Assembly (NCBI GenBank): GCA_039698055.1
Contig: JBDKTL010000021.1
Span: 32,001 to 96,000 of the forward strand
DNA from: Methanoregula sp.
GTDB lineage: Archaea > Halobacteriota > Methanomicrobia > Methanomicrobiales > Methanospirillaceae
Reading direction: 5' to 3'
Length of the DNA stretch: 64,000 nt
A program made the position numbers and the translations under genes. Shown here piece after piece: positions 1 through 64,000 of the stretch. The stretch's first letter is position 1. Every line of letters begins with the position of its first letter. The notes beneath the pieces were generated by a model. That model did no database searches. It was not told where the DNA came from and worked only from the letters and a program-made list of their open reading frames with translations.

Positions 1-306
1 GGCATTGAGAGCGTAAACAGGACCGTGGAGTCGCTCAACCGGATTATATCGGAAGCAAACGTTGTGTCGCTGGGGGTTACCGAGATCACAAAAGCTTCCG
101 AGGATCAGGCACAGGCAACTACCCACCTGATGTCCGGTATGGAGTCAGTCACATCCTTAACGCATGACAACCAACAGCGGATGGAGGATATGGCGGCACT
201 TGCACAAGAGACGAGCGCGTCAACCGAAGAGATCGCAAGCGCAGCACAGGAACTTTCCAAGATGGCCGAGCACAGCCGCAAGATGCTGGAAGATTTCCAT
301 ATCTAA
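1..306 (+). CDS. Methyl-accepting chemotaxis protein, C-terminal part (5' end outside window)
   Basis: Frame is open from base 1. MCP signalling-domain heptads (ITKASEDQAQAT, AQETSASTEEIASAAQELSKMAE). Directly upstream of cheR. Confidence 0.85.
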   Translation, partial: GIESVNRTVESLNRIISEANVVSLGVTEITKASEDQAQATTHLMSGMESVTSLTHDNQQRMEDMAALAQETSASTEEIASAAQELSKMAEHSRKMLEDFHI

Positions 307-401
307 CGTGATATGCAGGGGATGTGCGGCTTGTCCCTTCGCGTGGATGAATAAATCATCCAATAACAATTTTGCCGGCCCCCAACTGGAGTTTCCCTGA
401 A

Positions 402-1196
402 ATGGATGAATTTTCTATCCTGAAACGATATATCGAGCAGACCCTGAAAATACAGTGCTCCAATTACAAGGAGGATTATATCAAGAGGCGCCTGCTCTCC
501 CGTATGCGTTCAACGAATACGACAACCTATGACGAATACCTGCGGTACGTGAAGACACATGAAAAAGAACTTGAACTTCTCAGGAACGCGCTGACGATCA
601 ACGTGACCGAGTTTTTCCGGGACATTGAAGTATATGAGATTTTAAAAAAGGAAGTGCTGCCGGACCTGTTCAGCAAAAGAAAGAAAATCCGGATCTGGTG
701 CGCCGGGTGTTCGACCGGAGAAGAACCGTATTCCCTTGCGATGATCCTTTCGGATATGATGGCTACGAACAAGGAGTTGTCTGCCCAGATCTATGCAACC
801 GATATCGATGAGGTGGTACTCGGGAAGGCAAAAGAGGGGATCTATCCATTAAAAGCGATGGCAAAACTCAGCGAGTCGCAGATCCACCGGCATTTCATTC
901 TCCTGCCGGACGGCAATTACCAGATCAAACCCCACTTGAAAGAATTGATCCGGTTCCGGCCCCATGATCTCATGAGCGGCGTTCCGGTAGCCCGGTTTCT
1001 TGACCTGCTCACCTGCCGGAACGTGACAATTTATTTCACCGAACATCAGAAGGACGAACTCGCCCGCATGTTCCATTCCGCCCTTGGTGCCGATGGGTAT
1101 TACGTGATGGGGAAAACCGAGTACCTGGGGAGATTAGTGGAAGGTCTGTTTACGCCGTATAATTCACTCCAGAAGATCTACACCCGCAAAGGATAA
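402..1196 (+). CDS. cheR: Chemotaxis protein-glutamate methyltransferase CheR
   Basis: Motifs TINVTEFFRD, RIWCAGCSTGEEPYS, ATDID, CRNVTIYF. ATG at 402 preferred over the upstream TTG. Confidence 0.93.
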   Translation: MDEFSILKRYIEQTLKIQCSNYKEDYIKRRLLSRMRSTNTTTYDEYLRYVKTHEKELELLRNALTINVTEFFRDIEVYEILKKEVLPDLFSKRKKIRIWCAGCSTGEEPYSLAMILSDMMATNKELSAQIYATDIDEVVLGKAKEGIYPLKAMAKLSESQIHRHFILLPDGNYQIKPHLKELIRFRPHDLMSGVPVARFLDLLTCRNVTIYFTEHQKDELARMFHSALGADGYYVMGKTEYLGRLVEGLFTPYNSLQKIYTRKG

Positions 1197-1197
1197 A

Positions 1198-1229
1198 CCA
1201 AAAGCCGGGGGTGAGCACCCCGGCTTTGG
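1198..1229. terminator. GC-rich hairpin immediately after cheR stop (possible terminator or part of a structured RNA)
   Basis: CCAAAAGCCGGGGGT-GAGC-ACCCCGGCTTTGG inverted repeat with two single-base bulges. Confidence 0.45.
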
Positions 1230-1448
1230 GACTTCCGGGCTCCCGGTGGGGGGAGGGGGAGTCCATAATGGGGAAGCGGTTTGGGGAAACGGAATGGTTC
1301 CTCCATTATTGTGGAACTCCTCAACCTCAAAAAAAAGATTCACCATTGATTGCGTATTATTTAAAAAAAATGATTTGCGTGAAAAAATTCCCTTGTTTTG
1401 GGTTAATAAATTCAGTATTTCCCGAACAGGCCATTGGGTTACGCATGG

Positions 1449-1718
1449 TTAATTGTGTTTCTTGCGATCATCTACAGCAACAGATTTGCCACTGATATTT
1501 TTTGTGAGTTCCCTTTGCAGCGCTTTGCGCGATGCATGTTTTTTTATTTCGTTATAGACCGTGACAAAATTAACACCGATGACGACAATGACCAGCATCA
1601 GGCTCACCCAGAGCATCGCACCCTGAGCTGAGAGAAATGCGGCCCAGAGAAGGACAACAAATGAGATCAGGTAAAAAACAATCCAGGTCCGGAGTCCGGG
1701 TAATTCCATATCCTTCAT
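1449..1718 (-). CDS. Small two-TM membrane protein, hypothetical
   Basis: From MKDMELPG: two hydrophobic helices followed by a basic tail. The upstream part of the 184-aa ORF looks non-coding. Confidence 0.6.
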   Translation of the reverse strand: MKDMELPGLRTWIVFYLISFVVLLWAAFLSAQGAMLWVSLMLVIVVIGVNFVTVYNEIKKHASRKALQRELTKNISGKSVAVDDRKKHN

Positions 1719-2163
1719 TATTAGTGATGCGAATAAAAAAGGTGTTCGGGTGGATTCATTTAAAAAGAGGGGGCACTCCAAAGGTCCCTGATAATCTCCT
1801 GACGACCGCACGAACAGGGGTAGAAAAGGAGAAAACTGTGGGGAGAAAAACAAGATTTTTCTTCTTTTAAGCGAAGGGATGGAGAGGATTCCCCACGAGG
1901 ATAAAATACGAGGTCGATGGTAACGGCGCTGATAATGAGAATTCCACATCCCCGGTCCGGCTGCTGGTGACAGCAGTCTGGAATTATTGCTGGTGAAACG
2001 CATTCCAGAATTGATAACCCGGTCAAAAATTGTGGTAAAATCTTGAACTTACCGGCAACCGGAAAAAATATCTACCCTACTCCTGCTGTTATTTACCACA
2101 TGCCATCGCAGATGCCGGGCAAAAACGCCACGATTTTTATACGCTCCAGAACCAGTAGTATGT

Positions 2164-2817
2164 GTGGAAAAAGGAGATATCTACACGCTCATTGGCGGAT
2201 TTCTTATCGTCATAATTATTGCGATTGTTGCAAGACCCGGAGGTTTTTCATCACTCCTGCCGTCACCTATACCTGTAGCACCTGTGGTAAATCCAGCAAC
2301 ACAACCTGTCTTGACCACACCCTTCCCGGTCACTGCGCCAGATACAACGCAGGTTATCAGTACACCATTAATACGACCTGATGACCCGCCCTACCGTATT
2401 TTTTATACGAGCACCCCGTTTGCCTATCCGGTTGTCCTGCTGCCGGACAATATGGAATCCTTTGGTGCATCGGATATCCCGTGGAGAGGCGAGAAACTGG
2501 TAACGTTTGCATTCATCGAAGAGTCCCGGGGGGGATTGACCCAGAAATTTTCTGTTCCCTACAGTACCTGGATGATGAATATCACGGTTGTTGCCGACAA
2601 GCAGCCCCAGTATGGCCGGTTCCGGATGGTACTCTGCGACGCAAAGACCGGCGCTATCTTTGAAGGCGCGGAGATCCTCAATTACGGAACGATGTATAAG
2701 AAGATCCGGGTTTCTGACACAGAGATATACCTAATAATTAGTACAGCATCGATTGACAAGTTCCGGATTGAATTCGAAACGCCCCGGACCATCTATGATG
2801 CAGAACGCCTGAAATAG
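2164..2817 (+). CDS. Membrane-anchored hypothetical protein with Pro/Thr-rich linker
   Basis: N-terminal TM helix, then a P/T-rich spacer and a globular C-terminal domain. GTG start. Confidence 0.75.
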   Translation: MEKGDIYTLIGGFLIVIIIAIVARPGGFSSLLPSPIPVAPVVNPATQPVLTTPFPVTAPDTTQVISTPLIRPDDPPYRIFYTSTPFAYPVVLLPDNMESFGASDIPWRGEKLVTFAFIEESRGGLTQKFSVPYSTWMMNITVVADKQPQYGRFRMVLCDAKTGAIFEGAEILNYGTMYKKIRVSDTEIYLIISTASIDKFRIEFETPRTIYDAERLK

Positions 2818-2887
2818 TACAATCGGGGAATAAAAAATACTGCGATGAAACCAGATCAAAACGATTCCTGACCCGGAACAATCTGTA

Positions 2888-3076
2888 TTACAATTTTTCT
2901 ACAGTTACCCGCACACGATCGCCGGCTTTAAGACCGTGCCCTTTTGGGATATCGATATTAAACCAGAGAACATTTGGATTTTCCTGGGGTGGATCCTGCG
3001 ACATCAGACAATCTTTTGCGTCATTGATGTCGGCAACAAATTCTATCCCGGATTCAAATTCAAGAATTTTAGCCAT
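2888..3076 (-). CDS. Small hypothetical protein (62 aa)
   Basis: MAKILEFESG...LKAGDRVRVTVEKL. Protein-like composition, just downstream of the 3105-3356 gene. Confidence 0.6.
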   Translation of the reverse strand: MAKILEFESGIEFVADINDAKDCLMSQDPPQENPNVLWFNIDIPKGHGLKAGDRVRVTVEKL

Positions 3077-3104
3077 AATTAAAGGAAGCGTGGATGATAA
3101 AAGA

Positions 3105-3356
3105 TTATATGGCCCGGCTTGTGACCATCCACGTTGTGCTGTTCGAATAACTCCACCTGATGATATCAAGATCCTTGCAGATCTCCGCAAGAATTGCCAT
3201 GTTGGTTCCCACTTCCTTAGGGGATAACCCGAGATCCTTTGCAATATACTTTGACTTAAAGTAGTGTTTGCCGGTGGTTATCCCGGAATGGAGGTAATGA
3301 ACAATCTTGTGCTGGGTTTCGTTGTACTTTTCCCGAATTCTTTTTGTTGTTGACAT
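3105..3356 (-). CDS. Small conserved archaeal winged-helix-like protein (DUF7123-like)
   Basis: YFKSKYIAKDLGLSPKEVG HTH-like segment and SNSTTW end. Upstream GAGG RBS and TTTAAATA TATA box. Confidence 0.7.
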   Translation of the reverse strand: MSTTKRIREKYNETQHKIVHYLHSGITTGKHYFKSKYIAKDLGLSPKEVGTNMAILAEICKDLDIIRWSYSNSTTWMVTSRAI

Positions 3357-3581
3357 ATCTTTCCTCAGCATTAAAAACTCATATAGATCAACTTATATTT
3401 AAACATATCCAATTCCCCTGTCAAAATTACGGGCATTTTTTTTACTGCAACAGCCAGAATTTGACCAGAAGATATTTAATGCGGACATATTTCGAGGTAT
3501 TTTTTTCCGGTCGATTTCTGAACTTTTTACAGGTTTTGAAGGAAGATTCAGAGGTTTTATTAAAAACCAGGCAACAGGTTC

Positions 3582-5423
3582 TTATTTCTGGATCTGTGCT
3601 TCTGCGATCTTTTTGATCAGTGCTTCAAGTACGACATCGCGCATGCCTTCCACGAATTTGATGCTGCCGACAACAAGGTGCCCTCCACCGGATATACCGC
3701 CGCCGGGAAGTTCGTTGTGCAGGTCCCTGACCATTCGCGGTATGTTCATGAGGACACCCCGTGACCGCAGGACAGCAAAATCCGGACCAAAGCCGATCGT
3801 GACAACTGGTTCTCCCGCATGCTGTTTGCAGAGCCGGTCATGCACTTCTCCTGAGGTTTTTCCGGGTGGCGGGAACGTGAACTTATGGGCATGAATCTCT
3901 ACATCCAACAGGAACAGGTGGGCGCCGTTTTCCAGCTTTCGGGGAACAACATGGGGCATGCTTGCACTCATCTGGTCCTCGATCATTGTATTTGCACCCT
4001 CGACAAGAAGGTTCACGAGTTTTTTGTGGCGTTCGGTATTTCCCAGCAGGTTCAAGATATCCTTGACAATTTCCCTGCCGTCATTGAACCGGAGCCAGAA
4101 CTGTTCATAATCCAGTGCAAGCGCGATGTCCTTGCAGGCATCCTCGGAATACTGGTCCTGTACCAGTGCAAGATAGAGTGCACGTTCGGGCGCCTCGCTG
4201 CGATCACCGACAGCGGCAATAGCCGGCAGGTGCTTGATTAACTGTTCGACATGGGGGTTGATCAGCCGGGCAACTTCCGTGCCGAGCATCCCAGCCGTGA
4301 TGCCAAAGTCCCCACCCACGTGGTATGGGTTTACATGGCCGATCAGGTACTTGTCGATCGTTGCATCCGGGTGGTGGTGATCGATCACAAGGAACGGGAG
4401 ATCATAGACGCTTGCGATCTTGTATGCCGCTTCGTCCTCTTCAGTTGACCCGTTGTCGGTGAGAATGACAAGCGGCATCTTCTGGCCATATCGTGCATGG
4501 TCCTTGAGCGAAAAGTCAAGGTCCCGGGTGATATCCTCAATCTCGTAGAACGGCGCCTTTGAAGGGGCACGTTTAAAGAGGAAATAATCTGCATCGTAAT
4601 CGCCCCCGCTCTCCTTGATGAGCGAAACCACAGCCTGCTCGATAGCGACCGCGGAACAGATACCGTCGGCGTCCGCATGGTGGCGGAGGATAATGGGCTG
4701 GGCGGTAAAGACCGCCTTTCTGATGATCTTTGCGACTTTGCGCATCTCCGGCATCAGGAGGTCCATGACTTCGCTTTTCACCAGCGGCTGGATATTCTCC
4801 GGCTCGGCACGGGCCTCAAGTGCCTTTTCAATCCGGTTCCGGACGGTTGCCTCCTCGTCCCCGGACAAGGCAGAGAGTGCATCAGCCTCAATCTGGAGTT
4901 GGTTGTTGCGGAGCATCACCTCGCCAATGACCCGGACGATGCTATTGAGTTCTACTTCCGGAAATGCCCGGACACCGGCTTCCACGAATGCGGCGACATT
5001 CTGGGAACCCGTCTCGTCAACGATGGTAAAGATGGTAGGTCCGCTGGTCTGCTTGATCTGGGCAACTTCACCCTCAATGGCGACGGTCTTTCCGACTTTC
5101 CCGGAAAGATCGCCGATCCGTGCCGTGCTTGACGTGCGCTCCACGTTCTGCACCTGGTAGACCTGGATCTGAAGTTCCTCTAAGTCGATATTCCCGTTCG
5201 GCCGGATCTGGCGGACACGGACAAGAACATTGTCTTTTTCCTTGTGTTCGGACTTCATGTTGCTTTTATGGACAAGCCCCTTGATCCGGTCATTTAACTG
5301 GACAAACATGCCAAAAGTTGCAAATCCCTGCACCTTCCCGGAGTATATGCTGCCCTCCTGTACGTCGGACAGGTCGCAGCCTGCGGCCAGCCGATAAACG
5401 ATTATATCAGTATCTTGTTCCAT
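3582..5423 (-). CDS. Archaeal RecJ-like DHH phosphoesterase with S1 and OB-fold domains
   Basis: S1 domain (FGMFVQL...GLVH), OB fold (QTSGPTIF), HHADADG, DNGS, IDHH and GGGH DHHA1 motifs. Confidence 0.85.
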   Translation of the reverse strand: MEQDTDIIVYRLAAGCDLSDVQEGSIYSGKVQGFATFGMFVQLNDRIKGLVHKSNMKSEHKEKDNVLVRVRQIRPNGNIDLEELQIQVYQVQNVERTSSTARIGDLSGKVGKTVAIEGEVAQIKQTSGPTIFTIVDETGSQNVAAFVEAGVRAFPEVELNSIVRVIGEVMLRNNQLQIEADALSALSGDEEATVRNRIEKALEARAEPENIQPLVKSEVMDLLMPEMRKVAKIIRKAVFTAQPIILRHHADADGICSAVAIEQAVVSLIKESGGDYDADYFLFKRAPSKAPFYEIEDITRDLDFSLKDHARYGQKMPLVILTDNGSTEEDEAAYKIASVYDLPFLVIDHHHPDATIDKYLIGHVNPYHVGGDFGITAGMLGTEVARLINPHVEQLIKHLPAIAAVGDRSEAPERALYLALVQDQYSEDACKDIALALDYEQFWLRFNDGREIVKDILNLLGNTERHKKLVNLLVEGANTMIEDQMSASMPHVVPRKLENGAHLFLLDVEIHAHKFTFPPPGKTSGEVHDRLCKQHAGEPVVTIGFGPDFAVLRSRGVLMNIPRMVRDLHNELPGGGISGGGHLVVGSIKFVEGMRDVVLEALIKKIAEAQIQK

Positions 5424-5717
5424 TTTTTTTCACGCTCTCAACACACAGCGAAGCGATATTGTCTGCACAAAACGGCATGGGGTTTTTTTTAAGTGCATAA
5501 CGAGACGAAGCTGAGTACACTGTACTTGTTGCCTTGAAGTTTTAATGTGTTGGCTTGAGGCGAAAATGGGGAAAGACCGGGGAGATTTCAGATGAGGTTT
5601 GATGTCCCTGAACGGTTAGTTACGATGAGTTCTCCCGCATCATCCTGACACATTCGCCGCCGATTAAATAAACTCAAATAAACTCGGTTCCAACATTAAC
5701 CTGCACGGTGATGTTTT

Positions 5718-6446
5718 ATCAGAATAAACTTCGGGGGTTTTGTCCCGCTTTCAACGGTTGACTGGCGCGGCAGATCGGTATGCACCGTTTTTTTTAGGGG
5801 TTGCCCGGTCCGGTGTGCATACTGCCAGAACTTCTCGATCCTCTCCGGAGAAGATCTGCGCGAAACCGCTGAGGTCGTTGAGATGATCAAAGGCTCGCTG
5901 CTTGCCATCAGCGGCGTTATTTTTTCTGGCGGCGAGCCCACGATGCAGAAGGAGGCGCTGCTCGAACTTGCACAGGCTGCAAAAAAACTGGGCCTTGCAA
6001 CCGGTGTCCAGACAAACGGCGTATTCCCGGACACCCTGGACGCACTCATAAAAGCACAGGCAATAGACCGGGTAGCTCTCGATATCAAGGCGCGCTGGGC
6101 GCGGTATAATAACCTTCTCGGGGGAAATTATGTAACACGGGTTCAGCGGTCGCTCGATCTCTGCCGGGAAGCGCATGCAAGCGGAGCCCTCAATGAATTT
6201 CAGGTCGTCATCACCCTGTTCCGGGGTTATGATGACGAAGTGCCCCTGATCGCAGAGGAAGCCGGCGATGTCGATCTTGTCCTGCAGCAGGGCGTAACCG
6301 GGAGTGTCCCGCCGCTGACAGAACAAGAGATGAAAGAAATTGCGGACGAGCTCTCCCGCAGCGTGCTCATCCGTACCCGTGAGGGAGGTGAAATTGTCTA
6401 TGAAAGTGATCGGAGTCGTCGGACTTCCCGCAAGCGGGAAGGGTGA
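5718..6446 (+). CDS. Anaerobic ribonucleotide reductase activating protein-like radical SAM enzyme
   Basis: The frame extends upstream of the ORF-track start to RINFGGFVPLSTVDW...RGCPVRCAYCQN (CxxxCxxC), then SGGEPT. No ATG/GTG/TTG lies upstream of the Cys motif; the start is apparently ATC at 5718 after a GGTGA RBS. Confidence 0.8.
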   Translation: MRINFGGFVPLSTVDWRGRSVCTVFFRGCPVRCAYCQNFSILSGEDLRETAEVVEMIKGSLLAISGVIFSGGEPTMQKEALLELAQAAKKLGLATGVQTNGVFPDTLDALIKAQAIDRVALDIKARWARYNNLLGGNYVTRVQRSLDLCREAHASGALNEFQVVITLFRGYDDEVPLIAEEAGDVDLVLQQGVTGSVPPLTEQEMKEIADELSRSVLIRTREGGEIVYESDRSRRTSRKREG

Positions 6447-6948
6447 ATTTTCAAATATTGCAGCTGCCATGGGCATCCCGGTCATTGTCATGGGCGACGT
6501 GATCCGCGAAGCAGTGCGGCAGGCAGGTCTCCTGCCAACGGATGCAAATATGGGCATGACCGCAAACCGGCTCCGTGCCGAAGGTGGCATGGCAGCGATT
6601 GCCCGGCTCTGCATCCCGGTCATCGAACGCCAGCAGGCACCGCTTGTCCTTGTCGATGGCATCCGTGGCGATGCGGAAGTGCAGGTATTCCGGGAGCATT
6701 TTTCGGATTTTGTACTGGTCGGGATTTCATCCGATTTTGAAAACCGGCTGAACCGGCTGGGCACCCGGGGACGTTCTGATGACAAGGGGTCACCGGAAGC
6801 CCTGCGGTGCCGTGACGAGCGGGAGCTTGGCTGGGGACTTGGCAATGCCCTGAAGATCGCGGATATCTCTATCGCGAATAATGGTAATCTCGCGGACTAT
6901 GCCTCCCGGGTTCGGGCACTCATCGATGAGTTGAGGCTGAAAAAATGA
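6400..6948 (+). CDS. UPF0200 / CoaE-like P-loop kinase
   Basis: MKVIGVVGLPASGKGE Walker A, plus MGDVIR, VDGIRG, RGRSDD and RDERELGWG motifs. Confidence 0.8.
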   Translation: MKVIGVVGLPASGKGEFSNIAAAMGIPVIVMGDVIREAVRQAGLLPTDANMGMTANRLRAEGGMAAIARLCIPVIERQQAPLVLVDGIRGDAEVQVFREHFSDFVLVGISSDFENRLNRLGTRGRSDDKGSPEALRCRDERELGWGLGNALKIADISIANNGNLADYASRVRALIDELRLKK

Positions 6949-7718
6949 CCCTGCTCCCGTACTTCTCGTCCTCGGCAAAAGTGTGGGATGATATCCAGTG
7001 GGTCTACAGCATCGAAGAGGCCGGGTATACGGGATGGGAGATTGTCGCAGATGGCAATTACCGGCTCGATAATCCTGCCCAGTACAGAGCAATCGAGGAA
7101 GTGATTGCGAGCACGCATCTTGGCGTTTCCGTGCATGCACCTTATGGCGACCTGAACCTTGCGACACCAAACGACCCGATCTGGCAGGAATCTGTCCGGC
7201 AGATCTGTGCTTGCATCGTGCAGGCTTCAAATCTTACCGACCGGGTGACAATCCACCCGGGATACCTTTCTCCTGCCGGCAAACTGATGCCACAGAAAGC
7301 CTGGGATCTCCAGAAAGAGGCGCTGCGCCGGATCGGGAAATGTGCCGTGGAGCACTCGGTTCTTGCCTGCCTTGAAAATATGATCAGCGTTAAGGAATTC
7401 CTCTGCCGGGATTTTGGCGAGTTATCGGGTATGGTTGGCGGTATTGAGGGTATTGGCATGACGTTTGATTTCGGGCATGCACATACGGTCGGCAAAGTTT
7501 TGGAATTCCAGCAAAACTGTGCGCAGGCAAGCCATATCCATATCCACGACAACCATGGCATGTCGGATGAACATCTCGCGCTTGGTGACGGAACGATCGC
7601 ATGGAAGCCATTAGGAAAAGCCATTGCATCGAATTATTCCGGCGTTGTTGTTATCGAAGGGCGTTCAATTCCCGAAGCAAAAAAGAGTCTTACCGTATTC
7701 AGGACGTGTTTTGTATGA
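6945..7718 (+). CDS. Sugar phosphate isomerase/epimerase (AP endonuclease 2 TIM barrel) family protein
   Basis: VHAPYGDLN, IHPG, LENM, FDFGHA and HIHDN...DEHL metal motifs. ATGA overlap with the upstream gene. Confidence 0.85.
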   Translation: MTLLPYFSSSAKVWDDIQWVYSIEEAGYTGWEIVADGNYRLDNPAQYRAIEEVIASTHLGVSVHAPYGDLNLATPNDPIWQESVRQICACIVQASNLTDRVTIHPGYLSPAGKLMPQKAWDLQKEALRRIGKCAVEHSVLACLENMISVKEFLCRDFGELSGMVGGIEGIGMTFDFGHAHTVGKVLEFQQNCAQASHIHIHDNHGMSDEHLALGDGTIAWKPLGKAIASNYSGVVVIEGRSIPEAKKSLTVFRTCFV

Positions 7719-8653
7719 GCGGTGAGACACTCCAGGTCTATTTTCTCGGTACGGCAGGTGCGCTTCCGACACCGGTGCGCAATCCCCCCTGCATCATGAT
7801 CCGGCGCGGCAACGATACCCTGCTCTTTGACTGCGGCGAAGGCGCACAGCAGCAGATGATGCGTGCCCGGTGCGGGTTTACGATCAATGCAATTTTCATT
7901 ACCCACTGGCATGCCGACCATTTTCTTGGCATTTTCGGGCTTGTCCAGACGATGTCGTTTAACGGGCGGACCGATCCACTCACGATATACGGGCCCCTCT
8001 GGGTGCACGAGTTTGTCGCCACGCTCCAGCAGATCAGCAAGGGCAACCTGAAGTTCTCCATCCAGTCCGTTGAATTGTCGCACGGCTCGTGGGTGAGGTT
8101 CGACGGTTACACGGTCACCAGCTTTGCCGTGAGCCACGGGATGCCGGCGCTCGGCTATTCTCTTGAAGAAGACCCCCGCCCGGGCCGGTTTGACCGCGAG
8201 CATGCGATTGAACTGGGCGTTCCCCCGGGTCCGCTGTTTGGCCGGCTCCAGCGGGGGGAGACAATCACGGTCGAGAAAGACGGTGAAACGACCACGATAA
8301 AACCGTCAGACGTGATGGGCGAAATGCGCCCGGGCAGGAAAGTCGTCTACACGGGCGATACCCGGCCGGTCATTCCGGCGCTTGAGGATTTTGCCAAAAA
8401 TGCGGATCTCCTCATCCATGATGCGACCTATGATGAATCAGAAAAAAAGCGTGCCGCAGAATTTTACCATGCCACCGCCACTCAGGCCGGTGAAGCAGCA
8501 GCGGCATCGCACGCAAAAACCCTCGTGTTAATCCATGTCAGTTCCCGTTATACCGATACGGTAAATCACATCCGCGACGCAAAGGAGACATTTTCCGGGA
8601 CGATTATTGCGCCGGATGATCGTGATATGATCGAAGTTCCCTTCCGGGATTAA
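7715..8653 (+). CDS. rnz: Ribonuclease Z
   Basis: FLGTAGALP, FDCGEG, ITHWHADH, flexible arm GVPPGP, YTGDT, HDAT and HVSSRY motifs. Confidence 0.93.
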   Translation: MSGETLQVYFLGTAGALPTPVRNPPCIMIRRGNDTLLFDCGEGAQQQMMRARCGFTINAIFITHWHADHFLGIFGLVQTMSFNGRTDPLTIYGPLWVHEFVATLQQISKGNLKFSIQSVELSHGSWVRFDGYTVTSFAVSHGMPALGYSLEEDPRPGRFDREHAIELGVPPGPLFGRLQRGETITVEKDGETTTIKPSDVMGEMRPGRKVVYTGDTRPVIPALEDFAKNADLLIHDATYDESEKKRAAEFYHATATQAGEAAAASHAKTLVLIHVSSRYTDTVNHIRDAKETFSGTIIAPDDRDMIEVPFRD

Positions 8654-8924
8654 CCAGGCGGGCAATTTTTTTATTATTATTCTTATGAAAAATTCTGTAA
8701 ATTTTGTTCCCCTTAAAAAAATGTTTATGAGTCCATAATGTCTCTCATACCTGCTAGTACGACAACTCTGCACTGCTAAAACAGGACACATGCACAAAGC
8801 CGGGAGCGAGGCATTGCCAGCGCTCGATAAAACCGTGAGAACAATTTAATCCGTGTGCGCTTTTTTTGGCGGGATTTATAAAAAAAAGTGAGCGCCTAAA
8901 AGAAGCACGCTATTTAAAAAAAAA

Positions 8925-9617
8925 TCAACTGCCAAAGAAACTACTGTTCAGGTCACCCGGATTGGAATATCCGCGCTGCTCCCAGTACCCGCGGTACGAA
9001 GGGTCATCAGAAAGTTCGATCTTTTCGATCCACTTGATCCATTTGTACCCCCACTTATCTTCAGCAACGAGCGTGAACGGATAGCCGCGTTCTACCGGCA
9101 TGGTAACATTGTTCATCCGGTATGCCATGAGAATATCGTGCTGGGTAAAGTATGCAAGCGGAAACGACGTGGTGTACCCGTCGTGCGCAGTAAAGATCAC
9201 AGTATTGGCACGGGGATCGGGGCCGGCTGCTGCAATAAGATCCCGGATACGGACGCCTTCCCAGAGGATGGTTGCGTCCCAGCCCTCGACGCAGTGGAGG
9301 GTGACCACTTTTGAATAATGAGGGTACGTTCCAAGGATTTCATCGTACGTGGAGACAACCGTCCGGTTCGTCAGGCCGGTAATGGTCAGGCGGTAATCCG
9401 CGATATTGATATGCTGGGGCCCGGCAATGGAATTTTCCCGGAAATCGTTCACTGACGAAAGATCCTCCCCGTTATAAGACCGGACCTCAACAGCGGCAAG
9501 AGGTGTCGTGCCCACGCCGGTCCCAAAATCAGCTGTCGATGGCCGGAGTACCAGTATTCCGGCGATCACAACGATAAGGCAAATGCAGAGTCCCAAAAGG
9601 ATTGCACGTTTGTCCAT
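8925..9617 (-). CDS. Membrane-anchored molybdopterin-dependent oxidoreductase (sulfite oxidase/MsrP-like catalytic domain)
   Basis: LHCVEGW Mo-ligand motif, WEGV, GYTTS, RGYPF, WGYKWIKWI, GYWEQRGY. N-terminal hydrophobic helix. Confidence 0.85.
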   Translation of the reverse strand: MDKRAILLGLCICLIVVIAGILVLRPSTADFGTGVGTTPLAAVEVRSYNGEDLSSVNDFRENSIAGPQHINIADYRLTITGLTNRTVVSTYDEILGTYPHYSKVVTLHCVEGWDATILWEGVRIRDLIAAAGPDPRANTVIFTAHDGYTTSFPLAYFTQHDILMAYRMNNVTMPVERGYPFTLVAEDKWGYKWIKWIEKIELSDDPSYRGYWEQRGYSNPGDLNSSFFGS

Positions 9618-9818
9618 GAAGCATCATGGACACGGGGGCACATCAAGCCTTGGATCCGGGCAGGATGCTGGTTTTAGCTATGTGGGGGCATTGATGGTGC
9701 AGGAGATGTGCGGCGAAAAATAATATAAAAATTTGCCGGGTCCGGCAGGAACCCGATTGCCATAGTCGCAACCTCCATAATCTCCGGCACCCAAGTCCTG
9801 CATAGGGAAGGTATCCTG

Positions 9819-10088
9819 ATGGACAGAAATAGTATCAGATGGCTGCTGGATATGGTAATGATTGTGGCATTCATGCTTTCTTTTGTGACCGGGCTGCTGA
9901 AGTTCACGCTGCTCCTGCGGTGGACCGGGCTCAGTACAATAATACTCCCCTCGGCAGGTATTTCGGATCTGCATGACTGGTCGAGCGTGCTTCTTGGTGT
10001 GCTGGTCTTTGTCCATCTCATTCTCAACAGGGCCGGTATCATCACCATGACAAAAAAAATCTTTACGGGTAAAATTTCCGGCGATTAA
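9819..10088 (+). CDS. Small membrane protein, DUF4405-like
   Basis: TM helices with VTGLLK, LHDWS and VHLILN His motifs. Confidence 0.7.
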   Translation: MDRNSIRWLLDMVMIVAFMLSFVTGLLKFTLLLRWTGLSTIILPSAGISDLHDWSSVLLGVLVFVHLILNRAGIITMTKKIFTGKISGD

Positions 10089-10512
10089 ATAATATTGTCA
10101 ATGCCGGGAAAATAAAAAATTGCCGGAAAGTCTTCTGCCAGAAACAGGGAGATACTAAATGGCGTGGACGATTCACCGGCTTTACAATGAATTTTCCTCT
10201 CAAGCAATAGTTCCGGCAAACCTTTTACCGTTCCCGTTCGCATCCATCAATCAAAGGCACGCGACAGGAACGATTGCCGGATCATTGGCCGGTAGAAGAT
10301 CGCCCTATCGTATCGGGGGGTGTCAGGAAAATAATTTTTTAGGAGAAAAAGTCCACCAAATTTTTGTGGATTAAAAAAACAAAAGAATCCTGATGATCGG
10401 ACACGGCATGATTGCGCGATTGATATAATCGATCGGTAGTCCAGGCAAAAAAATTAAATTTCCTACGATGATGACCGTGTGTAACCGGCATTTTTACCGG
10501 AATTTACCATTT

Positions 10513-11943
10513 TTACCAGCCCATGAATAATGTCTTGGTCCGGGAATAACTGTCCAGCGCATGATACCCGTTCTCCCTGCCGATCCCGCTTTCATTCATT
10601 CCGCCAAAGGGAATCTCGGGAGGGATGGTGAGATGGCGGTTTACCCAGATAATGCCGGCGTTTACTTCACGATATACCCGTTTTACCGTTGCCAGATCCG
10701 TTGTCCAGATCGAAGCACCCAGCCCGTACCGGGTCCGGTTTGCTTCAGCAATGGCAGTATCCAGGTCGGGGACCGTCATGACAGGAAGGACCGGTCCAAA
10801 AATTTCAGTGGTGACGAGACCTGACCGGGGATCGACATCCGTAATAAGGGTCGGTTTATAGAAAAATCCGGCATCATATTCCCCGCCAGTTAACGCAGAA
10901 CCGCCAGTAAGAATCGTGCCTTCATTTCCTTCCCGGACACGGGCCATACAGCTGTTCATCCGGTCAAGCTGCTCCCTGCTGACAAGGGGGCCGATGTCCG
11001 TCCCGGGAGTAAGGCCGTTTCCTATTTTCATGTTGTCAGTCCGTTCCTGTAATTTTTTTACAAACGCAGGAGCGATTTTTTCGTCAAGGTAAAGGCGTTT
11101 GACCGCGGTGCAGATCTGCCCGGCATTATAAAACCGCCCGCGAAGCGCACCTTCGACGGCACGGTCAAGATCGGCATCAGCCATAACAATCATCGGATCG
11201 GAACCGCCCAGTTCAAGGGTAATGTCCTTGAACTGGTGTGCCGCCATCTCCCGGATCCGGTAACCGGTCGCGCAATCCCCGGTAAAAGAAATTTTTCTCA
11301 CGAGCGGGTGTTTCACAATTGATTCCCCGACGATCTCGCCCGGGCCGGTGACCACATTGAGTACTCCCGGTGGCAGGCCGGCATCACGCAGACACATGAC
11401 GATCTTCAGGTTCGTAAGGGGTGTCGAAGATGCAGGTTTGAGGACAAGAGTATTTCCTGCGAGTAATGCCGGGCCCACTTTCCAGCCCATAATGATCGCG
11501 GGCATGTTCCAGGGAATGATCGCACCGCAGACACCAAGAGGTTCCCGCATGACCATGCAGTCCCCTGCGCTGCCAAGATGGACAGCTTCTCCCGCAGGTT
11601 TTCCGGCAATCGAGGCATAGTATTCAAGGATATTTGCACATCCCCTCACCTCATCAATGGACTCCCGGAGCGGTTTTCCCTGTTCCATGGTGAGAAGTCG
11701 GCCAAGATCCTTGTGCTGCTCCCGGATGATTCCCGCTGCACGGACAAGAACCATGCCCCGTTCCCGTGTCGTCTTTTTCGACCATAAGCCAAATGCCCCC
11801 TGTGCAGATTCGACCGCTGCATCGACATCCGGTGCTGCCCCACGGGGAACCCGGTCAAGCACTTCCCCGGTTGCCGGGTTACTAACATCCATCCAGGCGT
11901 CATCCAGCGACGCGGTTTCTTTTCCATCGATCAACATGTGCAT
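10513..11943 (-). CDS. NAD(P)-dependent aldehyde dehydrogenase (lactaldehyde dehydrogenase-like)
   Basis: IIPWNMP, KPAS, ISFTG, ELGGSDP, NAGQIC catalytic Cys, EIFGP and PFGG motifs. Confidence 0.9.
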   Translation of the reverse strand: MHMLIDGKETASLDDAWMDVSNPATGEVLDRVPRGAAPDVDAAVESAQGAFGLWSKKTTRERGMVLVRAAGIIREQHKDLGRLLTMEQGKPLRESIDEVRGCANILEYYASIAGKPAGEAVHLGSAGDCMVMREPLGVCGAIIPWNMPAIIMGWKVGPALLAGNTLVLKPASSTPLTNLKIVMCLRDAGLPPGVLNVVTGPGEIVGESIVKHPLVRKISFTGDCATGYRIREMAAHQFKDITLELGGSDPMIVMADADLDRAVEGALRGRFYNAGQICTAVKRLYLDEKIAPAFVKKLQERTDNMKIGNGLTPGTDIGPLVSREQLDRMNSCMARVREGNEGTILTGGSALTGGEYDAGFFYKPTLITDVDPRSGLVTTEIFGPVLPVMTVPDLDTAIAEANRTRYGLGASIWTTDLATVKRVYREVNAGIIWVNRHLTIPPEIPFGGMNESGIGRENGYHALDSYSRTKTLFMGW

Positions 11944-12015
11944 GGTAAAATTCCCCCAGCTCCGCTGATCTCTTCTTGTGCGGGGCACATCTTTAAAGGT
12001 ACGGGGACTTTGGCT

Positions 12016-13926
12016 TTAGGAAAGTACGAGAGAATTATTCTCAAAAATTATTTCGCATTCTGTGTTGTCACTGGAGATACCCCGTATTTTTCCCGTCCGG
12101 GTGGTATCATAGGCACCTGACTGTTCAAGCCATGCCCGGTACGGCGATGAGTTGATCAGCGATATCAGCCCGCAAATCCGGGGATCGTTGAGTATTTCCC
12201 GGTGCATGGCCAGTTCGTATTGTTCCCATGAGAGCGGCAGGAACTGGAGACCGTGGGATTGTGCAATTCCGGATGTGCACATACCTGCATCGGCATGACC
12301 GTTCCGTATCGCGGCAGCAACCATTTTCAGGTTGGCAACCTCGTGATGATACCCGTCAATCTGTGACGGGGTAATGCCCCGTGAATCGAGCAGTTGATCA
12401 AATGCCATCCGGGTCGACGAGTCCTTGCGGGTATTGATATACCGCAGCGACGTCAGGTCTTCAAGAGTTATGGCATCATGGGAGGCAATACCCTGCCGGG
12501 TCATGGCGATATGAACAAAGACGAGATCCATCGTTGACAGGTGCGGGAGAATAAACGGGCAGTCAGTGAGCAGGGATGACGCGGGCAGGTTCATCGGCGC
12601 TGCATGGCAGGAGTTGCGTTTGAGCGCGATAAGCGCCCCGGCATTACCGGTATTGACCGCGTGGATGAACGTACCCTGGTCATGGGCGATGATGCCCAGC
12701 TCTTCGAGCGCAGGGTCGAGCGTGCCGGAAAGTATGAGCGTCCGTTCAATACTTGCCGGATCGGTTGTCAGGAATACGTCCAGTTCGTGTCCGGCCGGGT
12801 ATCCTTCAACCGGTGCAGGGATATGGGAATACCCGTTGGCCTTGATGGTGGCCATCTGGACTCCTGAACCCCGGGAATTGGGAACACCCCAGTACGCAGG
12901 GCCGATTCTTCCAACGGTCACCGGAACAAACTCGTCAAATCCTAGATCGGTACCAAGCGGTGTTGCAAGTTTTGCCCGGACACGATGCCGTGGTGCCGGT
13001 GCAAGCCCCCAGGATTCAAGAAGCGGTGCGGCAAATTCCCGCAGGGCAGTCTGTGCGGCAAGGGGATAGCCGGGAAGCCCGATAACCGGTTTTTCGTTGA
13101 TTTTCCCGAGCATCACCGGTTTCCCCGGCTTGACTGCCACACCATGGAAGATGAGTTCGCCAAGTGTGGAGATAACCTGTGATGTATAATCCCTGGTGCC
13201 CGCAGACGATCCTGCCGATATGAGGACAAGGTCATTTGTCTCTACTGCATGCAGCATCGCTTTTTTTATCTCGTCCGGGTCATCGCGGACGATGGGCAGC
13301 CGGGTACAGTGTGCTCCCATGGCATCGAGAAATACCTGTGCCATGATCGTGTTGCTCTCGACCACCTGGCCCGGAGACGGGCGTACCCCAAGAGGGACAA
13401 GCTCGGAACCCGTGGGGATGATCCCGACGTTAACTGTCCGAGCATTGATCTGGACAATCCCATACGTTGCAAGAGCCCCGATATCAAACGCCCGTATGCG
13501 ATGACCCCGGGGCAGGACAAGGCGGTTTTCAAAAATGTCTTCGCCTGCCGCCCGGACATGCTGCCAGGGTGTGGCAGATTTGCGGATCTGGAACCTGTCG
13601 CCATCCTCCCAGGTATCTTCGATCATAATGACCGCATCAAAAGACGGCGGTACGATATTGCCGGTATTTACCCGGGTACATTCCTCAAGGGTAATGGGTG
13701 ACTGGTCGCTGGCGCCAAGAGTATCCCGGCTTTTTACCGCGATGCCGTCCATCGCCGCGATATTTACTTCCGGTACTGAATATTTTGCATAGATCGATTC
13801 GGCAATGATCCGCCCGAGAGATCCGGTCAGCGGAACGGTTTCTGTCCGGCCCGGATCGACAAATGACGTTTTTAAAAGATGCAGCGCATCTTCAAGCGAA
13901 CAGAGCGATAAGTACCGTTTTACCAA
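12016..13926 (-). CDS. moeA: Molybdopterin biosynthesis protein MoeA fused to C-terminal PBP (LysR-type substrate-binding) domain
   Basis: [36 protein letters not shown]-terminal PBP domain ([15 protein letters not shown]). TTG start. Confidence 0.9.
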
Positions 13927-13971
13927 ACCGGGTCACCCGACTGTTGTGAGTTTATTATTCTTTTTTTTAAT

Positions 13972-14718
13972 TTATAATTCCCGTTCAACTTTTCCGACAC
14001 CCGCAAGGTATACCGGCCACTGGGTTTCCGGATCGAGGTTTGCCAGTTTCATGATTAGATCATCGTGGAAAAGATCGACCGGTGCGACTTCAAAGCCATA
14101 ACATGCGGCCGCAGTAATGAGGGCCTGGCAAATGTGGCCGGCTTCGATCAGCACACTGCGATATCCCCGGTTGCCAAGCGCCCATGTGGATCTGTACGGA
14201 ACTGCCACCCAAAGAAAGGTGACGGCGGCACGGGTGACCACCTTGAAATTCATGCTCGCGGTCGCCATTTCAAAGGGCACATCCGAACCTTCCCGTTCAA
14301 GCACGATGCTGTGGGTGCGGGGGAGGTAGCGGTAAAGGCCAGTCGGGAGGTCTTCAACTTCCCCGGCAACAAAATACGTGTCGATCGGGTAGCGGGAGCC
14401 ACTCGAAGGAACGTTCCTGAGCATGATATGTTCTGATACGATCTTCCTGAATCCCTGTGTGCTCCAGAGAAGAAATGACAGTTCTTTTAATGTCATCGAC
14501 GTGCGGGAAAAAAATCCCGCCGGCTCCCATCGGTCAACAATATCCTTAACCTTTGTGTCGGGAACTTTGATGCGTCTGGGGTTGGGGAGTTTTGTTATTA
14601 TGGCCCCTTTCTTGACCGGAAGTTCAAATGGCGGTTCAGGAACCCGCAGGATCATATCGACCGTGGAAAAATCCGGGTACTTTGTTTTTTTGATAAAATC
14701 AGTGCCGATATCGTTCAT
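13972..14718 (-). CDS. SagB/ThcOx-family flavin dehydrogenase (nitroreductase fold)
   Basis: LSFLLWSTQG, RNVPSSGSRYPI, GLYRY and EAGHICQ motifs. Confidence 0.8.
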   Translation of the reverse strand: MNDIGTDFIKKTKYPDFSTVDMILRVPEPPFELPVKKGAIITKLPNPRRIKVPDTKVKDIVDRWEPAGFFSRTSMTLKELSFLLWSTQGFRKIVSEHIMLRNVPSSGSRYPIDTYFVAGEVEDLPTGLYRYLPRTHSIVLEREGSDVPFEMATASMNFKVVTRAAVTFLWVAVPYRSTWALGNRGYRSVLIEAGHICQALITAAACYGFEVAPVDLFHDDLIMKLANLDPETQWPVYLAGVGKVEREL

Positions 14719-14811
14719 TGCTTATCCTTTTATGAGATCATGCATGCGCACGTCCGATGAGAATATACTGCAAGACCTTCCGGCATACAGCAAAAAAATT
14801 GTGGGGATGCC

Positions 14812-15612
14812 TTATGCCAGGACATACAGATTTGCGTAAATTTCTTTTCCCTTGCTCTTGGGATGGCGCTCTCCGAGATCCCCGATATAGTGATCGAACA
14901 GGGAGGTTGTCCCATCGATCTCTTTTTCTTCCTGATCAAGTTTCTGGAAACCTGGGAGCATGTATTTGATCTTGCCCATTACATAGATATCTCCCTTGAC
15001 CATCTGGCCGCCAACCCGGCCTTCCACGTCGCCCTTGATAACGATCGTGCCCCCCTCGGCATGGGTTGATACATGGATGAACGCATTCTTTTCGATAATG
15101 ATCGTGCCGCCCAGCATGAACGTCCCGATATCGTTGCCGGCATTCCCGCGGATCCTGATGGTGCCGCCACGCATTCCCCGCCAGTCGCCACGATATGCGC
15201 AGCCGACATAGTTCTCGGCATTGCCGTCAACGATGATCTCGCCGCCTTCCATCGCGATGCCGGAAAAGGAGTGGACATTGCCCTTGATATGGATTTTTCC
15301 TCCCTTCATCCAGCCTCCGACGTACATATCCGCATTCCCGTTCACCGTGATGGTACCGGCGGTCATCTTGTTGCCGATGTATTTTACCCGGGTACAGTCT
15401 CCGGCAATGACAATGTCGGTCTCTGCTGCGGTCTTCCCGGCTGTACCGGAGACTTCAAAGAAGTCCCCGAGCCGGACATGGATCTTTCCTTCGCGACCTT
15501 CAAGATCGGCGATCTCTGCTGCGGTCTTCCCGGCAAATGCATCGGGTGTAATATTATACCCTTCCAGCATGAGCTCGGGCGTCTTTATGGGTTTTAAGGT
15601 TACCGTTGCCAT
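14812..15612 (-). CDS. fwdC: Formylmethanofuran dehydrogenase subunit C
   Basis: GXGXG beta-helix repeats, YRGDWRGMRGG, GDLGE. Mo (fmd) versus W (fwd) form cannot be resolved from sequence. Confidence 0.92.
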   Translation of the reverse strand: MATVTLKPIKTPELMLEGYNITPDAFAGKTAAEIADLEGREGKIHVRLGDFFEVSGTAGKTAAETDIVIAGDCTRVKYIGNKMTAGTITVNGNADMYVGGWMKGGKIHIKGNVHSFSGIAMEGGEIIVDGNAENYVGCAYRGDWRGMRGGTIRIRGNAGNDIGTFMLGGTIIIEKNAFIHVSTHAEGGTIVIKGDVEGRVGGQMVKGDIYVMGKIKYMLPGFQKLDQEEKEIDGTTSLFDHYIGDLGERHPKSKGKEIYANLYVLA

Positions 15613-15619
15613 GATCGCC

Positions 15620-17326
15620 TCAGGCCTCCACATCGACATCAATGACAAACGGGTGCGGGGCAAGGTAATCCCGGACCGGGTAGTTGTCGAGACCCACCGT
15701 GTAGTCCTTGGTGAAACTCTGGGTGATATCCCGGGTTACCTGCGGGATCTCTTTCATCTTTGCATTGACCCAGACAGTCTTCTTATGACCGTGGCCGAGA
15801 ATCTCCCCGTCTTTTACCACAATTTCGCCTGATTTGATAAACCAGCTCGACCGCAGTAATGCCGCCTCGATCTTCTCCGGGTCGCTTGGCATGTCCTTGT
15901 AGTTGAGATCGAACACGCCGACATCTGCGCTCATGCCCGGTGCCAGACCGCCATAGATATTGGACAGGCCAAGACACTTTGCCGGACCCGCACGGGTCAT
16001 TGCGGCAACTTCGTAAAGCGTCAGCTCGCGGTCCATGCTCTGAAGATCCGTCGCTGCGATGACCTTATCCTTATGCTTGAAGGAGTCAAGGGTCGCGTCA
16101 CGGGCTTTCTTGCTCATGAGCCACTTGATCACACGCGGGTAGCGGGTGAATGGCCCGGCATTCGGGTGATCGGTGGTAATGAAACAGCGCATGGGATCTT
16201 TTGCGTACAGGCCAAGTTCCAGGCCAATGGCCCACTGGATTGCACAGGTCTTGATGTCCTTGTCATAGACAAAGGGCACGACACCTGCAGCAGTTTCCAT
16301 CTCGACATCGGTGTTTGCCCACTTTAAGTGGTTGAGGGAGTTGAGGTGGTGCTCCATGGGACCGTCAGCGGTCATCGTCGTGGTCTCGTCGAGTGTTACG
16401 CAGCCAAGGTCGACGGTGATATTCTTGTGCTTGTTGACATAGTCCATGACATCTTTTGCCTTGGTCTCAAACGTTCCCCACGAGTCCCCGCCATATGAAT
16501 GGAACTGTATATGGGTCGAGTGCATGACCTGTTCGCGGCCAAACTTGTTCTTTGTCTTGACACCTTCTGCAAGTTTGAGCGTGTCGATTGTTGTGGTGTA
16601 GTTGCCCGGGTTGCCAAGGTTGTTTTGGTGGATATGGATAGAGTGCGGCAGGCCCAGGTACTCGTTAGCTGCCATCAGGCCATTAACGATCTGACGTGGC
16701 GTAATCTCGAAATAGGGAACGACATCATCAAGGCTCAGGCAGTTAAGTCCCCATGCCCATGCAGCCGTGCCGCCCGGGTTGACGACCTTGATACCGTAAC
16801 CTTTGGTTACCCGTATCAGCCATGCGATATATGCCGCAGTGTTTTCGACTTCCCCGTTCTTGAGATACTCCATGACAAACCAGTTGTTGCCAAACACCGG
16901 AAGAGCCGCCTCATCAATGATGGGTGTATCGTGGATCTCTTCATGCACGTGGGGGGAGTGGATGGGCGGCATTGCCGCTTCCATGACAAAACCGTAGCCC
17001 ATCCGTGCATAATCGTACCCAGTCTTGAAGGTGCTCGGGATCGAGAAACCAGATTCCATCCGGTACGGCAGCTGGCCCATCGGGCTCTTGAAAAGTTTGT
17101 CTTCGGGCCTCATCAGCCGGCCGACATTTACCTTTGGTCCTGCAACATGGGCATGGACATCGACACCGCCGGCCATGACAACCTTACCCTTGGCATCGAT
17201 GACCTTTGCACCGGACCCGACCTTTTCGACAAATTTCCCATCCTTGATCGCGACGTCTGCGACATCGCCGTCAATCTTGCGGGTCGGATCGATGACAAAT
17301 CCGTTTTTAATAAGTATTTCAGCCAT
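15620..17326 (-). CDS. fwdA: Formylmethanofuran dehydrogenase subunit A
   Basis: Amidohydrolase DVHAH, GPKVNVGRLMRPED, KVVNPGG, HIQFHSYGG and TTDHPNAGPF motifs. Confidence 0.95.
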   Translation of the reverse strand: MAEILIKNGFVIDPTRKIDGDVADVAIKDGKFVEKVGSGAKVIDAKGKVVMAGGVDVHAHVAGPKVNVGRLMRPEDKLFKSPMGQLPYRMESGFSIPSTFKTGYDYARMGYGFVMEAAMPPIHSPHVHEEIHDTPIIDEAALPVFGNNWFVMEYLKNGEVENTAAYIAWLIRVTKGYGIKVVNPGGTAAWAWGLNCLSLDDVVPYFEITPRQIVNGLMAANEYLGLPHSIHIHQNNLGNPGNYTTTIDTLKLAEGVKTKNKFGREQVMHSTHIQFHSYGGDSWGTFETKAKDVMDYVNKHKNITVDLGCVTLDETTTMTADGPMEHHLNSLNHLKWANTDVEMETAAGVVPFVYDKDIKTCAIQWAIGLELGLYAKDPMRCFITTDHPNAGPFTRYPRVIKWLMSKKARDATLDSFKHKDKVIAATDLQSMDRELTLYEVAAMTRAGPAKCLGLSNIYGGLAPGMSADVGVFDLNYKDMPSDPEKIEAALLRSSWFIKSGEIVVKDGEILGHGHKKTVWVNAKMKEIPQVTRDITQSFTKDYTVGLDNYPVRDYLAPHPFVIDVDVEA

Positions 17327-17327
17327 G

Positions 17328-18701
17328 TTAGTTCACCCCGGATGTCGGATATTTCCGGTCTTCTTTTGCGGCAAGCCAGACCGGATGTGTCTGGGTAAGT
17401 TCGCACATACGTTCGTAAACCTTGTCGAAAAGTTCCTCATCGCTTGGGACACCTTCAGGCCCGTCAATGACTTTCTTGAACTGGATGGGCACATTGTCCA
17501 TACGATAGACAACACCGGGTTCGTCGACCCCACAAATCCGGACCGGGATGTGGAGATCGGAGATCTCGCTGGCCATGCAGAAGTTCGGGTCGATCGTGAT
17601 GAACGGGTGCTTCTTGACATGCTTGATTGCATCGATAGGCCAGTGGGCACCGGCATCGGTTCCGACATTCACGAAACAGTCGACCTCGTCACGCATCGCA
17701 AGATCGATCGAGCTGGTTTCACCCGGGTTCATGTGGGCATGGGTACCCTTGGTGAGATCAATGCAGTACGGGAATCCAAACTGCCACGACCAGACCTGTC
17801 CTGGCCCGGCAATATTATAGTGGCCCCGCATCGCCATGATTGATGCTTTTGTTACCGAGTTGAGATCCCGTGTCAGGCTGATTGCGTGATCTATATTGTG
17901 GTTGCGCCCGTCCGTGTGAGTGCAGCCCATACCAAAGAAGATCATCACGAACCGGGCCTTTTTCATAATTTCCACGGATTTGACAATGGTCTCTTTCTTG
18001 ATTCCTGCGACAACATCCGGGATGTCATGGCCACGGAGAACGGTCCGGAACGCATCGAAGAGTTCGTAGTCATGACCCTGGTCGAGCATGAGGTGGATAT
18101 CGGCAAGTTTGGCGGTATCGGTTTCACGGGGATCGACACTGATAATCGTACGGTTCATCTGCCCCTTCTGGGTGAAGAACCCTCTGGGGAAGATTGAATA
18201 CCGGGACGTGTGCCGGGGGTGGGCATGCATCGGGTTGCATCCCCAGAAGACGACGACATCGGCACGGTTCTTTGCTTCGCCAAGGGTGCAGCTCGGGTAG
18301 CCGTTATCGAAAATGGCTAAAAACGAAGGGCCGTGACAGATAGATGCACAGTTATCAAGCACTGCACCGGCTTTTTCAGCAACCCTGCCAACCGCACTCA
18401 TGCCTTCGCAGTTGGTGGAGCCAAAACCATAGATGAGCGGCTTTTTTGCGGCGATCAGGGTCTTTGCCGTGTAATCGATCGCTTCATCATAGGTAATCTC
18501 TTTCATTGAGCCGTCAGGCTGGCGCATCCGTGGTTTTGTCGGGCGTGCAGGATCATTTGCATGATGGAAAATATTTGTCCCGATGACACAGGCATTGCGG
18601 ACTTCAAGGACTTTCTTACCATCATCCGATACAAGGACTTCAAGATCATCGCAGGACGATCCGCAGTACGGACATCCCACTTGTGTGATAAGTTTAGGCA
18701 T
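17328..18701 (-). CDS. fwdB: Formylmethanofuran dehydrogenase subunit B (Mo/W-bis-PGD)
   Basis: CPYCGSSCDD Fe-S motif, ICHGPS metal-ligand Cys (TGT codon), KNRAD, HAHPRH, MRGHYN, YRMDNVP. Confidence 0.95.
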   Translation of the reverse strand: MPKLITQVGCPYCGSSCDDLEVLVSDDGKKVLEVRNACVIGTNIFHHANDPARPTKPRMRQPDGSMKEITYDEAIDYTAKTLIAAKKPLIYGFGSTNCEGMSAVGRVAEKAGAVLDNCASICHGPSFLAIFDNGYPSCTLGEAKNRADVVVFWGCNPMHAHPRHTSRYSIFPRGFFTQKGQMNRTIISVDPRETDTAKLADIHLMLDQGHDYELFDAFRTVLRGHDIPDVVAGIKKETIVKSVEIMKKARFVMIFFGMGCTHTDGRNHNIDHAISLTRDLNSVTKASIMAMRGHYNIAGPGQVWSWQFGFPYCIDLTKGTHAHMNPGETSSIDLAMRDEVDCFVNVGTDAGAHWPIDAIKHVKKHPFITIDPNFCMASEISDLHIPVRICGVDEPGVVYRMDNVPIQFKKVIDGPEGVPSDEELFDKVYERMCELTQTHPVWLAAKEDRKYPTSGVN

Positions 18702-18704
18702 ACG

Positions 18705-19118
18705 TCAGTTCCCTCCCTTCCAGAGTCCGACCGATCCCTGTACGAGCTCCAGTGCGGTCTTTATCCGTTCATTAAATGCCGGCTCAATAGTTACCGGAAA
18801 TCCACTGTACTGGGGGGTACCGGTGGATTGTGTCCGTGGCGGGACGACCTGGTTTGCCCAGACACCCTGCCGGATGTGGGCAAGGCCCGGCGGGACAAAT
18901 TGTGTTGGAACAATTGCCTTCACGATGACGGTGCCGCATTCGCTGGTCACTTTGACATTCGAGTTTTTCCAGATCCCGGCTTTTTTCATGTCTTCGGGAT
19001 TCAGTTCGATGATCGAACAGGCGTCAAAGTAGTCAGGGTTTGTCTTCCCTTTCTCCATCGCGGCGCCTTCTTCGACCGAACGCTGGGTGATCATGTTCAT
19101 TGAGAGCTTATTTCCCAT
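18705..19118 (-). CDS. fwdD: Formylmethanofuran dehydrogenase subunit D
   Basis: ELNPEDM, VKVTSECG, GVWAN and TGTPQYSG motifs. First gene of the DBAC operon. Confidence 0.92.
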   Translation of the reverse strand: MGNKLSMNMITQRSVEEGAAMEKGKTNPDYFDACSIIELNPEDMKKAGIWKNSNVKVTSECGTVIVKAIVPTQFVPPGLAHIRQGVWANQVVPPRTQSTGTPQYSGFPVTIEPAFNERIKTALELVQGSVGLWKGGN

Positions 19119-19158
19119 TCTTCACCTCATACACATACATTCAATAACAATTACCAAA

Positions 19159-19292
19159 TGTTAACCGGCATTACTTGCCTGTACATGTCGTAAGTTCGCG
19201 TATGTTAAATAATTTTTTTATTGTGCTAATCTTGTTTAGTATATTTGTTAAACCAAAAAAATTTCACCGATATGTTAATTAAACTATGTTAA
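19159..19292. promoter_or_regulatory. Array of five TGTTAA motifs upstream of fwdD
   Basis: TGTTAA at 19159, 19203, 19246, 19273 and 19287 in an AT-rich intergenic region. Confidence 0.4.
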
Positions 19293-19331
19293 CGTGAGGA
19301 TTCTCCGGTAATATCACTCAAAAATATTTGC

Positions 19332-20579
19332 TTAAAAGAAGAAAACCCGCTGGTAATCCCCGCGAATTCCCTGTACAGGATCAAAAAGGATTTTCCCCAG
19401 TTCCTGGCTTCCGATATCCATGACTGCATTGAGTTTTTTATTTTTCATAATCCCCCGTTCATAGAGCGATGGCAAAAAGGCACAGAACTGGAGTTTCTCA
19501 CTCCATGCAGAGGAATCGATAACCTCCTGGATATTGAAGAACTGGTCAAGGGGGTTGACTTTATGATCGCCCGAGAGTGCATAGACCCCGTCTTCAATAA
19601 AGATCACCCGGGTCCCGATTCCATGATGGGCGCAGGCAAGGGCAAAAAAGAGCGCGCCGAGCGCCAGTTCAGTACCGTAGGGACTTTTTGTGATAAATAT
19701 TATCACCGGTAGCGGATGGGGATGAGAATGATCGGTAAGATCGCGGGCAATATCCGGTTCGCAATGAGGAGTACATAGAGAGAAATATGTTTCCGCAAGA
19801 ATCGCATGACCGCGGCCGAACCGCTCGATAATCTCCTGCAGGGTCCGTATCTTTAAGTTTTTTATCGTGCAGGATGATATGACCGTTCCCTGGCCGTCAT
19901 CCCAGGTTCCATACCCCCGGGCAATGGCCGAACGCGAGGACGCATAGAGCGAACAGTTTAATCCCTGCCGGGTGGCCTGGTTGCAGAGCCCGACAAAGCC
20001 TTCCCCAAGGTTCCTGAAATCTGCCGGCCGCTGGTTGGAATGGCCGATATGCACCCCGTCAAGAAATGCGTATAACTCCGGCGAACATTTCCGGTCGAGT
20101 GCTGCTTTGAGGCACCGGAGTGAATTTCCTGAAGCCTGGTACATATAGGGAGAGCGGATCTGAAGATATCCCACGGTATCGGGAATCGCAGCCCGGGTAA
20201 CGGCCATCTCTAAAATTTCCCCCCAGAATGAATTTCCCGTACTGTCAGGACTGCTGACCCTGCTGCTGACATGATCCGGGTGTTTCATTTTCAGGGGTTC
20301 AAGGGAGATCCCCCTCAGGTCAAGTTCATCCTGGTCACAGATGATTTGGACAGATGGGAGGGAGATGATGATTTCCCAGACCGGAAGTGTCTCTTTGCTG
20401 ACGAGGCTGTAAAGTGCATCGCCCGTAATAAAGAAGACCACTACCGGGTTTTCCTGCTGGATGGGGTGCCGGAGCGTCTCCGGTGAGTACATAATAAAAA
20501 AATATTTGAGCACTTCTTCCAGCCAGGATATGCGTTCCCGGGTCATTGCTTCTCCGAGCAGGAAAAAATGTGATGACAT
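19332..20579 (-). CDS. DsrE-superfamily multidomain protein (DsrH/TusB-DsrE/TusD-DsrF/TusC-like fusion)
   Basis: Three repeats of the DsrE fold signature: GDALYSL..CD..ELDLRGI; SPY..FLDGVH..ARG; KSPYGTE..FIEDGVY..SLYERGI. Confidence 0.75.
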   Translation of the reverse strand: MSSHFFLLGEAMTRERISWLEEVLKYFFIMYSPETLRHPIQQENPVVVFFITGDALYSLVSKETLPVWEIIISLPSVQIICDQDELDLRGISLEPLKMKHPDHVSSRVSSPDSTGNSFWGEILEMAVTRAAIPDTVGYLQIRSPYMYQASGNSLRCLKAALDRKCSPELYAFLDGVHIGHSNQRPADFRNLGEGFVGLCNQATRQGLNCSLYASSRSAIARGYGTWDDGQGTVISSCTIKNLKIRTLQEIIERFGRGHAILAETYFSLCTPHCEPDIARDLTDHSHPHPLPVIIFITKSPYGTELALGALFFALACAHHGIGTRVIFIEDGVYALSGDHKVNPLDQFFNIQEVIDSSAWSEKLQFCAFLPSLYERGIMKNKKLNAVMDIGSQELGKILFDPVQGIRGDYQRVFFF

Positions 20580-21087
20580 GAACTGACCTTCTTGTATGAA
20601 TATTGGTAATGGATATTATCAATGTAAGTTTTTATTTTTTTTTTTAAGCACCGGTCCGGCTTTTACCGGGGTGCACTTTTAACTGGTGGAATCTGACAAT
20701 CGCAAGGGAAATACAGGATGCGCAGGTACGACGGTTTCGTCATCACCCGGTAAAGGTGCAGGCTTACATTATTGAAGCGATTCGTCCAGCTCCAAAGGGG
20801 TCGCTTTGAAAAAATCCTGGTAACCACTCGACGGATAACGCGGTTTTATTCTCCCGGATAAAACAGATAATTTTCATCCGGGATGAGGGAATTTCATGCG
20901 AACCCGGCGCACAGGAAGCCGCGTCGGGGCGGCGGAGTCGGTCATGATTGAGGGTATGGACGCATCAACCCTCATCAATGAAATTAAAATTGCAGAGAAT
21001 AATGAGTTACATAAAAGGGTCGATATATGAAAAAATGTTTTGTGCGAGGGGAAAAATCCCGTTGGCCGCACAGAGGTTTTTTTACAA

Positions 21088-21351
21088 TCAGAGATTTGCA
21101 AGAGCCGCAAATTCTCCTTTCCCGGACAGGGTGATGACCTGGTACGGGCAGGCACCGACACAAACACCACAGCCGGCACAAAGTTCCGATTTGACATCGA
21201 GGCTGATCGATCGCCCTTCGACAACGCTGTAGATTTTTTCTTTCGTTACCGGGTTGACCGTATAGAGTTCGAGCGCATTGACCGGGCATGCAGCAACGCA
21301 GTTGCCGCAGCCGGTGCACCGGTTTATATTAACATGTACTGCAAATGCCAT
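21088..21351 (-). CDS. fwdG: 2[4Fe-4S] ferredoxin, FwdG-like
   Basis: CTGCGNCVAACP and CAGCGVCVGACP motifs. Upstream of the fwd operon. Confidence 0.8.
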   Translation of the reverse strand: MAFAVHVNINRCTGCGNCVAACPVNALELYTVNPVTKEKIYSVVEGRSISLDVKSELCAGCGVCVGACPYQVITLSGKGEFAALANL

Positions 21352-21633
21352 GATTTCTCCTCAATGAAAGATATACAGTTAGTTGCAGTGTGCTTGTAAT
21401 TAAATTTTATGAACTTTTGTACAGGTTAATGAAAATTGATACCAGATGATCTCACATTCCATAAGACTCCTGAAAAAGATATTTCCCGTGAACCCTCCGC
21501 AGTACGCAGGTACTAGTATGATATATTATTCAGTATCTACCGGATTCCACGATATCATTCTAAGAGGGACGATATCTTTTCATTTTTTTAGCAGTACCAA
21601 GAACTTATTTTTGCCGGCGTCATCACCGGCATT

Positions 21634-22356
21634 TCAGGCCACAGGTTCATGCACGTCCGACGGCCCATCGATAGCAACATCAGAGAACCAGATCATCAGC
21701 GCCATACAGACACCCAGTGCGGCAACCCCCGCGGTCCATTTCAGTGATGGGGGGAACATGCTCCCGCTGTTGATCAGGATAACCACTGCGGCTCCCGTGC
21801 AGAGCAGCATGTGGAACCTGCGGATACGGCAGTCTTCCTTGTTACAGGGCCGGATGCTCCCGGATATCCGGTATCTTTCATCAAACGGGTACAGGAAACA
21901 CAATCCTTTTTTTGTGCAGATGTCTTCGGTGAAATGAAACAGGACACCAAGGATGATGCCGGCGAGGAATACTTTCACATAATATATCCCGGCAACCTGC
22001 GGGAAGAGGAGCGTGAGCAGGATAATAATAAAACCAAAAATTCCCGAGAGCAGGCATAATCCTGGCAGCGAATGGGTCAGCCGCTTGTCTTCAGACCGGG
22101 GGGTAAACCCGGGGATACGCCGGTACAGGAACAGGTAGACCTTGAGAACGGTCATTTTGAATACGCAGGTAACCATCCATGCAAGAGACAATGCCCGGAA
22201 GGTTTTTGGTTTTTTCATCTGGATGTCCGGGAGTACCGCACCCGTACAGACTCCAAGAGCTATCGCAGGGAGCGCCCACACGTTTGTGGAGACGAGCGGG
22301 AAATAAAGGATGAGCATACTTCCCAGCGCAAGAGCAATATGGTGCCGTGTGATCAT
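21634..22356 (-). CDS. Membrane-bound metal-dependent hydrolase (YdjM-like)
   Basis: HH near the N-terminus, GAVLPDI, RLTHSL, FHFTEDICT..G...LYP. Multiple TM helices. Confidence 0.75.
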   Translation of the reverse strand: MITRHHIALALGSMLILYFPLVSTNVWALPAIALGVCTGAVLPDIQMKKPKTFRALSLAWMVTCVFKMTVLKVYLFLYRRIPGFTPRSEDKRLTHSLPGLCLLSGIFGFIIILLTLLFPQVAGIYYVKVFLAGIILGVLFHFTEDICTKKGLCFLYPFDERYRISGSIRPCNKEDCRIRRFHMLLCTGAAVVILINSGSMFPPSLKWTAGVAALGVCMALMIWFSDVAIDGPSDVHEPVA

Positions 22357-22523
22357 GATTTTGCCTGCCAAATGAGTGCCAGCGGGAGCGCCAGGATCGC
22401 AATTTCAGGTAATAATAGTGAGACTTGCAAAGAGTCCCAGTACAAACAGGCAGATACCAAAGGAAAGGCCAAGGAGGGATTTTTTCCAGTGTGCTGCCAT
22501 TTTCACTCCCATTACTCCTTTCA

Positions 22524-22937
22524 TCATGCAGATGACGGCATGCACTCCGGGTAATGGACTGCATTTTTCTTTTTTGTGAGCCAGACAAGCCTGCCGTCAC
22601 AATACCCGAATGCATGCATGGAGATGATCGAGATCGCAGATGGCACAGCAGATACATCAGTGTCCTTTGGGACGAGCAGGTATTTTCTGGTGTTTTCGCG
22701 ATTTTCGCTTTTAATGCCGCTGAGCTGACGGACACTCTCATCGATCATGGCGGCATCAAACACTACCATCAAAGCCGCAGATTCCTTATTCCCGCGTATA
22801 TGCCGCGAGATCCGGTAAAGAGTGCCACAATGATCCTGGCCGGTAACCGGCATGCACTTCCACCCGTCGAATTCTGAAAAGACCGCCCTGATATCCATAC
22901 TGGCAAAGGTCTGCATAATGTCCTGTGCTGATCCCAT
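22524..22937 (-). CDS. Hypothetical protein
   Basis: 137-aa ORF with ATG start, upstream TATA-like element and protein-like composition. Confidence 0.65.
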   Translation of the reverse strand: MGSAQDIMQTFASMDIRAVFSEFDGWKCMPVTGQDHCGTLYRISRHIRGNKESAALMVVFDAAMIDESVRQLSGIKSENRENTRKYLLVPKDTDVSAVPSAISIISMHAFGYCDGRLVWLTKKKNAVHYPECMPSSA

Positions 22938-23131
22938 GATATATCACGAGATCCATGGGTGGGGAGACTATTTTAAGTTATTGTGATTTGATTAATTTGT
23001 TTATAAAATTAATATAAATTGATTTACAACTTAATGAAATTTGCAGAAGAACTATCCGGCAACAAATCCTATCGGCAATCATTTATGCTCAAAAAATTCC
23101 AGAATAGTAAAATAAAAAATACGTGAAGATT

Positions 23132-23419
23132 ATGCCGACACTCTTTCCGGACCCGGTTCCTCCCTTCCCGGGATGGAAAAAAAGGATGTACCATCTATCC
23201 CGCCCGGTAACCATGGAGGATATCCAGGCATTTTTAGGATCAGAAGAACTCTACATCCGCGAGACATCTGCAGGCCCGGTACATATTATCCATAAATACG
23301 GCCTTCTTGAGATCCACTGCCTGCCCGGCCAGGCAGAAATTGAGGTATGGTTCAGCCCCGAGCAGCCGGCATATGCCACTGAATATCTTGACGGCCTGCT
23401 CGCGACCCGGTTTCAATAA
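23132..23419 (+). CDS. Hypothetical protein
   Basis: ORF filling the gap after an AT-rich divergent promoter region. ATG at 23132 (alternative GTG at 23123). Confidence 0.6.
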   Translation: MPTLFPDPVPPFPGWKKRMYHLSRPVTMEDIQAFLGSEELYIRETSAGPVHIIHKYGLLEIHCLPGQAEIEVWFSPEQPAYATEYLDGLLATRFQ

Positions 23420-23446
23420 CGATTCTGTAGGGTAAAAAAGAGAAGA

Positions 23447-23656
23447 TTAATCAATCCCTACCAGCACTTCGGATGCTTTTACGATCGCGTAGACTTTCGA
23501 TCCTTCCCGCAGGTTCATTTTTTCTGCAGAATGGGTCGTGATGGACGAGACTATCTCGTTACCCCCGGCAATTGTCATAACAACTTCTGTCGTAACGGGG
23601 CCTTTCTTAATCATCTTGACGGTTCCGGGGATCTGGTTTCGTGCACTGATCTTCAT
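23447..23656 (-). CDS. Molybdenum-pterin-binding Mop/TOBE protein (molbindin)
   Basis: MKISARNQ...SSIT..S...L..G..V.AIVKASEV canonical Mop signature. GGTGAG RBS. Confidence 0.9.
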   Translation of the reverse strand: MKISARNQIPGTVKMIKKGPVTTEVVMTIAGGNEIVSSITTHSAEKMNLREGSKVYAIVKASEVLVGID

Positions 23657-23980
23657 GGTTCTCACCACGCGTACTTGTTGCTGGTTGTATATCAACAATC
23701 CTGTGAGAACATGCCGGGAACTGCTGCAGAACAGGCTGACAGCGTGTGCAGCTACCGGGTTCTTCTTCACATCCCAAATAAAGAATATCCGTTCATCAGC
23801 CTGCATAAAGTCTGTTTTTTAATCCGAATGCGAAGGGATTGGCAATTTCAATCGTTTCTAAAAACCCCGGACCGGTAACCTGAACAAAATGGCAGGGTGA
23901 TACCAGTGATGAACAACCACCAGGGAAAAACGATCCGGGTGAAACGTGATTTTTGCCAAATCGCACAGATCAAAAAACGT

Positions 23981-24691
23981 TCACTGACGCGTGCACGTAC
24001 AGGTGCGCATCTTCAGATCGTCCGGCAGATTGTCCGGATTTCCTTTCCAGCAGCACTTCCCTTCCGATAACAGCATCGCATGACTGCTTATATCCCGCGC
24101 ATCCCCGGGCCGGTGCGTGACAAGAATGCAGGGAATCCGCATATCAGCAATCGTGGACCGGAGCAGTTCCTTAATCGATTCAATACTCTCGACATCAAGC
24201 GCCGTAAACGGTTCGTCCAGCATCAGCAGAGACGGCCTGATCGCAAATGCCCGGGCCAGTGCCACCCGCTGCTGCTGGCCACCTGACAGATCTCCCGCGA
24301 TTACCCGGGAAAGATCTGTAATACCGGTCCGGGAAAGCCAGTTGTCAACCCGCTCAGGAATCTCGGAGGGTTTCACGTGCAGTGCCTTGAGTCCATACGC
24401 CACATTTTCCCAAACCGTGAGGTGGGGAAAAACCGCACAGTTCTGGAAGACGTACCCGATGCCCCGGTCTTCGACCGGTATATCGATCCGGTGCCTGCTG
24501 TCGTAGAGCCCGGAACCGTTGAGCCGGATAGTGCCCTTGTCCGGGCAGATAAGGCCCGAAATAATATTCAGCGTAGTCGATTTTCCCGACCCGTTTGATC
24601 CCATCAGCACGAGCGTCGTCCCGGATTCAACCCGGACCTCGACATCAAGCGCAAAGTCCCGGAGTTTTTTTGTCACCTGCACCTCAAGCAT
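23981..24691 (-). CDS. modC: Molybdate ABC transporter ATP-binding protein
   Basis: GSNGSGKST, LSGGQQQRVALARA and LDEPF motifs. Overlaps modB. Confidence 0.88.
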   Translation of the reverse strand: MLEVQVTKKLRDFALDVEVRVESGTTLVLMGSNGSGKSTTLNIISGLICPDKGTIRLNGSGLYDSRHRIDIPVEDRGIGYVFQNCAVFPHLTVWENVAYGLKALHVKPSEIPERVDNWLSRTGITDLSRVIAGDLSGGQQQRVALARAFAIRPSLLMLDEPFTALDVESIESIKELLRSTIADMRIPCILVTHRPGDARDISSHAMLLSEGKCCWKGNPDNLPDDLKMRTCTCTRQ

Positions 24692-25505
24692 GGCGGGCCT
24701 CCTTATGTGCAAGTATCCGTACAGCAATCATGATCGCAAACGAGATGATAACCAGCAGGATCGAGATCGTCAGCCCCATGTTGAAATCCCCTTCCAGTCC
24801 CACGTACACGGCAAGCGGCATCGTCTGGGAGACTCCGGGCAGGTTGCCGGCAAACATGATCGTCGCACCAAACTCTCCCAGTGCCCGCCCAAATGTCATC
24901 ACTGCGCCCGAGACAAGGCCGCTTGCCGTCAGCGGAATCGTAATGGTGGCAAAGGTTCTCAAAGGTGTTGCCCCAAGTGTCCGGGCGGTCCGCTCATACG
25001 CCGGATCGAGCTGCTCAAATAACGATTTTGCCTGCCGCAGGTAGAAAGGGGACGCAACGAAGATCTGCGCCATGATCACCGCAAGGGTTGTAAATGCAAT
25101 CGAGATCCCCAGCATGTTGAAATACCGCCCAAGAAGCCCGGTCCGGCCGTACAGGACGAGCAGTGCCATACCGGCAACTGCCGGGGGAAGGACAAGGGGC
25201 AGGTCGATGAGGGTATCGACAATAACCTTGCCCGGGTATTCATTGCGGGCGTGGAAGTACGCAAACGGCGTACCGACTAAAAGAACAACCGTCAGTGCAA
25301 CACAGGTCGTGGAGAGCGAAAGCCAGAGTGCGCTCATGACGAGCGGGTCAGATAACGATGAGAGGAAAAGCTCCGGGGTCGTGCGGAAGAACAGGGCGAC
25401 GATTGGGAGGGCGAGATAGAGCGTGACGGCAAGGATCAGGATCCCGGCACAGACGACAGTAAGACTGTGCCTGAATTTTTTTGGGATGCGGGCCGGCAGG
25501 TTCAT
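24684..25505 (-). CDS. modB: Molybdate ABC transporter permease
   Basis: DLPLVLPPAVAG, ARTLGA, RALGEFGATIMFAGN and TMPL motifs. Confidence 0.9.
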   Translation of the reverse strand: MNLPARIPKKFRHSLTVVCAGILILAVTLYLALPIVALFFRTTPELFLSSLSDPLVMSALWLSLSTTCVALTVVLLVGTPFAYFHARNEYPGKVIVDTLIDLPLVLPPAVAGMALLVLYGRTGLLGRYFNMLGISIAFTTLAVIMAQIFVASPFYLRQAKSLFEQLDPAYERTARTLGATPLRTFATITIPLTASGLVSGAVMTFGRALGEFGATIMFAGNLPGVSQTMPLAVYVGLEGDFNMGLTISILLVIISFAIMIAVRILAHKEARHA

Positions 25506-25571
25506 GAATCAGAATTTTTTTGGCTCACAATACGAAATAACTAAGGAATACCACAAAGGTAATTAAAAAAA

Positions 25572-26525
25572 TTAGGATACCGACCTGAATCCATAGTCAT
25601 TGAGGATCTTCTGGCCGGCAGATGAGAGCATGAACTGTTCGAAATCAGCGGCAACAGCCTGGTTTTTGCTTTCCTTTAAGATCGCTATCGAATAGATCTG
25701 GAGATAGTTGTCGCTCTTTGGGATGGTTATACCGATGATTGTGCCCTTCTGCGCTGCGGTATAGGTCGATTCATAGACGAACCCGGCATCGACTTCACCA
25801 AGTGAGACCTTGGTTGCAACCGCAGGTTCGGAGGTCTCATAGGTCACGACATTTGAATAGAGTGCATCCTTCCAGTCCTGGCCGTAGGTCGAGTTCGCGA
25901 GGTTGCCGATTGCTCCGGCAGTTGCCGCACCGACTGGTACTTCCTTTGCGGCAATTGCGATCTTCATGCCGGGTTTTGCAAGGTCTGCAAGGGACTTGAT
26001 GTTACCGGGGTTTGACGCGGGGAGAATCACAATGACATAGTTAAGGGTCAGGGGGTGTACCGTCCCGTCGACAAAATATCCTTCGCTCTTGAGCGTATTT
26101 GTGTAGCTGTTACTGGCGGAGATGAAAACATCGGAATATGCACCAGCCTCGATCTGTGTCTTGAGGGTCTGGGTTCCGGCAAGGTTAAAGACAACCTTGT
26201 GGCCCGGGTATGCAGCCGTAAATGAAGGGCCGATGGTTTTTGTTGCGCCGGACAACGATGCGGCTGTGTACACAACAAGATTCCCGCTGGATTCAGTGTA
26301 AACGGGTGTAGGCACACTCGTTGTCGTCACTGCGACGGGCGACGTAGTCGCGGCAGCGGGCTGGGCAGTTGTTGCCACGGGAATGGGTATGGATGTTGTA
26401 ACAACCGGTGTTGCCGGGGCCGGTGATGGTGTTGAGGTGCATCCGGCAAACATGGCCGAAAATACCAGAAGTCCACAGACAATTCCCATAAGAATTACGT
26501 GTTGAATGTCAAGTTTGGTTTTCAT
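25572..26525 (-). CDS. modA: Molybdate ABC transporter substrate-binding lipoprotein
   Basis: FAGC lipobox, P/T linker, YTAASL, QIEAGA, VPVG and GEVDAGFVY motifs. Confidence 0.9.
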   Translation of the reverse strand: MKTKLDIQHVILMGIVCGLLVFSAMFAGCTSTPSPAPATPVVTTSIPIPVATTAQPAAATTSPVAVTTTSVPTPVYTESSGNLVVYTAASLSGATKTIGPSFTAAYPGHKVVFNLAGTQTLKTQIEAGAYSDVFISASNSYTNTLKSEGYFVDGTVHPLTLNYVIVILPASNPGNIKSLADLAKPGMKIAIAAKEVPVGAATAGAIGNLANSTYGQDWKDALYSNVVTYETSEPAVATKVSLGEVDAGFVYESTYTAAQKGTIIGITIPKSDNYLQIYSIAILKESKNQAVAADFEQFMLSSAGQKILNDYGFRSVS

Positions 26526-26588
26526 AAGGCTTCGTTTCCTTTACCGTTCATTTGAAAAAACCTGCTAAATAATTTTTGTTTATGGGTC

Positions 26589-26606
26589 TGGTGAGTATAC
26601 CATTTT
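26589..26606 (-). promoter_or_regulatory. Shared upstream motif of modA (promoter or operator)
   Basis: Minus strand AAAATGGTATACTCACCA. Near-identical copy at 27728-27746 at a similar distance from its start codon. Confidence 0.4.
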
Positions 26607-26702
26607 CAGTAAACATTTTAAAAATTTTAACGCGATTTAATGTTTGGCTAATCTCCCCGGGTTTTTGATGTTTTATTAAATGAAGTTCTGAATGCTGTTA
26701 TT

Positions 26703-27662
26703 TTACACCATGCATCCATCAGCGGGAGGGCGACCGCGATCGGCATCGGGGCGCATCACCAGGTAATGCCGCTGGGTCATTCTCACAATATCTGCCATGT
26801 CCGGATCGTACTGAACGGATTCGATAAACCGCTGGGGGTTGTCGATACGAAAAGACGTGATGAAATCAACACCCTGCATAAAGAACTCATCAGGTATGAG
26901 TGCGCCGCACATTCCATATAATCCCACAATCCGGGCATGATGCGCGTAATTCACCAGTGTGCGGAAGCTGTCGTCAACAAGAGAGGACGCCGGGATGAGA
27001 ACGACATCTGCACAACCAAGAATATCCGGCATTTCATGTGCAGAGTGCAGGGAGATACCTACCGGACCGTATGTGACGGTATGATCGATCAGGACGGTCC
27101 TTGCAGGACCGGGAGATTTTGTATCGACAATGTGGAGCTCTTTGCAATGCCCCCGCAGGTTCCGGGCGAGATTGTCGTAACCGACAAGGGCAACAACATC
27201 GTCTTCTGCAATCAGCCGTGAGATCATGGGATACTGCTGGACAATCGAATCAGCTGCCATCCAGCACTGCGCATGGTACCCGCGTTTCCTGATAGCCGAG
27301 CAGCCAAGGAATTGTTGCGAGAGCGCACTCATCGCGGCTATCGCCAGCGACCGGTCATACAGGTTACCGGAACTGATGCCTTGTTCTGCAACCTCGAACA
27401 GGGGTTTACCCACCATTCCCTGCAGCCGCAGCACTTCAGGATGGTTCCGTTGGGTAGAGAGGGCAAGATTTTCAGAAAAACATTCTGCGATACCACACTC
27501 GTTCTGCGAACCTATGATAATATTCCATAACGGTTTGATCGCAATACGCGAGACCCGGCTGGGGCGTATATGATTCTCTTTATAGAGCGTGTTGAGCATA
27601 CGGAGCGTATGATTCAGTACCTGATCCCCGCACGGTTTCCGTTGTGATATGGTCTCTTCCAT
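26703..27662 (-). CDS. DUF364 / Rossmann-like domain protein (putative metal chelation)
   Basis: RSLAIAAMSALSQ, VALVGY, ADVVLIPASSLVD and GLYG motifs typical of DUF364. Upstream of modABC. Confidence 0.7.
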   Translation of the reverse strand: MEETISQRKPCGDQVLNHTLRMLNTLYKENHIRPSRVSRIAIKPLWNIIIGSQNECGIAECFSENLALSTQRNHPEVLRLQGMVGKPLFEVAEQGISSGNLYDRSLAIAAMSALSQQFLGCSAIRKRGYHAQCWMAADSIVQQYPMISRLIAEDDVVALVGYDNLARNLRGHCKELHIVDTKSPGPARTVLIDHTVTYGPVGISLHSAHEMPDILGCADVVLIPASSLVDDSFRTLVNYAHHARIVGLYGMCGALIPDEFFMQGVDFITSFRIDNPQRFIESVQYDPDMADIVRMTQRHYLVMRPDADRGRPPADGCMV

Positions 27663-27727
27663 GGAAATGTCCCTTCAAAGCCTGAACATATGAGAATTGT
27701 GATGCGCCGGCATATTATCGTGGTTGT

Positions 27728-27746
27728 TGGTGAATATAACCATTTT
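27728..27746 (-). promoter_or_regulatory. Shared upstream motif of DUF364 gene (promoter or operator)
   Basis: Minus strand AAAATGGTTATATTCACCA. Paralogous to 26589-26606. Confidence 0.4.
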
Positions 27747-28157
27747 TAATTAATAAGATATAAAAGTTAAATATAAAAATTTAATAAGGGGCATGTCCAA
27801 TATAGGTATTGTCCCTGTGGAAACACCTGTGGGACACATGCACATACTGAAATAACCTTAGCCATCTCCCGAAAATTCCGGCGTACACTGACCATGTACA
27901 TAATAAGCCGGAAAACCGGGAGCTGCTGCCTTCATTGGAATCTTTTAAAAAAATCCCATGTCCGAAGGGCACCGGTTTTACGACATGTTTTTTGTGTGGG
28001 AGAACGTGACATCCTCTGGCACAGGAAAGGTCACCGTTCATTTTTGGTATTTTTTGCCCCGTCATTCCCGGCAACGGGCGGTTTTTTCATTCTGCGATTC
28101 CTATAATGAATAATTCCAGCCGGGAGATAATCCACTACACGTAACGGAGAGATTTTC

Positions 28158-28784
28158 ATGTCCGAATACTTTGAAAAAGCTGCAATCATCTGGGACAATG
28201 ATCCCTACCGACTGAATATGGCAAATACCATTGCCGACACGATGATCCGGGTGGCACTTCCCAAAAGTACCGATACAATCCTCGATTACGGGACCGGTAC
28301 CGGTAATATTGCGCTCAGGCTGTACCCGCATGTCAAAAAGATTATTGCGGTGGATTTAGCAAGGAACATGCTCGCGGTGCTCGGACAGAAACTGGAAAAA
28401 GAAGGCATTACGTCCATTGAACCCCGTGAATGGAGCATTGGCCATGATACAACCAACCTGCCCCGGTTTGATCTCATCGTGAGTTCCATGACCCTGCACC
28501 ATGTCGGGGATACTTCGGAAGCGGCAAGGACATTTCACGAGATTCTTGTACCGGGAGGAAAAATTGCCCTTGCCGATCTTGACTGCGAGAACGGGGAATT
28601 TCACGAGAAGCCCGGCATTGCGGATCATAACGGGTTTGACCGGAATAAACTCATGCAGGTATTTTCCGGTGCAGGATTCCAAAATATCCGGTTTGATGAG
28701 GCGGCAACCGTGTCAAAAAAATCTTCACTGACCGGGAATACCCGGGATTTCACCATTTTTCTTATGACTGCTGACCGGCTGTAA
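28158..28784 (+). CDS. Class I SAM-dependent methyltransferase
   Basis: ILDYGTGTG, AVD, FDLIVSSMTLHH, LVPGG and DLDCENGEFH motifs. Confidence 0.88.
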   Translation: MSEYFEKAAIIWDNDPYRLNMANTIADTMIRVALPKSTDTILDYGTGTGNIALRLYPHVKKIIAVDLARNMLAVLGQKLEKEGITSIEPREWSIGHDTTNLPRFDLIVSSMTLHHVGDTSEAARTFHEILVPGGKIALADLDCENGEFHEKPGIADHNGFDRNKLMQVFSGAGFQNIRFDEAATVSKKSSLTGNTRDFTIFLMTADRL

Positions 28785-28904
28785 TTTTTTTGTGCACACC
28801 GCTTCATGCCGGTGGAGCCGGCCACTGCCCGGCCCCCCGGTTTTTTCCGCCGCAAACCTGCATCATTTATCTCGTTTTCCATCCATCGGTACCATGAATT
28901 GTCC

Positions 28905-29831
28905 ATGACGTCCTCATCCCATCTGCTCCGGTCAATCATCACCGGCGTTTTCATCCTCTTCATCCTCGCAATTTTCCCTGCGATCATCTTCCCGGCTGCC
29001 GGTACGGGGCCGGTTCCGGCTCCATTGCCTGCACCGGTAAGCCCGCACGCGTTTGTTGTCACGATGGCAGAAGTGCCACCTCTCGAAGCGTTCCCCAACG
29101 TCACGCTGTATAAACTCATGAGCCCCGCACGGGCGCAGGAAAAAGCCGCGACCTATCCCATCACGGAAGATCTGTCCTTGGTGAATATTGCCCCGGGTGA
29201 AGGGACCCGGCCGCACATCCTTTTGGGGACACCGGAGGTTATGTACCTGCTTGACGGAACTGCCACCGTTTGTGCGAACGGGAGCATGACAGAAGTCTCG
29301 GCAGGAGAACTCGTATTCATCCCGGGCGATACCGTCCAGTCGACCGCCAATAACGGCAGGACACCGCTCCGGTACATCTCCCTCCTCGACCCGTATTACG
29401 CCGAATCACGGGAAATACGGCCGAACGTCACTGCAACAACCGACATTTCCCGGGACAGCGTGCCCCTTCGCACCTGGAACCGGAACGATACAACCCCGCT
29501 CGTGTCATTTGACCGGATGAAAATTTACCAGATGGTCAGTCCTGCCGCCACGGACCACAACGGGCTGAATATGACCGTCCCGTTCAGCTGGGCATATGTA
29601 ACCGTCCCGGCAACAGGCGGGTCTCTCCCCCATACCCTGAATGCGACCAGCGAAGTGATCTATGTCATCGCAGGTTCAGGAACGGCACATATCGGGAACG
29701 AGACCTTCGCGCTGCATAAAGGAGATACGCTCTTTATTCCCCCCGATACCGTCCAGTCGGTAACGAACACGGGGTCTGTGCCTCTTGAATACCTGTCCCT
29801 GCTCGACCCGTACTGGCGGCCGGAAACCTGA
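28905..29831 (+). CDS. Exported/membrane-anchored bicupin protein
   Basis: N-terminal hydrophobic helix. Two cupin repeats (IPGDTVQS..N.G..PL.Y.SLLDPY and IPPDTVQS..N.G..PL.Y.SLLDPY). Confidence 0.75.
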   Translation: MTSSSHLLRSIITGVFILFILAIFPAIIFPAAGTGPVPAPLPAPVSPHAFVVTMAEVPPLEAFPNVTLYKLMSPARAQEKAATYPITEDLSLVNIAPGEGTRPHILLGTPEVMYLLDGTATVCANGSMTEVSAGELVFIPGDTVQSTANNGRTPLRYISLLDPYYAESREIRPNVTATTDISRDSVPLRTWNRNDTTPLVSFDRMKIYQMVSPAATDHNGLNMTVPFSWAYVTVPATGGSLPHTLNATSEVIYVIAGSGTAHIGNETFALHKGDTLFIPPDTVQSVTNTGSVPLEYLSLLDPYWRPET

Positions 29832-29874
29832 AAAAAATGGATCTCGTTTTTTTACCGGCACAATATGGGGGAAC

Positions 29875-30774
29875 ATGCACATGACCCGGCTGGATGATTT
29901 TCTTATGCCCCTGCACGAGGGCGTCTGGGAGGTCAGTGTCGCAAAAACCTCCATCACCGAACCACCCGGCCCGGCGTGGAAACAGTCGGCAATCAATATT
30001 CCCTCGCCCGGCACCATTGCCAGTTACCGGAACGGCCAGTACCATGCGCACGAGACACAGGACGAATGGAAAGTACATCTGGATCGCTATGATCCAGAAG
30101 TCCACCCCATCCTGCACCTTACCGATGACGCTCCTCTTCTCCTGATGATCGCAGGAACAGTTGGCACACTCATCCACCATGCAGGGATACATCCCGGTGA
30201 CGATACCGATCTAATCGTTAAAGAACAGCAGTTGTCATGGCAGCGCCAGGTACTGGTAGGCGTTGCAGTTCTTATTGCCGGTTCACGCATCATCTCAGAT
30301 CCCCTTGGATTTTTTTCTGACATTACCCGGATCCTCATCCCGCTTTTCCTCGCGGGTCTTGGCGTCGTTGTGCTCTGGAAAAGCCTTGATGCCCGGTCGC
30401 CCGGGTCGTTCTATGGCGAGGGTATCGTGCAGGGAGTCTGCATCATCGGTGCAGGGGTTGTTGCCGGGTTCCTGCCGGAACTGTTGTGGAGTCTTGTGAT
30501 TCTCATCGTGCTTGGCGTGTGGTCCTGTGCGAGTGCGGTTATCCTGCTGGCCCGGGTTTTCAAAGGACGGGCTGCCGTGCCCGAGGGTTTTTTCAGCCGT
30601 ATGATCATCGGGGGATGCTCCCTGCTCTTTGCCGTGCTGCTCTTTGTGGCGCCAAAAGCCGGGGTGCTTATTCTCACCGGCCTGCTTGGCATCATTGCAT
30701 CGCTTGCCGGGCTGGTTCTTGTCATCAACGGCCTGCGCCTCCGGGAACGGATGAAAAACCGGAGAGGTGCATAA
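29875..30774 (+). CDS. Membrane protein with C-terminal HdeD/DUF308-like TM region and His-rich N-terminal domain
   Basis: Soluble N-terminus (YHAHE, VHLDRYDP, HPILHL) followed by about six TM helices. Confidence 0.7.
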   Translation: MHMTRLDDFLMPLHEGVWEVSVAKTSITEPPGPAWKQSAINIPSPGTIASYRNGQYHAHETQDEWKVHLDRYDPEVHPILHLTDDAPLLLMIAGTVGTLIHHAGIHPGDDTDLIVKEQQLSWQRQVLVGVAVLIAGSRIISDPLGFFSDITRILIPLFLAGLGVVVLWKSLDARSPGSFYGEGIVQGVCIIGAGVVAGFLPELLWSLVILIVLGVWSCASAVILLARVFKGRAAVPEGFFSRMIIGGCSLLFAVLLFVAPKAGVLILTGLLGIIASLAGLVLVINGLRLRERMKNRRGA

Positions 30775-30856
30775 TTTTTTTGCCCCTGAACCGGTACAAA
30801 AAAATATCGCGGATGACTACTAACCGTTTCCTATACCAACGCAGTGGCGGGATACT

Positions 30857-31531
30857 ATGGAAATCGTACCGGGAATTCATCAGGTTGACGGTGTAAAAGC
30901 CAATTGTTATATTATTGTCGGGGACTCGCTGACCCTCATCGATACAGGATTCCCTCATTCCACCAAAAAAATTGTGAAATATATCGAAGAAATCCTGAAA
31001 CGAAAACCATCGGATATCAACACAATAGTCCTGACGCATGCCCATATTGACCATATCGGTAATGTCGGTGAGCTTAAAAAGATCAGCAATGCAAATGTGG
31101 CAATCCACGAGGCGGAAGCAGACTACCTTACCGGGAGAAAACCCCAGCCCGCAAGGAAAAGTTTTCTGGGGATTATCCTAAAAGTCATGGGCCTGTTCTT
31201 CAAAGCCCCGCATCTCGAACCGGATATCCGGTTAAAAGATGGCGATATTATCGATGGGCTGACCTGCATTCACACACCGGGACACGCGCCGGGAAGTATC
31301 TGCCTTTTTTCTTCCTCGTCAAAGGTCATGTTTGCCGGTGACCTGTTGAGATTTGACGGCAGAAAAATCGAGGGTGCTCCACGACAGTTCACCATGGACA
31401 CAGCTGAATCGGAGCGATCAATTAAAAAAATTGCTGCACGGGATTTTGACGTCATGCTCCCGGGACATGGGATACCGCTGAGACCAGATGCTTCGGTAAA
31501 AATCAGGGAATATACGGATTCATTGCCCTGA
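30857..31531 (+). CDS. MBL-fold metallo-hydrolase
   Basis: LIDTG, THAHIDHIG, HTPGHAPG, AGD and PGHG motifs. Confidence 0.9.
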   Translation: MEIVPGIHQVDGVKANCYIIVGDSLTLIDTGFPHSTKKIVKYIEEILKRKPSDINTIVLTHAHIDHIGNVGELKKISNANVAIHEAEADYLTGRKPQPARKSFLGIILKVMGLFFKAPHLEPDIRLKDGDIIDGLTCIHTPGHAPGSICLFSSSSKVMFAGDLLRFDGRKIEGAPRQFTMDTAESERSIKKIAARDFDVMLPGHGIPLRPDASVKIREYTDSLP

Positions 31532-31857
31532 TTGGGGACAGGATTTTTTTTATTTTCTCCATGGGATGCCCGGGCATTGCGGTGGAATTGCCAAGGACGC
31601 GAAACAAAAGTCCATCGTGCCTGCTTTTGTCCCGCTGAACAAGCGGTGAAGGCACGATATCCATAACCTTATTTCGTTTCTGCTCCGATTCCCCATGAGA
31701 GGAGGAGGGATACATGTACACAATCTGGCAAAATGTACGTCATAACAATGCCCACTGTGCCTTGTTTGGGCTGGTGAAGTACAACAAAAGACGGTCTGCC
31801 CACAACCATGACCGGCAGGTCAGGGTGGACTGAACGTACTGAGGGGGGAAACCAAGA

Positions 31858-32706
31858 ATGGAAAGCATAACCGCAGAAAAACTCCGGCTCGACTATGAGC
31901 CCGTGGCAATTCTCTGGAGCAACACTAAACCCGATGGAGCATTGCAGATAAAACCGCATGCACAGACCTGCATCATGCCCTTTTTTGCGCAGGTTGCAAC
32001 CAAAGGAAAGACCGCCGTGTTTGACCGGGAGAGTTACGGGTGTCCCGGCGCCCGTGCAGGACTGGGATTTGGCAACGGGTACTACGATGCGTTTGGCGGT
32101 GCCGGTGTTGAGTTCATGTCTGCATTTTTTGTGAAAGGCAAAGAGAGCAGCAGCAACCCGGATGCGTATTGCGCCATCGTACAGCACGTCATAAAACGGG
32201 AGCGTGCCAAGTTCATCCATGGCGAGCGCCTGCATACAAGCACAAAAAAGGCAAAGAAGTTTATGACCGAAGAATTGCCGATCACCGACATTGCCGAAAA
32301 ATACGTGATCTTCAAACCGCTCAGCAGGGTGCAACCGGATGAGAAGCCGGTGGTGATAATTTTTCTTGCTGACCCGTTACAGATCACCGGGCTCGTGACA
32401 CTGGTCAGCGCAATCCGCGAAGGCACCGATTCAGTACGGGTTCCGCCGATGGCTGCCTGCCAGCAGATCGGGGCATTTGTCTACGATGAGGCAAAAAAGG
32501 AGCACCCGCGTGCAGTGCTGGGATACACGGATCTTGCCGCACGGGCAAATGTGGGAAAAATTATTCCGGAAAACATGTTCACGTTTGCCGTACCGTACGC
32601 ACTCTTCCGGGAAATGGAAGATGAAGCAAAGGACGGGGTATTTGACGGCCCGATCTGGACCGGACTGGCAGGAGACGCACGAGGTGAAGTTCATGACCGA
32701 AGATAA
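31858..32706 (+). CDS. DUF169 family protein
   Basis: EPVAI, GCPGARAGLGFG, YVIFKPL, P..IIFLADP.Q and AACQ pattern. Confidence 0.75.
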   Translation: MESITAEKLRLDYEPVAILWSNTKPDGALQIKPHAQTCIMPFFAQVATKGKTAVFDRESYGCPGARAGLGFGNGYYDAFGGAGVEFMSAFFVKGKESSSNPDAYCAIVQHVIKRERAKFIHGERLHTSTKKAKKFMTEELPITDIAEKYVIFKPLSRVQPDEKPVVIIFLADPLQITGLVTLVSAIREGTDSVRVPPMAACQQIGAFVYDEAKKEHPRAVLGYTDLAARANVGKIIPENMFTFAVPYALFREMEDEAKDGVFDGPIWTGLAGDARGEVHDRR

Positions 32707-33472
32707 TTTCAGGGAGATCGGAGCGCGGCTGGCGAGTGCATTCCGGCTGACCACACGGCCGCTTGCGGTATATGGAGCAAAAACCCTGCCGGGCGGCACC
32801 GTCCACCTTCCCGAGGTGAACCGGTGCTTTGCGGTTTCACTGTTCCGGATGGCAACTGAAAAGGGACTGTCGGCAATCCATGTCAGTGCGGACTCGGGCG
32901 TCGGGTGTTGTGAGGGAGGTCTCGCCCATATGGGATTTCATCCTGAACCTGATGACATCAGGTATTTTGTATCCACCGGGAAAAAAGATGTGCGGGGAGG
33001 TGCCGCAGAATATCTCAAGGCAAGTCCTGATCTCGTGGAGCGCTGTCTTAAAGCGTTTGGCACAATCACGCCCCCGGGGAAATATCTCATAATCCAGACC
33101 TGTGAAACACTTCCTGATAAAAATCCCGGTGTCAGGTCGATCTGCTGCTTTGGAACTGCTGAACAGATCCGGAACATGGCGGCCCTTGTCCATTTCGACC
33201 GTGACGACCCGTTCTCACCGGTGATTGTCCCGTGGGGCTCATCCTGTTCGACCTTCATCACCTTCCCGGCGGGGATGGCAGAGAACGCACCGAAAAATTC
33301 TGCATTCATAGGACCGCAGGACCCGACACAGAACAGGAATCTCCCGGCCGATATGATGGCGATCGGCATTCCTGCCGGACTGGCAGTACGGATGGCAGAG
33401 AACCTTGACGCGTCGTTTATTGTCAGGAGGCCGCAGGTTGCATTTCCCCGGCACGGGACCCCGTCAACCTAA
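32693..33472 (+). CDS. DUF169 family protein (second, tandem)
   Basis: RPLAV, RCFA, CCEGGLAHMGF, EQIRN and WGSSCS motifs. Overlaps the upstream DUF169 gene. Confidence 0.75.
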   Translation: MTEDNFREIGARLASAFRLTTRPLAVYGAKTLPGGTVHLPEVNRCFAVSLFRMATEKGLSAIHVSADSGVGCCEGGLAHMGFHPEPDDIRYFVSTGKKDVRGGAAEYLKASPDLVERCLKAFGTITPPGKYLIIQTCETLPDKNPGVRSICCFGTAEQIRNMAALVHFDRDDPFSPVIVPWGSSCSTFITFPAGMAENAPKNSAFIGPQDPTQNRNLPADMMAIGIPAGLAVRMAENLDASFIVRRPQVAFPRHGTPST

Positions 33473-33611
33473 GAAAATTTTTTTTAATTTTGAAACGAGA
33501 ACGACGGCCTGCGCTCCCCGGTCCCTTCGTTTCCATCTCTGACTCTATAAAACCGCTGTAACGAAAAACGAAAGGAGCGTTTAAAAGCCCCTCGGGCTGT
33601 ACCTTGATACT

Positions 33612-34568
33612 ATGAACGTGATCGAAGTCTCGCATCTTTCCAAACAATTTGGCACGCTGACGGCACTGGATGACGTCAGTTTTTCCGTGTCCAGGGGCGA
33701 GACATTTGGTTTTCTTGGCCCAAACGGCGCAGGCAAGACCACCACCATCCGCATCCTGACCGGTATCAGTGCCCCGAGCAGCGGCTCGGCAACCATTTTT
33801 GGGAAAGATATTATCCGGGAAGCCATTGCCGCCCGCAAACAGATGGGAATTGTTCATGAGACCTCGAACGTGTACGATGATCTTTCGGCATGGCAGAACC
33901 TGATGTTCACTGCCGAGCTCTATACCGTCGGGAAACACGAACGCGAAAAACGGGGATTGGAACTTCTCGAACTCTTCGGTCTCCTTGCGCGACGAAACGA
34001 TAAAGTTCACGGGTTTTCAAAAGGGATGAAGCGCCGGCTCACGCTTGCAATGGGGCTTGTCAACAACCCCCGGCTCCTGTTTCTTGACGAGCCGACATCG
34101 GGACTTGACGTCCAGAGCAACCTTATTATCCGGGAGGTGATCCGGGATCTCAATGCACAGGGTGTGACGGTCTTCCTGACGACGCATAACATCGAAGAGG
34201 CAAATCTTGCCTGCGACCGGGTAGCGATTATCAACCACGGGCGGATCGCCGCAATCGATTCTCCTGAACGATTGAAAAAGACGATCCAGAGCGCCCAGTC
34301 AGTCGAAGTCGCCTTCGATACAACACGTCCCGGCCGTATCGATGAATTAAAACAGATCCCAAAGGTGAGCGAAGTCCGAAAGGAGGGGGATAAGTTCCGG
34401 CTTTTCACCGAAGATCCCTCATCCGTGATCCCCGCGATCATGGAGTACGCGAACACGGGCAACGCGAAGGTGCTCAGCATGACCACGTTCGGGCCAAGCC
34501 TCGAAGATGTCTTCATCAAGCTGACCGGCCTTGAGATCCGGACAAAAGGGGTGAGCACGGTTGACTGA
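33612..34568 (+). CDS. ABC-2 type exporter ATP-binding protein
   Basis: GPNGAGKTT, FSKGMKRR, LDEPTSGLD, TTH and SLEDVF motifs. Confidence 0.92.
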   Translation: MNVIEVSHLSKQFGTLTALDDVSFSVSRGETFGFLGPNGAGKTTTIRILTGISAPSSGSATIFGKDIIREAIAARKQMGIVHETSNVYDDLSAWQNLMFTAELYTVGKHEREKRGLELLELFGLLARRNDKVHGFSKGMKRRLTLAMGLVNNPRLLFLDEPTSGLDVQSNLIIREVIRDLNAQGVTVFLTTHNIEEANLACDRVAIINHGRIAAIDSPERLKKTIQSAQSVEVAFDTTRPGRIDELKQIPKVSEVRKEGDKFRLFTEDPSSVIPAIMEYANTGNAKVLSMTTFGPSLEDVFIKLTGLEIRTKGVSTVD

Positions 34569-35322
34569 AACCCCGCAGCAGCACGGGCAGGTCTATGCAG
34601 AACTCAATGCGGCATGGGCAATCGCAAAAAAAGATATCGCGATCTATTATTTCAAGCCAAACATCATCGTCTCCGGCGCTCTCTTCCCCCTGTTCATGTT
34701 CCTTGCATTTGCTGTTGGAAATTCCGCAGGCCCTTCTGTCATGATCCCGGGGCTTATCGCCATCACGATCCTCTTCTCCGCGTCGTCCATTGAACCCGTG
34801 TCGATCCCCATTGAGCGGCGGATGAAAACGTTTGACCGGCTGGTCTGTGCCCCCGTCTCCCTTCACGCGGTTGTGCTTGGCGAGAGCCTGAGCGGATTTC
34901 TCTACAGTGTCGGCATCGCATTCGTACCGTTTATTGCCGGCCTGCTCATCTTTGGGACGCCCATCCTGAATGTTGTCCCGCTCGTTGCCGGGGTCGTCCT
35001 CACCGCGTTCTGCTTTGCCACGATGGGTACCCTGTTTGCCGCCTACCCGACCGAAAGTCCCGGCGATATCATGTCCATGCTGAATATGGTCCGGCTCCCG
35101 CTCATCTTCATATCGGGGGTCTTTATCCCGGTTGCGTCGATTCCTTCTGCAGGACAGGCCCTGGTATACTTTTCTCCGCTCACGTACGGGAACGATCTCA
35201 TCCAGTCCGCCTATCACGGCCACACGATCTTCAACCCGCTGGCCGATGTCGCGATGCTGTGCGTCTTCATCCTTGTCTTCCAGTTCCTCGCAAACCGGTT
35301 GTACAAGAAATTCAATGAATGA
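34561..35322 (+). CDS. ABC-2 type exporter permease
   Basis: Six TM helices with PLIFISGVFIP and SPLTY motifs. Overlaps the ATPase gene. Confidence 0.88.
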   Translation: MTETPQQHGQVYAELNAAWAIAKKDIAIYYFKPNIIVSGALFPLFMFLAFAVGNSAGPSVMIPGLIAITILFSASSIEPVSIPIERRMKTFDRLVCAPVSLHAVVLGESLSGFLYSVGIAFVPFIAGLLIFGTPILNVVPLVAGVVLTAFCFATMGTLFAAYPTESPGDIMSMLNMVRLPLIFISGVFIPVASIPSAGQALVYFSPLTYGNDLIQSAYHGHTIFNPLADVAMLCVFILVFQFLANRLYKKFNE

Positions 35323-35396
35323 AATTTTAGAAATTTTTTTTTTTTGTAATTTCAAAACTCAATCTGTTCACCGTTTTGCACGAAAGAGTGTTCCGG

Positions 35397-35465
35397 ATGT
35401 TGTTTATGGCGATGGCCGGGGTGGTGCTGGCACGGGTGGTGGGGATGATTACGGGGATGGGATGA
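35397..35465 (+). repeat. Copy 1 of a repeated element flanking thiC (encodes MLFMAMAGVVLARVVGMITGMG*)
   Basis: Blocks of 20/23, 9/9 and 20/21 nt identity with 36842-36921. Confidence 0.6.
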
Positions 35466-35560
35466 AACAGATGAAAGGGGAAAATCCTCAGTATCACTAC
35501 CATTTCTTTACTCCGGAAGGCAGAGGTATATCGGAAACCCTAATCAGGAGCAAGGAAACT

Positions 35561-36787
35561 ATGCACACCCTTATTGAGCAGACACGGCGGGGAAAGATAC
35601 CCCGGCAGGTGACATCAGTAGCCTCGGCAGAAGGAATTGATGCCAAACTCCTGTGCGGGAGAGTTGCTGAAGGAAGCGCAGTCATCATGCAGCGCGGCCA
35701 ACATTTTACGGGCATTGGAAAAGGACTCCGTACCAAAATCAATGCCAACATCGGAACATCGACCAGCAAAGTATGTGGAGAGGATGAGATCGCCAAGGCT
35801 CAGATTGCCGAACAATACGGAGCGGATACAATAAGCGATCTCTCCATGGGCGGGAACATTAACGCAATCAGATCTGCAATCATGGCCAGAACAACGCTTC
35901 CGATAACCACCGTACCGGTGTACCAGACGGTTGTGGAAAACGGCTTAAAAGAGATGACTGCCGAGGACATCATTGCAACACTTGCGAGGCAGGCAGAGCA
36001 GGGTATCAGCTCGTGCGTGATCCATTGCGTGAGCCATACCATGCTGCAGGAATTCCGCAGGAAGAAACGAATTCTCGGCGTTGTTTCAAAAGGTGGTTCG
36101 ATTACAAGCGCCTTTATGCTGATAAACCAGTGCGAAAACCCCTTCATTGAAAACTTTGATAAGGTCCTCTCCATTTGCAAAAAGCACGATATCATACTTT
36201 CACTGGGGAATACTGCGCGAAGCGGGTGTATCCATGACCCGCGCGATAAAGCACAAATTGAAGAGATACGACAGAATGTCGCACTCGCACATCGCGCCCA
36301 TGAAAATGGGGTTCAGGTAATTATCGAAGGAACCGGTGGGCATATCCGGAGCGATCGGATCGCCTCGTATGTCCGGTATCAGAAACGGCAGTCATCTTTT
36401 CCTCTGTTTGTTGCCGGGCCTCTGCCGGTTGATATTGCTGTCGGGTACGATCATATCGCTGGCTGTGCAGGCGCGAGTATCGCAAGTGCGGCAGGAGCTG
36501 ATTATCTCTGTTATATCACGCCTGCCGAACATCTTGGGCTTCCTGATCCTGAGTCGGTTAAGGAAGGTCTCATCGCCTTCCGGATTGCTGCGCATATCGG
36601 CGACACGGTAAAATACAAAAACGTTGGAGCCGACAAAAAGGTTGCACTGATGCGGGCGGCACTTGATCGGGAAGGTCAGATATGTTGTGCTCTTGATCCT
36701 GCACGGGCACGGGAACTCGCGGATGGCGAAACTGAGTGTACGATGTGCGGTGAGTTTTGCGCTATTAAGATTATGCGAGAATTTTAA
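35561..36787 (+). CDS. thiC: ThiC-family radical SAM protein (phosphomethylpyrimidine synthase paralog, possibly Bza-like)
   Basis: TKINANIGTS, DLSMGG, YDHIA, CYITPAEHLGLP and C-terminal CTMCGEFC. Several motifs diverge from canonical ThiC. Confidence 0.8.
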   Translation: MHTLIEQTRRGKIPRQVTSVASAEGIDAKLLCGRVAEGSAVIMQRGQHFTGIGKGLRTKINANIGTSTSKVCGEDEIAKAQIAEQYGADTISDLSMGGNINAIRSAIMARTTLPITTVPVYQTVVENGLKEMTAEDIIATLARQAEQGISSCVIHCVSHTMLQEFRRKKRILGVVSKGGSITSAFMLINQCENPFIENFDKVLSICKKHDIILSLGNTARSGCIHDPRDKAQIEEIRQNVALAHRAHENGVQVIIEGTGGHIRSDRIASYVRYQKRQSSFPLFVAGPLPVDIAVGYDHIAGCAGASIASAAGADYLCYITPAEHLGLPDPESVKEGLIAFRIAAHIGDTVKYKNVGADKKVALMRAALDREGQICCALDPARARELADGETECTMCGEFCAIKIMREF

Positions 36788-36835
36788 GATTATTCTGTTT
36801 GACTTTTTGCTGGACGTCCAAAAAACGGGACCTTT

Positions 36836-36921
36836 TTCATCGCGGTGGCCGGGCTGGTACTGGCGCAGGTTGTGCATCCGGAGATGGCACGGGAGATTGG
36901 GGGGATTATTACGGGGATGGG
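36836..36921 (+). repeat. Copy 2 of the repeated element flanking thiC (FIAVAGLVLAQVVHPEMAREIGGIITGMG, gene remnant)
   Basis: Homologous to copy 1 with in-frame 24-nt and 3-nt insertions. No upstream ATG in frame (stop at 36800). Confidence 0.6.
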
Positions 36922-37533
36922 GGTGGAGAACCCTATCCTCCCATCTTACCCTCGTCAAAGTGTCCTGGGATCATGGGATCCAGACCCTGAGGGAAAATAA
37001 GTCCTATACGGGCTCCTTTTTACCTTCCATTATCCGGGCTAATACCAGAAAAACCTGTAAAACCGTCCTTTCCCCTTCTTGTGGAGAATATGCCAATAAA
37101 ATGCCCTATTTGCCAAGACACGGCACATTTGTCCGTCTTATCTGTGTCATTCTCCACCAATAATCATCAATTCTATGAGAAAAGGGCTATGCCGGGGTGG
37201 GGGAAACCCTGGTAGCGACACACGATCCGGCAGATCCCATTCTCCGTCGGAGAGCACCTTCCCGGGCGTTGGTTAAAACGTGGAAAACCTGAAAATTTGT
37301 GCGAATTCCGGCACACGTTTTCTGGAATCCCCCGTAAAATGCTCCGTCTGGCGGAATTCGGCATAGAATGGGCTTAAAAATGTACCCTAATAGACGCGTT
37401 TGGAGAGCCGATCCCAACAAAACCGTGCTGAACTACCTGAAAATGAAAAGAGGGCCTGTTTTGGGGGTACCGGGATCCCGGGTGGTTCCTGGTGCTGTGG
37501 GATGAGAGTAGGATGTTCGTTGCGTCCCTGGAA

Positions 37534-37917
37534 TCAGAATTGTTCTTCAACCCATTCAACAATCTGCTCTGCCATTTTCAGTGCGCTTTGATATTCCCGA
37601 TCCTCGATGGGCTCATAGTGGCCTGGATACCGTGTCGTTACTGCATAATACGAAAGGGCAACAGCTGCTTTCAGGGATTCCGGAACAGAAATATCATGAA
37701 CTTCCAGTGTCTCAATGAGAACAGATAATGAATGAGTGGGCGAAGGGATAATTCCCTGAAGGATCATGAATGCTTTGAGGGATTTCTCACCAGCCTGCTG
37801 GCAATCAAAGCAGAGATCCTCATAAAAAATTTCCGGGTTTTCTTTTCCCAGCTTCGCCCGGCTCAGATTGCTTTTGGCCCGCCCCAGCCACTGTTCAGCA
37901 AGCTGCCGGTTTTTCAT
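37534..37917 (-). CDS. HEPN domain protein (toxin-like partner of MNT)
   Basis: WL.RA..NL..A, CFDCQQAGEKSLKA, THSL and TTRYP HEPN motifs. Overlaps the MNT gene. Confidence 0.85.
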   Translation of the reverse strand: MKNRQLAEQWLGRAKSNLSRAKLGKENPEIFYEDLCFDCQQAGEKSLKAFMILQGIIPSPTHSLSVLIETLEVHDISVPESLKAAVALSYYAVTTRYPGHYEPIEDREYQSALKMAEQIVEWVEEQF

Positions 37918-38236
37918 AGATAATCCTGCCCTTCTGTGCAATGTCGTGATAAATGAGGAACGGGTTATCCCGGAGTTCGTCAAATGTTTCGGGGGTCTCC
38001 ACAATGACATCGACCGGCACACCAACCCCATACAGGTCACGGTAGAGTTTCATGGCGAGTTCGCGGCGGTGTTTTACCCCGGTTTTAATGACACAGATAT
38101 CGTAATCACTTTCTTTTTTCTGTGTTCCTTTTGCCCGTGAACCAAAGAGGATGATCCGTTCGGGATCGGCTGATTGTCGGATAATCTCCACGATCTTTTG
38201 TATTGGCGTTATTTTTTGTCGCGATGATATCTTCAT
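37895..38236 (-). CDS. Minimal nucleotidyltransferase (MNT) antitoxin-like protein
   Basis: IILFGSRAKG....SDYDI and VDVIV motifs. Confidence 0.88.
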   Translation of the reverse strand: MKISSRQKITPIQKIVEIIRQSADPERIILFGSRAKGTQKKESDYDICVIKTGVKHRRELAMKLYRDLYGVGVPVDVIVETPETFDELRDNPFLIYHDIAQKGRIIYEKPAAC

Positions 38237-38548
38237 GCCTTGCTTCCCCCGTTGTTATGCACCGGATTGCTTTGGTACTATTTATCTTTCCGGGTCTTAT
38301 GGTTGTTTGTCGAGGAAGGTAGATTTTATTGCCTCTTCGAGCGAAACATCCACGAAAATAAGGATTGAACCAACAAGAACCGGTCCTTGGAAATTTTCCA
38401 GCCGGAAAACGATCGGAACAAAAAAATTTCAAACCTGATTGTGATCCCGACTAAAAAAATTTCAGACAAAAAAATAATCGCAATTATTCCGGAGTAAAAA
38501 AAATAAAAAAGTTGTCCCGTACCCTTCCCTGCCGGTCAGACTTTTTTT

Positions 38549-40960
<2,412 letters not shown>

Positions 40961-41001
40961 TTAGTTTACATTTACCTAACCAAAATGCCAGATAAAAAAA
41001 A

Positions 41002-41421
41002 TTACCTGACCTTCCGGAGAATGCCGATAAGGACATTGATCTCCTCTTCGTCCAGCGAATGTGCCATCATTTCAACGACCCGCTGCAGGGCCTGCTGTTC
41101 GGCACGGGCAATTGTCTGCCCTTTTTCTGTCAGCCGGATATACTGGATCCGTCTGTCATCCGGACATGGCTGCCGGTATACACAATCCATCCTGACAAAT
41201 TTATTAATCGTCTCGGTGATGGTCGGTTTCGAGCATCTGGTGATCTCCGCGAGCCTGCCAAACGTTACTTCCCCGTTTTCATCAATGGTTTTCAGGTACC
41301 GGATCTGCTTGACCGTCATATCCGATAACCCGCATTCCGAGAAGATCCCGCACGAGCATTCGTTCCTGATTTTGAACAGGTTTTCAAAAATCCGGATCAA
41401 ATGCTCTTCCTCTTCTGTCAT
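41002..41421 (-). CDS. MarR family transcriptional regulator
   Basis: Winged HTH with LAEIT..SKPTIT and DDRR...LTEKG. Directly upstream of lon. Confidence 0.88.
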   Translation of the reverse strand: MTEEEEHLIRIFENLFKIRNECSCGIFSECGLSDMTVKQIRYLKTIDENGEVTFGRLAEITRCSKPTITETINKFVRMDCVYRQPCPDDRRIQYIRLTEKGQTIARAEQQALQRVVEMMAHSLDEEEINVLIGILRKVR

Positions 41422-41651
41422 GGATCGTTCTTTTGTTAGTTAGGGTTTACCGAATTATAAAGGTTGGTATCCGGTCACAGCACAGTCCCGTCATTTCTGT
41501 AAAAAAAATTCCTGCTTCACAATAATCCGCACCCGGCTCCGGCATACGGACCAGGCAGAGATGCGGTGACGGAACGGACGAGGCGCGAGCTCCAAAACAG
41601 TTTCTCATCACAAAAAGTTTACCCGGAATCCGGGTAGTACTGGTTTGCCGG

Positions 41652-42152
41652 CTACCGGGAGTAGATACCGGAACCGAGCCACCAGTCATCGCCGGCTTTC
41701 TCAACGTACCCGAGTTTCTTTTCTATCGTGTTGTTGTTCACCGGGTTGATGTAATAATATTCCACAAACCCGGACCCGTTTAGGGCAGTATCGCGGAGCT
41801 CCCGGATAAAGTAGTTGCCCCGTGCATCCTTTTCGTTCAACCTGTTCACCCCGATCTTTTCCGGGTTCACCGGGTGGGCAATCGTCGTCCCGTTGAAATC
41901 ATAGGCATAGATATAGAGTTCTCCCCGGAAAAACGAGCCGTTCTTATCGGAAAACTCGGCCAGCGCCGCGTCCCTGCCATGGGTCTGGGCATAAAGAACG
42001 GCTTCCTTGACAAACGCAACCATCTTGTCCCGTGGTGCATCCGGGGTGGGGGTCGACGGGATTGTGCCTGGCACCTGCCGGGTGCAGCCGGATGCAAGAA
42101 GCATTACCATGAGAACAAGAGCGAGCGCGAAGATGGTTAATCCCGATTTCAT
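41652..42152 (-). CDS. Stand-alone Cache-domain lipoprotein
   Basis: ASGC lipobox. Single Cache domain (YIYAYDFNG..IAHP, D..G..FIRE, GSGFVEY, KLGY, W.LGSGIY). Confidence 0.8.
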   Translation of the reverse strand: MKSGLTIFALALVLMVMLLASGCTRQVPGTIPSTPTPDAPRDKMVAFVKEAVLYAQTHGRDAALAEFSDKNGSFFRGELYIYAYDFNGTTIAHPVNPEKIGVNRLNEKDARGNYFIRELRDTALNGSGFVEYYYINPVNNNTIEKKLGYVEKAGDDWWLGSGIYSR

Positions 42153-42530
42153 GTATGAACGTGGAATATGATTCTTAATTAACAGGCATGATTCTGAGCG
42201 GTTTTTTCGTGAAGGTACCCTCTGAAAAAATCCCTGCACAGATCTACCTGCGCTGCGGCGAAGATTTGCGCTGATGAACAGGGTGCCCGCAGAAAATCTT
42301 TCCCTCAATTGAGCGCAAGGGCAAACCAGGGCAGCGCACCGGTGGGTGTCTTGCGGCATGTCCCCGACAGTTTACCCGTTGAAGTTATGGGAGTCGTAGC
42401 AGTTCCGGATGAACTCCTGTTTCCGGTGCCCGCTTGCGTTCACCGGCGGTTTAAGATGCCCGATCGCCGGGGTCTTGAGGGGCGGGAAGAACGGGCAGGT
42501 GCGTACAGCGGTGCATGACACAGAAGTGTC

Positions 42531-43610
42531 CTACGGGCTTTTCTGGCCGTCATCCCCCGATTTTTCCGATGCCTGGTCCGAAAAGAGGTGGCTGACCCCG
42601 AGCAGTTCGTTAATCCAGCGAAGATCGTCACTGCACTGGAAAACCGCCACCAGCATCAGCGTGATGGGGACGGCAAAGAGCATGCCCGTCATGCCAAGCA
42701 GCCACCCCCAGAAAATGACCGATAACAGCACGACAATTGCCGGCATCTCAAATTTGCGTGCGGCAAGGTAGGAAAAAACCGGGTTTTCCACAATCAGGTT
42801 GAGCACGCAGACAACGGCGATGACGGCAACTGCACCCCAAATGCCAAACTGGAGCCAGGCAAAAAAGATCGCCGGCACTGCGGCAATGATGAGCCCGATA
42901 TAAGGAATATACCCAAGAAGAAAGGTGATGATGCCCCACAATATCGCCGCATGGACACCCATAATGGACAGGATGCCGCCAAAGAGCACGCCGTGGACAA
43001 GGTTGGTCTCGGTGCGTACGACAATAAAGTCCATGATGTACCGGCTCATGCGGGACATCTGCGCCAGCATCTCCGGCTTGTGGGAAAAAAGCGTTTGCAG
43101 CCGGCGTGCCAGTGTCGGGGATTCAATGAGCGCAAAAAAGGTCAGTACCGCGATAAAGAAAAGCGATATGACGATATCGGTGAGGTTCAACATTGACGAC
43201 ACGATCACCGGGACAATCGTTGTAAGGTTTATCGACGACGGAAGGAGTTCACTGCCCTGGATGCCAAACCGTTCCAGGACCCCCGTGAGGTCTGACATGC
43301 GCTGGTTGAGATCTGCCTGGAACATCGGGATATCTGCAACCAGTACCTGCACCGAATATACCGTCATCAGGACCAGCGCAAGGATAATAAGAAACGCAAT
43401 AATCGTGATGACGGCAACAGCGGCAGGATGGGGGAGGCCTTTTTTCCTGAGCCAGTCCACCGCGGGGAGGGCAAGAAGGGTAAGGATGAGGGAAAAGAGT
43501 ATGATGTTGATGATAAACCCGGTCGTTTTCACACCGGTAATAATGATAAAAATAAGGGCGATGACAAGCAGGGGATAGACGATTCCTGATTGTTTTTCCA
43601 TACTGTTCAT
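42531..43610 (-). CDS. AI-2E family transporter
   Basis: Multiple TM helices with LGYIPYIG, VENPV and FWGWLLG..GM.FAVP motifs. Confidence 0.88.
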   Translation of the reverse strand: MNSMEKQSGIVYPLLVIALIFIIITGVKTTGFIINIILFSLILTLLALPAVDWLRKKGLPHPAAVAVITIIAFLIILALVLMTVYSVQVLVADIPMFQADLNQRMSDLTGVLERFGIQGSELLPSSINLTTIVPVIVSSMLNLTDIVISLFFIAVLTFFALIESPTLARRLQTLFSHKPEMLAQMSRMSRYIMDFIVVRTETNLVHGVLFGGILSIMGVHAAILWGIITFLLGYIPYIGLIIAAVPAIFFAWLQFGIWGAVAVIAVVCVLNLIVENPVFSYLAARKFEMPAIVVLLSVIFWGWLLGMTGMLFAVPITLMLVAVFQCSDDLRWINELLGVSHLFSDQASEKSGDDGQKSP

Positions 43611-43759
43611 GAAACGGTATCGGGTTATAAGAGGATAAAAGGTATCGCTTATATCTTTTTGAACAGTTTTTTGTCCGGGCGATTTTCCCCGGATCACAAA
43701 AACACTTCTGCAACCGGGTCAAATTTTTTTAATCACGTTTCGGTCATAACGAGGGGATG

Positions 43760-44029
43760 CTACGATCTCGGTTCCCTCGTAATCTGCCCGCCACAAGCCC
43801 GGACCAAATCTTCAATTTTTTTAAGCAGCGCTTCGTCATTCAGGGCAAAATCCAGAAGTTCATACCGGTTAACCAGCTGGATTGGCTTTAAGACGACCAG
43901 CGGCTTTTTGCCGGCAGTTTCACCGGCATAGTCTGCCGGAACGACGGTCATCCGGTCGTCGGCCCAGATAGCAACATTGCCATATCCTGCTTCGTCCCAG
44001 AGTTTCCTGACAATATCCTGCGTAATCAT
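43760..44029 (-). CDS. Hypothetical protein
   Basis: 89-aa ORF with AGGAAGG upstream and protein-like composition. Confidence 0.65.
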   Translation of the reverse strand: MITQDIVRKLWDEAGYGNVAIWADDRMTVVPADYAGETAGKKPLVVLKPIQLVNRYELLDFALNDEALLKKIEDLVRACGGQITREPRS

Positions 44030-44103
44030 GTCTGTTCCTTCCTGTCATTCCGGGATTTTAAAAAAACAATCCTTTCTGACGATAATAGTGTTTTTTTACC
44101 CGG

Positions 44104-44565
44104 CTATCTTTTCACAACGTTATTTTTTTCCGCTTCGATATCAAGGATAATCTCAAGTTCCAGCGACCGGGCAAACGCTTCCTGTGCCTCGACGCTCTTC
44201 CCGAGTTCGTCAAGGCAGATACCCTTGATATACCAGCCGGTCACATCGTTTGCATTGAGCGCCAGCGCCCGGGTAACTGCCGCCAGCGCTTCATTAATTT
44301 TTTCCAGCTGGTACAGGGCACGCCCTTTTTTTGACCATGCGTCTGCGTAGTTTTGATTCAGGGAAAGCGCCCTGTCGCAATCTGCCACCGCTTCGGCATA
44401 CCGCTCGGTCTCGATATAGGCTGAAGCTCTCAGGCACCAGCCTTCCGGGTTCCGGGGATCGAGCTGGAGCGCCTTCTCGTAATGTGCAATCGCCTCACGG
44501 TACTTCGTCCGCCGGGCATAGGCATAGCCTTTTTTGAGAAGCTCCGCAACAGGATTCACGGTCAT
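44104..44565 (-). CDS. Tetratricopeptide repeat protein
   Basis: About four TPR repeats (EAI..YEKALQLDP, AW..KG.AL). Confidence 0.88.
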   Translation of the reverse strand: MTVNPVAELLKKGYAYARRTKYREAIAHYEKALQLDPRNPEGWCLRASAYIETERYAEAVADCDRALSLNQNYADAWSKKGRALYQLEKINEALAAVTRALALNANDVTGWYIKGICLDELGKSVEAQEAFARSLELEIILDIEAEKNNVVKR

Positions 44566-44682
44566 TTACCCTGCCTCCCGCACATGTTCAGCTGCTGGTC
44601 GTTCCTGCCGGTGCCGGATGCAGGGGAATATTTTGGAACCTGCATACCGCACATCACCTGTTTTTTCCGGCAATGGTTTCCA

Positions 44683-45678
44683 TCACTCTGCAATCAGATC
44701 ACCAAAGATGTCCTTGAGTGCTGCATGTTCATAACTATCGATCTTTTCAAGCGCGGCGCGCTGGTGCCGGGGAGTGTCCCAGACAAACCAGTCCTTCATC
44801 GTCATAAAACCCAGGAGATCGTTGGTCAGTTTCACACCGGTCTCATAGAGTCCGTTATAATAATCAAGCGTAGCCGGGACATTCCAGTCAACCCTGAGAT
44901 CCTTTTCCATCAGCGCCAGCATCGCGTCCCCGAATACCTTTGACTGGTACCAGGCAGTCTGTGTCCAGCGGGTAGTCAGCATCTCTTTTACTTCAAGGTG
45001 GCTGAACTTTTTCATCTGCGGAATATTGATCATGGGAGAGAGGACATCTGCGGGGAGCGTGTGGGCAAGATAGAGATCGCGGGCATAAAAAAGGGACTTG
45101 TCAAGGACAAAATACCGCCGGGGAATGATCTCCTCGTACTCGATCTGCCGGTCCATATCCGCCTTTCCCTCCTTAAGCAGGAGGTACAGCTGGGTCTTGC
45201 GCAGCTGGGGTTGCTTGTAATACACCCGGCTGTTGATGATCGGGTTCCACGGGAGTTCTGTGATATCCCCATGGAACTGCATATAGATGATAAAGAGCAT
45301 CTCGAGCAGTTTCTTGACCGGGAGTTTTTTTACTTTTTTTGCCTCGTCCTTGAGAGCATCAAGATAAATCTGGCGCATACCCCTGCTGACAGATTCCGGC
45401 GTAAATGAACAGACACGGTAGTGGGATTTTTTTACAGCCGCACCCTTGAGCAGCAGGGCGGTACAGTGCTTGACGATGAGAAAATCCTTCAACAGGCCGA
45501 TATTCTGCGACGGGAGGATGATGATATTTTTTTCGACATCATAGGTATAGACATCAACAAGCGTCCCGCCCGGCACCCCTTCGGGATTGCGCACCAGCGA
45601 GATCTCCGTATCCAAAAGCGCCTCTACCTGCGAGATCATCTTTCTCACCGGTTTACCAAGGGGCATATTGGTTTTCAT
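44683..45678 (-). CDS. Hypothetical protein
   Basis: 331-aa ORF with host-like codon usage. No family recognised. Confidence 0.75.
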   Translation of the reverse strand: MKTNMPLGKPVRKMISQVEALLDTEISLVRNPEGVPGGTLVDVYTYDVEKNIIILPSQNIGLLKDFLIVKHCTALLLKGAAVKKSHYRVCSFTPESVSRGMRQIYLDALKDEAKKVKKLPVKKLLEMLFIIYMQFHGDITELPWNPIINSRVYYKQPQLRKTQLYLLLKEGKADMDRQIEYEEIIPRRYFVLDKSLFYARDLYLAHTLPADVLSPMINIPQMKKFSHLEVKEMLTTRWTQTAWYQSKVFGDAMLALMEKDLRVDWNVPATLDYYNGLYETGVKLTNDLLGFMTMKDWFVWDTPRHQRAALEKIDSYEHAALKDIFGDLIAE

Positions 45679-45781
45679 GGAGAATCACAGGAACCGTTGT
45701 AAAGAGAAAGTTACGAAAGTAACCGGGCCACGGGCTGCACCCGGGTATTTTAAAGAATCGTGCGGGAGAAGAGAAAAAGGT

Positions 45782-46384
45782 TCACCTTTTCTTGCGCGGG
45801 CGGACAAACGAATGGAACAGCCCGGTGATCATGTTGGGCTTTTTGGGGCGGAAGACTCCCTGGTTGACGTACCGGACATCTTCAATGGAGAAGAATGCAC
45901 CCGGGTTGGTCTGCTCTATATGCTCCATGATGCGGGGCACATCGACACGGTTAACGAGCGAGAGGATCATCTTCACGTCCCCCCGTGCACCTTCCGCATT
46001 CATGCTCGTGGCGCCATAATTCTCCTTCTGCATGAACGCGATGATGTCCTCGTTGGATTCTTCCGTCGTCACGATACGCATGATCACCATGCCAATCGAG
46101 AGTTTTTCTTCAAGCACGAGGCCGACGTACGTGCCGGTGGCAAACCCGAACGCAAATGCAAAGAAGTTCGCGATATTGGACAGGTCATTTAAGACCACTT
46201 CCATCGCAAGCAGCCAGATCACGATCTCGAAGAACGCGATGATCGGGGCAAGATATTTGATCCCCTTGGAGATGTAGATGACCCGGATCGTCTCAAGACT
46301 TACATCCCCGATACGGGCAAAAAAGATGAGGGCCGGAAGAATTACCCAGGCATAGATTTCAGGGCTGATGATGAAAAAGGACAT
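45782..46384 (-). CDS. UPF0316 / DUF2179 family membrane protein
   Basis: FFARIGDVSL.TIR, FFEIVIW, GFATGTYVG..LEEKL and P.AFFSIEDVR motifs. Confidence 0.85.
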   Translation of the reverse strand: MSFFIISPEIYAWVILPALIFFARIGDVSLETIRVIYISKGIKYLAPIIAFFEIVIWLLAMEVVLNDLSNIANFFAFAFGFATGTYVGLVLEEKLSIGMVIMRIVTTEESNEDIIAFMQKENYGATSMNAEGARGDVKMILSLVNRVDVPRIMEHIEQTNPGAFFSIEDVRYVNQGVFRPKKPNMITGLFHSFVRPRKKR

Positions 46385-46543
46385 CCTTTTACCTCGTCCG
46401 GTACCGGGTTTGTTGTTCTCTCACCGGTGAGATGAAGAAAAGGTTGCCTCCTGTTCCTATATCAAGATTACCGGAAAACAAACCAATAAAAGGAAGATTT
46501 GGAAAGATTTGGGCGATCGCGCGGATGATTTCGCCCGGCTTTC

Positions 46544-46684
46544 TCACGCGTACTTGGCCGGGTCGGCATCAAATTTCTTCTTGCAGCCGGGAGCGCAGAA
46601 GTAGTACTTTTTCCCGTTATAATCGCTCGTGAACTTTGCCGTTTTTTCATCAACGGTCATCTTGCAGATCGGATCGATTGCCAC
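46544..46684 (-). CDS. YHS domain protein (46 aa; absent from ORF track)
   Basis: GTG start after GAGGTG. Translates MAIDPICKMTVDEKTAKFTSDYNGKKYYFCAPGCKKKFDADPAKYA. Directly downstream of copA. Confidence 0.85.
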   Translation of the reverse strand: MAIDPICKMTVDEKTAKFTSDYNGKKYYFCAPGCKKKFDADPAKYA

Positions 46685-46697
46685 CTGAACACCTCAG

Positions 46698-49130
46698 TTA
46701 GTTCTTTTTCTTTGCCGGAGGTATATATCCTTTGAGGAGCAGGGAGAGCGTTACAACCGTTACCGAGCTTGCAGCCATCGCCAGCGCCGCAAGCTCCGGC
46801 CTGAACGTGAACCCAAAGAACGGGTACAGCAGCCCGGCACCCACCGGGATCAGCGCCGCGTTATAGGCAAAGGCCCAGAAGATATTCCCCTTGATCCGGC
46901 CCATCACTTTTTGGGAGAGTTCGATTGCGGCGACCGCGTCCAGCAGATCGTCCCTGATAAGCACAATATCCCCGCTCTCGATTGCAACATCGGTACCGCT
47001 GCCAATCGCAATCCCGATATCTGCCTGTGCGAGTGCCGGTGCATCGTTGATCCCGTCGCCCACGAATGCAACCACCTCGCCGGTCTCCTGCAGCGCTTTG
47101 ACTTCGGCAGCCTTGTCCTGCGGAAGGACTTCGGCGATCACCGTACCGATGCCGATACTGCGGGCGATTGCATCGGCAGTGCGCCGGTTATCGCCCGTGA
47201 TCATCACAACATGGATCTTTTTTGCCACGAGCATGCGGATGGCTTCTCTCGTGGTGGGCTTGAGTGTATCGGCGATGGCAATAACCCCGGACAGCTGTTT
47301 TCCGGCCGCTACAAGGATCGCAGTTTTGCCTTCCTGCTCAAAACCGGTAACCCGGGATTCGATATCGTCCGGGATGTTGATGCCGTTTTCCAAAAGGAAG
47401 GCACGGTTCCCGACCCGCACGGTCTCGCCAAGAACAACCGCTGATACTCCTTTACCGCCAAACGTGTCAAACGCATCCGCTACGGGAACGCTGATGCCAC
47501 GGGTTATTGCGTACCGGACTACTGCCTGTGCGAGCGGGTGCTGGGAACTTTTTTCAACCGCTGACGTAAATCCAAGGAACGTCTCTTCGGAAATCCCGAC
47601 CGGCACAACGTCCGTCACTTCCGGTTTTCCCCGGGTGAGGGTCCCGGTCTTGTCAAAGACAAACGTGCTCACGTTTTCAGCGACCTGGAGCGCCTCGCCG
47701 TTTTTAATCAGGATACCCAGTTCCGCTCCCCGCCCGACACCGACGGTTACCGCTGTCGGTGTTGCAAGCCCGAGCGCACAGGGGCAGGCAACCACGAGCA
47801 CCGAGATGAGCGCCGTGAGCGCAAAGAGAAGGGTCGAGCCCAGCACAAAGAACCAGAGAATAAATGCGGATGCAGCGATCAGGAGAACTACCGGAATAAA
47901 GTACGTCACGGCGATATCTGCGATCCGCTGAACCGGGGGTTTTGACCCCTGCGCATCCTCCACGAGCTGGATGATCTGGGCCAGCACCGTTTCCCTGCCG
48001 ACTTTCTGCGCCTTCACCGAGAGGACACTGTTGGTATTCAGCGTCCCGCCGACAACCCGGCTCCCTTTGGTTTTCAGCGGCGGGACCGGTTCGCCCGTAA
48101 TCATCGATTCATCGACATAACTCTCACCCGCGACCACTTCGCCGTCAACCGGGACTTTGGCGCCGGGTTTCACGACAACGATATCGTCGACAACCACATC
48201 CTCGATGGGTATCTCGACTTCCTTTCCCTCCCGGATCAGGGTTGCCGTCTTTGCCCGGAGCCCGGCGAGCTTTTTAATCGCGTCAGATGTCCGGCCCTTT
48301 GCCCCCGCCTCAAGGTACCGCCCCAGCATCAGAAACGCCGCGAGCATGATCGCGGTATCGTAGAACATGAACTCGTGGGTGAGGATAATCCCGAATGTCC
48401 CCATCACGCTCGATACGAACGCGACGCCGGTTCCCATCGCGTACATCACGTCCATGTTGAGCGAGCGGTTGCGCAGCGCCATCCATGCGGCGCGGAAGAT
48501 CGGGTATGCGACGTAGGCAAAGACCGGTGTGGCGATGACAAACATGACATAGCCCAGCACCTGCATCGATATGCCAAGCGGCACCCACATCGCCACCATG
48601 AGCGGGATGCTGACGGCAAACCCAATCGAGAACCGCAGGAATTTGTCGTGCAGGTCTTTGTCCCGTGCCTTCTTCTCCGCCTCTTCGCTCACTTCCCCGG
48701 AAATGCCGAGATACTGGTAGCCCGCATCCTCGATCGCTTTTTTTATGTCATCGATCCCGGAGATCGACGGGTTGAAGGTAATATAGGCTTTTTCAGTGCC
48801 AAGGTTGACAACCGCAGCAACGACACCGGGAAGGGCCCGCAGTGCCGCCTCGATCGTCTGGACACAGGTGGCACACATCATGCCGCCGACCTTGACCGTC
48901 ACCTCCCGGTTGATCACGTCATACCCGGCGTCTTTTACCGCCTTTTCGAGTTCCACAAGGGTGACTTTTGACGGGTCAAACTCCACGTGGGCGGTGTCCG
49001 TGCCAAAGTTCACGGACGCGTTTTTGACATTGTTGAGTTTTGCAAGCGATTCCTCGATATTGACCGCACAGGTGGCGCAGTGCATCCCTGAAATTTTCAG
49101 TTCTGCTTTTTTCTTCTCTGTATCGGGCAT
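46698..49130 (-). CDS. copA: Copper-translocating P1B-type ATPase
   Basis: Two HMA domains (GMHCATC, GMMCATC), TGE, CPC, DKTGT, HP, GDGIND and YN...MAASS motifs. Confidence 0.93.
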
Positions 49131-49377
49131 AAGATCCTCCGGGTATGAATACCTGTCAGTGTCGTATCTCCTGCTGTTCCTTTATATTCCTTGGTAATGA
49201 GGAAAGGTAAAATTCCGGTATACAAATGGCTACTGCACTAGTACTGGGCGCGGGATGTAACTGACGCGATTGAACGAAGTGCTGATAATGTACCAGGACG
49301 TAAAGGACCTGAACTGACGTGCCGTAATGGTGATTTCTCAATTGTTTTTACCGGAAATACCGGACTAAAAAAAAGAT

Positions 49378-50628
49378 CTATGAAGGCGCGACCTCTTTTC
49401 CAAATGCCCAGAACAATTTATGGTGGATCCTGGCAAACGCATCCTGTTCCAGCAGGAAAACCATCACCGAGCAGACAAGGATACTGAAAAAGATCACGAT
49501 ATACGTGATGTCCTGGATTGCCTGCCCGTTGGCGATGCCTGCCTCAAGAGGGATCGAAGCAAGGACTGCAGCGGCAAGCCCTTTTGGTTCCATGACCGCG
49601 ATGATGCTTGCGTCCGCCACCGGGATACTCCGTGGGATCGTCAGCCAGACAATCACGATCCGGGCAAGGTAGAAGAGGATGGTAAGTGCGGCCCCGTAAT
49701 AGATAACATCCATATTCCTGAAGTGGATTGAGATGCCGATATAGATAAAAAAGAATGTCTTCAGGAGGGTGACGAGCTGGGCAAAAAATTCCGTTTCGAT
49801 CGGTGAAAGTTCAACCTGCGTGATGTTGTTTCCCAGGAACGGAAGGATCTTCTCTGCTTTGAAATAGTACAGGTTTCCAAGGGTCAGGCCAAGGGCAAGG
49901 GCCGCAATCGCTCCGGAGAATCCGAGCAGGCTGACAAACCCAAACACGATGAAGACAAATGCCGGTGTGATAAAAATGCTCTTGATGGTTACGATTTTGT
50001 GGTAGACCGACGACCACCAGATGCCGGCAGCCACACCGATAACAATCGCAATAAGGAATGAGGCCATGACATTGCCAATCACGTGGCCGATATTGAACTC
50101 CTGGACAGTTACGATGTTAATCAGCGCGAGCAGGGCGACAATGCAGATCACATCACTGAGCGCGGATTCGAGAGCGAGGATTGCCTTGGTATCATTTTTA
50201 ATAGAGAGGTAATTGGTAAACGGGATAACCACAGCAGACGAGGTGCCCCCGAGGATCACCCCCAGCATGCAGGATTCGATCAGGGAAAATCCCGCAAAAA
50301 ACATCATGACGCCAATACAGATGAGAGTAAGGATAATGAAGTTGGCACCGGTGATGGCAGTTGTTCCCGTGATAGATTTTTTTAAGGTTTCAATCGTGAT
50401 ATGCAGGCCGCCTTCAAAGAGGATGATGGCAAGCGTGACCATGGAAAAGAGCGGGCCGACAACACCGAATGCTGACGGGGAAACAAAATTAAGAAGGGGG
50501 CCAATCACAATCCCGATGGAGATGAGGAAGAGCACGTCGGGGATCTTGGTAAGGGTAAAAATCCGGGAGAGTATGTTTCCAAGAAAGATAAGAAGTCCCA
50601 GGAAAAGAACCGTTACCGCTGCATCCAT
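49378..50628 (-). CDS. Cation:proton antiporter (CPA1/NhaP-like)
   Basis: About 12 TM helices with ILFEGG, GTSSAVVIP, LESALSD and PKGLAAAVLA motifs. Confidence 0.88.
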   Translation of the reverse strand: MDAAVTVLFLGLLIFLGNILSRIFTLTKIPDVLFLISIGIVIGPLLNFVSPSAFGVVGPLFSMVTLAIILFEGGLHITIETLKKSITGTTAITGANFIILTLICIGVMMFFAGFSLIESCMLGVILGGTSSAVVIPFTNYLSIKNDTKAILALESALSDVICIVALLALINIVTVQEFNIGHVIGNVMASFLIAIVIGVAAGIWWSSVYHKIVTIKSIFITPAFVFIVFGFVSLLGFSGAIAALALGLTLGNLYYFKAEKILPFLGNNITQVELSPIETEFFAQLVTLLKTFFFIYIGISIHFRNMDVIYYGAALTILFYLARIVIVWLTIPRSIPVADASIIAVMEPKGLAAAVLASIPLEAGIANGQAIQDITYIVIFFSILVCSVMVFLLEQDAFARIHHKLFWAFGKEVAPS

Positions 50629-51052
50629 TACTACTTGGTTGATTTGATGCCAAAATATATGTTTTGAATCCGGGGTAAAAATTAGCGACGTGGGTGCTCT
50701 TTTTTGCTGGTTTAAGAGTTAAGACGGGAAGATCTCAATTAAAAACCTGGGAGTGCACATCGTTGCCCGATGCCTTTTCCAAAATAAAACAAGATAGTTA
50801 AATTTCCCGTAGTTTCCTTTAAATGACACGATTTTGAAAAAAAATCAGTACGTGCGGGTATCCGGATCCAGGGAGATGTTTTTTTTGTCCGGTTTTGTGG
50901 GTTGGACGGCGAGGTTACGTTGTTCATGAGAGTTTTTTTTATAGACATCACCGTTTCATGCGCTCCATTCGCAGGAAACCGGATCATCAGGGAACGATCT
51001 TTTTAAAAAAAACCCAAAAGGTTTACTCATCCAAAGGAGCAGTGTAAAGGTA

Positions 51053-52867
51053 ATGGGCGAAACTCCCGGTTCCTCATCAAAGATTGTCAGGTCCCTCGGG
51101 CTCGTGTTCGGGGATATCGGTACAAGCCCCATCTACACCGTCGGCGCCATCCTTCTCTTCCTGCTGCCAACCACAGCCAACATTTTCGGGCTTCTTTCCC
51201 TCATCACCTGGACACTGTTTATCGTCATCACAGCCCAGTACATCTGGCTCGCGATGTCGCTTTCCGACAAAGGTGAAGGGGGAACAATTGTGCTCAGGAC
51301 CATTCTTGACACGCTCCTGAAACCCGGGGTTGTAGCTTCAGCAGTATCGGTCCTCACGATTGTCGGGATTGCCCTTTTTATCAGCGATGGCGTCATCACC
51401 CCGGCAATCAGTATTCTCTCGGCAGTTGAAGGCATCCTGCTGATCCCGGGGTTCGAAGAGACAAGCGGGCTCTTAATCCTGCTCGTGGCGGCCCTCATCG
51501 CCATCGGCCTCTTTTTCTTCCAGCGCCGGGGAAGCGGGCGCGTGGCATGGGCATTTGGCCCGGTCATGGTGATATGGTTTGGTGCCCTTGCTATCACCGG
51601 CGTGATCTCCATCATCGGCGCCCCGCAGGTGCTCTTCGCGCTGAGCCCAACCTATGCCCTCCATTTCCTTCTCCAAAACGGCTGGGAATCGCTGATCGTG
51701 ATGTCGGCAGTTATTCTCTGCGTCACCGGGGGCGAGGCACTCTATGCCGACATGGGGCATCTGGGCAGGGAACCTATTGTCAAAGGGTGGATCGTCGTCT
51801 TCCCTGCCCTGTTGCTCAGCTACCTCGGGCAGGGTGCTTTCGTCCTCCAGACCGGCAGCACCCACAATGTCCTCTTTTCAATGATCCATCACATCAGCCC
51901 ACTCCTCTATGTCCCCTTCCTCATCCTGAGCATCGGTGCAACAGTCATCGCTTCGCAGGCAATGATCTCCGGGATGTTTTCTATCGTGTACCAAGGTATG
52001 ACCACCCGGATCTTCCCCAAGATGAAGATCGAATACACCTCTCCTGAACTCCGGTCCCAGATCTATATCGATGCGGTCAACTGGATGCTGCTCCTTGCGG
52101 TACTGGTGGTCATGTTTGAATTCAGGTCATCGGAAAATCTTGCCGCAGCCTACGGTCTTGCCGTCTCGGGCTCGATGATGATCTCTGCTATCATGATGGC
52201 ACTCATCTTCCTTATGAGGGGGTCCCCGGTCAAGATGTGCTGCGCCGGTGCCCTCATCGTGATCGACTTTTTCTTCTTCATCGCGACATTGATGAAGATC
52301 CCGCATGGCGCGTACTTCTCGTTTATCCTCGCCGCGATTCTCATCATTATTATCGCCACATTTATTCTCGGGCAGGACAAGCTCCACGCGATGCTCAAAC
52401 CCCTCCCGCTGGACGAGTTCCTCCCACGGTATACGGAATCTTATACGAATGCGCCCAGGATCCGGGGGACTGCACTCTACTTCATCAGCGATGTCAGGAA
52501 CCTGTCCCCGTATCTCAACCAGATCTTCTTCCAGAACGAGATTATCTACGAGAATAACGTGCTTGTCAGTATACAGATCACCGACAAACCCTTTGGTGTG
52601 CACACCGAATTCGATACCAACATCGGCCCCGGCCTGCAGCTCTTCACCATCACTGCCGGGTATATGGAAGTGATCGATGTGTGTGCATTGCTGCTGGAGC
52701 GGGGCATTGACGAGAAGACCATCTTCTACGGGATTGAAAATATCGTCAGCGACAAATTTTTCTGGAAACTCTACGGTATCATGAAAAAAATATCCCCTCC
52801 ATTTGTCCAGTTCTACACCCTGCCTCCGGAGAAAATGCACGGTGTGGTAACAAGGGTTATTATGTGA
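51053..52867 (+). CDS. kup: KUP/HAK/KT potassium uptake transporter
   Basis: VFGDIGTSPIY, GEGG, DGVITPAIS, GGEALYADMGH, IASQAMISG and AAYG motifs. Confidence 0.93.
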   Translation: MGETPGSSSKIVRSLGLVFGDIGTSPIYTVGAILLFLLPTTANIFGLLSLITWTLFIVITAQYIWLAMSLSDKGEGGTIVLRTILDTLLKPGVVASAVSVLTIVGIALFISDGVITPAISILSAVEGILLIPGFEETSGLLILLVAALIAIGLFFFQRRGSGRVAWAFGPVMVIWFGALAITGVISIIGAPQVLFALSPTYALHFLLQNGWESLIVMSAVILCVTGGEALYADMGHLGREPIVKGWIVVFPALLLSYLGQGAFVLQTGSTHNVLFSMIHHISPLLYVPFLILSIGATVIASQAMISGMFSIVYQGMTTRIFPKMKIEYTSPELRSQIYIDAVNWMLLLAVLVVMFEFRSSENLAAAYGLAVSGSMMISAIMMALIFLMRGSPVKMCCAGALIVIDFFFFIATLMKIPHGAYFSFILAAILIIIIATFILGQDKLHAMLKPLPLDEFLPRYTESYTNAPRIRGTALYFISDVRNLSPYLNQIFFQNEIIYENNVLVSIQITDKPFGVHTEFDTNIGPGLQLFTITAGYMEVIDVCALLLERGIDEKTIFYGIENIVSDKFFWKLYGIMKKISPPFVQFYTLPPEKMHGVVTRVIM

Positions 52868-52950
52868 ACCCGTCCTTGATATCGCTTCATGGCATCCTTT
52901 TTTACCGTTGGGCAAAACCCCAGAAACAACCGGTTTTTCATCCGCCTTTT

Positions 52951-55380
52951 TTATGAATACGGGTGAATTTTCCGGAACAGCCTGACCTTGATCTGGTCGC
53001 TTATCAGGAAAGACGCCAGAGCATATCCCCAGACAATAAGCGCAAGCGACCACCCGATGGGGGTGATGATAAAAAATCCATAGATCGCGATGAGAGTCGC
53101 GCCCACCTGCGTAAGTTCTGCGGTGCCAAAAAGTGCGAGCGAGGGGAACGGTCGCTCCCAGAAGTGCTGCTGGCCGGTGCGGGCAAGGTAAATTGTCATG
53201 TGACCTGCAACAGCAAGTTTGAGGAAGATGAGCGTCTGGATAACACCGGTATCAAGGTGGAAATATTCTCGTGCGATCCAGAGAAGGATGAAGCTTGAGA
53301 TTACGCCCAGAATACCAAGGACAGATGCAAGCGTCAGGATGCGTTTCATCTGCCAGCGCACAGGCGTTCCTGCAACCGGGGCGTTGTCAAATGCGATTGT
53401 CATGATGGGGAGGTCGTTGAGGATCGCCAGCATGACGATCATGAATGCAGTAACCGGGTAAAAATTCAGCAGCACGATACAGAGGGTCAGGAAGATAAGG
53501 ACCCTGACAGTTTCGGCGACACGGTATACAGCATAATTTTCCATCCGCCGGAATATTTCCCGGCTCCTCTCGATTGCATCGATGATGACCGAGAGCCCGG
53601 GTTTTGTCAGGACAATGTCTGCGGCAGATTTTGCTGCGTCGGTCGCACCGGCGACCGCAATGCCGGTATCTGCCTCCCGGAGTGCCGGGGCATCGTTCAC
53701 GCCATCCCCGGTCATGCCGACAATATGGTTGCCGGCCTGCAGGGTCTTTACGATATTGAACTTGTCTTCAGGAAGAACCTGGGCAAATCCATCGGCAGAC
53801 TCGAGCTGTTTTCGGGTATCGTCTCCACCTCCTGCGATCAATGCTGTCCGTGGAACGATGTTCTGGCCAAGGCCAACATTCCGTGAGACCTCTTTGGCAA
53901 TGGCAATGTGATCCCCCGTCATCATTTTCACGTCCACGCCAAGGTTTTTTGCTTTATTTATCGTGGCCGCGGAATCCTTTCGGGGTGGATCGAACAGCCC
54001 AATCAGGCCAAGATACTGCCAGGTTCCGGTACTGTCGGTCCGGGCTACGCCAAGAGCGCGGAACCCTTTCTCCGCAAACCCTGTCACCCAGCCGTCAAGC
54101 GCAGAGACCCCCGCAGCAGAACCCCAAACGAGTGCGGCGATTGCCTGGGGTGCGCCTTTGGCCACTTTTACGGTCACTCCACCGGTATTTCTGGCGTCAG
54201 CCTTTGAATACTTCGAGACCGGGTCAAACGGCACAAAATCGGTGACCTCGTAATCCATGGCACCGGGTTTCCCCGGGCTGGTGGCGGATATTTCCTGTTC
54301 GATGATTGCCTTATCGATGGGATCATTGCTCTCTTTTTTCGAGGCCAGTGCCGCCGCTATGAGAATATCCTGTTCTGAAACGCCGGGAAAAGTTTTGATC
54401 TCCCCGATACTGATGGAATTCTGCGTTATTGTCCCGGTCTTATCGGCACAGAGGATATCCATCCCGGCCAACTCTTCTATGGCAGTGAGCCGGCTGACAA
54501 TCGCCTCCTTTTTTGCAAGGGCCGTGGCACCGACAACAAGGGTCACGGTCATGACTGCGGGAAGCGCTGCGGGAATGGCTGCTACGACAAGGATGAGGGC
54601 AAACTGGAGGGTCTCCAGAAGGGATGCGGACCGTATGAGTGCCACAACAATAACAACGCTGACCAGCGCTATGGCAAGGATAATGAGATAGTTGCCGATC
54701 CGCTCGACAGCCGCCTTAAAATGGCTTCGCGGGGATTTTACCTGGACGAGCCGGGCGGTCTTGCCAAAGAAGGTGTTTCCCCCGGTTGTCGTGACCTTTG
54801 CATCCATCTCGCCCTGCCGGGCGATGGACCCCGAATATACCGTATCGCCCGGTTTCTTCTCGACCGGAAGGGATTCGCCGGTCAGTGCTGATTCATCAAG
54901 AAGGAGGTATTTCCCAAAGCCCAGTACTGCATCTGCCGGCACGATATCTCCCAGACGGATATGGACGATGTCCCCGGGAACAAGTTCGCGGGAAGGGATC
55001 TCCTGCCATTTCCCATCCCGGAGCACGCGGGCATTGGGCGCGAGCTGCTTTTTTAAGAGTTCGATGGCGTTCTCCGCTTTTCGCTCCTGGAAAAAACCGA
55101 CAACGGCGTTCACGATGAGCAGAAGGAGGATAATGGCAAAATCGTCCCAGTGGGAAATAACTGCTGACAGGATTGCAGCAATCTCGATCATCCACGGGAT
55201 CGGGCCCCAGAAGTAGGAAAGGAATTTGAGCAGCGGGTGTTTCTTTTCCTTGAGGATATCGTTGAAGCCGAACTGGTTCCGGAGATCCGTCACCTCACCA
55301 GTTGTCAGGCCGGTCATGGACTCCTGAGAACCTCCAGGCGATTTGGCTGCCGTGTCCTGCGGTAGCACATCATCTGACAT
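52951..55380 (-). CDS. Plasma-membrane proton-efflux P-type ATPase (P3A)
   Basis: FWGPIPWMIE, TGES, IPAALP, DKTGT, KGAP, DPPR, GDGVND and ILND proton-acceptor motif. Confidence 0.92.
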   Translation of the reverse strand: MSDDVLPQDTAAKSPGGSQESMTGLTTGEVTDLRNQFGFNDILKEKKHPLLKFLSYFWGPIPWMIEIAAILSAVISHWDDFAIILLLLIVNAVVGFFQERKAENAIELLKKQLAPNARVLRDGKWQEIPSRELVPGDIVHIRLGDIVPADAVLGFGKYLLLDESALTGESLPVEKKPGDTVYSGSIARQGEMDAKVTTTGGNTFFGKTARLVQVKSPRSHFKAAVERIGNYLIILAIALVSVVIVVALIRSASLLETLQFALILVVAAIPAALPAVMTVTLVVGATALAKKEAIVSRLTAIEELAGMDILCADKTGTITQNSISIGEIKTFPGVSEQDILIAAALASKKESNDPIDKAIIEQEISATSPGKPGAMDYEVTDFVPFDPVSKYSKADARNTGGVTVKVAKGAPQAIAALVWGSAAGVSALDGWVTGFAEKGFRALGVARTDSTGTWQYLGLIGLFDPPRKDSAATINKAKNLGVDVKMMTGDHIAIAKEVSRNVGLGQNIVPRTALIAGGGDDTRKQLESADGFAQVLPEDKFNIVKTLQAGNHIVGMTGDGVNDAPALREADTGIAVAGATDAAKSAADIVLTKPGLSVIIDAIERSREIFRRMENYAVYRVAETVRVLIFLTLCIVLLNFYPVTAFMIVMLAILNDLPIMTIAFDNAPVAGTPVRWQMKRILTLASVLGILGVISSFILLWIAREYFHLDTGVIQTLIFLKLAVAGHMTIYLARTGQQHFWERPFPSLALFGTAELTQVGATLIAIYGFFIITPIGWSLALIVWGYALASFLISDQIKVRLFRKIHPYS

Positions 55381-55849
55381 AGACAATGATCTCCTGCTCT
55401 TATCGGATATAAAAGCGGTTGATAGGCTGGAACGGGGCCGGTATCAACCGCTACGGGTTTGATTTTAAAATATTTCAGGAATGCAGGGATGTATTTTTCC
55501 ACTTCTTTTTATTTTGAAATGCCCGACCATTTAATCATCTGAATCGGCTATTGAGCAAATTATCGTAACAATCAGTCAGGTTTGGCAGGCCAGGGTTTTG
55601 GCCTGGGACATTCATCATAACGACAATGGTTTCATCCACATCAAAATTGGTTTTCCATTGGTTGGAGATAAAAATACCATCCTCTGTTTTAACAACATAA
55701 AAAAAGATTTTTCTCACATCCCAAAATTTGCAACAACAACCAAAATTTATTTACCCTCCCACTCCACGAAAGCCTGTTTTAATAGGGAATTTTTTTTTAA
55801 TCAAACCAAGGAACAGAGAATACAGGATTTTTTGTAGTAAGGAGTGTTT

Positions 55850-57301
55850 ATGACCGAAAATAATGTGGCAAAAACAAAAAAAATCACGGGAACAAAAAAA
55901 CCCGTCAGTTTAAAGATACTGGGCGTCTTTGCCCTTGCGATGATCAACGTCGCCGCAGTGCTGAGCATCAGGAATTTTCCCTCGATGGCTGAGTTCGGGT
56001 GGTCGAGCATAGGATGGTATCTTGTCGGGACCATCCTGTTCCTTATCCCGATCTCCCTCGCCGGTGCCGAGCTTGCCACCGGGTGGCCTGAAGGGGGAGG
56101 TGTCTATGCATGGGTCAAGCAGGCGTTCGGGGAAAAAGGAGGGTTTATCGCAATCTTCTGCGACTGGTCCAACAACCTTGTCTGGTTTCCCACCGTGCTC
56201 GCCTTCATCGCCTCGACCCTTGCTTTCGTTATCACGCCGGATCTCGCGAATAACCCGGTCTACATGCTCAGCGTGATGATGATCGTGTTCTGGGGCACCA
56301 CCTCAATCGCCTACTTTGGACCCGACGTAACCGCAAAATTTTCCAATGTTGGCGTGATCCTCGGAAGTATCGTCCCGATCGGCATCATCATCATTTTCGG
56401 GACCTGGGGGGTAATTACCGGGGCTGCAACAGCACTTCCCGCTTTTTCGGCGGGTGCAATAATCCCTGTCATTAACTTTGCAACATTGTCATTTTTTGCA
56501 ACCATCATTCTCATGTTTGCCGGGATGGAAATGGCCGGGTTCCATGCGCTTGAGACCAAAAATCCCCAGAAGGACTATCCAAAGGCAATCGCAATCTCGG
56601 CACTTATCATTTTTATCTGCTCGGTTCTGGGGACACTTGCCATCGCGTTTGTGATCCCGACCGCCAAGCTCGGTCTTGCATCCGGGGTCATGCAGGCTAT
56701 CCAGTACTTCTTTGTGACGGTAAATCTCCCGTGGCTCGTTGCGCCGATGGCAGTACTGGTAACGATTGGCGGGGTGATCCTTCTCGCTGCCTGGCTTATC
56801 GGCCCGGCAAAAGGTCTCGGTGTTGTGGCACTTGACGGGAATATGCCCCCGATGTTCAACCGGCACAACAAGTATGGATCGCCCGTTGGGATTCTTGTCA
56901 CCCAGGCGCTCATCGGTTCTGCAATCTCGCTCCTGTACGTCATTTTGCCCTCGGTCAACCAGGCATACTGGATCATGTCGGCCATGACCGTCGAACTGCT
57001 CTGTATCATGTACGTGCTGGTCTTTGCCGCCCTGATCAAGCTCCGGTACAGCAAGCCAAATCAGCCACGGCCGTTTAAGATTCCCGGCGGAATGGCAGGG
57101 ATCTGGATTGTCGGTGGTCTTGGAGGAATCGGCGTTATATTCGCATTTATCGTCGGCCTGATCCCCCCGGCGATTTTCCCGAATGCCCCTCTCTATGTCG
57201 GATCGGTGCTGCTCGGGACATTCCTGCTTGCGGTACCACCGCTTGTCTTTATGAAATTCAAAAAACCGTCATGGGCCATAGCAGAGGACCAGGAAAATTA
57301 A
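55850..57301 (+). CDS. APC family amino acid permease (GadC/YjeM-like)
   Basis: VAAVLSIRNFP, AELATGWP.GGVYAWV, FAGMEM, NPQKDYP and RPFKIPGG motifs. GGAG RBS. Confidence 0.88.
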   Translation: MTENNVAKTKKITGTKKPVSLKILGVFALAMINVAAVLSIRNFPSMAEFGWSSIGWYLVGTILFLIPISLAGAELATGWPEGGGVYAWVKQAFGEKGGFIAIFCDWSNNLVWFPTVLAFIASTLAFVITPDLANNPVYMLSVMMIVFWGTTSIAYFGPDVTAKFSNVGVILGSIVPIGIIIIFGTWGVITGAATALPAFSAGAIIPVINFATLSFFATIILMFAGMEMAGFHALETKNPQKDYPKAIAISALIIFICSVLGTLAIAFVIPTAKLGLASGVMQAIQYFFVTVNLPWLVAPMAVLVTIGGVILLAAWLIGPAKGLGVVALDGNMPPMFNRHNKYGSPVGILVTQALIGSAISLLYVILPSVNQAYWIMSAMTVELLCIMYVLVFAALIKLRYSKPNQPRPFKIPGGMAGIWIVGGLGGIGVIFAFIVGLIPPAIFPNAPLYVGSVLLGTFLLAVPPLVFMKFKKPSWAIAEDQEN

Positions 57302-57494
57302 CTAAAAATCGTGGAAAAACAGCCGCCCGGTCCGGGACCCGGGCACTGTTTTCTCTCATGTGCTCAAGAATTGCGGTAGACTTTTTTTAGGTCGGAACAA
57401 CAATTAAAACGCCTCGCAATTGAGCTTTTTTTATCAGGATATGAAGGATTGGCCGGACAGTAGTGCGGGACTATTTAAAAAAAATCAGATTGCA

Positions 57495-58211
57495 TCAGAG
57501 AAGTTTTTTATACCGGTGCCGGTAGAATTCCCCGGCATGGTACACCATCACGCTGACTTCTTTTCCCCGGGAAAAATTTTGCATCTGGCATTCATGCGTG
57601 GCCGGGTCATGCCGGAGATCGTGCACGGTGAAGTATTCATGCAGTGTTTCAAGAAATGAAATCTGCTGGGCGAGGAATGCGTTTTCATATTCCTTGACCT
57701 TCTGGGCGAGCGCGGTGCAGTCTTCAGGGGACAGGGCCTGGTCAGATCGCCCGTGCTTGTTTTTCCGGGCGAACTTCAGCCATGTGGCTTCTCCCGTCAC
57801 ATCGACACTGCGGCGGAGCATGTGGGGATAGATACGGCATCCGGAAAATCTCCGGTCGTAGATACGGCACCGGCCTTCATCAAGGAACCAGCAGGACCCG
57901 CCGGTACGATCGTTCATCCGGAGTGCATACCCGGAAACATACAGCATGCCGTTCTGGTCGCAGAACTCAGGGTCCGGCGCGGGTTCGTACGCCGCAGGAT
58001 CGATCTTTTTTACTTCGTTTACATCATGCTCAAGGAGAAAGATATGGGGGTTGACTGCCCGTTTACAGCACGCCCCGCAGCAGTCACACCCAAACCCCGT
58101 GGCCCGGATCTCCATTGCCAGGTGTTCAAGCGGGTAGGCAAAGAGGCGGTTTTGCTCCTGCATCATGGCGATGATGCGAAAGGGAATAGGAACATCCTGG
58201 GAAGTGGCCAT
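57495..58211 (-). CDS. YkgJ family cysteine cluster (CxxCxxCC) protein
   Basis: CDCCGACC...CWFL...CRIY..R...CRIYP. TGATG coupling to the upstream gene. Confidence 0.8.
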   Translation of the reverse strand: MATSQDVPIPFRIIAMMQEQNRLFAYPLEHLAMEIRATGFGCDCCGACCKRAVNPHIFLLEHDVNEVKKIDPAAYEPAPDPEFCDQNGMLYVSGYALRMNDRTGGSCWFLDEGRCRIYDRRFSGCRIYPHMLRRSVDVTGEATWLKFARKNKHGRSDQALSPEDCTALAQKVKEYENAFLAQQISFLETLHEYFTVHDLRHDPATHECQMQNFSRGKEVSVMVYHAGEFYRHRYKKLL

Positions 58212-59074
58212 CAGGCTCCCCCCCATGGGTGCCCGGCGGGACAATCATAATCAATACCGGTAATGGTATACTCCTCGCAGGCATGTTTACCATCGGGAAG
58301 AACCATGTCGGAAGTAATCTGCAGGGGAACCTGGTATCCCCCGATATTTGTATATCCGAAATACCGTTGCCGGAAATGGCCGGATGCCCCGGTTCCCTGT
58401 TTCTGGAAATCCTCGGAATCTATCCCGATACTCTCGATCTGGCCCCGGCTATCGAACCCAAAGAGCGCCCGGGCACTCAGATCGCCATCGTGAATCGTAG
58501 CCTTTGCTGTCGAGTCATCAACCGGTTCCCAGGTAATTGAACCCGAAGAGGAAAGTGCGATGGGGAAGAAAGGAATGCTTGCAAGGTAGCGGAAAAGCGA
58601 GCCTGTTTTTATCCTGCTGCTGTGGGAATTATTGAGCGGCAAAACCGAAAACAGGTTGAGTTTTACTGCCGCGTCTCCATGGACATAGTAATCGAAGGCG
58701 TCTATCCAGATCATGGGAGCAAAGGCAATTTTTGCATGCCAGGTAAATCCCGGCGTTGAACACGCGAAGATTGCCTCGCCTTTGGTTTTCATCCATCGTC
58801 CCTTTGCGCCGAACCGTGTTCTTCCCGTATAATGGACACGTGCACAACCAGCCGGATGTGAATTCTTGCCAATGGCCCATGTCAGGTAGCGGGAGACCGG
58901 TCCGGGAACGGTGAGAGGTGGTGCGGCATTGGGAAACCGGGCATAAAAAATGATCAGGTAAAGGTAGTGAATCTGTTCCCGGGCAAAAAGGGAAAAGATC
59001 TTGCCCCCGACGATGATAATAAAGAGAGAAATCGAAATGAAGATAATTATCCCGGCAAGTGCCTCAGAAAGCAT
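58211..59074 (-). CDS. Membrane-anchored DUF6544/DUF6920-like protein
   Basis: N-terminal TM helix with P.PV.RYL, PGFTW.A, LFRYLA..PFFP and ITWEPVDD.TAKAT pattern. Overlaps mscS end. Confidence 0.65.
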   Translation of the reverse strand: MLSEALAGIIIFISISLFIIIVGGKIFSLFAREQIHYLYLIIFYARFPNAAPPLTVPGPVSRYLTWAIGKNSHPAGCARVHYTGRTRFGAKGRWMKTKGEAIFACSTPGFTWHAKIAFAPMIWIDAFDYYVHGDAAVKLNLFSVLPLNNSHSSRIKTGSLFRYLASIPFFPIALSSSGSITWEPVDDSTAKATIHDGDLSARALFGFDSRGQIESIGIDSEDFQKQGTGASGHFRQRYFGYTNIGGYQVPLQITSDMVLPDGKHACEEYTITGIDYDCPAGHPWGGA

Positions 59075-60116
59075 CAGATCCCCCCGGTTTTCGCAGCCGG
59101 ACATCAACCTGGCGGAACGGGATCTCGATGTTTTCTTCTGTAAATCTCTGGGCGATGCGGTCATTCATAAAGTCCTTCACGTCCCATGAATTATCGTAAT
59201 TATTGGTCCAGAGGATGAGCTGCCCGTTGAGGCTCGATTCACCGAATTCGAGAAAATACACCGCGGGTACGGGATCGGTCAGGACCCATGGGGTTTTTTC
59301 TGCGGCTTCGCGGGCGATCGAGAGCAGAAGTTCCTTGACCTTTTTCATGTTGGAACCGTAGGCAACCGAGAACGGGATCCTGACTTTCATCCGGACATCC
59401 GGCATTGCATAATTGATGATGATGCTTGTGGTGATTTTAGAATTGGGAACCGTGACAAACAGGTTATCCAGCGTTTTGATACGGGTGCTTCGCGGTCCGA
59501 TGCTGATAACATCCCCAAAATGTGTGTCGATCTGTACCCGGTCGCCGATCCGGAATGGCTTGTCAACGGCAATGATTGCTCCGCTGAAGAAATTGCCAAG
59601 AATGTCCTGTGCGGCAAGAGCAAGCGCAATGCCGGCGATACCTGCGCCTGCAAGGAGAGGAGTAATATCGATCTGAAATTCGGCAAGAATGAGAAGAAGC
59701 GCCACAAACCAGATCAGGTATTTTGCAATCGCCTCAAGGATTGGAATAAGCCGGTCGTCAAGATCGGTTTTTGTCTTTTCTGCGATGCTGTTGGCATACG
59801 TATGAATAAGATTATAAGAGAAAACCGAGGTAATCCAGGCGCCAAGGATAATAAATACCGCATTAATCAGGTGGTCAGTTATCAGCCAGGAAAGGTACGC
59901 AGGGACAATATCGTAACGGGTCAGGGCAATGTAGATCGAAACAGCAATGATCGCGACGACCAGCGGTGTCCCGACTGCATTGAGGATAATATTATCAAGT
60001 TCGGTCTCAGTTTTGTCAGCTTTCTTTTTAAGCCAGATAATTATTCCGTGAACCACGCCGGCGAGGATAAACCCGGCAACAATGGTAACAGCGGCGGAGA
60101 AGAAGCCGTTTTCCAT
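59064..60116 (-). CDS. mscS: Small-conductance mechanosensitive channel
   Basis: LLAGAGIAGIALALAAQD..N, KPFRIGD, RSTRI.T.DN, VPNS, VAYGS and IEIPFRQ motifs. Confidence 0.92.
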   Translation of the reverse strand: MENGFFSAAVTIVAGFILAGVVHGIIIWLKKKADKTETELDNIILNAVGTPLVVAIIAVSIYIALTRYDIVPAYLSWLITDHLINAVFIILGAWITSVFSYNLIHTYANSIAEKTKTDLDDRLIPILEAIAKYLIWFVALLLILAEFQIDITPLLAGAGIAGIALALAAQDILGNFFSGAIIAVDKPFRIGDRVQIDTHFGDVISIGPRSTRIKTLDNLFVTVPNSKITTSIIINYAMPDVRMKVRIPFSVAYGSNMKKVKELLLSIAREAAEKTPWVLTDPVPAVYFLEFGESSLNGQLILWTNNYDNSWDVKDFMNDRIAQRFTEENIEIPFRQVDVRLRKPGGSDAF

Positions 60117-60175
60117 TACGACACCTCCGCTGTCTGTACCAGCTCATTAAAGGAAATATTCATGCGTTTTACCTC

Positions 60176-61015
60176 TCACAATTTTTTATACCAGACGTTC
60201 ATGCTCTCAAGATTCCCGCAGATGTTTGTATTATTGGCAAGCAGCCCGCCGTACTGGTAGCCGGCAGCGGCAAATAGTGTATTTATGGGACGGGATATCG
60301 CCCGGGCGATGGTATATGCCAGCAGGATTCCCTCGCCCTGCAAACATGTCTCCATCGCCCGGAGGAGATTACTGGCAAGACCATATCCCCGAAACCCCGG
60401 CCCGGTGGCAAAATCGGTCATCTCTGCATGGCCTTGCGCGGTATTGACCTCGCAGGAAGCAACTGCCGCCAACTGACGGCCGGGTGCCCGGACGATGAAA
60501 TACCGGATCGAACCCCGCATGGTCTCCCGGATATATTCCGGATCAAAGACCGGGAACGGGTACGTTTTAAAAACAGCACGGTACAGAGCAGTTATCTCCT
60601 CTGCATCCCGGTCCTTTGCAGGTTCCAGGAAATACCCGTCCGGCAGCACAGCGTGCGATGCCATGCTGGCATTGATTAAAGATGCCGACAGGACATCTGC
60701 AAGAATGGTTGAATCATGGATAATGGACCGGTCGGGTTTGCCATACTTTACCATAAATATTGCAGGCTCTTTACCCCGGAAAAAGAAAGGGACCGTCGCT
60801 TCTGGAACATACCCGTTATCGAGAAACTGGTCAACCGATGATGCCGGTACCTTGACAAAAATTTTGGAATATCCTTCCTGTAAACAGAGGTCATCGGCAA
60901 ACCGGATAATATCCGGGATGTCGTTTGGGGCAAGTTTCATCACGTAGACCCGGTTGTTGTGATGGCCGTGCTGGATTACGCTGTTTCCCCGGTGCAGCAC
61001 ACCATCAGTCTGCAT
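60176..61015 (-). CDS. ablB: Beta-lysine N6-acetyltransferase
   Basis: [37 protein letters not shown] and [15 protein letters not shown] motifs. Overlaps ablA. Confidence 0.9.
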
Positions 61016-62465
61016 TATCCTGCCTCCGTTCGATCCGGTCGTTGTTCTCCGGGGTGAGGGTGGTGGTTGTATCATAATCGGAGAGCAGTTTTGCCACGCC
61101 GACAACTTTTGATTCGTCAGCCCGGCTGGTGTTCAGCTGCAGCTTGCATGCGGCACAGTCACCGTTGCAGAATATCCGTTCATAGTGGGCCGGTTCCTGG
61201 TACGTGCAGATGACCCCTTCGTAATTCCGGAGCACGACCTTGTGGACAGACCATGTCAGCAGGTAATTGGGAAACACAGGAATTTTCCCGCCACCGCCCG
61301 GTGCATCGATCACGTACCGGGGAACGGCAAAACCGCTGGTATGCCCGATCAGGTTCTCCATGATCTCGATGCCTTTGGATACCGGTGTCCGAAAATGGCT
61401 GATGCCTTCGGACAGGTCGCACTGGTAGAGGTAGTAAGGGCGGATACGGTTCATGACAAGCTGGTGGACGAGTTCTTTCATAATCCGCGGGCAGTCGTTG
61501 ATCCCGGCCAGCAGTACCGACTGGTTCCCCAGCGGAATACCGGCATCGGCAAGTTTAGCAATTGCCGCCCGGGCGGATACGGTCATCTCCTTTGGATGGT
61601 TGAACTGCGTATTGACCCATACCGGATGATGCTTTTTTAAGACGGCGACAAGATCGTCTGTAACCCGAAACGGCAGGACGACCGGTACCCGGCTCCCGAT
61701 CCGTATAACTTCCACGTGCGGGATGGCACGGATTTCAGTCAGGATCCAGTCAAGGTAATCGTCGCTGAGCATGAACGGGTCTCCCCCGGAGAGGAGGACA
61801 TCCCGGACCTGCGGGTTGTTCCGGATATATTCAATGCCTTCGAGGATTTTTTCCCGGTCCGGTATCGAGTCCACGTCGCCGACTTTGCGTTTCCGGGTGC
61901 AGTGCCGGCAGTACATCGCACAGGTATTGCTGACAAGGAAAAGGACCCGGTCCGGATACCGGTGGGTGATGCAGTCGCACGGGCTGTCTTTATCTTCGGC
62001 GAGCGGGTCGGCAAGTTCGTAATTTTCGACAATCAGTTCCTGCGGCGAGGGGAACGCCTGTTTGAAAATGGGATCGTTCTGGTAATCGTTCACATCGATG
62101 AGGGAGAGGTAATACGGGGTTATGCTGAGCGGGAACTTGTCGATCGTTTTCTGGATCTGCTCCCGGTTTTCCAGGGAAAAGGTAATTCCAAGTACCTGCT
62201 GGAACGTGTCGAGATCCCGGATGGTATGACGGATCTGCCAGCGCCAGTCCTTCCAGTAATCCGGGGTATTTTCCGGCACCCGGATCTGCCGGATCATGCC
62301 GGGGTCCCCGGACTGTTCCGCACCGTAATAATGTCCCTTCAGGAGAGAGACAATATCCCTGACAGAATTTTTAACCTGCCCGCTCAGGTTTTCAAATGAC
62401 AGGGCACCATCGCCGGAAATTGAGGACTGCCGGGCTCCTTTGAGGGTAGCCGGTTTTTTTATCAT
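61005..62465 (-). CDS. ablA: Lysine 2,3-aminomutase
   Basis: [29 protein letters not shown] and IDAPGGGGK (both substrate Asp residues and the PLP Lys), C-terminal Zn-binding Cys cluster. Confidence 0.93.
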
Positions 62466-62479
62466 ATAAATGCACCCCC

Positions 62480-63604
62480 TTAGAACAGCCACATCTTTTT
62501 TGGCTCGAAATCGGTCAGGGCATGACGGTAATCGTCAAACCAGCGGGCATCCGGATTACTGCGGAATACCATGAACTTCCCGATATTTGCAGCATCGGCT
62601 GCCTGGTGATACCGCATAAATACGTGTTTTGCGGTCTTTCCCACGACTTCAATCTTCCCGGTTGCATGCGACATGACAAACCGGGCGCGTTTTGCTACAC
62701 CCGAACATTTCTGCCAGGCGGTCTGGATCATCTGGTACGACTGTTCCACCGGTACCTGGAAGAACCGGTTGCCGGTCGATGGCCGGCACTGGAACACGTA
62801 ATACGGGGAGATGCCGGAAAATGAGAGGCTCTTAAAGAGATGAGTGAGCACGTCCGGATCGCTGTTGACACCCTGAAGGATCGGTGTCTGGCTGACGACA
62901 GTAACACCGTTTTTCTGCAACTGTTCTGCTGCACGGATCGAGACATCCGAGAGTTCCCGGGGATGGTTGAAATGCGCCATCAGGTATACCCGCTTTTCCG
63001 GGGTGCTGTATCGCGAGAACATCGAACAGAGATTTGGATCATCAAGTATCCGGTGCGGGTTGTAGGCGAGCATTTTGCTGCCGATCCGGATCACATTGAC
63101 ATGACTGATCTCGCGAAGTTCCTTTAACGTCTCCTCGAGTTTGCGGGTTTCAAGGGTCAGCGGGTCGCCGCCGGTCAAGAGAACGTTGGTAATTTCCTTA
63201 TGTTCGCGGATATACTCAAGCCCGCAGGAAATATCCTTGACGGTTTCACGCTCCTTGTTCATAAAGAGCCGTTTGCGGAAACAGAAACGGCAGATGCCAC
63301 CGCAGACATCGGACATCATCAAAAGCGCAGTCTGGTCGTACTTGTGCTGGAGCCCGGGCTGCCGGGTAAAATCTTTCTCGCGTGACGGGTCAAACGATCC
63401 CTGCCCGTCTAATTCACGGAGGTCCGGGATCACGATTTTACGGATCGGGTCATCCCGGTCTTTCCAGTCAATGAGAGAAAGGTAATACTCGTTTGCCCGG
63501 AAGGGGAATTTCTCACAGACTTTTTCCATGTCATTGCGTTCACGGGGAGTGAAACCAACGAGATTATCAAGTTCGTCAATAGTACTCAGGTATTTCGTAT
63601 GCAT
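62480..63604 (-). CDS. Second KamA-family radical SAM/PLP aminomutase-like protein, substrate unknown
   Basis: [35 protein letters not shown] and FVMSHATGK motifs. GAGGT RBS. Confidence 0.85.
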
Positions 63605-64000
63605 CGTCAAACCTCACTTTTTCTTAAGGATTTTCCCTGATTTTACAAGCAGGGCTCAGTGGCACGCAAAAACTACAGATTACCAGTAAAGGATACAGAT
63701 TGTATGAGTGGCGCCACTTAAGTAAAACCTATTTTGACCCGAGTGTATAAAACCTTTCCGGGAACAGCGAGTGCAAAGCTTTCCGAATGCGAAACAGACA
63801 ATGCAAAATAGCCCGATTGAGAGCAATTGAAGACAGATCAATGGAGTATGGGCAAATGTGCCGCCTGTTATCCATTTTTTCAAGAATTCGTCATCATTTT
63901 GGTGTTCTTCGTGATTGTGGCGTTCAGAATACCGGGGGTGAAGTGCTTTTTATCGTACGGTATTACCGGCTGACCCCGCAGACGGATGACGGCAGTTAAT

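Follow-up and report, generated by a model that had tools for sequence, protein, structure and literature searches.

The abl operon of a Methanoregula sp. is headed by a second KamA-family gene, here called PAR, which by sequence comparison is a member of a large, deep and unnamed KamA subfamily, apart from the clade that holds lysine 2,3-aminomutase (LAM) and glutamate 2,3-aminomutase (Eam). As judged from alignments, its pocket is devoid of both acidic residues that bind lysine, and a cationic residue takes the place of Asp293. We tentatively propose that PAR, encoded in a stress operon, is an amino acid 2,3-aminomutase dependent on PLP and [4Fe-4S]/SAM, acting on a substrate other than lysine and most likely converting L-glutamate to β-glutamate, a reading to which we give somewhat less than an even chance.

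Structure and transcription of the PAR-abl cluster

In the window (the whole stretch of 64,000 nt that was analysed), six tightly packed genes lie on the minus strand from 63604 to 57495, in the order PAR, ablA, ablB, mscS, DUF6920 and CxxCxxCC (Table 1). The reading frame of PAR is intact and runs from an ATG at 63604 to a TAA at 62482-62480, followed by a spacer of 14 nt (GGGGGTGCATTTAT) and the ATG of ablA; the start, stop and spacer, read directly, bear out the preliminary description, which had placed a second KamA-family gene first in the operon, 14 nt before ablA. AblA exceeds the cut-off of the lysine 2,3-aminomutase equivalog model TIGR03820 (778.8 bits, cut-off 525.4) and matches LAM_C (PF12544) with 142.2 bits. 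From its ATG on, ablB shares 11 nt with the end of ablA, and these adjacent equivalogs (778.8 and 314.5 bits, respectively) constitute an abl operon; mscS follows ablB after a gap of 59 nt. Matches to TIGR03820, TIGR03827 and the MscS Pfam families support the further claim that two aminomutase-type genes share an operon with ablB and mscS. The start of the DUF6920 open reading frame overlaps mscS, its true start being probably near 59074. A hairpin lies between the cluster and a GadC-like permease gene, which is convergent to the PAR-abl operon. A genome search found only two KamA-family genes in this Methanoregula, PAR and ablA.

Table 1 Features of the PAR-abl cluster and its flanks, in window coordinates
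Feature	Coordinates	Strand	Description
Promoter element	63746..63757	-	Archaeal BRE/TATA-like, AAAGG(G)TTTA block; invariant in 14 aligned upstream regions
5' leader	63605..63728	-	Conserved and structured, ~120 nt; long-range helix P1, hairpin P2
PAR	62480..63604	-	KamA-family radical SAM/PLP protein of the QCRP / MSHxxGK subfamily, without LAM_C, 374 aa
ablA	61005..62465	-	Lysine 2,3-aminomutase, 486 aa from ATG 62465; TIGR03820 and LAM_C
ablB	60176..61015	-	β-lysine N-acetyltransferase; TIGR03827 314.5 bits, cut-off 205.1
mscS	59064..60116	-	MscS-type mechanosensitive channel, 350 aa; PF00924, PF21082, PF21088
DUF6920	58211..59164	-	DUF6920/DUF6544 protein with N-terminal hydrophobic segment
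CxxCxxCC	57495..58244	-	CxxCxxCC (PF03692) protein, last gene of the cluster
Hairpin	57324..57345		G+C-rich hairpin, then T-run on both strands; consensus scan only

In the helices of the leader 91-92% of cells are paired, compared to 31-50% with the partners slid, and compensatory changes were found in 9/15 pairs (14 sequences) and in 12/15 pairs (23 distinct sequences). The same RNA stands before PAR in nine genomes and before ablA in one, and has no match in Rfam; it is a candidate rare archaeal cis-regulatory RNA, in which anti-SD pairing is possible. The RNA evidence consists of RNA-library contigs from one wastewater sample: contigs of 3706 and 3122 nt span PAR, ablA and ablB, the contig ends lie at 63708 and 63678, and at 63779-64000 RNA depth is zero and DNA depth flat. 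The abl operon of methanogens is salt-induced. In a review, ablA and ablB are described as adjacent and overlapping also in Methanosarcina and Methanococcus. Literature searches returned nothing on a KamA paralog in an abl operon, on a second aminomutase in Methanoregula or Methanoculleus or on MJ0634, and a search on KamA substrate specificity yielded nothing relevant to the PAR subfamily.

Cofactor residues, substrate pocket and place in the KamA family

PAR carries the cluster motif C101xxxC105xxC108 followed by FRKR, and G316-K317 at the PLP-lysine position; the assignment of K317 as the PLP lysine rests on the GK motif, just past the end of the profile-profile alignment of PAR with AblA (hhalign; probability 100, E 5.8e-92, 306 columns). 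The sole PDB sequence match of PAR is 2a5h (E 9.1e-51), in which Asp293 and Asp330 bind the ε-amine of lysine. In the alignment to 2a5h (residues counted from the printed coordinates), Arg274 stands opposite Asp293 and Asp249 opposite the Zn ligand Cys268, while hhalign sets 'RFVMSHATG' of PAR opposite 'RYVIDAPGG' of AblA, bringing Ser312 opposite the second Asp; at this place PAR has Ser312-His313. The domain search found no LAM_C (PF12544) match in PAR, and its translation has no Cys downstream of Lys317. The preliminary description had noted the retained CxxxCxxC, Arg-rich stretch and GK, the replacement of both lysine-binding Asp and the missing C-terminal Zn Cys cluster, all of which hold in these comparisons. 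PAR keeps the cofactor residues but has other residues in place of the lysine-binding Asp and no Zn/C-terminal domain; it would not act on lysine, and its product is probably a β-amino acid other than β-lysine.

The signature of the subfamily is CFRKR / QCRP / MSHxxGKxE. Across 30 diverse members the three Cys, R110 (the carboxylate Arg), D147 of GGD and K317 are invariant, and at least 90% of these members retain R274, S312 and G316; among 44 PAR-type representatives, 34 keep Arg at the Asp293 column. PAR passes the generic KamA model alone (TIGR00238; 212.2 bits, cut-off 199.2, and 212.9 bits in the genome search) and none of the equivalog models, that is, those for lysine 2,3-aminomutase (TIGR03820; 220.8 bits, cut-off 525.4), arginine 2,3-aminomutase (TIGR04468; 215.7 bits, cut-off 600), Eam (TIGR04368; 214.3 bits, cut-off 650), AblA_like_2 (TIGR03822; 199.8 bits, cut-off 396.25) and EpmB (TIGR03821; 178.4 bits, cut-off 369.3).

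The canonical clade (support 0.985) includes the Eam clade (support 0.974) but excludes PAR. Its placement in a deep, widespread, separate subfamily refutes an origin as a local paralog derived from AblA; the phylogeny check also puts it outside the known Eam group, with Arg/Ser-His instead of the Lys/Asn of Eam, the clade and the residues both being counted against glutamate. Four short representatives of the canonical clade (P0197, P0200, P0187 and P0242) have Asp at both pocket columns and score below the TIGR03821 and TIGR03822 cut-offs. A 635-aa fusion (P0233), considered as a Methanocaldococcus type, was dropped, its relatives being bacterial Eam proteins with LAM_C.

A charge-reversed pocket had been taken to indicate an acidic substrate. 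The Eam equivalog P0250 (693 bits to TIGR04368, cut-off 650; glutamate 2,3-aminomutase by its NCBI name) has Lys/Asn in the pocket columns, the residues that clostridial Eam has in place of Asp293 and Asp330. There is thus a precedent for a cationic residue here in an enzyme for glutamate. However, PAR-type proteins fused to NRPS condensation, ATP-grasp, AMP-binding or Lys/Orn N-monooxygenase domains retain the Arg, which therefore need not mark glutamate and may be a feature of the clade instead. Glutamate is a plausible substrate, at a little under an even call, and β-glutamate is possibly the product.

Distribution, gene neighbourhoods and rival reactions

Searching with PAR, 7511 of 8000 candidates were found at E≤0.001, and 7134 at E≤1e-40 in a profile search, canonical KamA proteins being included in both. 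PAR-type proteins with source names are called 'KamA family' or, loosely, 'lysine 2,3-aminomutase' only, and the ESM Atlas clusters carry the 'KamA family' label only. At E≤1e-100 PAR is present in 132/201 sampled Methanomicrobiales genomes, and orthologs occur also in many anaerobic bacterial phyla; cultured carriers include Methanospirillum lacunae Ki8-1, Methanoculleus sediminis and Kosmotoga. In 3/5 PAR-carrying bacterial genomes there is in addition a presumably canonical KamA gene. The control genomes of Methanocaldococcus jannaschii and Thermotoga maritima contain a KamA-family gene, with no LAM_C match and no Eam equivalog in either genome. The known accumulators of β-glutamate include Methanocaldococcus jannaschii, Methanotorris igneus, Methanothermococcus thermolithotrophicus and Thermotoga.

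The linkage of PAR to ablAB is lineage-specific and recurs in three gene orders, and the majority of PAR genes are unlinked to ablAB. Among 82 neighbouring proteins no conserved partner or enriched Pfam family was found (top count 2), which, together with the frequent stand-alone PAR, fits a product made by one enzyme. Genes of stress and osmotic functions recur: at L016 and L033 PAR and mscS occur together in the absence of ablAB, genes for Usp and a Na/H exchanger being close by, and trehalose synthase and trehalose phosphatase genes lie directly upstream of PAR at two deltaproteobacterial loci. A DUF6920-like gene comes after mscS also in L027 and L028, and a CxxCxxCC-family gene stands directly after PAR in L035 and L047 and at the cluster end in L028. 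The recurrence of such genes supports the preliminary description; the missing link to ablAB in most cases does not. Many PAR carriers come from freshwater, wastewater or groundwater; these, and the sugar-transferase locus of Pirellulales, were counted against the proposed reading.

Some neighbours are related to glutamate, namely Na:dicarboxylate/GltP-like symporters near PAR (two loci), GluRS upstream of it (three related ANME-2 loci), formiminotransferase-cyclodeaminase downstream (one locus) and the GadC-like permease convergent to the Methanoregula operon, and weakly support glutamate as the substrate. Their number is small, and glutamate takes part in many pathways as a hub metabolite. 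A candidate MfnB gene, upstream of PAR at L058 and L061, was rejected, as it encodes UMP kinase.

Alternatively, PAR may act as a 2,3-aminomutase on some other amino acid without a basic side chain (such as glutamine, 2-aminoadipate, alanine or an aromatic or further polar one), and would provide, depending on the lineage, a β-amino acid building block for a solute, an exopolysaccharide decoration or a non-ribosomal peptide. This we regard as rather unlikely, while acknowledging that the same cofactor residues are retained and that a pocket of Phe, Arg, Ser and His would also suit side chains that are polar or aromatic. Directly behind the third Cys stands a class-specific residue, Thr in lysine enzymes, Gln in Eam and Phe in 42/44 PAR-type proteins, and the contexts of PAR are varied: besides the condensation, ATP-grasp and AMP-binding fusions, it lies in a sugar-transferase locus with a TIGR03790 family protein at three Pirellulales loci, and adjoins an NRPS A-T gene at L105. 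However, the simplest reading of an Arg in the distal pocket is that it pairs with an anion, PAR usually stands alone and often beside ion or osmotic genes, and the review passages name no β-amino acid solutes besides β-lysine derivatives, β-glutamate and β-glutamine.

It is improbable that PAR is not an aminomutase at all but a radical SAM enzyme of KamA fold that catalyses a different reaction, or a modifier of a macromolecule, with a housekeeping role where it is universal. PAR is found in all sampled genomes of three genera, g18 (Methanoculleus, 37/37), g16 (12/12) and g19 (9/9), in which it adjoins origin-associated Oap genes and stress genes were not seen nearby. Its PLP-site region also deviates from that of canonical enzymes: the Gly loop before the Lys is shorter, the HRYPDR motif has an invariant Thr in place of its Arg, and the HFRTP His is not conserved. 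On the other hand, the subfamily retains the carboxylate Arg and, without exception, the candidate PLP Lys, which fits a free amino acid as substrate; PAR is patchy within other genera (7/15 in g1, 14/34 in g25), and identities between archaeal and bacterial members exceed 50%, as fits an accessory, transferable trait.

A role inside the N-ε-acetyl-β-lysine pathway, as an acetyl-lysine enzyme, a second lysine aminomutase of other stereochemistry or a non-catalytic partner of AblA, would suit the position 14 nt upstream of ablA, the RNA contigs common to both genes, the three gene orders with ablAB and an Arg that could hydrogen-bond the acetyl carbonyl, but it is very doubtful, since AblA (E≤1e-100) is missing from 51/132 PAR-positive Methanomicrobiales genomes (hand count) and from the named isolate Methanospirillum lacunae, which has PAR, AblA occurs without PAR in 11 genomes, ablA, ablB or mscS is found at 0/39 non-Methanomicrobiales PAR loci, and both lysine-binding Asp are gone. 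As AblA-only and PAR-only genomes both exist, neither gene needs the other.

Proposed role and comparison with known systems

Returning to the glutamate reading, PAR as the first gene of the stress operon would be transcribed from one promoter, behind the structured leader, with ablA and ablB and then mscS, and would convert L-glutamate to β-glutamate in one step, needing no partner enzyme. β-Glutamate would serve as a metabolically inert anionic counter-ion of K+. The position of PAR at the head of an operon with ablAB and mscS suggests that the operon would yield two β-amino acid solutes, with MscS as a release valve.

According to a review (Roberts 2005), methanogens use α- and β-glutamate below about 1 M NaCl and switch to N-ε-acetyl-β-lysine above. 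The same review reports that early NMR labelling excluded the formation of β-glutamate by a glutamate aminomutase in a methanogen, and proposes a hydroxyglutaryl-CoA route on the basis of a personal communication. The β-glutamate reading of the operon, already put forward in the preliminary description, has two results against it, this older labelling study and NMR data on Methanoculleus (strain BA1), a genus in which every sampled genome has PAR. No gene for the conversion of glutamate to β-glutamate in methanogens is named in the review passages, nor was a later paper naming one found. The reaction of PAR, if assigned, would either fill that gap or show a new β-amino acid. The branch is very large within a well-studied enzyme family, and a single assigned reaction would cover all of it. 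A bolder and unlikely extension would be that the QCRP / MSHxxGK branch is the missing β-glutamate synthase of methanogens and many anaerobic bacteria, a second, independently evolved glutamate 2,3-aminomutase, with the leader in Methanoregula and relatives acting as an undescribed archaeal riboswitch-like sensor of an osmotic signal or of the product.

Compared to lysine 2,3-aminomutase (KamA/AblA, 2a5h, TIGR03820), PAR shares the superfamily, domain core, CxxxCxxC, GGD, carboxylate Arg and the Lys at the PLP position, and its radical amino-migration chemistry is probably the same. It differs in the replacement of Asp293 by Arg, of the second Asp by Ser and of the Zn ligand Cys268 by Asp, in the lack of LAM_C, in the shorter Gly loop and in its separate clade. 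With Eam (TIGR04368), which the literature ties to osmoprotection as a target of a Na+ riboswitch, it has in common a cationic residue in place of Asp293 and a neutral one in place of the second Asp, whereas the residues themselves differ (Arg/Ser-His in PAR, Lys/Asn in Eam), as does the residue after the third Cys (Phe and Gln, respectively), and the relatives of Eam carry LAM_C, which PAR does not. The names of many named Eam carriers, and nothing else, suggest halophily or alkaliphily. EpmB/YjeK (TIGR03821) and AblA_like_2 (TIGR03822) are short KamA-family proteins as is PAR, and the Escherichia coli control suggests that EpmB, too, is without LAM_C. The PAR-abl cluster agrees with the abl operon of methanogens in its adjacent, overlapping ablA and ablB, and extends it upstream by PAR and the structured leader and downstream by mscS, DUF6920 and CxxCxxCC, resulting in a compact model that combines a pair of radical aminomutases with an acetyltransferase and a mechanosensitive channel.

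PAR and its substrate pocket

PAR, the KamA-family paralog encoded by the first gene of the abl operon, has Radical_SAM as its sole Pfam match (31.3 bits). It passes the generic KamA model alone (212.2 bits against a cut-off of 199.2) and fails all five specific models, with near-equal scores of 178-221 bits, each far under the respective cut-off. The sole PDB sequence match of PAR is a lysine 2,3-aminomutase (PDB code: 2a5h; E 9.1e-51), and by positions counted along this alignment Arg274 of PAR stands opposite Asp293 and Asp249 opposite Cys268. A profile-profile alignment of 30 PAR-type with 15 canonical sequences (probability 100, E 5.8e-92) placed 'RFVMSHATG' of PAR on 'RYVIDAPGG' of AblA, therefore Ser312 takes the place of the second Asp; the Gly loop ahead of the Lys is two residues shorter in PAR than in AblA. 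The preliminary description had stated that PAR lost both lysine-pocket Asp residues and the C-terminal Zn Cys cluster. The two alignments, with Arg274 and Ser312 at the pocket positions, and the Pfam search, in which PAR gave no LAM_C (PF12544) match, bear this out. In the 2a5h enzyme, Asp293 and Asp330 bind the lysine ε-amine. In P0250, a real glutamate 2,3-aminomutase (Eam; 693.1 bits against a cut-off of 650, its cluster mates being named glutamate 2,3-aminomutase by NCBI), Lys and Asn fill these two columns. The cofactor residues, the carboxylate Arg and the invariant Lys are all kept in PAR, which argues for a working aminomutase that would act on a free amino acid, while, with both Asp residues gone, PAR is ruled out on sequence grounds as a member of the lysine family.

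A scan of 1.84 billion representatives yielded 4450 matches at E<=0.001, and many of the best 150 of these align to PAR over its full length with 35-56% identity. The common signature consists of a Phe after the third Cys (CFRKR), YYxFQCRP and (F/A)R(Y/F)xMSHxxGKxE. Among 30 diverse members C101, C105, C108, R110, D147, R173, K317 and W355 are invariant, and R274, S312 and G316 are conserved in >=90%. In a FastTree phylogeny of 83 sequences, gathered with PAR as the query and after removal of seven aberrant rows, the 39 canonical proteins (Asp/Asp types and the Lys/Asn Eam group) form one clade (support 0.985), the remaining 44 being PAR-type. The Asp293 column of these 44 holds Arg (34), Met (7), Lys (2) or Ser (1), the two groups having been named partly by the same motif that was later counted. 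Judged by its sequence, PAR is a member of a large, separate subfamily. For PAR-type proteins, the source names seen go no further than 'KamA family' or a loosely applied 'lysine 2,3-aminomutase'.

In fusion proteins (P0159, P0171, P0124 and P0232) PAR-type domains are combined with a D-Ala-D-Ala-ligase-type ATP-grasp domain, with an NRPS condensation domain, or with an AMP-binding region and RidA; a Lys/Orn N-monooxygenase is the fusion partner of an Arg-Asp variant. Because of these fusions the PAR-type branch is predicted to feed natural-product pathways as well. Many source names among the relatives of canonical Eam suggest halophily or alkaliphily (Thermohalobacter, Caldisalinibacter, Clostridiisalibacter, Haloimpatiens, Natronincola, Alkaliphilus); taken as names alone, they would fit a bacterial β-glutamate osmolyte role.

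The operon, its leader and its presence in RNA libraries

Six consecutive ORFs, separated by overlaps or short gaps, make up the cluster, and the second KamA-family gene described earlier as ending 14 nt before ablA is indeed found there. AblA (TIGR03820, 778.8 bits) and AblB (TIGR03827, 314.5 bits) are clear equivalogs, and apart from PAR and ablA the 2.26-Mb assembly contains no KamA-family gene. The close homologs carry source names that indicate Methanoregula.

Features of the PAR-abl cluster and its surroundings (window coordinates)
Feature	Position	Strand	Remark
Promoter block and ~120-nt structured 5' leader	63605-63757	-	upstream of PAR
PAR	63604-62480	-	374 aa
ablA	62465-61005	-	14-nt gap from PAR
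ablB	61015-60176	-	11-nt overlap with ablA
mscS	60116-59064	-	59-nt gap from ablB
DUF6920/DUF6544 protein	ORF 59164-58211	-	overlap with mscS
CxxCxxCC (PF03692) protein	58244-57495	-	final gene of cluster
Hairpin then T-run	57324-57345		end of cluster
APC-family permease	55844-57301	+	convergent to operon

At two loci (L035 and L047) the CxxCxxCC family directly follows PAR with no intervening ablAB, and for this reason the CxxCxxCC protein may be a partner of PAR, e.g. by transferring electrons or by acting as a modifying enzyme. The convergent permease scores best on GadC glutamine/glutamate:GABA antiporters, at 417 and 405 bits, each under its cut-off, and neither of two close relatives inspected showed it beside the cluster. 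Just past the window end at 64000 lies an ion and stress neighbourhood (L003, 8094-17151 of G000:C21) with a divergent Na/H exchanger, a cupin protein, a CitMHS transporter, a PAS histidine kinase and a Kef-type exchanger with TrkA domains.

In fourteen PAR upstream regions a BRE/TATA-like block is invariant and a leader of about 120 nt is conserved. RNAalifold and single-sequence folds of this leader give a long-range helix of 9 bp and, immediately ahead of the ribosome-binding site, a hairpin of 6 bp; weak pairing may occlude the site. In the MAFFT alignment 91.0% of cells are paired, against 31-50% with partners slid, and 9 of 15 pairs show compensatory changes, values reached by none of 500 shuffles. 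The model-fitted alignment of 23 distinct sequences, which leans towards the structure, gives 91.9% paired and 12 of 15 pairs compensatory. Searched with a covariance model, 10 of 151 order-level and 9 of 61 family-level genomes gave a leader match, each as a single copy. The order-level matches lie directly upstream of PAR in nine genomes, in one of which PAR is located after ablB, and upstream of ablA in one; in the family-level sample, two further genomes have the leader upstream of PAR, and one weak match (E 0.0077) has neither PAR nor ablA nearby. The leader has no match in Rfam. We consider it a candidate for an archaeal control element, riboswitch-like or translational, and the RNA may itself be novel.

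Two metatranscriptome runs from one wastewater sample contained 95% of the words sampled from the stretch. Two of their contigs, one of 3706 nt (60004-63708) and one of 3122 nt (60558-63678), are free of differences from the stretch and both span the PAR/ablA and ablA/ablB junctions. Depth is zero at 63779-64000 in both RNA runs, while depth in the DNA run stays level near 350. This shows the PAR-ablA-ablB stretch in the RNA libraries of this sample, with a 5' limit near the predicted promoter; a single transcript and expression levels are matters beyond contig data.

Distribution and gene context

In a hand count from search tables of 201 Methanomicrobiales genomes, a PAR ortholog (E<=1e-100) occurs in 132, besides one fragmented copy and one at 39% identity, and AblA (E<=1e-100) in 93; 81 genomes have both, 51 PAR only and 11 AblA only. 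PAR is universal in the sampled genomes of some genera (Methanoculleus, 37/37; g16, 12/12; g19, 9/9) and patchy elsewhere (7/15 in the window's own genus, 14/34 in Methanocorpusculum). Beyond the order, orthologs with 50-57% identity are found in ANME-2/Methanosarcinales, Thermoplasmata and Thorarchaeota MAGs. Many anaerobic bacterial groups have orthologs too, among them Planctomycetota, KSB1, Calditrichota, Nitrospinota, Deferribacteres, Desulfobacterota-type lineages, Acidobacteriota, Thermoleophilia and Kosmotoga. Methanospirillum lacunae Ki8-1 (G237, L110), cultured and with a complete genome, has PAR and no AblA at E<=1e-20, and is therefore a convenient organism for the PAR product. At L117 (G224:C130, 1590-2858) the ortholog is split into two tblastn pieces (residues 1-148 and 166-374) and so may be frameshifted or interrupted; the leader upstream of it is intact.

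Among the best 80 loci from reference genomes, the 41 with Methanomicrobiales-type titles include ablA in 13, ablB in 12 and a window-like mscS in 6; none of the three genes occurs in the other 39. The linkage to ablAB takes three arrangements: PAR-ablA-ablB(-mscS), ablA-ablB-PAR and divergent. PAR-mscS also occurs in the absence of ablAB, at two Methanoregula-type loci; at one of these it is flanked by a universal stress protein and a Na/H exchanger. Elsewhere no conserved partner emerged, the top Pfam count being 2 among 82 neighbouring proteins. Individual contexts are still suggestive. In two deltaproteobacterial loci PAR is directly preceded by genes for trehalose synthase and trehalose phosphatase, two loci contain Na:dicarboxylate/GltP-like symporters, and three related ANME-2 loci have glutamyl-tRNA synthetase upstream. 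Formiminotransferase-cyclodeaminase lies downstream at one locus, an NRPS A-T gene is present at one locus, and three Pirellulales loci combine a sugar transferase with a TIGR03790 family protein.

Candidate substrate of PAR

The simplest reading of the Arg and Ser-His in the pocket is that they accommodate an anionic side chain, and by the parallel with the Eam pocket glutamate would be the leading substrate candidate. A one-step product would fit the stand-alone distribution of PAR, and its use as a solute would fit the recurring stress context. A review (Roberts 2005) describes glutamates in methanogens at moderate salt and acetyl-β-lysine at high salt, a switch that would make sense of the combined operon. 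However, the same review states that labelling excluded a glutamate aminomutase, and NMR of Methanoculleus is reported to give only betaine and acetyl-β-lysine as dominant solutes. The Arg is clade-wide, natural-product fusions included, which counts against glutamate, as does the place of PAR outside the Eam clade. The acidic substrate proposed in the preliminary description keeps the putative anionic site and the Eam parallel in its favour, with labelling, clade-wide Arg and phylogeny contrary to it. For these reasons and the Methanoculleus solutes, we propose only tentatively, at somewhat less than even chances, that a non-lysine aminomutase in a stress operon makes β-glutamate; that PAR is a non-lysine aminomutase is, taken alone, quite probable.

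We found no paper on the PAR-type subfamily or on a third aminomutase-type gene in an abl operon, in a literature collection that includes only a minority of subscription journals.
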